From positions 4,333,509 through 4,373,508 of the forward strand of contig NZ_CP065424.1 of the NCBI RefSeq assembly GCF_017809215.1: a stretch of 40,000 nt of DNA, read 5' to 3'. A program made the translations under genes and the position numbers. The notes below the pieces were generated by a model. That model was not told where the DNA came from, did not search any database, and saw nothing but the letters and a program-made list of their open reading frames with translations. The stretch is from Heyndrickxia oleronia. Its GTDB lineage: Bacteria; Bacillota; Bacilli; Bacillales; Bacillaceae_C. Shown here piece after piece: positions 1-40,000 of the stretch (the first letter of the stretch is position 1; each line of letters begins with the position of its first letter).

Positions 1-513
1 ACCATCTATAAAATCATTACCAGATACATATTCAGGGTTTTTGGCGGGATAAAACAATGGGTCTCTTTGAAAACTTCCCTTTTCAAGCAATAACTCAATG
101 GTTTGATGATACATTTTTTTGGCATCGTTATTACATGAATCATAAAAATCTCTTAAGTCTTTTCTAACAGATACACCTAGTGATGTGGTGTGTCCTAGCA
201 AACCGTGTAAGGTCATAATATGTAAATAATGTAGGCAAAATATATCCGTGAATAATCTCTGTTTCCCTTTAAAGAGGTCAGATTCTGTAAAGCCAATGGG
301 AATGGGAAATCCTTCTTTCTTCATAAAACTTACGATTTGCTGCTTTTGCCTTTCAAACGTATTAATGGCACTTTCAAAAATTGTTTTAATTTCCTCATCT
401 TCAATTATAGAAGCCATGTATTTATTGACTACATCGGTCATTGTACCGTTAACATACTCTCCCCACAAAGTTCCTATCTCAGAAGATGTAAGTTTTAATT
501 CATTTTCATTCAC
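1..513 (-). CDS. DUF3231-like protein, N-terminal 171 codons (gene runs off the window start); probable flanking host gene
   Basis: Open minus-strand frame from GTG at 513 (GAGGTG SD 5 nt upstream) down to position 1. The N-terminus VNENELKLTSSEIGTLWGEYVNGTM matches my recollection of Bacillus DUF3231 proteins. Absent from the ORF track because no stop lies in the window. Confidence 0.5.
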   Translation of the reverse strand, partial: MNENELKLTSSEIGTLWGEYVNGTMTDVVNKYMASIIEDEEIKTIFESAINTFERQKQQIVSFMKKEGFPIPIGFTESDLFKGKQRLFTDIFCLHYLHIMTLHGLLGHTTSLGVSVRKDLRDFYDSCNNDAKKMYHQTIELLLEKGSFQRDPLFYPAKNPEYVSGNDFIDG

Positions 514-971
514 ACTATCACCTCATTATATTTTCTAGTGAATACTGTAAGAAATAAGTAATTTATCTTTATTTTTATTTCTATTGGAATCATAAATATA
601 TTTCACCATCTGTATTGTTTTTAATCCTAAAATTGTAATAATTACTGTATAAACTGTTGTCAAAATAATCGCAGGTATAACCTAATTATTTAATGTTCCC
701 TGATCGTTTTGCTCATTTCAAAACAATTACTCTCCAGTAGCTAATTTGTATGTAATGTACCCACAATAGAGATTTACATGCATTCTCTTCTTTTTATTAA
801 AGAAATCAAACATTTTTTGAGGAACACCTTTTTTTCAACAATATATATATGATAATTGGTTAATACATACTGAAGGTTACCTTATAGAAATGAAACAGAT
901 TGTTAAACTAACCCATACAATTCCGTGAGAAAGTACTATACAAGTACTTGGGGGTTTTATTTAAAATTAAT

Positions 972-1162
972 AGCCCGTCTCAATTGAGAAGGAGCTAAAA
1001 TTACTGGAAGAGGACTATAATGAGTGGACAATTAAATTAACCTTATCACTGGTTAGTAGCTGATTAATGCTTTTACTTATTAAGTATAATATTATTCGTA
1101 TGTCTTTTTACTTGGATAGTCTTATAAAATGATAAAAACTCCCACTCAAATTGAGAAGGAGT
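972..1162. repeat. Repeat unit A (~190 bp) bounded by two related hairpins (972-996, 1138-1162)
   Basis: Alignable by eye with 1985-2177 and 2265-2455. Shared blocks: CCCnCTC..GAGAAGGAG hairpins, ATGAGTGG, TTAAATTAACC, TCACTGGTT..GCTGATTAATG, CTTGGnT..AAAATGAT. Confidence 0.6.
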
Positions 1163-1246
1163 CTTCATCATAATACACCTACCTGGGTGTAATCTTATTA
1201 TGTAATTTGAAATAAATATTATTCATTTATAGAAAATTTTTTTATA

Positions 1247-1274
1247 AAGCTCCTCTCGATTTAGAAGGGCTTTT
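1247..1274. terminator. Hairpin A3 (AAAGCTCCTCTCGATTTAGAAGGGCTTT), T-rich on both sides; possible bidirectional terminator or attenuator upstream of the 1347-1871 gene
   Basis: 8-bp stem with one mismatch, preceded by TTTTTTATAA and followed by TTTTACCAACCCTTTTTT. Same hairpin family as the repeat units. Confidence 0.4.
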
Positions 1275-1346
1275 ACCAACCCTTTTTTCATATTCGACTA
1301 AAGGGGTAGGTTAGTAAAAGGATAGCTTACATATTAATGTGATTTA

Positions 1347-1871
1347 TTGGATATTTTAATAGGTAAAAAAGAACACTTTGGGAAAGGGATGATAAAAGCT
1401 ATGACAATAAAAATTCAAAGAATAGTTAATGTTGCAATGGTCTTAATATCATGGTTGACAATCCCTCAATTAGGTTTACGTAACATAAAAAGATTTCTAC
1501 CAGCATCCCTCCTTATTTTAATCGTAGAAATGCTTCATGCACGATATGGAAAAAAACAAAGGTGGTGGGTCTTCTTTAATAAACCTAAATCCACTCTCTT
1601 TGGGGAATTTCCATTCCAAATTGGTCCATTTTTAGCTGTCGCTATATGGTCTTTGAAATGGGCAAACGGAAATTTTAAATGGTTTATTTTAATCAATGGA
1701 ATTATAAATGCTGTCTTTGCTTATCCAATCACATATTTTGCAAGAAAATTTAGGTATTATACATTGGTTCGATTTAATAAATTTCAATTTTTCCTTTATT
1801 TCTTTTCTAAGGCATTTTTATTGTATTGGTTCCAGTATATTTATGAAAAACTTACTTATCAAAATGTTTAA
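1347..1871 (+). CDS. Polytopic membrane protein of unknown function (likely true start ATG at 1401); paralogue of 33859-34302
   Basis: ORF track. Several hydrophobic segments. Alignable with the 147-aa protein (IKRFLPASLL / LKKYLPVTIF; ILINGIINAVFAYPITYFARKF / LLINLLNNFVYAYLVIPLFEKL). Confidence 0.6.
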   Translation: MDILIGKKEHFGKGMIKAMTIKIQRIVNVAMVLISWLTIPQLGLRNIKRFLPASLLILIVEMLHARYGKKQRWWVFFNKPKSTLFGEFPFQIGPFLAVAIWSLKWANGNFKWFILINGIINAVFAYPITYFARKFRYYTLVRFNKFQFFLYFFSKAFLLYWFQYIYEKLTYQNV

Positions 1872-1984
1872 GAAGGTTAAATTTATTCACTATAATAAAT
1901 AAAAAAACTCTGTTTTCCTATTCATAAGAAGTAGATTGTAAAAGGTTGTACTTAACAGGGGGGCTTTAGTTAAAGAAGAAAAGG

Positions 1985-2177
1985 CCCCTCAGGATTAAGA
2001 GGGGGTAATAATGGAGGATAATAGATAAGTGAATAACTACGGACAAGTAAGTTACCCTCATTCACTGGTTTATTGCTGATTAATGTTATTACTTAGTACA
2101 TCTTTTTATTTTTAAGTTTTTTTGCTTGGGTTATTTTACAAATGGTATAATGCCCCCCCTCGATCCGAGAAGGAGAT
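1985..2177. repeat. Repeat unit B (~190 bp), hairpins at 1985-2005 and 2152-2177
   Basis: Same block order as units A and C. Unit-to-unit period is about 280 bp (1985 to 2265). Confidence 0.6.
2122..2151 (+). promoter_or_regulatory. Sigma-A-like promoter: TTGCTT - 18 nt - TGgTATAAT (extended -10), reading rightward against the lysis operon
   Basis: Read directly: -35 TTGCTT at 2122-2127, TG at 2143-2144, TATAAT at 2146-2151. The equivalent positions in units A and C are degenerate (TGATAAAA, TGATTAAA). Confidence 0.4.
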
Positions 2178-2264
2178 TTTAGAAATATTCTTAACACAAT
2201 TTCAGGCGAGTAGTTATACTATCCATTAAAAGATTAATTACTCATTTTTGTCTAAATAAAAAAA

Positions 2265-2455
2265 TCCCTCTCGACTGAGAAGGACCAAAATGAGTGGTGA
2301 AGCAGTAGTGGAAATAGATAGACAATAAATTAACCAATTTCATACGCGGTTTTGCTGGAGTATTTATCGGTCAATACATTTTATAATTTCTAAGTGTTAT
2401 TGCTTGGGTTGTCTCATAAAATGATTAAAAGCCCCCACTCAAACTGTGAAGGAGC
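2265..2455. repeat. Repeat unit C (~190 bp), hairpins at 2265-2284 and 2431-2455
   Basis: Alignable with units A and B. Hairpin 2265-2284 is preceded by an A8 run, which is a T-run on the minus strand. Confidence 0.6.
2421..2455 (-). terminator. Probable intrinsic terminator of the lysis operon
   Basis: Minus strand reads GCTCCTTCACAGTTTGAGTGGGGGC followed by TTTTAATCATTTTAT, about 80 nt after the amidase stop. Confidence 0.5.
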
Positions 2456-2535
2456 TTTACAATATGGTCAACACAATTTCAGGCGAGTAATTATATTTTG
2501 TACAGTTGACAAACAAATTATTCAATAATAACTTT

Positions 2536-3351
2536 CTACTTAATTTGATACCAAGCATTAATACTTTTTAGAAATTGTTCCATTTCTTTTGCTTTTGGTG
2601 TTCCTTCTGTAAATTGTCCAATTTCAAAGGAAAGTGATCCTCCATCATTACGAGTAGGCTTAAAATAATAACCTTTTTGAATAAGGAAATTATGAATCTT
2701 TAAAAGTGATTCCCCAGAATATCCACCAGTATAGAACGAAATTTTCTTTTCCACTTTCGATTCCTCCTTTACGTTTGATTTAGATACCTCTTTGATTTTT
2801 AATTTAAAATGAGCAACAAATGCTTTAAATACTGCTTCAGCATATATCTCTCGAAATTCTTCTGATTTCAATAGTTCTGATTCTTCCTTATTACTCATAA
2901 ATGGTCCTTCTTGTAGGATTGCTGTCATATTTGTTTCTCGCAGTACATGAAGGTCTTTAGCTTTTACTCCTCGATCACGTAACCCTGTAGCTTTAACAAC
3001 ATATTCTTGTACTACTTTAGCAAAAGCTAATGAATCCTTTGGCCATGAGGTATAAACAAAAGTTTCAAGACCGTTTGCGCTATTCCACGTACTGTATGCA
3101 GCATTTCCATGTTGAGAATAGAAAACATCAGCACCCCATTTGTTTGCTTTGTCTGTTCTGGATTTCAAAGATACATCTGTTTTACCTGTTGGATCGTCAG
3201 TCCTTAATATCGAAACATTCTCACACGTATTTAACTTATTTATCAGTTTCGTTACTACTCCACTATTAAACTCCCATTCATGTAAGGAATTATCTGGAGT
3301 ACGTTTACCTGGGGTATTTTTTCCGTGTCCAGCATCTATTGCTATTTTCAT
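2536..3351 (-). CDS. N-acetylmuramoyl-L-alanine amidase endolysin (Amidase_3 type) with C-terminal wall-binding region
   Basis: N-terminus MKIAIDAGHGKNTPGKR and HGNA motif are typical of CwlA/XlyA-type amidases. It is the last gene of the lysis cassette. Confidence 0.88.
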   Translation of the reverse strand: MKIAIDAGHGKNTPGKRTPDNSLHEWEFNSGVVTKLINKLNTCENVSILRTDDPTGKTDVSLKSRTDKANKWGADVFYSQHGNAAYSTWNSANGLETFVYTSWPKDSLAFAKVVQEYVVKATGLRDRGVKAKDLHVLRETNMTAILQEGPFMSNKEESELLKSEEFREIYAEAVFKAFVAHFKLKIKEVSKSNVKEESKVEKKISFYTGGYSGESLLKIHNFLIQKGYYFKPTRNDGGSLSFEIGQFTEGTPKAKEMEQFLKSINAWYQIK

Positions 3352-3415
3352 TTACAAAACTCCTTTCAAAATAAAGTGAGCAACAACTAATTGCTGTCGC
3401 TCATTACGATATTTT

Positions 3416-3610
3416 TTATATTCCTCCTTTAATTATTAATCCTAAAACCGCAGAAACCACTGCACCAATAACAATTCTTAAAATCCAAGTCGTATTGCTT
3501 TTTATACTTGCGATATCTTCTTTTATGTCTTTAATGTTTGATTCTGCTACTGCAAGCCTTGTTTTAACATCTGAAATATCACTTTCAAGTTTCGATACTC
3601 GTTCTTCCAT
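3416..3610 (-). CDS. xhlA: XhlA-family lysis/haemolysin-like membrane protein
   Basis: MEERVSKLESDISDVKTRL coiled coil plus a C-terminal TM segment. AGGTGGTG SD precedes the ATG at 3610. The track's longer start (3667) lies in a conserved leader. Confidence 0.8.
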   Translation of the reverse strand: MEERVSKLESDISDVKTRLAVAESNIKDIKEDIASIKSNTTWILRIVIGAVVSAVLGLIIKGGI

Positions 3611-3758
3611 AACGCACCACCTAAAAGATATTAATACGTTCGGTACATAGCTGGCTACAGTTTTCAAAAGAAATAATTATTTCCTAATCTATTGTTATGC
3701 TAACCTGTCCTTTTTCGGAAAGGCTATAGAGAAAAAAGTAATCTTTTAGTCATCACTC

Positions 3759-4007
3759 TTACTTAGATTTCGTTAATCCTTCTTTTCTCAATACTTCTTT
3801 TTGCTTTTTCCCTTTGGCTGTTACATAGTTATTTTTAAACCAAGCAATTCCTGTAGCAACAAAAGTAAATACTCCAGATATAACTGCAGTTTGATCTTGT
3901 TCAGTACCTGGAATTTCATACAACCCAAATCCAACTAAAAATTGATTAATTAACGCAACGGCTAAAACGATTGTTCGAATCACTGTTCCTTTATCCATTT
4001 TTATCAT
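3759..4007 (-). CDS. Phage holin (SPP1/phi-LC3 holin family); second ATG at 3998 has the better SD
   Basis: MDKGTVIRTIVLAVALINQFL...WFKNNYVTAKG pattern with two TM segments. Position between bhlA and xhlA. Confidence 0.8.
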   Translation of the reverse strand: MIKMDKGTVIRTIVLAVALINQFLVGFGLYEIPGTEQDQTAVISGVFTFVATGIAWFKNNYVTAKGKKQKEVLRKEGLTKSK

Positions 4008-4042
4008 CCCTTCAGTTTAAAAATTAAATATAAAAAGACCAA

Positions 4043-4261
4043 TTACTTCGGTGGCAATCGGTCTTTGATATCTGATAATTGATTAATCACAACGTCATAT
4101 TTATCACTAAATTTGTTAAGTATTTCATTTTGATCTTCTATCGTCTGATAAAGTTTATCTTCTCTTGCTTTACCTTCTTTACGACTCGTATATAAAAGCC
4201 ATACAAAAAGGACCGCAAATGGTCCCTGTGTTAAAAAATATTGAGTTAAACTTGCATCCAT
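4043..4261 (-). CDS. bhlA: BhlA/UviB-family holin-like protein
   Basis: MDASLTQYFLTQGPFAVLFVWLLYTSRKEGKARE is the family signature. AGGTGGTG SD precedes the ATG at 4261. A hairpin plus T-run overlaps its 3' end. Confidence 0.8.
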   Translation of the reverse strand: MDASLTQYFLTQGPFAVLFVWLLYTSRKEGKAREDKLYQTIEDQNEILNKFSDKYDVVINQLSDIKDRLPPK

Positions 4262-4337
4262 ATGGCACCACCTACATAAATAATTAACCATGCTCGGTAC
4301 ATAGTTCACTGTAGTCATGAAATCATAAAAAATACAC

Positions 4338-4475
4338 CTATTCGGTAGGTGCTACATAATCATCTTTTGTTATTTCCTTGTATTCTGCTGCAGAAATTTC
4401 CTTCAGTTGTACTGCTAAATTTAAGTCATCCATACTTGCCCAACCAAATTTATAAGCCATTTGCCAAAAGGTCAT
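4338..4475 (-). CDS. xkdX: XkdX-family small protein (45 aa; below the ORF-track cutoff)
   Basis: Hand translation gives MTFWQMAYKFGWASMDDLNLAVQLKEISAAEYKEITKDDYVAPTE. TAATG overlap with the upstream gene. Canonical position before the holins. Confidence 0.75.
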   Translation of the reverse strand: MTFWQMAYKFGWASMDDLNLAVQLKEISAAEYKEITKDDYVAPTE

Positions 4476-4684
4476 TATGAATTACCTCCCTTTAAATTCG
4501 CAACTTCCAATTTAGTTTTAACCAGTTCTTGACCAAGTGCAGCAACCATTTCTTTTGTTTGTGCATGATCTAGTTTTTCCTGGACTAATTCAAGCCCTAT
4601 TGCATCAAGTGAAATGGGAATATTCTCTTGGTTCTCTTTTTCTTGCTTAATTATGCTTAATGGCTTTTCATTTAGGATTTTCAA
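4475..4684 (-). CDS. Hypothetical protein in the XkdW position
   Basis: ORF track. Overlaps both neighbouring genes by 1-4 nt, consistent with translational coupling. Confidence 0.55.
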   Translation of the reverse strand: MKILNEKPLSIIKQEKENQENIPISLDAIGLELVQEKLDHAQTKEMVAALGQELVKTKLEVANLKGGNS

Positions 4685-7104
4685 TCAAATGCACCCCCGA
4701 ATCCGTTAAATTTAACCTGGTCATGTGCTGTTCCTTTGTGGAGAGTGAAACGAATATTTATTCCCCATTGTTCGGCTGTTTTTTCTGTATTCGTAAAATG
4801 AAAACCTCTTTTATTCATAGCCATTCCAGTTACGTCCTCCCAGGTAGGGACTTCATCAAAGGCGTTGTTACATGCTTCAATAACAATCGTTGACCCAATC
4901 GGTAAATACACATCCGGTGTAACTAGGATTCTTGTTGCAGCTATATCCGTAACAAAAGGATTTTTTAATTCTAATTGAATCGTATCTTCGGTTCTTGTAA
5001 ATGTGTATGTTCTAGTTGATTTCGCCCCAAATGAGTCCTTTGCTTCAATTGTTAACTTATGTTCCTGTTCAAGTTGCAAAGGAATCCACATTTCAATAGG
5101 TATTTCTATTTTGTATTCTGTTCCTAACTCTGCATCAAATGTTCGGATGACTTGTCCATTAATTCTTTCTGTAATTGTTGCTGTTTGTTTCTCTGGATCA
5201 TCTACCTGGTATGTGATTGATGGTATTTCAAGTAATTCCCCTAAATCTTCATCAGTTCCAGAAATAACAGGTGGTCTGTTGTGAATCACTCGGAATATTC
5301 TTTCCTCGACTGTAGATATACCACCTTGTCCATCATCCGCCCATACCTTTAATGTGTGATCTACATTTTCAGCAAGATCATTTGATATAGGTGTGGCACC
5401 ATCGTAAACACGCTTATTGCTATACGTGATTTTTTTCGAAAACTCGATAGGTGTTGATCCGTCTGATAAACCAGATTGGATATTTCGAATCGTTCCATCG
5501 TTAATTTGCATTTTGATAATAATATTATCGTTTGCATCTGTATCCCTTGCGCTACCATCCACAAGAACCTCATTCTGTCCCTCTGTTTCAGACATAGTGA
5601 AGTTATTTGCTGTATTTAAAAGAATAGTAGGTATGACATTGTGCTGAATCTCGTAAACATCGGAATAAACATAATCAGACGACGTATTGACTGTATTTCT
5701 TGCATATACCCGGAATTGTATATTTGTCAATGTTTTATCTTTAGTTATTATTATTCCTCTTGTTAAAGCATTTATTTCAGATAGTTTCGTCCATCCGGTA
5801 GAGCTACCATCGCTATTATGTTTATATTCTAATGTATACCCTGCTAAATTAGGTGCTGACGACGGTCCCCATGTTACACTAACAGTTTCACCCGGCTTTA
5901 ATACCGTCCCTTGTGTAGGTACGGTGAATGGTCCCGGCGGTGGAATAGAATCTTTTACGCGGCTACCTCGTACCCACCAATAGCCGGATTGTTGGCCGTC
6001 TGTTGGGTATGTTCCTTCTTCGGCTATGATGCCGGATTGAATTAGTGATCCGCGAACATCTCTAAAACTTTGAAGGAAACCCGATTTGGAATATTGGTAT
6101 AAAGTTTCGGTGCCAAGCTCAAATTTTTGTATGCTATTACCGCCGTTATATACTGTATAACCAACAAATCCAGGTTGATAGTTAGCATATCTAGGAGTAC
6201 CACTTTCCTTGTATGTCCCTGTATTTGGATCAAACGAATACGACGGATACCCCCAAGCATCATTAACTGTACCTTTATCATATTGTGCGTCCAAACTCCA
6301 AGGCGGCTCAGTTCTCACCTCTTGCCTTGAAATATTATACTTACTCCAATAATACAATTTCTTTGTGACGTCGAAAACGGCGCTTTCTCGATAGGCGCTT
6401 TCGGCTCCTTCTTTATCCCTTGCTTTTACTCTAAATTTTAGTGTTTTAGCCGTTGGGATTGTATATGTGTAACTTAAATTAACTGTCGATGTTATGTTTT
6501 TCCATGTCCCTCCATCGATCTGAACGTCTAGTATATAAGTAGAAAAATTATAATCGGGATCGTTGGACATTCCCCAAGTTAATGCCCTTTGATCTCCGAT
6601 TTCTAACGTTGTACCCGATATAGGTTGCGTGAATGTTCCAGGTATTGTTGGCGCGGTGTTTGGATCTTGTGTAGTTAGTGCAATAACCATCCATTTTACG
6701 TTTTGATCTTGAAAGAAGGAAAGGCCGCCACTATTTGTTTGGTAAACACCGTTATGATTAAAACCAAAATTAATACCGTTATCCATCCATATTTCTATGA
6801 TATAATCTTCGGCACTCAATAAATAAATATCAGGGATCGGTATGTCTAAATATTGGTTTATCATGTTCGATAATGCCACTTGACCCTCTCCAAGTGATGT
6901 TCCTGTGCTCCATGTTTTAACTCTCCATTTAAGGTTTGTACCAGGTGACGAATTATAAACATAGAAACGTATGTTTTTTAGGTATCTTTTGTATGAGGGC
7001 CTAAAACGGCATATACCTAGCCAGTTATCTCCATTAGCCTCTAAAGTCCCACTAGTTGCCGGATTGTCACCGGTTGTTAATTGACTAGAAATGTAAGTCG
7101 CCAT
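4681..7104 (-). CDS. Tail fibre / receptor-binding protein with two FN3-like modules
   Basis: 807 aa, located after the baseplate genes. Two internally similar about 95-aa modules (aa ~151-246 and ~387-486) carry T/VTW...Y.L....G.W......FRV.AR patterns. Confidence 0.7.
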   Translation of the reverse strand: MATYISSQLTTGDNPATSGTLEANGDNWLGICRFRPSYKRYLKNIRFYVYNSSPGTNLKWRVKTWSTGTSLGEGQVALSNMINQYLDIPIPDIYLLSAEDYIIEIWMDNGINFGFNHNGVYQTNSGGLSFFQDQNVKWMVIALTTQDPNTAPTIPGTFTQPISGTTLEIGDQRALTWGMSNDPDYNFSTYILDVQIDGGTWKNITSTVNLSYTYTIPTAKTLKFRVKARDKEGAESAYRESAVFDVTKKLYYWSKYNISRQEVRTEPPWSLDAQYDKGTVNDAWGYPSYSFDPNTGTYKESGTPRYANYQPGFVGYTVYNGGNSIQKFELGTETLYQYSKSGFLQSFRDVRGSLIQSGIIAEEGTYPTDGQQSGYWWVRGSRVKDSIPPPGPFTVPTQGTVLKPGETVSVTWGPSSAPNLAGYTLEYKHNSDGSSTGWTKLSEINALTRGIIITKDKTLTNIQFRVYARNTVNTSSDYVYSDVYEIQHNVIPTILLNTANNFTMSETEGQNEVLVDGSARDTDANDNIIIKMQINDGTIRNIQSGLSDGSTPIEFSKKITYSNKRVYDGATPISNDLAENVDHTLKVWADDGQGGISTVEERIFRVIHNRPPVISGTDEDLGELLEIPSITYQVDDPEKQTATITERINGQVIRTFDAELGTEYKIEIPIEMWIPLQLEQEHKLTIEAKDSFGAKSTRTYTFTRTEDTIQLELKNPFVTDIAATRILVTPDVYLPIGSTIVIEACNNAFDEVPTWEDVTGMAMNKRGFHFTNTEKTAEQWGINIRFTLHKGTAHDQVKFNGFGGAFD

Positions 7105-7156
7105 TAAATAACCTCCCCTGCTTCAATGGTAAATGTTTGAATCACTTGATTCATTT

Positions 7157-7831
7157 TTATATCACCAACCTTTTATTAACACTGTCATAAACCCCACGAC
7201 TAACAATCACATCATCCAGTGTGTAAAAATCCTCTGTAAATTGATTGTTTGTGAAGTTATTAGAGAAGGATTGTTCTAAGTTTGTTAGTTTCAATGACAA
7301 TTTAGAAATATCATCGGTGTTCTTTTCTGCCCTTTGACCAATAGCATCCACTCGAATAACCAATTTATTAAATTCTTCCCTGGACACATAGCCAGTGTTG
7401 GAAATAACGGCAGTTATTTCTTTAGCATTGCCAACGACTACAATAATTTCAAATTCTGCATTAACACCAGTGTTTCCACCGTTAGCAGGTAAAAAATCGG
7501 CTTCCTTTGCAAATGTAATTGCAAAGAGAATTTCTCCTTCGTCTGGATCTTCAGCAAAAAGGCCTACTTCCTGAACATAAAACGGTTCTGTTAGTCCTTC
7601 ATTTGTAATAGAAGTGTGAATCCTGCAATATCCCGAATTATCGACTTGAATACCACTAATACCTAAGTCCTTTTTTGGACTGATTAGTGATGTAAGATCA
7701 TCTATGTTTTGGCCATTATTTTCACCATCACCAATAGATACCTTTGTAAATTTTAATTGGACACCACTTTCAGCCTTTGCTTGTAGCATGCGCCCTTTTT
7801 TTGTCAATGCCATACCTGTGTAATCTGCCAT
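7157..7831 (-). CDS. Tail-collar fibre-like protein (DUF3751-type N-terminus)
   Basis: MADYTGMALTKKGRMLQAKAESGVQLKFTKVSIGDG resembles P2 gpH-like fibre N-termini. Position also fits. Confidence 0.55.
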   Translation of the reverse strand: MADYTGMALTKKGRMLQAKAESGVQLKFTKVSIGDGENNGQNIDDLTSLISPKKDLGISGIQVDNSGYCRIHTSITNEGLTEPFYVQEVGLFAEDPDEGEILFAITFAKEADFLPANGGNTGVNAEFEIIVVVGNAKEITAVISNTGYVSREEFNKLVIRVDAIGQRAEKNTDDISKLSLKLTNLEQSFSNNFTNNQFTEDFYTLDDVIVSRGVYDSVNKRLVI

Positions 7832-8472
7832 TAATGAATCACCTCCGGCTTAATGGTTGTTCTTGTTCTCGTGGATATAAAACCTGCTCTACTTATATCC
7901 AAATTTAGATTTGGCATTGTGAATTTAATGGGGTTGATGGTTGTTCTTTTTCTTTCGGAAATAAACCCTCCATAATTAATGTTAAGTTCAATTTTTCTTT
8001 TATGAGTTAAAGATAGTCCCATATTTAGCGGGACCACACGATCAAGCAAGTTTGAAAGTTCTTTATAGTAACGTTCCTGATAGTTTGATAATGTACCTGG
8101 TTTGAACTTCACTTCTATATCAAGATGGTATTGAATAATATCTAAATTAATTTGGTAATCATTTTCACCAAGTAAACTCTTTAATACCTTTTTTAAATAA
8201 TGAATTGTATAAGGAGGTTTCCCCTGCATTCTACTTAGTAATCTTTGTTTACGATATTCCAATGTTTCCGTAGTTGGATCAGGTATAATACCAAACATTG
8301 CCTCTCGTCTTGCAATAGCTACCTCACTTGAAGTTAATATAAATTGATCATTTTCAAGTTGGTTAATATCACTTTCTAGCTGCTCAAATTTTTTTGATTC
8401 AACATTAGTCATTTCTTGAAATTCTTTAATATCCCAATAATATCGGGGCAAATACTCCATCATACTATTCAT
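7831..8472 (-). CDS. XkdU/YmfQ-like baseplate protein (DUF2313)
   Basis: Position after the baseplate-J-like gene. LPRYYWDIKEFQE N-terminus. 1-nt and 8-nt overlaps with the neighbouring genes. Confidence 0.6.
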   Translation of the reverse strand: MNSMMEYLPRYYWDIKEFQEMTNVESKKFEQLESDINQLENDQFILTSSEVAIARREAMFGIIPDPTTETLEYRKQRLLSRMQGKPPYTIHYLKKVLKSLLGENDYQINLDIIQYHLDIEVKFKPGTLSNYQERYYKELSNLLDRVVPLNMGLSLTHKRKIELNINYGGFISERKRTTINPIKFTMPNLNLDISRAGFISTRTRTTIKPEVIH

Positions 8473-9538
8473 TAATCATCACACTCCCTTTTACAGGGAT
8501 TTCTCTAGGTAAAATAATATTTCCGGGATTACCATTTAAAGTTGTATTTATAATATCCTGTACACCATCAATAGCTAAAATACGAGATTCTAGATGGCTA
8601 ATTCTTAAGACTAGTGAGTCACCTTTTTTCCATTCTTTTCGAATTTCTTCAAGATACTTTTCAAAAACTGATATAACTAGGGGCTCTACTTGTCCTACTG
8701 TCAAATCATTAAGTAATAAAGTAGTACCAAAATCTACACTAACCGATTGAACTGCTTCTATAACAACCTTGTGGCCAATTGGAGCAGTACCATACCCTTC
8801 ACCAGTTACTTCTATAGGATCAATAGCATTTTGAACTGAATCAATCAGCTCCTTATTTGGTACATTAAAAGTTGAATCGATAATAACTGCTTTTACGGTT
8901 CCTCCTCCATTAGGAGTACGATATAATTGGACTCCACCTACGCCTTGGATATCCATAATTTTTTTCCTATAGTCCGCTCTATTCCCACCAAATGGATGAT
9001 CATTTAAACTTTCAACAAATTTGTTATATAAAGATTCATCGGATTCCTCATCTTCGCCAGGTATTAAAACATCAGATAGTATTGCTTTTCCTAAACCTTG
9101 AATCGACTCTATAGGTAGTAGATCGCCATAATCTTGGTTTCCGATTACTCCAGGCGTTTCAGCTTCAAGTCTATACTCCCCGTCACTTATTTGACTAATA
9201 GCTTGATAGATAATGTCATTTAATCGAAATCGACTGTTAATTGGTATATTCATTGGTCTTGATTGAGTATCAGTAAATATTCCCTTACGAATCGCTTTTG
9301 TAGCTAAATCCGGGTAAACCCCATGCTCAGCTACCCGTCTTCTTAGATATTCACCATCAGAAGTATCTGCAAAAATTAACCTTAAAAGAATATCTATATT
9401 AGAATACATTTCTGCAAATTTCATAGCTGTTTTAGCAAGTGCATCATAAATAATGGATCCTTCCCTCTTATCTACGTCATCTTGCACATCGTCCAGCATA
9501 TCTTGAAGAATACTTTGAAAAGTATAATGTTCAAACAA
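8465..9538 (-). CDS. Baseplate J-like protein (XkdT-like)
   Basis: Size, position and N-terminal FQSILQDMLDDV..REGSIIYDAL pattern. Confidence 0.72.
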   Translation of the reverse strand: MFEHYTFQSILQDMLDDVQDDVDKREGSIIYDALAKTAMKFAEMYSNIDILLRLIFADTSDGEYLRRRVAEHGVYPDLATKAIRKGIFTDTQSRPMNIPINSRFRLNDIIYQAISQISDGEYRLEAETPGVIGNQDYGDLLPIESIQGLGKAILSDVLIPGEDEESDESLYNKFVESLNDHPFGGNRADYRKKIMDIQGVGGVQLYRTPNGGGTVKAVIIDSTFNVPNKELIDSVQNAIDPIEVTGEGYGTAPIGHKVVIEAVQSVSVDFGTTLLLNDLTVGQVEPLVISVFEKYLEEIRKEWKKGDSLVLRISHLESRILAIDGVQDIINTTLNGNPGNIILPREIPVKGSVMINE

Positions 9539-9944
9539 ACGGGATCGCCTCCCTTAATACATTCACGTCACCGTAGATAGTAAGGGCAGTCAAACTTACA
9601 AAGGCTTCATCCTTTTCAAAATCAAGCTTGAAGTTTTCGATGGACGTAATTCGTTCATCTTGCAGCAAAGCTTCTTTTATTCGCCTTGGAAGTTCACCCC
9701 GAACGAATAGGCGCTCATGACCAATCATGTCCTGAAAGCCGTAGTCATCTGAATAAATCAGATGGGCGAATCGTTTGGTCCGCAAAACCTTTAGAATTGC
9801 TTGTTCCATTGCTTCTTTCCGGTCAATGAAGCCTGTACATCTGCCGCGTTCCAAATCTAATTTATAAGTACGGGTAGGAAGCTGCGCCTCACTAACTACT
9901 TCTAAATCTTCCGTGACAGTGACTCCTCCTACTGGTAAGACCAT
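9531..9944 (-). CDS. XkdS-like baseplate protein (DUF2634)
   Basis: PTRTYKLDLERGR..IDRKEAMEQAILKVLRT pattern; synteny. Confidence 0.62.
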   Translation of the reverse strand: MVLPVGGVTVTEDLEVVSEAQLPTRTYKLDLERGRCTGFIDRKEAMEQAILKVLRTKRFAHLIYSDDYGFQDMIGHERLFVRGELPRRIKEALLQDERITSIENFKLDFEKDEAFVSLTALTIYGDVNVLREAIPFV

Positions 9945-10342
9945 ACTTCCTCACCTCTCTTATATCTATCAATGACTAAAAAACGGTGACCGCCTTGTAC
10001 ACGTAGTAGTACCACCTTGTCACCTTTTTTTAACCCATTTTCAAATATCATTTTTGCGTATTTCAAATTGTATTTTGAATAGCCTTCAGATGAACTTGTA
10101 TCTTTTGCCGTATCCCCTATGACTGAATCTGGCCAAGTCTTTGGGTTCTCATAGTCAACAGAGATAATTCTTTCATGTCGGGTTAAGTGTTCGGCAATAT
10201 CCAGAAACTCTTCTGTCAGCTTCAGTTTTTCGTGAACACGAATTTCCAAAGGCTTTGCATTCTCAACTGTACCGTACAAAATATTAACAGGGTTGGTTGC
10301 CATAACGGCTTTCACTGCCGCCTTTTTCACATTGTCGTACAT
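9929..10342 (-). CDS. XkdR-like protein (DUF2577)
   Basis: Synteny and size; N-terminal ILYGTV...PLEIRV pattern. Confidence 0.6.
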   Translation of the reverse strand: MYDNVKKAAVKAVMATNPVNILYGTVENAKPLEIRVHEKLKLTEEFLDIAEHLTRHERIISVDYENPKTWPDSVIGDTAKDTSSSEGYSKYNLKYAKMIFENGLKKGDKVVLLRVQGGHRFLVIDRYKRGEEVWSYQ

Positions 10343-11302
10343 TTAAACCACCTTCACTTTCAAGTCCATGGTGTGTACACCTTCTTGCCATTTGTGGGTA
10401 CATTCGTCAATCATGACATAATCTTTTATGCCAAGCTTTGCAATGTATAGGTAGAGCATACGACCCGCGCGCACTTTCCAATTACCTAGGCAAGATAACT
10501 CAAGCGTTTTTGTCTCTTTGTTATATGCCTTGATGGATCGCTCAACCAATTCCTTGATCTGGGCATCTGTCATGTTCTCGTCCACTTTGCGGAACTGCTG
10601 AAGAAGACCCCATTTCTTGATGTTTGCTGAATCTTGGGCTATAAAAGTTTCTCTTTTAGCTTTTTTCTTGTTGTCCCGAACGAACTTTATTTTGTTATAC
10701 GTTTCCTTATCAATTGACTTGGAATACTCATAATCGTAAAGCAGGCTGTCATCACCAATGTAGAAATCGTCAGCAGGTATGACCAAATTTTCAATACTTC
10801 GCAAATCAAGTTTCCCGAAATTATCAAACAGGATAAAATTTCGGTTTGTTGCAATCAAAGTGGAATCAAGGAATTTTGCCACCACATCGAAAGCCTCTTT
10901 TTCATCCTCTACGATTCCAGGAACGACAAACTTTGTGTCTTCCAAAATGCCGGTGCTCAAATTTAGCATTCCTGCGATTCTCTTTATAGCAGTTGTAGCC
11001 GTGGAAGAAGGCATAACATAAGTGTCCTGGTTCTTTAAGTATCGTAGTTGGTCATACGCCTTGATTGACATATCTCCACTCTTTTTTATGCCGTCCTCAA
11101 AAGCGAAGCCATAGAAAATCTTGTTATTGCCTTCAGTAGCCCGGATAATTGCCCCACCTTCAACAGGGAACTCCAAAGGCTTATCATTATACATATCTGC
11201 TTCAAACGAACTTGCTTTCCCGATCCGTTCCGTTTTCCATTCAAAAGATTTAACTGGAATATCGAACACTTCACCTTTTCGGTTATCGATTAAGATTTCC
11301 AT
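10343..11302 (-). CDS. XkdQ/YqbQ-like tail hub (late-control-D-like)
   Basis: Synteny between the LysM protein and XkdR-like gene; 319 aa. Confidence 0.65.
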   Translation of the reverse strand: MEILIDNRKGEVFDIPVKSFEWKTERIGKASSFEADMYNDKPLEFPVEGGAIIRATEGNNKIFYGFAFEDGIKKSGDMSIKAYDQLRYLKNQDTYVMPSSTATTAIKRIAGMLNLSTGILEDTKFVVPGIVEDEKEAFDVVAKFLDSTLIATNRNFILFDNFGKLDLRSIENLVIPADDFYIGDDSLLYDYEYSKSIDKETYNKIKFVRDNKKKAKRETFIAQDSANIKKWGLLQQFRKVDENMTDAQIKELVERSIKAYNKETKTLELSCLGNWKVRAGRMLYLYIAKLGIKDYVMIDECTHKWQEGVHTMDLKVKVV

Positions 11303-11312
11303 TCATCCCACC

Positions 11313-12005
11313 TCATTTCTTTGTCCAGGACGGAGGAATCTTTAATTTCAATCCTATGGCCAACTTGCGGTATTGGCTTGGTTGGATGTTATTGAGCTTC
11401 GCCAACTCAGAATAATTGTTCCCGTTACCTGTGTACTTCTGAGCGACTTTCCAAAGACTATCACCTTTCACTAAGGAGTAGGTTTGTGGAACTGTTCTTT
11501 TGTTTTGCGTTGCTGGAGCCTTCTTTTTAACAGCAGCCGGCTTCTTCTTGGATGAGGCTGTTGTCGTTTTTGGCTTTGCTACTTTAAGTTTCTTAGGACC
11601 AAACGGGACGAATTTTTTTAATGCAAGAGTAAAATTTACGTCCGAAGTTCCATAGGATTCATCATATTCAAAAGATTCAATGGTTACGAGCTCATTGATA
11701 ATAAAAGAGCCGTCCACGTATATATAGCGAACTGGCTCTTTGTCATTCATCCATTTTTCAAGTTTTTCCGTGTAGAATGAGGGCTCCCTAAAATCAGTTT
11801 CAAGGAAATGATACTTTTGCGCTGGGAAAAAACTTTCAAGATCAAACTCTTTCAACTCAACGTCTTTTGGTACATTGACTGAACCAAGTTTTGCTATTTT
11901 AAAAGATTCCCCATCCCCTTTATTCTTCACGTTTACTGTTTCGGGATTGACAGGAAGACGAAACCCTTCCGTGTCATTCTTTACGCTTAGATAGATCCCC
12001 CTCAT
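11313..12005 (-). CDS. LysM-domain tail protein (XkdP-like)
   Basis: C-terminal YSLVKGDSLWKVAQKY...LKLKIP LysM motif. 4-nt overlap with the tape measure gene. Confidence 0.78.
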   Translation of the reverse strand: MRGIYLSVKNDTEGFRLPVNPETVNVKNKGDGESFKIAKLGSVNVPKDVELKEFDLESFFPAQKYHFLETDFREPSFYTEKLEKWMNDKEPVRYIYVDGSFIINELVTIESFEYDESYGTSDVNFTLALKKFVPFGPKKLKVAKPKTTTASSKKKPAAVKKKAPATQNKRTVPQTYSLVKGDSLWKVAQKYTGNGNNYSELAKLNNIQPSQYRKLAIGLKLKIPPSWTKK

Positions 12006-14530
12006 GTCACTACCCCTTCTACACTTCGAGCCATGTCATCTTCAAAGCTCTTATTAATTTTTGAGATCACTTTATCAATATCCGCTTCCTCCTTCATCGT
12101 CACGTCTTTGAAGGTAACGGACGGGCTAAGAGTTATATTCACTTGATTGATAGATCGACTATCCGCCATTTCAAGCAAAAGCTTCAAATCCTCATCGGCA
12201 ATGTTGATCTTGTCCTCAATCTTGCCGATCTTATCCAACTTTCCACCTGTCGGGTTTTTGCTTTTCTTTCCTGCAGCACCTGGTGCAGTTGCACCACCTA
12301 GTGTAGGATCATATCCTCCTGCAGGAACTTCTCCTGGATTCATTAAACTAGAATTCTTTCCTGACATTAAACCAGTTACTTTATCAATTGCACCTGTCAG
12401 TTTTTCGCTGGCCTTTAAGGAAAGATTAGATCCAACTTGTTGACCTTTAACAAATGCATCACCAAGATTCTTGTACTCTAGCCTTCCAAAAGAAACTTGC
12501 TCCGGAGCTGTAGGCATGTTGACACTCTTCATGTAGTCTCCTGCCGTATTGAATGAGCCAAGGTTTACAGGTCCTGCCTTAGTAGGCGCTACAAGGTTAG
12601 CTTTTATACTGTTTAGCTTATCAACAGCTGCGGTGCTTGCTTTCAAATCGACGTTACCAATTTCGCCAATATCTACGCCTGGGATTTTGTTAATTAAACT
12701 AATTAATGAGTTTATGCCGCTGACTGCCTTGTTAACTAGGGTAGAAATACCACTAAGTGCATGATTCACCGCACCCACTATTCCAGACGCTACACTACTC
12801 ATGACCGTGAGGATGCCTTCCTGCATTTTATAGAACCCCATTTGTACTAAGTACACTCCGTTATTCCAGATATTGATAAAGAATTCAGCTGTTCGAAGTG
12901 CAGCATTTCCTATGGCATCAAAGACCATACGGACAAGCAGGTTTAAACCTATCCATGCCAATTGAACCCCGAAAACTGCTTGATTCCAATGATTTACGAA
13001 CCATTCTGCGACCATGATACCAAAATTCCCGATGCCCATGAGCGTATTGTAAAACACAGCACCAAGCCAGTAGACAGACCCAACAATCGCCCCAATAACC
13101 GTAGCCGTAGTGTCAGCCCAGGCAACCATTGCATAAATAACAAGTGCTATGACTGCCACGATTATGAGCAGTACAATCCCGATAGGATTAGCAAGATATG
13201 CAGCGTTAACAGCCCACTGCAATGCCGCCCATGCTGCTGTTGCCACACGAATTAAACCAATAATAGCGTATTTCGTGAGCAGGATTCCGGAGATTGTAAG
13301 AAGAACAGCCCCTATTGTCGTTAGAATAGGCGCTATCCAAGACCAGTTATCCGCGAATATTCCAGCTACCCATAAGGCTGCCTGACCCATCCAAGATAAC
13401 AATGTCGCTATAAAGGTGATAGAAGCTCCTATCCCCTCAAAGACACCATCAAATCTATTACCGCCAAATGTCTCATTGAACATATTTACAAGTGGGACAA
13501 AAGCAGCTACTGCGGGACCGATATATTTAGGCACTTTTTTGAAAGCGTCAGTTACAATACCGATGGTTTTGGTTAGCGGCTCCATGAAGTCATCCATCAT
13601 AGCAGCACCGGCATTTCTGCGGGCAGAATTAAGTGAATCAATTGCACCGCGCCATGTACCTTTCACACCTTCCATCAATCCGCCAAATTTTTTATTCATC
13701 CCTTCTACTAATGCGGTAATGGCCATACCTGCGTCAACAGCCCCATCGGAAACTTGATCCCTCATTTCGTTAGCAGACTTACCTGCGGCTTTCCCAAGTA
13801 TTTCAAAGGCATTAATACCATACTGAGAAAGCCGATCTACTTCTACGGCTGTTATTTTCCCTTGAGCCTGGATCTGTCCGAATATGTTGGCCATGTTCTG
13901 CATCTCAGCATTTCCGCCTCCGATAGCTGCTACTGCGTCACCTATAGCTTTCATGATTGGAAAGGTGTTTTTTGCTTCTATACCGAATGCAATTAAGTTC
14001 CTACTAGATTCCAGTAGATCTGGATAAGAGAATGGGGTCTTTAGTGCAAAAGCATACATATCGTCCATGTATTGCTTAGCTTTTTTTGCATCTCCAAGGA
14101 AAGTGGTGAATGCTACCTCAGAACTTTGCTTGAATGCATGGAAATCAATCCCTCGTGAAAACATATCCGATAGCGTATTTTTTGCTGCATTAAATAATTT
14201 ATAAGCCCCAACCGCTGCTAACAGCCCACCAGCATAATCTTTTAGTAAAGAAAGCCCGTCACCAAGAGAATGATTGAACTTCTCCTGTTGACGGGCTGCG
14301 CCCTCCGCTCCCCTTCCGGTGTTATCCATAGAACTCCGTAAACGCTCAAGGTCTGCTGAAGCATTGGATATGTTCCGCCTAGCATTCGCCAGGCTCTTTT
14401 GGTCCAGTTGCTGGGTAGCAGAGTCCATCTGCTCCATAACTCTTATTGTACTATCCATGGCTCGCATGATTTTCATTAGGGGGCCGGTCAACCTATCTTG
14501 AAGAGATAGTGTTGTTTGAGCGCCTGACAT
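12002..14530 (-). CDS. Tail tape measure protein
   Basis: 842 aa, with a long hydrophobic central block and Gly/Ala-rich repeats. Lies downstream of the chaperone genes. Confidence 0.85.
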   Translation of the reverse strand: MSGAQTTLSLQDRLTGPLMKIMRAMDSTIRVMEQMDSATQQLDQKSLANARRNISNASADLERLRSSMDNTGRGAEGAARQQEKFNHSLGDGLSLLKDYAGGLLAAVGAYKLFNAAKNTLSDMFSRGIDFHAFKQSSEVAFTTFLGDAKKAKQYMDDMYAFALKTPFSYPDLLESSRNLIAFGIEAKNTFPIMKAIGDAVAAIGGGNAEMQNMANIFGQIQAQGKITAVEVDRLSQYGINAFEILGKAAGKSANEMRDQVSDGAVDAGMAITALVEGMNKKFGGLMEGVKGTWRGAIDSLNSARRNAGAAMMDDFMEPLTKTIGIVTDAFKKVPKYIGPAVAAFVPLVNMFNETFGGNRFDGVFEGIGASITFIATLLSWMGQAALWVAGIFADNWSWIAPILTTIGAVLLTISGILLTKYAIIGLIRVATAAWAALQWAVNAAYLANPIGIVLLIIVAVIALVIYAMVAWADTTATVIGAIVGSVYWLGAVFYNTLMGIGNFGIMVAEWFVNHWNQAVFGVQLAWIGLNLLVRMVFDAIGNAALRTAEFFINIWNNGVYLVQMGFYKMQEGILTVMSSVASGIVGAVNHALSGISTLVNKAVSGINSLISLINKIPGVDIGEIGNVDLKASTAAVDKLNSIKANLVAPTKAGPVNLGSFNTAGDYMKSVNMPTAPEQVSFGRLEYKNLGDAFVKGQQVGSNLSLKASEKLTGAIDKVTGLMSGKNSSLMNPGEVPAGGYDPTLGGATAPGAAGKKSKNPTGGKLDKIGKIEDKINIADEDLKLLLEMADSRSINQVNITLSPSVTFKDVTMKEEADIDKVISKINKSFEDDMARSVEGVVT

Positions 14531-14552
14531 ATATTCTCACCAGCCTTTCAAG

Positions 14553-14585
14553 CAAAATAAAAAGCACCCAAATTTAATGAGTGCT
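14553..14585 (-). terminator. Strand-specific intrinsic terminator between the moron and the tape measure gene
   Basis: Minus strand reads AGCACTC-ATTAAATTT-GGGTGCT followed by TTTTTATTTT. The T-G wobble becomes a C-A mismatch on the plus strand. Confidence 0.6.
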
Positions 14586-14590
14586 TAATA

Positions 14591-14953
14591 CTAAAATAGT
14601 GATTTTATTAGTGTTTTATATAATTTTTCATTGATTTCAATTAAAGACTTTTTACCATCTTTAAACTCAATTGCTAATGTATGTGTCCCTTTATTTTTTG
14701 CCGATAGCCCTGCTAATAAGCCGACAGGCCCTAATAATGCCCCTCCTACTAAACCTCTTGACACACCACTCACGGCGCTTTTTCGATGTTCTTCCGTGAT
14801 CAATTCATAAGAAGATACAGTATCTTTATTCAATGGAAATTTTTTAGTAAAACCAGTAAATAAAAAAACTTCTTCTTTTCCAAATAAAGATTGTTTACTA
14901 AGCAATATGTTTTTCCCTTCATACTCTCCTGCAATAACTTTATTTTGAGCCAC
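14591..14953 (-). CDS. Moron: 120-aa protein with central glycine-zipper segment (GLVGGALLGPVGLLAGL)
   Basis: ORF track gives 14591-14986. The better start is GTG at 14953, 5 nt after AAGGAGGGGG. Inserted between the chaperone and tape measure genes. Confidence 0.6.
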   Translation of the reverse strand: MAQNKVIAGEYEGKNILLSKQSLFGKEEVFLFTGFTKKFPLNKDTVSSYELITEEHRKSAVSGVSRGLVGGALLGPVGLLAGLSAKNKGTHTLAIEFKDGKKSLIEINEKLYKTLIKSLF

Positions 14954-14999
14954 TTTGTCCCCCTCCTTTTTATACCAATATAGCATAAAAAAGGGGGAG

Positions 15000-15200
15000 T
15001 TATTTCTTTTTCCTTTTCGCTCGCTTTGCTTCTTTCTGCTCTTCCTTGATACGAATGTCGATACTCGCTATAACAAAAGCTTTCTCTTTTCTGTCCATTT
15101 CAAAAAATTCTTGTGGACGTATTCTTAAACGCTGGAGGGCGTAATGTGCATAAACCGCTTCAGGATCCTTTTCATCAGGCCCTCCATCTATTAGTTTTTT
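15000..15200 (-). other. -1 frameshift extension of the tail assembly chaperone (slippery A_AAA_AAC at 15194-15200; 64-codon -1 frame to TAA at 15000-15002)
   Basis: Zero frame reads GCA AAA AAC TAA. The -1 frame stays open: LIDGGPDEKDPEAVYAHYALQRLRIRPQEFFEMDRKEKAFVIASIDIRIKEEQKEAKRAKRKKK. Confidence 0.6.
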
Positions 15201-15592
15201 GCTTCTTCAATGTCCTCGTTGATGTTGCCACCAATTCCGCTGATCTCAGTCACCTTTTCAAGAATCTGCGATGCTTCACCCAAATAAAACAGTTCGGAGA
15301 AAAGATTCTCCGCCCCACGAACCCCGTAAGATTCTTGAAGCTCAACATCGTTCAAGTCAGGATAGACAATTGAAGCAGTATTGATTCCACGGTTGTATTT
15401 CACTACATCAAACACTCTCTCTGGACGGCCTTTGATTCCAGGTTTATTTACGAAACACTTCTCATTAATCTTATCGGCTTCCCCAGCAGTCAATGGACGC
15501 AATTCAATAGGCTCTTCAAAACGTTCTAGTTTTAATTTAACTGTTTCCGTTTGTTTTACGTTACCCTTCATAAAAGAACTAAATTTACTCAT
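15191..15592 (-). CDS. XkdN-like tail assembly chaperone
   Basis: Position between the tube and tape measure genes; 133 aa; acidic C-terminus ending in a slippery heptamer. Confidence 0.7.
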   Translation of the reverse strand: MSKFSSFMKGNVKQTETVKLKLERFEEPIELRPLTAGEADKINEKCFVNKPGIKGRPERVFDVVKYNRGINTASIVYPDLNDVELQESYGVRGAENLFSELFYLGEASQILEKVTEISGIGGNINEDIEEAKN

Positions 15593-15612
15593 TTACATTT
15601 CCTCCCTTTTTA

Positions 15613-16080
15613 TCAATCAGTAATTACATTAAATTGATCCAAGAAATCAAAGTCATCAAACGTGAAGTCCGTTTCATCCTTCAAAAGATCGTCCGTGTCC
15701 CCATCAAGCATGGCAATCAAGGCTCCGTCAGGAACAACATTCTTAATGAGCGCTGTCTGTTTTCCTGCACGAGAAGTGATATCGGCATTGACAACTTGAA
15801 CATCCATGATAGGTGACTTACCTGTTTTCACATACTCTAGTGCCATCTTTCGCATTTCTGGTCGATGATAATAGAACTCCATGGAGCCTGTACCTTCTGC
15901 ACCCACGATCTTTCCGCCTTTCATACGCTTTCCAACCGACTTTACATCTGCTTTTGTATAATCAATACGGGCTTCGAATTTAATCAATTCAGCGTATTCG
16001 TGCACCTGCCCTTCAATGGTGACGTACACCATGCCTTCTTTTGCACTAATTGCATCGTTATTTTGCATAATACGTGGCAT
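15613..16080 (-). CDS. Tail tube protein (XkdM-like)
   Basis: 155 aa, immediately after the sheath gene; synteny. Confidence 0.75.
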   Translation of the reverse strand: MPRIMQNNDAISAKEGMVYVTIEGQVHEYAELIKFEARIDYTKADVKSVGKRMKGGKIVGAEGTGSMEFYYHRPEMRKMALEYVKTGKSPIMDVQVVNADITSRAGKQTALIKNVVPDGALIAMLDGDTDDLLKDETDFTFDDFDFLDQFNVITD

Positions 16081-16094
16081 TCATTCCACCTCCG

Positions 16095-17408
16095 TTATTT
16101 ACATTCAACAGTCATATACAACTTTTCCATAGCGTCGTTGAACTTCAGACCCATAGAAGCCAACACAGCATCTTTTTCAGCGCCTTGTTGTAGATGGATA
16201 TCATCCGGATCATATGGTTCGATTGCTCCCCGACGAACAAGTGGATCCAAGATAACGGTCATGATCTGTCCTTTGAATAGGTTTCGACCGTTCTCATCGT
16301 TATCTACTTTCCCGATGAAGAAACGGGAGTAGATATGCTGTACGTTATTTGAAACAATATCCATTTGACGCACAATTTTGTTTTTACGGAAATCTTGGTT
16401 CTTGATCGGTGTAAAGGAACGGAATGTGTTGATATCTTGTTCGACCACCACTTTGTCCACGCCGTCAGCACCTTCGTTATAGGTATAAACAATGTGTCCG
16501 TCCTGCAATGCTTTGACAATCTCATCATGGCTCAGACGCTCACAATCAATAGCCCCAGGGTATTCTGCATAAGTAAGTGAATTGGTGGTTGCATTGGCAT
16601 AAGCAGCACCGTACCAGTACACAGACTCCTTGGCTGCCAATTCTTCCCCACCATCAAGCATAACGCCGTTTAGTACGGAAACAACTCCTTCATGATCTGC
16701 AGCTTTATAATCATTGGTAACGAAAGTAACATTCTTACCTTCCTGCTCTCTCCATTGCTTTATTTTCAAAGAGAATAGTAATTTAATAGAATCGTCATCC
16801 GTTCCAATAGCGATAGTTTTGAATCGTTGAGAATCCAATCCTGCTGCCAAATCAGAGTAGGATTCATTTGTAGCCGCTACTGTCGTTCCATCTTTCAAGG
16901 TCAGAGTTGTTTCACTAGTAGGAAGCTCCCCGGAGAAAGCGACATAAGCATTCGGCTTCAATTCTACGCTTGAAATTACCTCCTGAGAATCCACGGGGTT
17001 ACCGTCAAAGAAAGTTTTAACAGTAGCGCCACCTTCCAGTTCAGGAGCCACCATAACTACAATCTTATTTCCATCTGAACCCCCATGAATTGCAGTAACT
17101 GTAAAGGTTCCATTTGTCGCTTTTGCTTTCTCACCCTTACCATTTAAGTTGTAGACTATGACTTCACCCGTACCCTTGAAGGCTTCACGAATAGGAATAA
17201 GTTCATCTAGCGATTTTCCAAACTTCTCTTTGAACTTAGTATTCGGAGAAACTTTGATAAACTTGCCTGTTTCGCCCCAATCAGCTTTAATAGGGACTAC
17301 TTCAGCACCACGAGAATCAAGTCCAGTGGCTACTAGAGCATTGGTTTCAAAGTTAACATAAGCACCAGGACGTACTTTGTTTTGAGTTTCCCAAAATCCT
17401 CCTGCCAT
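16095..17408 (-). CDS. Contractile tail sheath protein (XkdK-like)
   Basis: 437 aa; N-terminus MAGGFWETQNKVRPGAYVNF is typical of sheath proteins. Confidence 0.82.
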   Translation of the reverse strand: MAGGFWETQNKVRPGAYVNFETNALVATGLDSRGAEVVPIKADWGETGKFIKVSPNTKFKEKFGKSLDELIPIREAFKGTGEVIVYNLNGKGEKAKATNGTFTVTAIHGGSDGNKIVVMVAPELEGGATVKTFFDGNPVDSQEVISSVELKPNAYVAFSGELPTSETTLTLKDGTTVAATNESYSDLAAGLDSQRFKTIAIGTDDDSIKLLFSLKIKQWREQEGKNVTFVTNDYKAADHEGVVSVLNGVMLDGGEELAAKESVYWYGAAYANATTNSLTYAEYPGAIDCERLSHDEIVKALQDGHIVYTYNEGADGVDKVVVEQDINTFRSFTPIKNQDFRKNKIVRQMDIVSNNVQHIYSRFFIGKVDNDENGRNLFKGQIMTVILDPLVRRGAIEPYDPDDIHLQQGAEKDAVLASMGLKFNDAMEKLYMTVECK

Positions 17409-17587
17409 TACGCTTTAACCTCCTTCTTCTTCCAATCTTCTACAAGCTTGGTTACTTCTTCTTTCGTGTAAGTAGTGCCGTCCTTTAATAAAACTTGTAG
17501 AAGTAATCGTTCATTTGTTTTTTTTGCGGCATTTAAAAATGCTGCTTTCCCGAACTTCTGTCCAGGCGTGGTTTTTGCTTTAGTCAC
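17408..17587 (-). CDS. Hypothetical small protein (start probably GTG at 17587 after GGAGGTG)
   Basis: ORF track gives 17408-17602. ATGA-type coupling to the sheath gene start. Confidence 0.5.
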   Translation of the reverse strand: MTKAKTTPGQKFGKAAFLNAAKKTNERLLLQVLLKDGTTYTKEEVTKLVEDWKKKEVKA

Positions 17588-17993
17588 TCGTAGCACCTCC
17601 ATAATGCAATTTCTGCATTTTTGTTCCTACTTCTATTTCACGAACAATTTTTTTCACGCTAAACGTGATTACTAGAGTTCCATCATGCTTTTCCGCTTCC
17701 AATCGATTGACATGATATTGATTGGCAATGTAGCGAAAGTTCTCTTTAAACGTTTGGCTTACCTTATCGGTTTCTGTATAAACATTTCTTTCATCTTCAG
17801 GAAAGTAGGTGACGTTCACCAAGAACTGCCACTCTGACAGATTCCAAAGTTTTCTTTCCTGCGAATCGTTTACTATAAGCACCAAAAAAGCAGGAACTTT
17901 GAGTCCCTGCCGGATTGGTTCATCATATACTTTTATCCCACCAAAAACTTGTTTCAGTTGCTGAATAATGAGGTCTTTAAGTTCAGTTACCAA
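17580..17993 (-). CDS. XkdJ-like tail completion protein
   Basis: Synteny and size only. Confidence 0.5.
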   Translation of the reverse strand: MVTELKDLIIQQLKQVFGGIKVYDEPIRQGLKVPAFLVLIVNDSQERKLWNLSEWQFLVNVTYFPEDERNVYTETDKVSQTFKENFRYIANQYHVNRLEAEKHDGTLVITFSVKKIVREIEVGTKMQKLHYGGATSD

Positions 17994-18381
17994 AGATTCG
18001 TCTCATCTCCTTTACTACTTCTTTTTCCCACATATTCGGAGCAATACGTTGCATTTCTTCTTCGGTCAACTTCAACATAAATCTCCCTTCAACCCAACCA
18101 ACTGTTTTTCCCGCGATGACTATTCTATGTCCATTCTCCACGAAGGAGGCATATTCCAATTGATTATAAATGACAATAATATACGTATCGCCCTTTTTGA
18201 TAACATCATATTTCCAATTGTTACGTAAATCCCCTGTATCCACAGGAGTCATCTTCTTAACTTTACGGATGGCCAATTGAGCTACACGTTTTGCTACTTT
18301 CATATGAATCTTATAAGAAGCCTTATTTAGCTCAATCAGATTTTCCTTGATACGTGACACTTCGCTAAATTCAAAACCCAT
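17983..18381 (-). CDS. HK97 gp10-family head-tail joining protein (XkdI-like)
   Basis: MTPVDTGDLRNNW motif. ATG at 18381 forms a TAATG junction with the upstream gene. Confidence 0.72.
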   Translation of the reverse strand: MGFEFSEVSRIKENLIELNKASYKIHMKVAKRVAQLAIRKVKKMTPVDTGDLRNNWKYDVIKKGDTYIIVIYNQLEYASFVENGHRIVIAGKTVGWVEGRFMLKLTEEEMQRIAPNMWEKEVVKEMRRIFGN

Positions 18382-18746
18382 TATGCGTAACCCTTCCAAA
18401 CAAGGAAAACTTCCTGGTGAGAAACATACACGAAGGGTTTTTTGGCAGATTCATATTCTTCACCATTAACTATGATGATATCTCCAGCCTTAACATCAAA
18501 GAGACTTGAAAGAAACATCTTCACGTCATAGTTAATAGCATTTGCTTCCCCTTGAACTGTATTATCAAGCTTTGGAGTGGAAAGACGACAAGGTACATCT
18601 GTATGCTTTATGATCCATTCCATACCATCAGCACCGTTTGGCTTCACTATTTCTTCATAGCGCTTAATTTCCGCTTTCTTGTCATACATAAACTCAACCG
18701 CTGAGGTAGCTTTTGCCATTATACTTGAAATGTTCATAGCTACCAC
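18381..18746 (-). CDS. Head closure / head-tail adaptor (XkdH-like)
   Basis: Synteny and size. Confidence 0.5.
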   Translation of the reverse strand: MVAMNISSIMAKATSAVEFMYDKKAEIKRYEEIVKPNGADGMEWIIKHTDVPCRLSTPKLDNTVQGEANAINYDVKMFLSSLFDVKAGDIIIVNGEEYESAKKPFVYVSHQEVFLVWKGYA

Positions 18747-19090
18747 CTTAACCTTCGAAAACGATTTAACTGTTTAGCGTAATCAAAAAGAAGTGCTTCT
18801 GTGGCTTTTTCACGATATTCTAATTGGACAGTACCAAAGTTTACTTGTACGTCACCTTCTTTAATGGATGATACAGCATTATTCTCTTCCGATTCATTTC
18901 TTCGATTTTCGCTATTCATTAAGTCAATAACCATATTTGCATGGACATAACGTAATTCAGTAGGAATATCTCTCCTATTACAATAATTCATAATAGCTTG
19001 ACCAACCTCATCGATGTAGATGTTTAACACACCATCATTTGGTTTTGGATCCGGAAGTTTCTCTTTAACAATATCAATGGTTTTCATCAT
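18740..19090 (-). CDS. gp6-like head-tail connector protein
   Basis: N-terminal pattern IDIVKEKLPDP..DGVLNIYIDEVGQAIMNYCNR; position after the capsid gene. Confidence 0.58.
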   Translation of the reverse strand: MMKTIDIVKEKLPDPKPNDGVLNIYIDEVGQAIMNYCNRRDIPTELRYVHANMVIDLMNSENRRNESEENNAVSSIKEGDVQVNFGTVQLEYREKATEALLFDYAKQLNRFRRLRW

Positions 19091-19382
19091 TAATTTCCTC
19101 CAAGTAGCTTTGAATAGCTTCTTGGATGTCTTCTTTCTTTGTTATTCCAGTTAAATCAACATTATGTTCGGATGCATATTCCTTTAACTCAGGAACCGTC
19201 ATTTCTTCAATTTCCTTTTGTTCAGTGGGTGTTTCAAGCAGCTCTTCAATATTACTAGTAATTACTTTTGAGTCCTTTAAAACATTTAATTGTTCCTCAT
19301 GGATTATTACAGTATCACCCTTACGATATGGATTTTTTCCGAACTTAACATTACGATTAAATGTAACTTTGAATTGTGTCAA
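19074..19382 (-). CDS. Hypothetical protein with SAP/Rho-N-like helix pair (TTG start)
   Basis: MTVPELKEYASEHNVDLTGITKKEDIQEAI resembles a SAP/HeH motif. GGAGGT lies 8 nt upstream of the TTG. Confidence 0.5.
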   Translation of the reverse strand: MTQFKVTFNRNVKFGKNPYRKGDTVIIHEEQLNVLKDSKVITSNIEELLETPTEQKEIEEMTVPELKEYASEHNVDLTGITKKEDIQEAIQSYLEEINDENH

Positions 19383-19400
19383 TTCACATTACCTCCATCC

Positions 19401-19431
19401 ATAAAAATAGAGAGGAACTAATCCTCTCTAT
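19401..19431 (-). terminator. Hairpin plus T-run immediately after the major capsid gene
   Basis: Perfect 10-bp stem ATAGAGAGGA/TCCTCTCTAT (19407-19431) followed on the minus strand by TTTTTAT. Confidence 0.6.
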
Positions 19432-20483
19432 TAATTAATCTTTGCTATGAAAATATTATCGATTGTTTCGAAGCTTGGTAGTACAATTTCAGAAACAATG
19501 GTTTCCACGTTAACAGGGTGAGGTTCTTTGATCGTGGTAATCGCCACACCAGTATTCACTATTTGAACATCTGCTGGAGAATTACCGGCCATTAAATCGG
19601 ATTCCTCTGGTGTTGTACCATAATAGATATTTCCTAGTGAACCGCTAGGCAGAAGTGTAAAATAATCGTCCGGATAGAAGTTCTGGGTTGTTTTATCCTC
19701 AGCAATGTACTTTTTATCATAAACAGCTACAGACAATCCTAGTTTTGTACTCAAGTATTGTTTGAGCATTGCTTCCGTCATAATAATATTTTGGCCGCCA
19801 ATTGGATTCATATCTAAACGGATGCTAGGATGATTCAATAGATAACCAAATGTTTTAGTCGTCATAATAGCATTTGTAGGTTTTGTTCCTGTGTTTTCTG
19901 CCACAGTTTTTTGCCAACGAATGATATCCTGAATTGGAGTAGAGTCTGGATTTGACCATTGGGCCCCGCCGACAAGTACTTCTTTATGATCATCTTTCAT
20001 TTTGTAATCATAATCATAGTCTTGTCGATTTGCACGAATGGAAATCTTTCCTTTGGACAACAGCTGCATAATCATTCTTTCAGGCTGTACTTCTGCACCG
20101 TTTACTAGATTAGTAACATCATCATAAATTCTAGTAATTAATGGCATTAAATAAGCTTCATTCGAAGAAGCAATTAACTTGTTTAATTCCTGACGGTCTT
20201 TTTCACCAATACGCATAGCTTCACGGAAAAATGGCATTTCCGTTTCTACTTTGCTAAATCCAATACGATCACGTAATGTAGCTTTTGTATCGAACTCCGA
20301 AGGCATTAGAGCTACGGGTAAACCATTTGCTCCCTTAATCCAACTAAGATCAAGTCCAAGCTGCTTTTTAGCTGGAAACAATGTTTGTCCAAGTAGAGGT
20401 ATTTTGTTGGATGTTGACTCTGTATAATATGATGCAATATTCCTTGCATTAACTAAATCAAAAATGGTTGGCATTATATTCAT
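19431..20483 (-). CDS. Major capsid protein (capsid-E / XkdG-like)
   Basis: 350 aa; N-terminal FDLVNARNIASYY...LFPAKKQLGLDLSWIKG pattern; position after the scaffold gene. Confidence 0.82.
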   Translation of the reverse strand: MNIMPTIFDLVNARNIASYYTESTSNKIPLLGQTLFPAKKQLGLDLSWIKGANGLPVALMPSEFDTKATLRDRIGFSKVETEMPFFREAMRIGEKDRQELNKLIASSNEAYLMPLITRIYDDVTNLVNGAEVQPERMIMQLLSKGKISIRANRQDYDYDYKMKDDHKEVLVGGAQWSNPDSTPIQDIIRWQKTVAENTGTKPTNAIMTTKTFGYLLNHPSIRLDMNPIGGQNIIMTEAMLKQYLSTKLGLSVAVYDKKYIAEDKTTQNFYPDDYFTLLPSGSLGNIYYGTTPEESDLMAGNSPADVQIVNTGVAITTIKEPHPVNVETIVSEIVLPSFETIDNIFIAKIN

Positions 20484-20489
20484 CCTCTC

Positions 20490-20864
20490 TTATTTCAAAA
20501 ATGTTATTTGTTTTAATGCTGCTTTATCCTCTTTAGTTGGGGCTTTAGGTAATTTGTCCAGTGCCACAAATCCATGGATAAGCAATGCTCCTGATGCTGG
20601 ACCATATGTGACATCTACATCACTAAAGAGAATACCTTCTGCATTTGAGCCGTTCTCATCGGTTGATGCTTTTACAGCTAGTGCATTATCATCTGTCAAA
20701 ACTCCGCCACCCAAAATAGTACCTGCAGCAACAATCTTTTTCCCTTCAGCATTTGCTGCAATTCCTTCATCACTAACAGTTATAGCTAAGTTCACATAGT
20801 GGTCAGGAAACTTTAAAATCTCTGTTTTATTTCCATATTGAGTTTCAATAAATTTCATGTTCAT
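20490..20864 (-). CDS. Capsid-associated protein (possible decoration protein)
   Basis: Position between the scaffold and capsid genes only. Confidence 0.4.
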   Translation of the reverse strand: MNMKFIETQYGNKTEILKFPDHYVNLAITVSDEGIAANAEGKKIVAAGTILGGGVLTDDNALAVKASTDENGSNAEGILFSDVDVTYGPASGALLIHGFVALDKLPKAPTKEDKAALKQITFLK

Positions 20865-20872
20865 CCTCCTCG

Positions 20873-21493
20873 TTAATTAAAATACGAATCACGTGCCTTA
20901 TCTAAATCTTTGTTATTCGTTGCGAAATTAGCAAGATTCTTTCCGAAATCTTCATTTGTTTTTTGTTGATCATCATTCTTCTGTGTTGTTCCACCTACAG
21001 GGGTGAAACCACGAAAACCGCCGCTATTTCCCTCATCTTTTTGGACAAACAAAAAGGACTTCGATTCTTGCAGTGTTTTAATCTGCTCATCAAGTCCCTT
21101 TGTGATGTTTCCATCTTCTCCTAATTCAATTGTTGATTTATCAATAAGTCTTGCTACTAAATCAGCGTCATGCACTTTACCATTAAGAGCAAGTTTAAGC
21201 GCACTTGATAACTGTGTATCTTTGATTTTCTTCTCATATGATACCTTATCGTCGTCGTACTGTTTTTGCAGATTTGTAAGCTGCATTTGTAAATCTTCAC
21301 TACCTTCTGCCTTTTTCTTTAAATCTTTCAGATCCTTATCTCTCTGAGTAAGTTGTCCTTTCAGATCGTCAAGACTCGATTGAAGATCATTTGCTTTTAT
21401 TTTATGAGTTTCAACGGTTTTTCCATGTTCAGCCATGATTTTTTCAATAGCCTCTTTTTCAAGGCCTAAACCTTCTAAAAATTCTCTTTTCAT
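20873..21493 (-). CDS. Scaffold protein (GP20 family-like)
   Basis: Coiled-coil, charged. N-terminus FLEGLGLEKEAIEKIMAEHGK is typical of the GP20 family. Confidence 0.7.
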   Translation of the reverse strand: MKREFLEGLGLEKEAIEKIMAEHGKTVETHKIKANDLQSSLDDLKGQLTQRDKDLKDLKKKAEGSEDLQMQLTNLQKQYDDDKVSYEKKIKDTQLSSALKLALNGKVHDADLVARLIDKSTIELGEDGNITKGLDEQIKTLQESKSFLFVQKDEGNSGGFRGFTPVGGTTQKNDDQQKTNEDFGKNLANFATNNKDLDKARDSYFN

Positions 21494-21604
21494 GAATATA
21501 TTCCTCCTTGGTACGATTTTTTACGTGGTTACGTCCACGACCAGCTTTGAATCTTTTACGTCTGCAAATGCTAAAAAGACGAATAGATAAATAAGGTATC
21601 ATTG

Positions 21605-21808
21605 TTATTCGTATAGCGGCCTGACTTTAATAATTTCTATTGCTTGTTGTTCCGTAAATCCTTCAGAAACTAAGCTATCATACTTAGCTTTTAAAACTTT
21701 GGCAGTAACGGCAGTGCTTTGAATAAAGTAAGGTAAATTACGTTTCAGCTCATCAATAGCCATTTCCATTTCAATATTGGTTAATTTACCATTTGTTATT
21801 TGCTCCAT
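21605..21808 (-). CDS. Hypothetical protein
   Basis: ORF track; SD GGGAGGATAAAAG precedes the ATG. Confidence 0.5.
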   Translation of the reverse strand: MEQITNGKLTNIEMEMAIDELKRNLPYFIQSTAVTAKVLKAKYDSLVSEGFTEQQAIEIIKVRPLYE

Positions 21809-21821
21809 CTTTTATCCTCCC

Positions 21822-22844
21822 TTATTTCACATATTTCTTAAACCATTCTTCATAAGTAATAGAGTCTATCAAACCACTTGCTGACTGTCTTTTCTCGTCT
21901 ACTGTGTATTCTGATTCATCAAAATATGGAATTGTAGTAGAACGACAGCGCACATGAAATGGTGGTGCTGTTTTACCAGGTTTATAGTCCTTTTCTGCGT
22001 ATATCTTACCATCTTGATGCCTGCAAATTTCGGAGGTTCTACTGTCCAAAGTGGCCAGTATTTCATAGCGTTCAATCTCTGCATCCGAATAGCTTTTTTG
22101 TGCTGCTACATTATGAAAAAAATTAGCTTCTGTTCTTACAAGTGCTTCGGCTCTTGAAAGGGTTACATCTGTGACATCCATTATTGCTTTAGTTGTCTTT
22201 TGAATTGACCGACCCGAAGCAAAACTTCTCTCAAGTTCTTTACGGATTGCTTGTCTTGCTGATTCTTGATGACCCCAAATCCGTTCTGAAAACTCTTTCC
22301 CACTCCAATTGTAGGAAAGAACCTCTTGCATCGTTTCATCGGACAAAGCTATAACCGTACCTGTCATAACTCCCTGCTCTGTAAGATCAAACATCGTTTT
22401 ATAATACGAATTTTGATAGACATCAACCAATCCAGTATAGGTGTATTCTTGCAATCCGTTAACACCGCTATATAATTCAGCCATTCTCATTTCAATTTGA
22501 AGATTAAGAGCTTCCAATCGAGAAATACGGACCCGATAACTTACTGCATTCAAGATTCGATCATATCCAGGATTTCCGGATAACGACATTTCTCTAAATC
22601 TCTTTAAATCTATATTCCTAAAATCACTCAATTCTTTTGGAGTCAAATACTTCTTTGCATCTGCTATGGAAATTTGATTTTCATTTGCATACCTGGAATA
22701 AAAAGATTCAATCTGTCTCAAGATATCATGTTGGGCTTCTCTTAGGCTTTCTTCCATCTTTGTTAGGTACTTGCTAACAATAATCTGAGACTCTATTTCT
22801 CGTTGTACAGAACGACCTTCCCAATACTTTTTATTACTACTCAT
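21822..22844 (-). CDS. Head morphogenesis protein (SPP1 gp7 / Mu F family)
   Basis: 340 aa directly after the portal gene with an 8-nt overlap. C-terminal PPFHVRCRST motif. Confidence 0.78.
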   Translation of the reverse strand: MSSNKKYWEGRSVQREIESQIIVSKYLTKMEESLREAQHDILRQIESFYSRYANENQISIADAKKYLTPKELSDFRNIDLKRFREMSLSGNPGYDRILNAVSYRVRISRLEALNLQIEMRMAELYSGVNGLQEYTYTGLVDVYQNSYYKTMFDLTEQGVMTGTVIALSDETMQEVLSYNWSGKEFSERIWGHQESARQAIRKELERSFASGRSIQKTTKAIMDVTDVTLSRAEALVRTEANFFHNVAAQKSYSDAEIERYEILATLDSRTSEICRHQDGKIYAEKDYKPGKTAPPFHVRCRSTTIPYFDESEYTVDEKRQSASGLIDSITYEEWFKKYVK

Positions 22845-24291
22845 CGTTCTTCACATCTTCAAACGTATCTTTATAATCTTCTTGCCGATTGTATTGCTTT
22901 TCAAGACGTTGTATTTCATCTTGGACGTTTGTTACCCAAGGATGATTAGCAATAATCGTTTCATCAGAAATTTGTCCCGTACTCTTACTAGCATTTTCGA
23001 TTACTTCAGATTCATTGATGATAATATCCCTATTAAAGATAAACTCAACCTCTTGGCTGGAATAGTCCTTAGCTGTACGAATCGCTATATCTTGGTCAAT
23101 GAACCACTTTAGCTGCTCAAGTGCTGCCTGAAACTCTGTTTCTATGATATTTGCATCCATATCTAAATCGGCATATAAAAAACGTAGAGCAATACCCGAT
23201 TGATCATTTCCTAAACGATCTGACTGAGTATCTACTCCACGTCCTAACTCGTATAAATCTTTACGTTGCATTTCCATATGCGTTTTAAATGCTTCTGTAT
23301 CAATTTCTAAATTTAAAGTTTCCAGACCACCTTCTTCGGTTACCTTAACAGCTCGGTATACAGATAAATTACGTCTAAACTCCCCTAAATCAGTACCGTC
23401 ATAATTCTTTACAACATAAATACCTCCATTAGGTAATTCTTCAAGGTTATTAGAGTTATCTGATTTCTGCTTATCGTAGTCATCTACAATGGACTTAACA
23501 TAGTTGAGAATTGGTAACTCTTCATCGTTATACTTAAAGCAAACAAAAGGAACACGATTCCAATTTACTCCTTCCAATTCATCTCCGTTCTCTCTAATTA
23601 AATGTGGACTATATTCCCCAACTTCTACATCAGGAATTAATTTTCCCTTGTGGACTACATAACGATAAACTCCAGTTGAATCCCATACCTCAACTTTATG
23701 GACTGTTTCTTTCTTTTTACCTATCCACTGTTTAACTCGAAAAGAGCGAATGATATAATCAAGCTCAGTCCTTTCTGAATCCTTCCAAAAAGCTATAATT
23801 TCTTCAGAGGGAATACGTTTAAATTTAAAGTTTCCTTGCTCGTCATAATAAATATGAATCCAAGCTTTCCCTTTATTAATTGCTTCTTTCCCTACATTTT
23901 GGAACATTCGGTAGAATTTTTTATTAAAGTATTCAGTAAGTAATTCCATATATTCTTTATTTTCATTTTGTATAGTGAATGGCAAACTAAGCAAATATCC
24001 AATCTTCTGATCCACCAACTTTCGTATGAACCCATGAACGATTTTGTTATTTGCGATGTTGTTCACTTCCTGAAGCGCTCCACCTTCTCCTACAACCATT
24101 TTCTTTCTCTCTAAAATGTCATGCTTATTTTCATAATATCGTTGACCATCTAACATCATTTTTCTTAAAGATGAATCTTCCCACTCATTGACTTCATACA
24201 TAATGATTTCAACGTCAGTTATGACATTTTTAGCACCTTCTTCAATGATTCTATTATATTTTTCTGTTAAGGTTTCGCTGAATGGATCCAT
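22837..24291 (-). CDS. Portal protein (SPP1 gp6-like)
   Basis: 484 aa, directly downstream of TerL. Confidence 0.82.
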   Translation of the reverse strand: MDPFSETLTEKYNRIIEEGAKNVITDVEIIMYEVNEWEDSSLRKMMLDGQRYYENKHDILERKKMVVGEGGALQEVNNIANNKIVHGFIRKLVDQKIGYLLSLPFTIQNENKEYMELLTEYFNKKFYRMFQNVGKEAINKGKAWIHIYYDEQGNFKFKRIPSEEIIAFWKDSERTELDYIIRSFRVKQWIGKKKETVHKVEVWDSTGVYRYVVHKGKLIPDVEVGEYSPHLIRENGDELEGVNWNRVPFVCFKYNDEELPILNYVKSIVDDYDKQKSDNSNNLEELPNGGIYVVKNYDGTDLGEFRRNLSVYRAVKVTEEGGLETLNLEIDTEAFKTHMEMQRKDLYELGRGVDTQSDRLGNDQSGIALRFLYADLDMDANIIETEFQAALEQLKWFIDQDIAIRTAKDYSSQEVEFIFNRDIIINESEVIENASKSTGQISDETIIANHPWVTNVQDEIQRLEKQYNRQEDYKDTFEDVKNDE

Positions 24292-24313
24292 TTTTTATAT
24301 CCTCCTTTCCTTT

Positions 24314-25639
24314 TTAATCAAATGAAACGCCAGACTTTCGTAAGACTACAGTATTTACAAAATAACGATCACCGTCCATATGATGATCATTTTGTTTAAT
24401 CGGTTTATCTTCACCACGATCTGCAGCTTTTTCATCCCAGATATAGGAGGAAAACTCTCGGAAAGTTTCTTTACAGCAGTCGTTAAAAAGAATTAATTTC
24501 TTTGTCAATGCGGTTCCAACGTTTCTTATACCATCTATTACATCATTCTGAGCTTTTATCACTCGATAACCATTCTTCTTTAATAAAGTGATAAAAGATG
24601 CAGCAGAGGGATCCACAATAATTCCTTGTAAACTACTAATATCTTCTAAGAACTTTTGCAAATCTACCAGGTACTCTTGATCTGTCTTCTGCTTACTCCT
24701 TTGACGGCCATCATAATGGTACTCTTTTGTTTTATACCAGATTCCATCATAAAGACCCCAAAGACCGAATGTCGTTGGGTTTTGTGTACCGTAGTCAATA
24801 CTTACATAGTACTTTGTATATCTCCTTTTAATCGTTGGAACAACATGCTTGTCTTTATCGAACATGTCATAGATAATACCTTCAGCAAGCACCCATAATC
24901 CTAAAATGAAACGCTGATAGAAAATGCCTTTATACATTCTCTTATAACGTTCTTTAGTCTTCTCAGTAAGTGAAAGATTATCATCCATCGTAAAATGGAT
25001 ATGAAGCATATTCTTCTCTTTAAGTTGATCAAGGTATTCGATTTTAAACCAATGATAAGGACCAGCTGGGTTACAGTTGAACCAAAACTTTGCCCCATCA
25101 ATCGAACAACGAGCAGTCGCTTGATTGACGAAGGATTGAGGCATTAACGCTACCTCATCAAAGAACATCCCACCCAATGTGATACCTTGTATTAAATCTT
25201 GTGAACCTTCATCTTTTCCACCAAATACATAAAAATAATTTGTTTTCCCTTTATAACTAATAGTTAAGAAATTGTCTGCTCGATGGTCTTTAACCTTGTA
25301 CCCTCTAGCTTTGAGCATTCTCTTTAAAGGAGTAATGACATTGCGACGAAAGGAACCGATGGTTTTCCCTGCCATACCAAGATTTACTTCATGAAAAGTG
25401 TCCATTCCCCACATCACATAGGAAAGAGACATAACAACAGTTTTACCAGCACGAACAGAGCCATCACAAATAATCCCGTCTTTATCTTTGACAGGCGATC
25501 CATTTCTCCACCAAGTTAAGACTTGCTTTTGCTTCAAGGAAAACGGCTTAAATTTAAATGGTGCAGGTTTCTTTCGTTTTGATGCATTAGATAAAAACGA
25601 GAAGCTTTTAACTGTCTTCGTCGGTTGTGTTGTTAACAT
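24314..25639 (-). CDS. terL: Terminase large subunit (PBSX family)
   Basis: Walker A-like GSVRAGKT, Walker B-like MFFDEV, C-terminal nuclease-type acidic residues; size. Confidence 0.9.
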   Translation of the reverse strand: MLTTQPTKTVKSFSFLSNASKRKKPAPFKFKPFSLKQKQVLTWWRNGSPVKDKDGIICDGSVRAGKTVVMSLSYVMWGMDTFHEVNLGMAGKTIGSFRRNVITPLKRMLKARGYKVKDHRADNFLTISYKGKTNYFYVFGGKDEGSQDLIQGITLGGMFFDEVALMPQSFVNQATARCSIDGAKFWFNCNPAGPYHWFKIEYLDQLKEKNMLHIHFTMDDNLSLTEKTKERYKRMYKGIFYQRFILGLWVLAEGIIYDMFDKDKHVVPTIKRRYTKYYVSIDYGTQNPTTFGLWGLYDGIWYKTKEYHYDGRQRSKQKTDQEYLVDLQKFLEDISSLQGIIVDPSAASFITLLKKNGYRVIKAQNDVIDGIRNVGTALTKKLILFNDCCKETFREFSSYIWDEKAADRGEDKPIKQNDHHMDGDRYFVNTVVLRKSGVSFD

Positions 25640-26522
25640 CTGTCCACACCTCCGAAGTTGTAGAATTTAGTGCATCCTCAAAACCATCATCCTCATACTC
25701 TTCATTGTCATCGCCACCAAATACTTTATGATGAGCAATTTTAAGTTTCTCTTCCTCAATCTGACGTTTGAATTTATCTGGAAATAGATCAAAATACAGA
25801 GCAAGCTTATCCAATGCTTTCATACGATCTTCAAGCTTAATAGAAACTCCATCTTTGCCCTGCTTCACTTCTGATATGATAGTTCCATCTACAATGCCTG
25901 ATTCTTTGAAATCAACATAATTGACCTCTTTCATAACTGGATATCCATTTTCATCTTCAACTGGACCAAAGGCACCCATAACTTGGACTTCTCTTTGACC
26001 GAATGTTAGATAGTCCGTTATATCAGAAAATGCAATCTTAATATACTTATTCAGCACATCCATTGCTTCAATAAAGAGCTCATTGGTCATGTACTGCTTA
26101 ATACGCTTAATTTCCTCTCGAACTCTAACATTACCTAACAATCGTGGACCTTGCACATGAGCTGTTGCTGGAGAATACCCAGCTTTGATTGCAGACTGTG
26201 TTGCATTAAAACTTCTTACATAATAAAGACAGAATAACCTTTGTTTTTCAGTCAGTTCACTATCTTCAAGAAAATTATCTAAGGTAATTTCTTCATCTGG
26301 GGCTCTTGCCTTTTTGGGAGCACTATTATTTGGAACGTTCCGTATTTTCTTTTGGAACGTTCCATTTAGTTTTTCATCCCATTTATCTTTGTTTTTCCAT
26401 CCTCGAACAGTACCTTCTGCAACCCCTAATTCTTCTGCAATATCCTTTAATTTAGATTCACCATTAGATTTTTTATAAATCTCAAATGCTTCATCTCGTT
26501 TAGGATCTCTTTTTCTTGGCAC
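25608..26522 (-). CDS. terS: Terminase small subunit with N-terminal HTH (GTG start)
   Basis: LKDIAEELGVAEGTVRGWK HTH plus QRLFCLYYVRSFNATQSAIKAGYS (Terminase_2-type motif). Overlaps terL. Confidence 0.85.
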   Translation of the reverse strand: MPRKRDPKRDEAFEIYKKSNGESKLKDIAEELGVAEGTVRGWKNKDKWDEKLNGTFQKKIRNVPNNSAPKKARAPDEEITLDNFLEDSELTEKQRLFCLYYVRSFNATQSAIKAGYSPATAHVQGPRLLGNVRVREEIKRIKQYMTNELFIEAMDVLNKYIKIAFSDITDYLTFGQREVQVMGAFGPVEDENGYPVMKEVNYVDFKESGIVDGTIISEVKQGKDGVSIKLEDRMKALDKLALYFDLFPDKFKRQIEEEKLKIAHHKVFGGDDNEEYEDDGFEDALNSTTSEVWTDVNNTTDEDS

Positions 26523-26565
26523 TACATATCACCCACCTCCAGATGTATCAAAAAATTCCGGTCAT

Positions 26566-26595
26566 AAGAAAAAGCCGTTTATTATTAAACGGCTT
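26566..26595 (-). terminator. Strong intrinsic terminator directly upstream of terS
   Basis: Minus strand reads AAGCCGTTT-AATAAT-AAACGGCTT followed by TTTTCTTAT. Confidence 0.7.
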
Positions 26596-26610
26596 AACAT
26601 AACTAATTTA

Positions 26611-26847
26611 TTACCAATCACGATTTTCAAGGTAATTAAGGTACTTATTCAAAAATTCTTTTTGATCATTCAAATCTTCAACCGCAAACTCATAACGATT
26701 AAGCCCACCTAAAATTTCACCATTGTCACCTTTTTTATCAATATGACCAATGATAATGCTTCTATCTTCCAATTCTTTGATAGAAAATTCAATAATATTA
26801 TCTTTTGTTTCTAGGGAATTAAAAATACCTAATATACTCATGCTCAC
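26611..26847 (-). CDS. Hypothetical protein (78 aa)
   Basis: ORF track; GAGGAGGTG SD. Confidence 0.55.
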   Translation of the reverse strand: MSMSILGIFNSLETKDNIIEFSIKELEDRSIIIGHIDKKGDNGEILGGLNRYEFAVEDLNDQKEFLNKYLNYLENRDW

Positions 26848-26861
26848 ACCTCCTCTCTTCC

Positions 26862-26897
26862 ACTAACTTCGACAAAAGGAGACTTTTTTCCTACTTA
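26862..26897 (-). promoter_or_regulatory. Conserved 36-nt box, copy 1 (minus strand TAAGTAGGAAAAAAGTCTCCTTTTGTCGAAGTtAGT)
   Basis: Identical except for one base to 27184-27219. Both copies sit just upstream of the SD of a small gene. Confidence 0.5.
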
Positions 26898-26905
26898 ATA
26901 AATGT

Positions 26906-26932
26906 AAAAAGCACCCAAAAGGATGCTTTTAA
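26906..26932. terminator. Hairpin with flanking A and T runs (bidirectional terminator-like)
   Basis: AAAAAGCACCC-AAAA-GGATGCTTTT lies between the 70-aa gene stop and box copy 1. Confidence 0.5.
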
Positions 26933-26951
26933 TCAACATACTACTTAATTA

Positions 26952-27164
26952 TTAATAATCGTCCAAATTTATTTCTTCTACAAGAGTAACCTCAGTTGCT
27001 ACAACATGATCGGTATTTATATATATCGCATAATGTTTTCCAATCTCAAAATGATTTTCTTGCATCATAGCAGTTGCCTTTGCTGCATTTAAAGAACTAG
27101 CTTCAATTTGTTGTTCGAATTCCTTACCGCTCACTGTATGGTATTTAATTAAATATTTCGGCAT
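26952..27164 (-). CDS. Hypothetical protein (70 aa)
   Basis: ORF track; AAAGGAGGGAG SD. Confidence 0.55.
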   Translation of the reverse strand: MPKYLIKYHTVSGKEFEQQIEASSLNAAKATAMMQENHFEIGKHYAIYINTDHVVATEVTLVEEINLDDY

Positions 27165-27183
27165 ATTCTCCCTCCTTTTATCT

Positions 27184-27219
27184 ACTTACTTCGACAAAAG
27201 GAGACTTTTTTCCTACTTA
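27184..27219 (-). promoter_or_regulatory. Conserved 36-nt box, copy 2
   Basis: See 26862-26897. Confidence 0.5.
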
Positions 27220-27330
27220 TAGCCAGATGAAAACTAAATAAAAAAATCCATAATTAGTATAAGCCTTCAAAAATGGAATAATGCCTCCCTTAACAGTCAA
27301 TACTAACAATAGAAAGGAGGCGTTAAACCA

Positions 27331-27399
27331 ATGCAGATTAAAATCTCTTTAAGCTTTTCCGAGTTGATTTTACTAATTTGGCTTTTCTATTTCTTATAA
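27331..27399 (+). CDS. 22-aa hydrophobic peptide MQIKISLSFSELILLIWLFYFL (candidate type I toxin-like ORF)
   Basis: GAAAGGAGG SD 10 nt upstream. The SD can pair with 27280-27291. A terminator follows 15 nt after the stop. The only plus-strand unit in this leader. Confidence 0.4.
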   Translation: MQIKISLSFSELILLIWLFYFL

Positions 27400-27414
27400 T
27401 GCTGAACATTTTGA

Positions 27415-27447
27415 AATGCTCTAGCCCTTACTAGGGCATTTCATTTT
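27415..27447 (+). terminator. Intrinsic terminator after the 22-aa ORF
   Basis: AATGCTCTAG-CCCTTA-CTAGGGCATT followed by TCATTTT. Confidence 0.55.
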
Positions 27448-27603
27448 GTAATGCCTTTCACTAATAACATGTCCACACTTGGCGAATAAAATACTCTTAA
27501 ATTAATTAAATTTATATAAAGAGCTTAACAAACGCTATTATTTAGACCCTTCTCAATCCTTGTCATATCAAGTGTTTATGTTCATAAAATAATTAAATTT
27601 ATA

Positions 27604-27630
27604 ACCCCCACCGAAAGGTGGAGCTTTTCA
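27604..27630. terminator. Hairpin downstream of the late-regulator gene
   Basis: Minus strand reads CTCCACC-TTTC-GGTGGGG (7 bp with a T-G wobble) followed by an AT-rich tract. The plus-strand form is followed by CTTTTC. Confidence 0.4.
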
Positions 27631-27683
27631 AAACGATCTATTTACAGGCCAGGTTTAACTACCGCGCCGTCCTGCCTCCCATT

Positions 27684-28139
27684 CTAACAAGCAGATTTAT
27701 GTTTTTGCAATTCTGTTTCTTTTGTGCCATTCGTGCCATTTGTTTCATCTGCTAATTTATCGACGATAGAATCACGAATTCTTTTAATATGGGAAAAGGA
27801 TAATCCCATGTGCATACCAATCCATCGATAACTTTTCCCCTCAAGTAACCAATGAAGCACCTCGAGTTCACGATCATCTTTAATCAAATACAATCTGTCT
27901 TGAATAACAGAAATTTTTTTCTTATATTTATTTATCACTACATGCCTTTTTTCTCGTCTGATAAGTTCTCTATAAATGGGATCGCCAGTTATTCCTTGTG
28001 GTTTAGGTAATGTTGCTTCAACACCATATTGAGCAGTCAACCCTTCACCAGCTGATTGCAAGGACTTACGTAATTCTTTTATGGAGTTAATCATCCAGTG
28101 ATAATCTTTGAGGATATTTTCAATTTCTTTTTTATTCAT
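27684..28139 (-). CDS. Late-gene transcriptional regulator, sigma-70 region-4 / ArpU-RinA-like
   Basis: C-terminal ELEVLHWLLEGKSYRWIGMHMGLSFSHIKRIRDSIVDKL HTH. Position immediately upstream of the packaging module. Confidence 0.7.
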   Translation of the reverse strand: MNKKEIENILKDYHWMINSIKELRKSLQSAGEGLTAQYGVEATLPKPQGITGDPIYRELIRREKRHVVINKYKKKISVIQDRLYLIKDDRELEVLHWLLEGKSYRWIGMHMGLSFSHIKRIRDSIVDKLADETNGTNGTKETELQKHKSAC

Positions 28140-28211
28140 AAGCTCACCTTCCGAATAAGATATTTTTATTTTATAAAATAATTAAATTTACAATCATTAT
28201 TAAACAGGATA

Positions 28212-28400
28212 CTATTTTCTTCTTATAGCTCCGCCTTTTCCACGCTTATATGTCGCCATATTGACTCCCATAAGGTCTTTTATCTCAGACTCCGATAACC
28301 TCTCTGATTTACGCTTACTGTTCCTCTGACGACCTTCACTAATCATTTCTTTATGCTGTTTCTCCCATTGTTTTAGTTGAACTTTAAATGATTGATTCAT
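28212..28400 (-). CDS. Hypothetical basic protein (62 aa)
   Basis: ORF track; GGGGATGAGGAA SD region. Confidence 0.5.
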   Translation of the reverse strand: MNQSFKVQLKQWEKQHKEMISEGRQRNSKRKSERLSESEIKDLMGVNMATYKRGKGGAIRRK

Positions 28401-28420
28401 TTCCTCATCCCCTTTTTACA

Positions 28421-28470
28421 AATAAAAAAGGACACCAAACGGCAGCATTAAATGCTGTCATTCAGTGTCC
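28421..28470 (-). terminator. Intrinsic terminator closing the three-gene operon
   Basis: Minus strand reads GGACACTGAATGACAGCATTTAATGCTGCCGTTTGGTGTCC followed by TTTTTTATTTG. No T-run on the plus strand. Confidence 0.7.
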
Positions 28471-28495
28471 TCCAGTTGTCTGGTAGGCTAGTATT

Positions 28496-29032
28496 CTATT
28501 GTTTTAAATTAGATACAATTTTAATGCCACTTGGATGTGACATCATGTCTCTATCATTTGAAACAATTATTATAGAATCTTGTAAACACAAATTAATAAA
28601 ATATTCATCATTAAAGTCATAGCTACTATTTTTTAATACTTCATCTATTTTAATATTAGAAAATTTATCATCAATTTTTTCAGCATGTTTGAATATTCTA
28701 TGTTTAATAATCATTCTCAAATTTGAAACTAAATCAATAAAATCTTCGCTTGCTCGAAAATCACGCTTGTAGTTAAGTTCTGGATGAGTTTGTTTTGCAA
28801 TATGGTACTCTAGTTTACAATACGTATTGAAGAACTCCGAAATTTGCATAGCAGTTGTATATATTTTTGCATTAGAATTTAAGATTTTTTCGAAGAAAAC
28901 ATTATATTTTTCAACAACAGATTGATTATAATTTCCAATACTACAATACAAATACATCCAAATATTAGTATCTAAAAAAAATTTGTCATCCTTAGAAGGT
29001 GAAAATTGTTCTATATGATATACTTCACTCAT
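28496..29032 (-). CDS. PIN-domain nuclease-like protein (178 aa)
   Basis: Acidic quartet in PIN order: FFLDTNIW, MQISEF, YDFNDEYF, IVSNDRDM. 8-nt overlap with the upstream gene. Confidence 0.7.
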   Translation of the reverse strand: MSEVYHIEQFSPSKDDKFFLDTNIWMYLYCSIGNYNQSVVEKYNVFFEKILNSNAKIYTTAMQISEFFNTYCKLEYHIAKQTHPELNYKRDFRASEDFIDLVSNLRMIIKHRIFKHAEKIDDKFSNIKIDEVLKNSSYDFNDEYFINLCLQDSIIIVSNDRDMMSHPSGIKIVSNLKQ

Positions 29033-29357
29033 TTTCTAATACCTCATCAATCTCACTGATGTTTTTTATATCAACTTTTGCCCTTGTTATAACTTTTTTC
29101 AATAAATATTTATCTAAATCATCCAGATCAATGATTGAAAGATATTTATTTAATTCTTCTGATGAAAAATTATTATAAAGATTCCCAATTGCCTTGTTTA
29201 AAAAAGCTGTTGTTGTGTCTTCCACATCCGAAAAGCTAAGATAAAATGGCTTTTTTGTACTTAATTCATTTACGATGAATTTGTATAAAGTCTCCCCCTT
29301 TTCTGGAGAGACTGCAATTCTTGAATTGATAATATCTTTGACATAAATTTTATTCAT
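29025..29357 (-). CDS. STAS-like (DUF4325-type) small protein, 110 aa from ATG at 29357
   Basis: FYLSFSDVEDTTTAFLNKAIGNL matches the DUF4325/STAS beta3-alpha2 pattern. GGAGGA lies 7 nt before the ATG at 29357; the track start at 29372 is a TTG. Confidence 0.6.
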   Translation of the reverse strand: MNKIYVKDIINSRIAVSPEKGETLYKFIVNELSTKKPFYLSFSDVEDTTTAFLNKAIGNLYNNFSSEELNKYLSIIDLDDLDKYLLKKVITRAKVDIKNISEIDEVLENE

Positions 29358-29375
29358 GTAATATTCCTCCAATTA

Positions 29376-30251
29376 TTAAAACAGAATATCATTTTGCCAA
29401 GTGAAAGTGTTTTCTAATTTAGAAATAATATTTACAACAGTTCCAGGAAAATAAAAATCAAGATTTCTTTGATGTATTAACCCCTCATTATTTTCCCAAT
29501 ACCCATTACCAGAAATAATTTGAAACACACCATTATTTTCTGTTAAAAATTCCTCAATAATATGTAAACCAATTCCACCAGCTTCAGTATGAACATTTGT
29601 ATGCTCTTTAGTTGTATTTCCATATTTTGTAGCCCACTTAATTGCTGTTGAATCAGAGATTTGCTTGTCGCATAACTTTTCTCTAACATTTGTACCAATA
29701 GTTCTACCTAAGTCAGTGATTGTAAAAGCTACCTTTTTATTCATATGATAATATTGCCCACAGGTATAAACTTTATCACTTTTAGCATGAAGTTGAACAT
29801 TAATAAAAATCTCATTTAAACTCAACTTAAAGCTTTTCATCACAGGATTTGATAAATCTAATCTTATCTTAGGTATTACATGATTACTAACATAATTTGA
29901 GAAATCATCACTATCTTGTACTGAAAAGACTTCATATTTAATTGTAGAATCATAGGTATCATCAATTCTACCCAATTGATATCTTTCATAAAACCCATTT
30001 TTCTTAAATATTTTTTGAATTGAATTTGTTATGTTACTTAGAATAACTCTACACCCATTATATAGCTTTAATTCAAGCCAAGCACCTAAAGTGGATGCGA
30101 GATTTGCCTCAAACCATCTGGTGCTTTTAAATTCTAATTCGATATCTACATTTATTAAACCTTCCGTATTTGTAAATAAACTTGATAAAAAAGTGAATCC
30201 CAAAAAGTCATTCTCGACTTTCTTTGGTATATTGATAATGAATCTATCCAT
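29376..30251 (-). CDS. GHKL (HATPase_c) ATPase/kinase-like protein of the SpoIIAB/RsbW type with an unassigned ~130-aa N-terminal region
   Basis: N-box LNEIFINVQLHA (ExxxNxxxH), G1-like ITDLGRTIG, G2-like EAGGIGLHIIEEF, in the canonical order. Confidence 0.65.
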   Translation of the reverse strand: MDRFIINIPKKVENDFLGFTFLSSLFTNTEGLINVDIELEFKSTRWFEANLASTLGAWLELKLYNGCRVILSNITNSIQKIFKKNGFYERYQLGRIDDTYDSTIKYEVFSVQDSDDFSNYVSNHVIPKIRLDLSNPVMKSFKLSLNEIFINVQLHAKSDKVYTCGQYYHMNKKVAFTITDLGRTIGTNVREKLCDKQISDSTAIKWATKYGNTTKEHTNVHTEAGGIGLHIIEEFLTENNGVFQIISGNGYWENNEGLIHQRNLDFYFPGTVVNIISKLENTFTWQNDILF

Positions 30252-30290
30252 TTCTTAGTACCAATTTAAGTTCAGAATTATCTTTCAATA

Positions 30291-30491
30291 TCAAAACTCT
30301 TCCCCCTCGTCCCACTTTACACGCTTAATCTTGCCTTGATGTGTAACAATTTTCGTCTCACCATATTCAGGTAAAGGAGTCACTTTAGCTTTTCCATCAC
30401 ATACCACTATGGCAAAACTTCCCTTTAGTTCCATTATATCAACTTCTAGTCTCATAGTACTAGGATTAATTTCTATATCTTTTAGTCTCAC
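30291..30491 (-). CDS. Hypothetical small phage protein (GTG start; possibly DUF3954-like)
   Basis: TAGGAGGGG SD 5 nt upstream of the GTG. The family guess is from memory only. Confidence 0.5.
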   Translation of the reverse strand: MRLKDIEINPSTMRLEVDIMELKGSFAIVVCDGKAKVTPLPEYGETKIVTHQGKIKRVKWDEGEEF

Positions 30492-30525
30492 CAGGACCCC
30501 TCCTAATGGTATAATTAAGTTGGCT

Positions 30526-30560
30526 GACGGGAGTGATCCTGTCTTTTTTTATTCTTTTTT
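30526..30560 (+). terminator. Plus-strand intrinsic terminator with no plus-strand gene upstream
   Basis: GACGGGA-GTGA-TCCTGTC followed by TTTTTTTATTCTTTTTT. Confidence 0.55.
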
Positions 30561-30602
30561 ATCTCTAAAACTCGTTTTATAGTAAAATATTCCTTAAGCG
30601 AG

Positions 30603-30830
30603 GTGTTATATTTGAACCTATTTGAAAATGTAGAACTAAATACTATGCAAATTATTATTCCGCTAGTTCTTCTAATTCTTTGTATGGTTTCAATTTCATT
30701 AATATATTGGTTAGTTTTTAGATGGCTACCAAAACTGATATTTAATTTTTTATTAGGTCCTATTGCTTTGCTTGGTGCTTACATTTGGGCATTTCCAATG
30801 AATATGGGTTTCTATGAATTTTTTAAGTAG
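30603..30830 (+). CDS. Small membrane protein (2 TM; GTG start, or internal ATG)
   Basis: ORF track; hydrophobic segments IIIPLVLLILCMVSISLIYWLVF and LLGPIALLGAYIWAF. Confidence 0.5.
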   Translation: MLYLNLFENVELNTMQIIIPLVLLILCMVSISLIYWLVFRWLPKLIFNFLLGPIALLGAYIWAFPMNMGFYEFFK

Positions 30831-30858
30831 GCATCTTAGATAGATGCCTTTAAAATTT
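30830..30858 (+). terminator. Terminator after the membrane protein gene
   Basis: GGCATCT-TAGAT-AGATGCC followed by TTTAAAATTT. Confidence 0.5.
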
Positions 30859-30979
30859 CAAACAACTTGTCCAATTAAATTTGGCAAGTATGAATTTCCT
30901 TCAACAATATCCCTCATCAACTTCCATTTACCATCAAAATATGTCATAATATTACAAAATAATAGTTTTTTAGAAAGAG

Positions 30980-31165
30980 TTGATTACAGTGACTAATAAC
31001 CTAGAAAAAAGGGAATTATCGAACCGTATCGACCATCTAAGAGAAAACCTAATTACTGTTGGTACCCAAAAAGGGCTTAACCATCCAGAAACTATTCAAA
31101 AAAGCCAAGAGTTAGATACCTTAATACTTAAGTATCAATTTTTGATGATTCGCAAAGATAAATAA
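30980..31165 (+). CDS. Spo0E-family aspartyl-phosphate phosphatase-like protein
   Basis: ETIQKSQELDTLILKY matches the SQELDxLI signature of Spo0E/YnzD/YisI; small helical protein of the right length. Confidence 0.8.
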   Translation: MITVTNNLEKRELSNRIDHLRENLITVGTQKGLNHPETIQKSQELDTLILKYQFLMIRKDK

Positions 31166-31171
31166 TTCCTT

Positions 31172-31288
31172 TTAATCGTTAACCTCTACTGCTTCCATAT
31201 ATTTTCCGCATTCAGGACACTTTATTTTCGGTATGACTTCAAATGCAATTTCCAATTGATCACATTCATTGCAAATATACTCGATCAT
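31172..31288 (-). CDS. 38-aa zinc-ribbon protein (CxxC-16-CxxC), below the track cutoff
   Basis: Hand translation gives MIEYICNECDQLEIAFEVIPKIKCPECGKYMEAVEVND. AAGGTAGG lies 7 nt upstream. Confidence 0.4.
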   Translation of the reverse strand: MIEYICNECDQLEIAFEVIPKIKCPECGKYMEAVEVND

Positions 31289-31385
31289 AACTCAACCTAC
31301 CTTGTGTTTTTAATATCTATTTAGAGGAAATAATTAAATTTTACTTAATAAGGAAATGTTATAATTTTCTTAAGGTGGTGATATT

Positions 31386-31574
31386 TTGAATAAACCAAAT
31401 TTATCAACTATTTTTTTGATTATTTTCATTGTTTCTCTTGCATTTTTTGTTTTACTCTATCTCTGTAAAGTACATCTCAATGCTGAAATAGTTATAATTA
31501 TAATTTTATTACTTATAATACTTGGATTACTTATAGGTATTTACACCTTGCTATTATCTAAGGATGAAAAATAA
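31386..31574 (+). CDS. Small 2-TM hydrophobic protein (TTG start)
   Basis: AAGGTGGTG SD about 6 nt upstream of the TTG; sequence is almost entirely I/L/F. Confidence 0.5.
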   Translation: MNKPNLSTIFLIIFIVSLAFFVLLYLCKVHLNAEIVIIIILLLIILGLLIGIYTLLLSKDEK

Positions 31575-31724
31575 TTGTTTGTACTTTCCATCCTCTTCTC
31601 CTCCTATCATCTAAGTTGATTTAGTAAAAAATAACCATTTTATCTGAATATACAGAAATATATTTTTATTACTAAATTTTTCTGTTAATATATTTTCAGA
31701 TTCAAATAAAGTGAGGTGAAAAAT

Positions 31725-31862
31725 ATGAAAAAAATGCTTATAAGGCTTGGGTTGATAACCGCCTTAATTTTTACCGTTTCAACCTCTGTGTCAGCCGCAA
31801 CAATTGAGCCTCAAGGATGCTCTTTAATGGGCCCACCAAGATGGTGTGAAGGTGCTCAATAA
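31725..31862 (+). CDS. 45-aa secreted pre-peptide; predicted mature ATIEPQGCSLMGPPRWCEGAQ
   Basis: GAGGTG SD 6 nt upstream. Sec-type signal MKKMLIRLGLITALIFTVSTSVSA with a VSA-A site. Two Cys residues are 8 residues apart. Below the track cutoff. Confidence 0.55.
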   Translation: MKKMLIRLGLITALIFTVSTSVSAATIEPQGCSLMGPPRWCEGAQ

Positions 31863-31953
31863 TATTTATCTTTGGCTGACTTCCTCTTTTCCCTAACACT
31901 TCCCAGCAAAGTCAGCCTCCTCAAAATGGAAAACAAAACTATCATTTTGTTTC

Positions 31954-32760
31954 CTAAAACAACGTTTGCTGATAATACCCTGTTTCTGCTGCTACTGGAT
32001 TTATCCATAAAACTTCAGTACGTTTAGAACCAGTTTCTGCATAAGCTTCAAATGTTTCCTTGTGCCAATCATTCAAAAAGTGATTATATAAATCATTATC
32101 ATAACCACTTAACAGTACTGGTCCGGAATGTCTTTTTAAGCATCCAATTAAAATAGCATGATCCTCATCGCTAAATTCATGGGCATACATTCTCTTGCTC
32201 CTGGTTCTTAATACATAAGGTGGATCTGCATATATAAGTACTTCTGGTCTGTTATATCTATCTATTAGTTTACTAGCATCTTGATGTTCAATTTGAACAT
32301 TTTTTAATCGATCAGCTACGCTCAATATTTTTTCAGGGAGCTTGTTCCATTCCTTTGCTTTATGATGATTGAGTGGATTGATGTTACTTCTCCATCCAGT
32401 TCGATCACTTGTTTTTGCCCCAATTGCTTGCCCACACCTAACTAAAAATACTCGAGCCCGTTCAATTTCATCCTCTGGATTTGCTTCAAAAGATTTATAG
32501 TATTCCTCTCTAGATAGTGGTGTCCAATATACCTTTTCAGCTAACTTTTCCGGATAATCCCTTATTACTTTAAAAAGATTTATTATGTTACTATCAATAT
32601 CATTAATGGTTTCTAGCAATGATGTTTCTTTTCTAAAAAACACTGCTCCGGATCCAAAGAACGGCTCAAGGTATGTTTTATGCTCCGGCATGTGACTAAT
32701 AATCCAATCAGCCATACTCCATTTGCTACCTGGATAATGCAAGATTCTTGGTATGGCCAT
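31954..32760 (-). CDS. N6-adenine DNA methyltransferase, D12/Dam class (orphan)
   Basis: YPGSK, EPFFGSGAVFF (motif I) and IYADPPY (motif IV) in Dam order. No nuclease partner is adjacent. Confidence 0.9.
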   Translation of the reverse strand: MAIPRILHYPGSKWSMADWIISHMPEHKTYLEPFFGSGAVFFRKETSLLETINDIDSNIINLFKVIRDYPEKLAEKVYWTPLSREEYYKSFEANPEDEIERARVFLVRCGQAIGAKTSDRTGWRSNINPLNHHKAKEWNKLPEKILSVADRLKNVQIEHQDASKLIDRYNRPEVLIYADPPYVLRTRSKRMYAHEFSDEDHAILIGCLKRHSGPVLLSGYDNDLYNHFLNDWHKETFEAYAETGSKRTEVLWINPVAAETGYYQQTLF

Positions 32761-32995
32761 TTTAATTCACCTCTTTATCAAACTTAATTGCTAACAAGTT
32801 TAAGCATATTTACTATTTTCTTTAATGTATAAATAGGCTTTTGATTGGTTAATTTAATATCATGAAAAAGTACATATTTCTCATAATTTTTTTTGTTGTT
32901 TGGTGGTTACTAATTGGTCTGTACGTTTACTATGACGGACTTTTGAAATATCTTAAATGAAACTTTATTGCTAATATGTTTCGCTTTATGTTGGA

Positions 32996-33175
32996 TCAAA
33001 TCTCTTTAACATAAACTTGTCCATTTGAAGCAGTAAAAAATATATCCTTTTTGCTAGATACTAGGTATGAAACACCCGGTATAACTAAAACATTCATTTC
33101 AGTAATTATTGTGTTAATTTCAAATGTAGCAATCACTTTTCTATCTGATTTTTGAAAAATTACCAAAACTTGCAT
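32996..33175 (-). CDS. Hypothetical protein (59 aa; below the track cutoff)
   Basis: GGAGGAAATA immediately before the ATG at 33175. Hand translation MQVLVIFQKSDRKVIATFEINT... Confidence 0.5.
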   Translation of the reverse strand: MQVLVIFQKSDRKVIATFEINTIITEMNVLVIPGVSYLVSSKKDIFFTASNGQVYVKEI

Positions 33176-33208
33176 TATTTCCTCCTATATGCGAAATAAA
33201 ATGCTTAA

Positions 33209-33481
33209 TTAAGTATTTGAAGTAACAACTGATTTCAGATTTACAAGTTTTATTACATCGTCCTCGTAAAATTCTTCAACTGCTGAATATTCAGCTGCAA
33301 TTTTTGTTATTTTTTCAGCGTCAACATTTATTATTTGAATCCATTCATCTTCATTAATTTCCTTATCATCAACAGTGGTACACTCTCTTAGTTGAGTTCT
33401 AATCTCTTTTAACTTTTTTGCAGCAGCTTTAAGTTCATCAAAATCCTTAATCGATATTTGAACCGTACCTTCAACGTTCAT
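33209..33481 (-). CDS. Hypothetical acidic protein (90 aa)
   Basis: ORF track; AAAGGAGGAATG SD. Confidence 0.55.
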   Translation of the reverse strand: MNVEGTVQISIKDFDELKAAAKKLKEIRTQLRECTTVDDKEINEDEWIQIINVDAEKITKIAAEYSAVEEFYEDDVIKLVNLKSVVTSNT

Positions 33482-33630
33482 GAATCATTCCTCCTTTGGA
33501 AACACAATTATGAATGAGTTTTTAACTATTAACTTTGTAAAGAGTAAAGAATTTTTAAAACTCAATGCTGTACATAAATTTATATACTTTGTAAAAACTA
33601 ATCCTACATATTATGGAAGGGGTTGTAGTC

Positions 33631-33762
33631 TTGAATAAAAAACTAAATATATTAATCGCCATACTCATCAGCAGTACTATTCTTTCAAGTTTATTTAGTA
33701 TTGTTATGCTCACATTAACAGTCAAACATGATAAAAAAGTTACCGGAGGTAGTTTAGGGTAA
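33631..33762 (+). CDS. Possible 43-aa single-TM peptide (TTG start)
   Basis: GGAAGGGG lies upstream. Hand translation MNKKLNILIAILISSTILSSLFSIVMLTLTVKHDKKVTGGSLG. Confidence 0.3.
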   Translation: MNKKLNILIAILISSTILSSLFSIVMLTLTVKHDKKVTGGSLG

Positions 33763-33858
33763 TATCCCTTCTACTTGAGATAAAAGTAATAACTATTCCC
33801 TATATATTATTTTTGAGTTTGACAGAACTAATAAATAACATAGAAAGGAGATAAGATA

Positions 33859-34302
33859 ATGATCACAGCTTTAATTAGAATTGGTTCTCTGTTAGCTTGG
33901 TCGACTGCTTTTTTTATTCCCAAAAAGTCACTCAAAAAATACTTACCAGTCACAATCTTTTCCACTCTTATAACTGTTACTGTATCTTTTATAGGACATC
34001 ATTATAACTTCTGGGGATTGAGAGGAAGCTCCAGAAAAAGAATGTGGAACCTTCTAAGCATAATTGCATATTTTTCTATTGGCTGTTTATGGATTTTTCA
34101 TTTAACTTTTGGCAAATTAAAGCTATACCTATTAATAAATTTATTAAATAATTTCGTTTATGCTTATCTAGTGATACCTCTTTTCGAAAAGCTCAATTTT
34201 ATTACGTACGTCAAATTCAAAAAAATACATCATGTTATTGTGGCAATGATTTATTCTTTATTAATTTATGGTTACCAATTGATTTATAAAAATCCAGATT
34301 GA
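33859..34302 (+). CDS. Polytopic membrane protein, paralogue of 1347-1871
   Basis: AAAGGAG SD; 4-5 hydrophobic segments. Counter-oriented within the early region. Confidence 0.65.
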   Translation: MITALIRIGSLLAWSTAFFIPKKSLKKYLPVTIFSTLITVTVSFIGHHYNFWGLRGSSRKRMWNLLSIIAYFSIGCLWIFHLTFGKLKLYLLINLLNNFVYAYLVIPLFEKLNFITYVKFKKIHHVIVAMIYSLLIYGYQLIYKNPD

Positions 34303-34325
34303 CTATTCAATAAGAAAGCGTTCAA

Positions 34326-34505
34326 TTAGAGCGTTTTTTTATTGAATGAAATAGTTAGATATTCAGTTTGTTTAATAAAACTTTGCCCTAATCCATCTAT
34401 CGATCTAAATGAATTTCTAGTATTAAAAACCCGTTCTGTTTGTGTATTAAACAAAGGAAAAGAATTTCTCCCTTGTCGTTTCATTTGCCTTAAAGCATTT
34501 CCCAC
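34326..34505 (-). CDS. Hypothetical protein (GTG at 34505; the track gives ATG at 34535)
   Basis: AAAGGAG lies 8 nt before the GTG. Follows the upstream stop by 1 nt. Confidence 0.4.
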   Translation of the reverse strand: MGNALRQMKRQGRNSFPLFNTQTERVFNTRNSFRSIDGLGQSFIKQTEYLTISFNKKTL

Positions 34506-34506
34506 A

Positions 34507-34686
34507 TCACCCACTCCTTTTCCAGTCGTACTCATTACCAGCAGGAATCAGTGTGTTAATTTTCTTAGTAAAGCTGTTCATCTTCTTGATCTGCTCTTTA
34601 TTAATGCCAGGTTCAAAAACAGTAATTACCTGTAAAATTTCGTTATCCGTCCCTTTGTACTTATGCTCCACCACTCGCCTTGTCAT
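34507..34686 (-). CDS. Hypothetical protein (59 aa; below the track cutoff)
   Basis: ATGA overlap with the 264-aa gene. Hand translation MTRRVVEHKYKGTDNEILQVITVFEPGINKEQIKKMNSFTKKINTLIPAGNEYDWKRSG. Confidence 0.45.
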   Translation of the reverse strand: MTRRVVEHKYKGTDNEILQVITVFEPGINKEQIKKMNSFTKKINTLIPAGNEYDWKRSG

Positions 34687-35477
34687 GCCGGATATACATC
34701 CTTTTTCAGCTTTGTAAGAGCGAAACGTCTTAAACCGGTTACTTCATCCTCAAGCTCAATGTATTCACTTTGATATCGATCACAACGTTTTTGAAGGTTA
34801 TCAATTTCACGCTCATAGGTTTGAACTCTATTTACTAGATTTGTATTTTCTTTATGAAGCTGCTCTTTATCTAGCATGGCCGTTTCATAAAGTTCGACTG
34901 ATTTATCTAATTGGTTTTGAAGCTTGATGATAAGCTCGTCTTTCCTTAAATTTTCCTGCACCGAATCCTTAAGCAGTTCCTCTTTTTCAGTAACTAACTT
35001 ATGTGCATCTACTAGTTCACGTTTAAGTAGCTCTAATTCCTTACTAATTTCCTTATTTTCGTTCGATAAATCACTTTTGGTAGTTTTACTCTCTGCGTCA
35101 TTTGAAGTGCTTAAAGCAGCTTTATTTACTGTTCCATTTCTTCTAGCTAGAACTGTATTCATTCGTAGCTGTTCGATTTCTTCTGGAGAAAAGTTATCTT
35201 TTTTCCATTGGGTAAGTTCCCCTATATGTTTTAAATTGAAATCCTTTGCAATTTTTGTATCTGAAACACCTCGGCTTTTAAGGTCCAGATATCGTTCCTT
35301 GGTTAAGACCACGTCCTTCTCCCCTTTCAAAATATCTTCTAACTTTTCACCTGCTTTATACCTGGCTAATTGATCTTGCGTAAGAGTATATTCATCTAGG
35401 GTTGGCTTCCATCCATCACTTGATGAAACAGTTCTGACTGCCCCTGTGTACCTTCTTGGCACGCTAGTTTGAGCCAT
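34683..35477 (-). CDS. Hypothetical protein: N-terminal HTH-like region plus long coiled coil
   Basis: ORF track. SDTKIAKDFNLKHIGELTQWKK is HTH-like; the C-terminal half is heptad-rich. Confidence 0.55.
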   Translation of the reverse strand: MAQTSVPRRYTGAVRTVSSSDGWKPTLDEYTLTQDQLARYKAGEKLEDILKGEKDVVLTKERYLDLKSRGVSDTKIAKDFNLKHIGELTQWKKDNFSPEEIEQLRMNTVLARRNGTVNKAALSTSNDAESKTTKSDLSNENKEISKELELLKRELVDAHKLVTEKEELLKDSVQENLRKDELIIKLQNQLDKSVELYETAMLDKEQLHKENTNLVNRVQTYEREIDNLQKRCDRYQSEYIELEDEVTGLRRFALTKLKKDVYPA

Positions 35478-35916
35478 TTCTCTTCACCTTCCCCTTAAGT
35501 TTTTTTAGCTTGTCCAACTCTATAAATCCAAAATGATCATCGTAAGCAAGGACAGAAAGAGTATCAAGGTATTGTCGTTCAAATAGCTTCCGTTTTAGTA
35601 AAAACTCTTTTGTTTCATGTCCTTTTATATCTACTATTTCAATGGTCCCATCCAACTTATGAACCTCGAAATCCGCTACATATTCAATCTTGCGAAAATG
35701 CTTACCATTCTTAGTGAAAGCTTCTTGGAGTATGTATCTTGGCTGTAGCTTAAAATCTTTTATTTGTTTTGCTTGTTTTAGCCATTTCAGTTGGTTGTAA
35801 TAGATTGCCTCGGCTTTACTATCAAAAGTAATGCCATCTACTATCGTTTTCTGATTACCGTATTTAGGTCTATTTGTCTTCATTTTGCGAAATTCCTTAG
35901 ATGACATCCGTTGCAT
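35464..35916 (-). CDS. DUF1064-type protein (PD-(D/E)xK-like, putative Holliday junction resolvase)
   Basis: KYGNQKTIVDGITFDSKAEAIYY...EYVADFEV...IVDIKG pattern. ATG at 35916 follows the upstream stop by 1 nt; the track start is 35940. Confidence 0.65.
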   Translation of the reverse strand: MQRMSSKEFRKMKTNRPKYGNQKTIVDGITFDSKAEAIYYNQLKWLKQAKQIKDFKLQPRYILQEAFTKNGKHFRKIEYVADFEVHKLDGTIEIVDIKGHETKEFLLKRKLFERQYLDTLSVLAYDDHFGFIELDKLKKLKGKVKRNGSN

Positions 35917-35917
35917 G

Positions 35918-36277
35918 TTAATAAAACTCCAAGTCCTCATTATTTTCTATACAAAGTTTCATACCTTTAACTAGTTCTAAAGCATTTATTTTGTCTGGAT
36001 CGCTTTCATCCCAATCCATAGTTAATTCAATTAATCTTGGGTATACTTGCTTGCATTCATCGGGAGTTAATATACCGTCACAATCAGAATGATCAAGTAA
36101 TGGTTTTATTTGATCAGTAACAGTCTCCCATGAAATTCCACGATAACCTTGTACAGGACCTGTAAAACCATCCATTTTCAAAAGATCTATTCCAATTTTT
36201 TCAGCCAACCTTCTTCTGAAGTTCATAAAACCACCATAGCCCCAATGTGCATCACAATGACTAAAATCTAATCCCAT
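35918..36277 (-). CDS. Hypothetical protein (119 aa)
   Basis: ORF track; TAATG junction with the upstream small gene. Confidence 0.5.
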   Translation of the reverse strand: MGLDFSHCDAHWGYGGFMNFRRRLAEKIGIDLLKMDGFTGPVQGYRGISWETVTDQIKPLLDHSDCDGILTPDECKQVYPRLIELTMDWDESDPDKINALELVKGMKLCIENNEDLEFY

Positions 36278-36429
36278 TAGTATTCACTCTCCTTTTTCAA
36301 GTCAAAAGAAATCTGATCCTTATTCTCTTTATCTTTCAATTTGGCAATCTTTGTTTCACATACAGGACCAATGCCTCTCTCGATAGACTTTTTGCTTTTT
36401 AGTGGACGATTACATATTGGACAGTTCAT
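36277..36429 (-). CDS. 50-aa Zn-binding protein, DUF6011-like (below the track cutoff)
   Basis: Hand translation MNCPICNRPLKSKKSIERGIGPVCETKIAKL... with CPIC...GIGPVC. ATGA overlap upstream and TAATG downstream. Confidence 0.55.
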   Translation of the reverse strand: MNCPICNRPLKSKKSIERGIGPVCETKIAKLKDKENKDQISFDLKKESEY

Positions 36430-36779
36430 GAAATTACCTCCAAATCCTCTTCTCGTACTTTGTAAAAGCCTTTAAGATTACAAGCTACTAGAAAAACAGT
36501 GTCATAGGTGGTGTCATACCAGGAAAAACGATCTAAGAAATCCCCTTCATGGTTTTGCGCTTCCTCAAGTGTTGTTTCTATACCAACCCTTCTTTTTCCA
36601 ACGACAATTCCTGTTTTATGCTGACCAAATTCCTTCTCAACCAACTTTCTAATTTTTAACTGACAAGTATTTTCTAACTCTTTTTCCTGCTTAGGTGTGA
36701 GGTAATTAAAAGAAGCACCATCATGACCTTTAATAAGACATTTTTTAAATCTTACTTGTTGACCTAGCTTCATATTCAC
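36426..36779 (-). CDS. Hypothetical protein (117 aa)
   Basis: ORF track; 4-nt overlaps on both sides. Confidence 0.5.
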   Translation of the reverse strand: MNMKLGQQVRFKKCLIKGHDGASFNYLTPKQEKELENTCQLKIRKLVEKEFGQHKTGIVVGKRRVGIETTLEEAQNHEGDFLDRFSWYDTTYDTVFLVACNLKGFYKVREEDLEVIS

Positions 36780-36937
36780 ACCTCATTTTGTATCCTATGC
36801 ATAGTTAAAACATACTTAAGAGTCTGATAATCTAGTTGATAGATAGATTTATTTTGATGTTCTTTGATGCCGGCATTCTCCAGTTGATTGATAATGAAAT
36901 TGCGCTTCATTACCGCTTGATATAGGATGCCCATCAT
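36776..36937 (-). CDS. Hypothetical protein (53 aa from ATG at 36937)
   Basis: AAAGGAG SD lies just after the organiser gene stop. The track's longer form overlaps the upstream gene by 80 nt. Confidence 0.45.
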   Translation of the reverse strand: MMGILYQAVMKRNFIINQLENAGIKEHQNKSIYQLDYQTLKYVLTMHRIQNEV

Positions 36938-36947
36938 ATATCTCCTT

Positions 36948-37907
36948 TCAGGATCCGGATTTTTGATATTTTTGTTGTATGCGCTCCAAACGAGCACGTT
37001 TTTCTTCTGGCGACTCGACATCACCAACCGGTTTTATCTTACTTACTTTTTGTTGCTCCTCTTCAAACCATGAAGGGGTTTTTTCCTTTCTGATAGGTTT
37101 TCGATTAAAATTAGTATTAGATTTCGTTTTATTAAACTTCTCCTGTTCATAAGCTCTAATTCTATCCAGTGATCCTAAATTGTTATTTGCCCATTCTTTT
37201 AAGAGGAACTCAACAAAGCCAAAATAACGTTTATTTTTGTTATCTGCTATTGTGATTGCCTCATTAACGATTTCCGATTTCCCTTCAAATTCATCCACCC
37301 ATTTCATTAAGGAGTGCGACTGAATTGGGGACAACCGACATAGAATTTTTTCGAACAAAGCAATGGGATTTTCCAATTCGGTAGTAGTAGTAGTATTTAA
37401 ATTATTGTCATTATTACCCTTATTACCATTATTGTTTGTGGACACTTGTTGGACATTTGCTGGACATTTGTTGGACACTTGTTGGTCATTTAGTTGGACA
37501 TCATGCTGATACAAATTCCAGTTATTTATTGTTACAACGCTATATTTCGTCTCTGATTTGATGGTCAAAAAATCATCGTTTTCTAACCCCTTTAACCAAC
37601 GCCACAATGTTCTTTCGTTAACTTTTTCATTTTTTTTCATCCCATAATTGTAGGATTCAGCTAATGAAAATCTTCCTGTAATAAATTGACCTGGTTCTAA
37701 TTTAATTATTTGTTTACCGACTAACTGTTCATGTTCCTTATGTGAAGCTTCCAGTAGGCAAAGCATCCAAAGTTTAAGGAGTTTAGGATCTTGCCATACC
37801 GGATTGTTCATTATCTTCCTGTGGATGCTCACCCACCCTTGCAAAGCGTTCACCCTTTCATCATTTGCCTGTAGTATATTCCTAAAATCGTTCATCAAAT
37901 TTCGCAT
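36948..37907 (-). CDS. Replisome organiser: N-terminal winged-helix region plus C-terminal DnaD/DnaB_2 domain
   Basis: C-terminal LSPIQSHSLMKWVDEFEGKSEIVNEAITIADNKNKRYFGFVEFLLKEWANNNL is a DnaD-domain pattern. Contains the internal iterons. Confidence 0.75.
   Translation of the reverse strand: MRNLMNDFRNILQANDERVNALQGWVSIHRKIMNNPVWQDPKLLKLWMLCLLEASHKEHEQLVGKQIIKLEPGQFITGRFSLAESYNYGMKKNEKVNERTLWRWLKGLENDDFLTIKSETKYSVVTINNWNLYQHDVQLNDQQVSNKCPANVQQVSTNNNGNKGNNDNNLNTTTTTELENPIALFEKILCRLSPIQSHSLMKWVDEFEGKSEIVNEAITIADNKNKRYFGFVEFLLKEWANNNLGSLDRIRAYEQEKFNKTKSNTNFNRKPIRKEKTPSWFEEEQQKVSKIKPVGDVESPEEKRARLERIQQKYQKSGS
37437..37502. repeat. Six direct 11-bp iterons (consensus TTGGACAYTTG), putative phage ori
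   Basis: GGACA (GGTCA in the fifth unit) at 37440, 37451, 37462, 37473, 37484 and 37496, giving spacings of 11, 11, 11, 11 and 12. An AT-rich tract with GTA x5 lies at 37381-37436. Confidence 0.6.
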
Positions 37908-37929
37908 TTATGATATAAAAGGAAACTTT

Positions 37930-38631
37930 TTAAGGGATAATAACCATCTTCCCTGTTAGTTGCATGACTTCTTTCTTAAACAAATCAGCATCACTATTTG
38001 AATCACTCAAGTGCAGCATCCAGATCTCCTGAACCTTTTTTAAATCATTCGCCTTAAGAAACTCTTTGAAGTTTTCTAAGCTCATATGCGACTTTATAAG
38101 GCGTTTTTTCATTAGTTTTGGTGTTCGACCACTAGCAATGTTTTCGCTTAGCATTTCCATAGAGTAATTACACTCCACCATGATGTGAGTTAACCCCTGG
38201 AATCTGTATTTGATGTAATAGGTATCAGTGGCAAATAAAACCTTCTCGCCTTCTTGATTAGCTAATAGAAAGCCATATGGCTCTGATACATCGTGTTGAA
38301 CATCAAACGGTAAAATGGCCCAGGTACCGATTTGAAACTGCTCTTTCGCTTTCACATGCTTTATTCTGTGATGTTGAACATTGATAGCTCCTGCCGTTCC
38401 CTCTGACATGTAGCAATCTATTCCAGCCTTAAGAACATCCTTAATTGCCTTACAGTGATCTCCGTGCTCATGAGTAACTAAACACCCTGCGATATTCGCA
38501 GTTTGGAAATTAAGTTGTCTTTGAACCTCTTTAAATCTGATCCCTGCCTCCAGTAGCAAGGGAGTGCTACCATCTGTTATGTAGTAGCAATTCCCTGCAC
38601 TAGAACTTCCGAATGCTTTGATTTCAATCAT
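37930..38631 (-). CDS. MBL-fold metallo-hydrolase
   Basis: THEHGDH (HxHxDH) motif. 1-nt overlap with recT. Confidence 0.8.
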   Translation of the reverse strand: MIEIKAFGSSSAGNCYYITDGSTPLLLEAGIRFKEVQRQLNFQTANIAGCLVTHEHGDHCKAIKDVLKAGIDCYMSEGTAGAINVQHHRIKHVKAKEQFQIGTWAILPFDVQHDVSEPYGFLLANQEGEKVLFATDTYYIKYRFQGLTHIMVECNYSMEMLSENIASGRTPKLMKKRLIKSHMSLENFKEFLKANDLKKVQEIWMLHLSDSNSDADLFKKEVMQLTGKMVIIP

Positions 38632-39542
38632 TAGAAGTTAGGTCCTGTTCCTGTGTGTTCAAATTGCATTTGTTCTTGGTTGACATCGACCTGCTGAGAA
38701 GACTGATCTTCAATTTGATTTGGTTCTTCTGGATCCACTTCATATTCCACATCGATAATTTCACTATTTGCGTTTTGCTGGATTTCTTCCTGTACTTGCG
38801 CCTCTTCTGCAGCTTCACTTGAACGATTAATATGTTGCATCAGAAGACTACTATCATCAGAGGAATTTAAGAACTTCTTACAAGCACGATTGATGACTGT
38901 TTTCTTAGCCATTTCCTGTTTAAATTCATCATGAGTGCTTCCTTTACGTTCTTCTGCTTGATCTTTCCCCCACATTTGCGATTTTTTCCAAGCTTGCCTA
39001 ATCTCGTCCATTGTCATTAATTCGTGATATACATTGTCTTTATCGATAACAATCGTGCAGTAAGCACCGATGATATTTTCCTTATTGATGTTCCCGAATT
39101 TTTGTTTATGGACTAGATTTGTGATTCTACCATTAACCATTTCATATACCACTTCGTCACCCTCATAGATAACAGCTGCATCTATGCTCTTCGCCCCGGT
39201 TACTCTTTTGGTAACACCCATAGTTCCAAAGTAAGAACGCATACAAACTAATTGGTTTCCATAAACAATGAAGTAACATTGCTTTTTAGATGGGTTTAAT
39301 CCTTGGACTACCATATCTAGTAAAGCATTCGCCACGCTATCCCTAGTACAAATCTCTAAAGCAGGACGTTTATTTCTATCCTTAGTTTCCTGTAAAATTA
39401 ACCATGCACTTTTCATAGCATTATCAGGAGAATAACCCGCAGGGAAGTGTAATTCCCCACGTTCTTGAAACTCTCGAACCTTCGATGCCACGACATCGAC
39501 TGTATCTTTTTTGACCATTGCTAATTGATTTTGATTACTCAT
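38631..39542 (-). CDS. recT: RecT-family single-strand annealing recombinase
   Basis: CTRDSVANALLDMVVQGLNPSKKQCYFIVYGNQL..MRSYFG pattern, with an acidic C-terminal tail. Confidence 0.75.
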   Translation of the reverse strand: MSNQNQLAMVKKDTVDVVASKVREFQERGELHFPAGYSPDNAMKSAWLILQETKDRNKRPALEICTRDSVANALLDMVVQGLNPSKKQCYFIVYGNQLVCMRSYFGTMGVTKRVTGAKSIDAAVIYEGDEVVYEMVNGRITNLVHKQKFGNINKENIIGAYCTIVIDKDNVYHELMTMDEIRQAWKKSQMWGKDQAEERKGSTHDEFKQEMAKKTVINRACKKFLNSSDDSSLLMQHINRSSEAAEEAQVQEEIQQNANSEIIDVEYEVDPEEPNQIEDQSSQQVDVNQEQMQFEHTGTGPNF

Positions 39543-39721
39543 TTATCATCATCCTCTCCATTGATTTCAATTGCTGTAGTATGCACATCCTCGGTAGCCT
39601 CATTGATAAAACTTTTATTATTTGCACGTCTGAATAGATACAATGCCTCTTGTGCGTTTGAAGCAGCAATCTCTGCTCTTGAGACCATATTCCTAACTTC
39701 TTCAACTAAAAACTTTGGCAT
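39539..39721 (-). CDS. Hypothetical protein (60 aa)
   Basis: ORF track; GAAGGAGG SD; overlaps both neighbours. Confidence 0.5.
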   Translation of the reverse strand: MPKFLVEEVRNMVSRAEIAASNAQEALYLFRRANNKSFINEATEDVHTTAIEINGEDDDK

Positions 39722-39999
39722 TAGATAGCCTCCTTCAACGAATCTTGATTTTCGACACGCAGTACCTTGTCCTTTTCAGATACAACCAAGCTAATCGTTT
39801 GTGATTTTGTTTCTATTAACTTTGTTACAGCTTCACGGTTATCGATAAAGATAGGGGCAAGTAATCCATAATGCTCAGATAAAGTGTTAATGATGTCCAA
39901 ACCGACATTGATACGTGCTGCATTATTCAGTCCAGAGTCATATGGAACACCGTTAAAAGTAGTTACACATGTTTCCTTTAATCCACCATTGATTTGTTC
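39721..39999 (-). CDS. C-terminal 92 codons of a protein entering from beyond the window; possibly SMC/RecF-like ATPase
   Basis: Hand translation ...NAARINVGLDIINTLSEHYGLLAPIFIDNREAVTKLIETKSQTISLVVSEKDKVLRVENQDSLKEAI. TAATG junction. LLAPIFIDNRE resembles a Walker B/D-loop. Confidence 0.4.
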   Translation of the reverse strand, partial: EQINGGLKETCVTTFNGVPYDSGLNNAARINVGLDIINTLSEHYGLLAPIFIDNREAVTKLIETKSQTISLVVSEKDKVLRVENQDSLKEAI

Positions 40000-40000
40000 C

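Follow-up and report, generated by a model that had tools for sequence, protein, structure and literature searches.

Three tightly packed genes lie between the early genes and the late regulator of a prophage in Heyndrickxia oleronia, which raises the question of which system they encode and whether this system is a new one. A first reading of the DNA letters, referred to here as the sequence-only reading, had proposed that a kinase/STAS switch gates a PIN nuclease, and that the gene composition matches no named anti-phage system. The latter claim is outdated because the locus corresponds to vapKSC, a kinase-controlled toxin-antitoxin anti-phage system described from Escherichia sp. E4736 with the structure PDB 9Z7O (Chambers, Rani, Min, Villa, Corbett, EMBO J 2026, PMC13373217). 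It is very likely that the H. oleronia locus is an intact vapKSC operon, i.e. a kinase-gated type II-like toxin-antitoxin/anti-phage system, which is carried as accessory cargo of a prophage. The system is not new: vapKSC was named in 2026 and the host species has already been catalogued, with Dataset EV3 listing H. oleronia (IMG 8064013059, 8064013058, 8064013057; a species-level match) as well as Domibacillus mangrovi SAOS 44 and Ureibacillus thermosphaericus DSM 10633 (PMC13373217). No new kind of system is thus gained from the locus; on the other hand, raw sequence alone had been sufficient to read correctly both the architecture and the mechanism of a real defense system, a kinase-gated toxin-antitoxin. 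None of the three proteins matched PADLOC-DB v2.0.0 or NCBIfam, which carries no weight because these libraries predate or do not cover the 2026 description. All positions given below refer to the analyzed stretch of 40,000 nucleotides (contig NZ_CP065424.1, 4,333,509 to 4,373,508, forward strand), hereafter called the window.

Organization of the operon

The features initially described for the locus, namely three packed minus-strand genes, an 18-nt gap with a Shine-Dalgarno sequence, an 8-nt overlap and a strong terminator, were all confirmed (Table 1). The ATG start of vapS is shared with its homologs, which begin at the same position. For the terminator hairpin, RNA folding yielded a minimum free energy of -31.7 kcal/mol (z=-5.0), and 0 of 200 shuffled sequences were as stable; a simple terminator scanner did not call a terminator at ~28468-28422 because the hairpin contains an internal mismatch.

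Table 1. Features of the vapKSC locus and of the adjacent gene, with positions in the window
Feature	Position	Strand	Description
xtrA-like gene	30291..30491	minus	39 nt upstream of vapK; context gene
vapK (gene 1)	29376..30251	minus	291 aa; N-terminal STAS and C-terminal GHKL kinase domain
VapK STAS domain	29868..30251	minus	~residues 1-128; W46 in WFEAN motif
VapK GHKL (Bergerat-fold) kinase domain	29412..29849	minus	~residues 135-280
vapK-vapS gap	29358..29375	minus	18 nt, taattGGAGGaatattac; holds GGAGG Shine-Dalgarno for vapS; read from sequence
vapS (gene 2)	29025..29357	minus	110 aa from ATG; STAS-like (DUF4325) antitoxin by homology; short C-terminal helical region
VapS T50 codon	29208..29210	minus	predicted phospho-acceptor, by alignment
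vapS/vapC overlap		minus	8 nt, ATGAGTGA; vapC start inside vapS end
vapC (gene 3)	28496..29032	minus	178 aa; PIN-domain toxin by homology
Rho-independent terminator	~28422..28468	minus	closes operon; 37-nt imperfect hairpin, then U-run UUUUUUAUUU

Among 21 distinct related loci from Bacillota, Bacteroidota, WOR-3 and Zhuqueibacterota, 18 show the order K-S-C, and the overlap between the S and C genes is near-universal. The trio is thus conserved as a unit in several phyla. Judged by their homologs (n=96 for gene 1 and n=24 for gene 3) and by this cross-phylum synteny, the three ORFs are real genes and not chance ORFs. The gene directly upstream of vapK is assigned to XtrA (Pfam PBSX_XtrA, E=2.8e-25). 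No convincing sigma-A promoter was found by a promoter scan in the 39-nt gap between xtrA and vapK or in the 110 nt upstream of xtrA, and the xtrA-like gene and vapKSC may be co-transcribed.

Gene 1 encodes a homolog of the kinase VapK

Gene 1 is demonstrably a VapK homolog, which consists of a STAS domain and a SpoIIAB-like GHKL domain. It matches Escherichia VapK with E=2e-26 in BLASTP (27% identity across 271 aa) and with a probability of 99.9% and E=4.5e-35 in hhalign, and it also matches phrog_3364 (E=5.7e-36). By sequence, the Pfam family HATPase_c_2 is reached only with E=0.16; nevertheless, the AF2 model (pLDDT 88.7, pTM 0.88) confirms a GHKL fold. Searched with Foldseek, the model matched the SpoIIAB structures 1l0o_A (E=1.3e-5) and 1tid_C as well as STAS proteins, and the GHKL domain matched SpoIIAB, UsfX, CheA P4, DesK and GyrB. 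The N-terminal region of about 130 amino acids, which had been left unassigned, turned out to be a STAS domain in the model: its structural neighbors are RsbV (6m36_B; target-normalized TM 0.72, rmsd 1.9 Å), SpoIIAA (1tid_B) and TM1442 (1vc1_A). The model opens directly with a STAS beta-strand at residue 3 and has no N-terminal HTH.

The GHKL motifs recognized by the sequence-only reading fall on invariant columns of the family, as do the PIN motifs of gene 3. In an alignment of 20 sequences, E147, N151 and H155 (N-box), D180 and G182 (G1-like) and G225, G226, G228 and L229 (G2) are invariant; the same set except D180 is invariant in an alignment of 41 sequences, and a GNTTK motif is a further invariant feature of the GHKL domain. 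In the STAS domain, W46 is conserved in at least 90% of the sequences, and the stretch R-W-F-E-A-N aligns with R-F-L-R-P-N, which contains F54 of VapK. W46 can thus be regarded, based on the alignment, as the aromatic residue of a putative ssDNA-binding site, equivalent to VapK F54 and CapK W68.

SpoIIAB with sigma-F and RsbW with RsbV are the best structural matches of gene 1, and together with the sigma-/GerE-like HTH regulator encoded 360 nt downstream of the operon this could point to a classical sigma-factor partner switch of the SpoIIAB/SpoIIAA or RsbW/RsbV type, which would regulate the sigma-like late regulator of the phage. Indeed, these systems share with the H. oleronia locus the folds of the GHKL Ser/Thr kinase and of the STAS protein, which are the closest ones in a structure library that ends on 8 April 2026, and an acceptor residue at the equivalent STAS position. 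However, the trio is kept in many genomes without such a regulator nearby, the operon contains no gene for a sigma factor target or a PP2C phosphatase and none was present among the ten neighboring genes scanned, and, in contrast to SpoIIAB and RsbW, the kinase is itself fused to a STAS domain. Furthermore, the kinase sequesters the sigma factor in the classical systems, whereas the STAS protein sequesters a nuclease in VapKSC, and in the solved structure of VapS with VapC the STAS protein has the PIN toxin as its partner (PMC13373217). A sigma-factor switch is therefore extremely unlikely. This also limits the partner-switching framing of the initial proposal, of which the kinase-gated toxin stands; VapS is an antitoxin, which binds VapC directly, and not a classical partner-switching antagonist (PMC13373217).

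Genes 2 and 3 encode homologs of VapS and VapC

The assignment of gene 2 as a VapS homolog is likewise demonstrable at the sequence level. Gene 2 belongs to the Pfam family DUF4325 (E=9.8e-14, above the gathering score), as expected from its STAS-like pattern, and phmmer aligns its residues 3-109 with chain residues 20-128 of PDB 9z7o_A, 'Escherichia VapS' (E=2.5e-10). In this alignment, T50 corresponds to residue S66 of the chain, which is native S48 after subtraction of an 18-residue tag. A run of three threonines had been suggested to contain the phospho-acceptor; its location was right, but only the third threonine, T50, is conserved: its column contains Ser or Thr in all 16 family members (16 of 16), and the columns of T48 and T49 are variable. 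T50 is thus the predicted phospho-acceptor of VapS and the equivalent of S48.

Gene 3 is demonstrably a homolog of VapC, a PIN nuclease and presumed RNase. It scores 29.2 bits against Pfam PIN (gathering score 23.6) and matches 9z7o_C, 'Escherichia VapC', as a single sequence in phmmer (E=1.8e-6); with a profile of the gene 3 family, 9z7o_C is reached with E=1.3e-11 over residues 2-169 and is the sole PDB match at E<=0.01. The AF2 model (pLDDT 92.2) retrieved VapC/PIN folds in Foldseek. D21 aligns with the catalytic D28 of Escherichia VapC and is one of the invariant acidic residues D21, E66, D122, D139, D142, D160 and D162. A partial VapC annotated from H. oleronia is 100% identical to gene 3. 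The PDB library used for Foldseek ends on 2026-04-08 and did not return 9Z7O, and the structural link to VapS and VapC therefore rests on the sequence and profile matches. PIN domains of the group PIN.4 have previously been described as 'transcriptionally coupled to DUF4325' (Matelska et al. 2017, NAR 45:6995, PMC5499597). This coupling, likened by description, fits gene 3 with gene 2; unlike the present comparison, the earlier note is bioinformatic only, does not mention a kinase gene and proposes no mechanism (PMC5499597).

A canonical VapBC module was considered and rejected since gene 2 is a STAS-like DUF4325 protein and matched no DNA-binding family in Pfam. Both kinds of modules possess a VapC-type PIN toxin and a small upstream antitoxin gene, which overlaps the toxin gene. 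The antitoxin VapB, however, is a DNA-binding protein of the AbrB, RHH, MerR or Phd type, while the antitoxin here is STAS-like; VapS does not displace the active-site Mg2+ (PMC13373217), and release of the toxin occurs by phosphorylation in the VapKSC model and by proteolysis of the antitoxin in VapBC. In addition, VapC of H. oleronia has 178 aa instead of ~130 and contains 6-7 conserved acidic residues.

VapK and VapS have homologs in CapK and CapS, a DNA-damage-activated kinase and a STAS-wHTH repressor, which are encoded upstream of immune operons such as CBASS and Bub (PMC13373217). The kinase could thus phosphorylate a STAS repressor and thereby de-repress neighboring genes such as the late regulator, with the PIN gene being unrelated cargo. 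The core of both systems is indeed homologous, comprising a STAS-GHKL kinase with a conserved Trp for ssDNA sensing (CapK W68 and, putatively, W46 of gene 1) and a STAS substrate with a conserved Ser/Thr, and the operon is located immediately upstream of the late-gene regulator. However, neither the N-terminal HTH of CapK nor the DNA-binding C-terminal wHTH of CapS is present: the gene 1 model starts with the STAS domain, and gene 2, with only 110 aa, aligns end to end with VapS and lacks a wHTH. Moreover, gene 2 and the PIN gene show translational coupling and occur together in 18 of the 21 loci, and a strong terminator lies between the operon and the genes that follow it. Transcriptional control of the CapK/CapS type is therefore very improbable, and the output of the H. 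oleronia locus would be toxin release rather than transcriptional de-repression.

The published vapKSC model and its application to H. oleronia

In the published model, VapS sequesters VapC until VapK, activated by ssDNA or DNA damage, phosphorylates VapS and thereby frees VapC (PMC13373217). Escherichia VapC is toxic, and the toxicity is abolished by the D28A substitution. VapS neutralizes VapC, but a VapS S48E variant and a C-terminally truncated VapS do not. The Escherichia operon confers ~2 logs of protection against phage Bas42, which is lost in each of the D28A, S48A and F54A mutants (PMC13373217). The prototype VapK was insoluble and phosphorylation of VapS was undetectable; for the VapK step, with its kinase activity and activation by ssDNA, the evidence is indirect and consists of the analogy to CapK, an AlphaFold 3 model and the phenotype of the F54A mutant (PMC13373217).

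The kinase/STAS switch gating a PIN toxin, as initially proposed for H. oleronia, is essentially this experimentally supported model, and the locus encodes demonstrable homologs of all three components. As a correction to the initial proposal, ssDNA or DNA damage is proposed as the trigger. By homology, VapC, presumably an RNase, would be kept inactive in a VapS2-VapC2 complex, in which the STAS domain of VapS would contact VapC and the C-terminal helix of VapS would extend toward the active site. [quoted passage not shown] For the H. oleronia locus, the comparison shows homology of the three proteins to the prototype, conservation of all key residues and conserved synteny, while the activity of the kinase, its activation by ssDNA, the toxicity of VapC and the protection from phages are predictions from homology.

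[quoted passage not shown] They also share a PIN-domain VapC with the conserved Asp (D21 and D28, respectively) and an aromatic residue at the putative ssDNA site (W46 and F54), and sequence similarity is significant for all three proteins. However, identity is only ~27-30%, and two residues differ: Thr replaces Ser as the acceptor, and Trp, which is also present in CapK, replaces Phe at the aromatic position. Furthermore, the operon studied here resides in a Gram-positive host and is embedded in a prophage, and experiments exist for the Escherichia prototype alone.

The prophage setting

The position of the operon between the early genes and the late regulator, as suggested by the sequence-only reading, was confirmed by the flanking gene families: RecT, DnaB_2, a D12 methylase and XtrA are encoded upstream, and the HTH regulator (151 aa) and the small and large terminase subunits are encoded downstream. 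The block had also been described as more AT-rich than the flanking phage modules. This holds in comparison to the structural modules (GC 0.28-0.30 at 28-30 kb vs 0.33-0.46); however, the adjacent accessory region at 30-34 kb has a comparable AT content, and the vapKSC block does not stand out from it. An XtrA gene directly upstream of vapK is also found in Domibacillus and Ureibacillus, and most loci of the clade with at least 43% identity to gene 1 are phage-associated. In Bacillaceae, vapKSC typically is prophage cargo, which often occupies a recurring slot between XtrA and orf62/the late regulator. This observation is modestly new; the prophage context of vapKSC is not discussed in PMC13373217. 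In a megablast search against 50,697 phage records, the vapKSC locus had no match, and the region of the window from 20 to 40 kb retrieved only a 50-bp stretch of RecT, i.e. no close sequenced relative is present in this collection. Caldibacillus phage CBP1, the closest phage with a homolog of the late regulator, has no vapKSC upstream of the regulator. This fits with vapKSC being accessory cargo; as a single genome, it proves little.

The location within a phage genome raises the question of how a toxin with DNA damage as its proposed trigger coexists with prophage induction, which amounts to a self-targeting puzzle. One answer would be that the operon serves the prophage itself, either as an addiction or stabilization module or as a timed host shut-off. 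Upon induction, ssDNA from the prophage's own replication, together with RecT, would activate VapK and lead to the release of VapC, which would degrade host RNA for the benefit of the phage or kill cells that lose the prophage or fail its programme. In line with this idea, the operon is part of the phage genome and shares the strand of the lytic genes, where it follows xtrA directly and precedes the late regulator, with no promoter detected between xtrA and vapK. The identical slot in other Bacillaceae prophages, the mostly phage-associated clade and the prophage-encoded RecT are also in agreement with it. However, vapKSC is also present in defense islands and in plain chromosomal contexts without phage genes, with one locus located beside KwaA/KwaB and SIR2; 36% of the published instances lie near defense genes, and the system protects against phage (PMC13373217). 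Moreover, morons that are expressed in the lysogen typically have a strong terminator and a high AT content, as this operon does. Service to the prophage is thus unlikely, and the locus is best viewed as a defense operon carried as accessory cargo.

For such cargo, it is tempting to speculate that the phage avoids self-activation by a function that it encodes, or that the system has been co-opted for an induction-coupled host shut-off or for superinfection exclusion, since a toxin triggered by ssDNA or damage sits in an element that encodes RecT and is possibly damage-inducible. Either would constitute an undescribed control layer, to which we assign a small, though not negligible, chance. If true, co-option or self-avoidance would make vapKSC more than a plain abortive-infection system of the host.

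Family size and annotation

A search with the VapK profile retrieved ~830 clusters (50% identity) at E<=1e-30 and 5,227 at E<=1e-3. The weaker matches probably include CapK and other GHKL proteins; nonetheless, the VapK family seems to extend far beyond the published set of 289 instances. Both PHROG 3364 and Pfam DUF4325 can now receive a function. The VapC gene is present and unannotated in at least one deposited phage genome (Javan172).

Identity of the operon

The three-gene operon of the window is almost certainly a member of the vapKSC family, with genes 1, 2 and 3 corresponding to vapK, vapS and vapC. This family was described together with the CapK/CapS regulators by Chambers et al. (bioRxiv February 2026; EMBO J 2026; PMC13373217) as a three-gene operon related to CapK/CapS, in which VapK combines a STAS domain with a GHKL kinase and VapC is a PIN toxin. 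The prototype is the system of Escherichia sp. E4736, for which a crystal structure of VapS2-VapC2 is available at 3.4 Å (PDB entry 9Z7O). Escherichia VapC is toxic unless it carries the D28A exchange, and it is neutralised by VapS, but not by VapS S48E or a VapS lacking its C-terminus. Against phage Bas42 the operon protects by around 2 logs, an effect that disappears with D28A, S48A or VapK F54A; kinase activity of the prototype VapK and its activation by ssDNA were deduced from CapK together with AlphaFold 3 models and the phenotype of F54A (all PMC13373217).

The sequence-only reading could not match this gene composition to any named anti-phage system; however, the system is already known and H. 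oleronia is already catalogued. Dataset EV3 of PMC13373217 includes Heyndrickxia oleronia as well as Domibacillus mangrovi SAOS 44 and Ureibacillus thermosphaericus DSM 10633 (our loci L004 and L005), and a partial VapC that is 100% identical to gene 3 is annotated from H. oleronia, a match that marks this species as the probable host. An older bioinformatic trace is the PIN.4 group "transcriptionally coupled to DUF4325" of Matelska et al. (2017; PMC5499597). Neither this DUF4325 link nor prophage carriage of vapKSC is discussed in PMC13373217, and the operon's proteins have no match in PADLOC-DB v2 or NCBIfam.

Domain architecture of VapK, VapS and VapC

Gene 1 has just a sub-threshold Pfam match to HATPase_c_2 (E=0.16) and belongs to phrog_3364 (E=5.7e-36), whose function is unknown in PHROGs. 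Its structure, predicted with AlphaFold2 on an alignment of 41 sequences, comprises two domains (pLDDT 88.7, pTM 0.88). The modelled C-terminal domain has structural matches in SpoIIAB (1l0o_A, E=1.3e-5; 1tid_C) and UsfX, both anti-sigma-factor kinases, as well as in CheA, DesK and GyrB; the residues of the GHKL motifs recognised earlier are invariant columns of the family (E147, N151, H155, G182, G225, G226, G228 and L229). For the N-terminal 130 or so residues, previously without assignment, the matches of the model are STAS proteins, namely RsbV (6m36_B, rmsd 1.9 Å), SpoIIAA (1tid_B) and TM1442. Gene 1 aligns with Escherichia VapK, whose sequence was transcribed from the authors' AlphaFold 3 model file, with 27% identity over 271 residues (E=2e-26), and the family profile matches it with 99.9% probability (E=4.5e-35). 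The near-invariant W46 aligns with F54 of VapK, a putative ssDNA-binding residue and the counterpart of CapK W68. A CapKS-type regulator was rejected, as HTH and wHTH domains are absent from both proteins.

Gene 2 is a STAS-like DUF4325 protein (Pfam, E=9.8e-14), which matches Escherichia VapS (9z7o_A) over residues 3-109 (E=2.5e-10), with no second PDB sequence below E=1. It had been proposed that a TTT run occupies the phospho-acceptor position. This holds for T50, which aligns with the phospho-acceptor S48 (chain residue 66 minus an 18-residue tag) and is Ser or Thr in 16/16 family members, but not for T48 and T49, which vary.

The assignment of gene 3 as a PIN protein is borne out by a Pfam PIN score of 29.2 bits (gathering score 23.6), a model with the VapC/PIN fold (pLDDT 92.2) and seven acidic residues that are invariant in the family (D21, E66, D122, D139, D142, D160 and D162). 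Gene 3 matches Escherichia VapC (9z7o_C) with E=1.8e-6, and D21 aligns with its catalytic D28. Since 9z7o_C is also the sole PDB match of the family profile at E<=0.01 (E=1.3e-11, full length), gene 3 is nearer to this protein than to any canonical VapC. A canonical VapBC system was rejected; the antitoxin is STAS-like and lacks a DNA-binding domain.

Operon organisation and co-conservation

The three minus-strand reading frames are exactly as first described (Table), with an 18-nt gap containing GGAGG between genes 1 and 2 and an 8-nt overlap (ATGAGTGA) between genes 2 and 3. The presumed strong terminator folds with -31.7 kcal/mol (z=-5.0), and none of 200 shuffled sequences folded equally well; a simple consensus terminator scanner missed it. 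With a GC content of 0.28-0.30, the operon is indeed more AT-rich than the structural gene modules (0.33-0.46), but not than the accessory region next to it (30-34 kb), which is comparably AT-rich.

Table. Features of the vapKSC region (window positions)
Feature	Position	Strand	Remarks
orf62	28212-28400		62-aa phrog_3928 gene; downstream flank of vapKSC
Terminator	~28468-28422	minus	closes operon; long imperfect hairpin, then U-run
Gene 3 (vapC)	29032..28496	minus	ORF, 178 aa
Gene 2 (vapS)	29357..29025	minus	ORF, 110 aa
Gene 1 (vapK)	30251..29376	minus	ORF, 291 aa
xtrA	30291-30491		upstream flank of vapKSC
Small hydrophobic/secreted peptides (two or three)	30603-30830, 31386-31574, 31716-31862	+	
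Spo0E-like aspartyl-phosphate phosphatase	30980-31165	+	Pfam SpoOE-like, E=1.5e-15
D12-class N6-adenine DNA methyltransferase	31954-32760	minus	orphan; E=5.7e-32

In a collection of 5.8 billion proteins, 96 homologues of gene 1 and 24 of gene 3 were found, many of them on common contigs. A set of 23 loci, 21 of which are distinct, was assembled from genomes, viral contigs and phage records and spans Bacillota, Bacteroidota, WOR-3 and Zhuqueibacterota. The trio is conserved as a unit: the gene order is retained in 18 of the 21, two more are cut by contig ends, and one, Burkholderia phage vB_E188, has the first two genes only. The overlap between genes 2 and 3 is almost universal among the loci, which points to translational coupling. 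When 1.84 billion cluster representatives were searched with a VapK profile, 830 clusters reached E<=1e-30 and 5,227 reached E<=1e-3, the weaker matches probably including CapK and other GHKL proteins; the family is thus far larger than the 289 published instances. The top match, P0121 (568 aa, E=3e-114), has double the normal length and matches in two stretches; either a tandem or fused form of VapK or an artefact of gene calling could explain this.

Proposed mechanism

[quoted passage not shown] We consider it likely, by analogy with the prototype, that this whole chain applies here, and the initial interpretation of a kinase/STAS switch gating a PIN nuclease is supported by homology to VapK, VapS and VapC. 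A sigma-factor partner switch was judged very unlikely, as the operon encodes neither a sigma factor nor a PP2C phosphatase, a STAS domain is fused to the kinase itself, and the partner of VapS in the solved complex is VapC.

Prophage setting

The window is a prophage or phage genome. Genes for RecT, a DnaB_2 replication protein, the D12 adenine methylase and XtrA lie upstream of the operon, and orf62, an HTH regulator (phrog_1058/phrog_36), both terminase subunits and structural genes lie downstream. The operon occupies the same slot in two Bacillus prophages (L018, L019), follows a holin/amidase lysis cassette in B. subtilis (L020), and is also carried by IMG/VR viral contigs (L015-L017) and by Streptococcus phage Javan172 (L001). 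In Domibacillus and Ureibacillus the operon is immediately preceded by an XtrA gene, and in three loci it is immediately followed by an orf62 homologue. This recurrence of xtrA and phrog_3928 flanks in Bacillaceae elements (L004/L021, L005/L017, L018, L019) suggests a conserved insertion slot. Caldibacillus phage CBP1 has a homologue of the late regulator (58% identity) without vapKSC upstream. Outside such elements, one member lies next to Kiwa and SIR2 genes in a defence island (L022) and another on a plain chromosome (L023). The prophage context is the modestly new part and holds the residual interest; it raises the question of how a toxin whose proposed trigger is DNA damage can coexist with induction of the prophage.

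In Javan172 (MK448860.1), an unannotated 176-aa VapC-like reading frame at 5263-5793 (E ~1e-14 to gene 3) completes a vapKSC operon adjoining the integrase gene; the record instead has a 40-aa hypothetical CDS at 5462-5581. Phage vB_E188 (PQ789830.1, L002) has, at 3734-4941, a gene resembling vapK (E=3e-12) and another weakly resembling vapS (E=1e-4), but no PIN gene; the two are flanked by an integrase gene on one side and a BrnT/BrnA toxin-antitoxin pair on the other. In Francisella phage KIRK, the interval from CI to the integrase likewise encodes a hypothetical protein of 293 aa and a DUF4325 protein of 112 aa (PMC7924643). Such two-gene variants may use another effector or serve as regulators.

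Neighbouring features

A 110-nt region separating xtrA from a divergent plus-strand block contains a GC-rich inverted repeat (30526-30543) followed by a T-run on the plus strand (GACGGGAGTGATCCTGTC TTTTTTTATT). No plus-strand gene ends there; the repeat may act as an operator, may end antisense transcription, or may have arisen by chance. The block itself (30603-31862, GC ~0.31) consists of four small reading frames between xtrA and the methylase gene, opposite to all phage genes, and may be a lysogen-expressed moron block interfering with host sporulation. No restriction gene was noticed adjoining the D12 methyltransferase, and related Bacillus prophages carry other methylases at its place.
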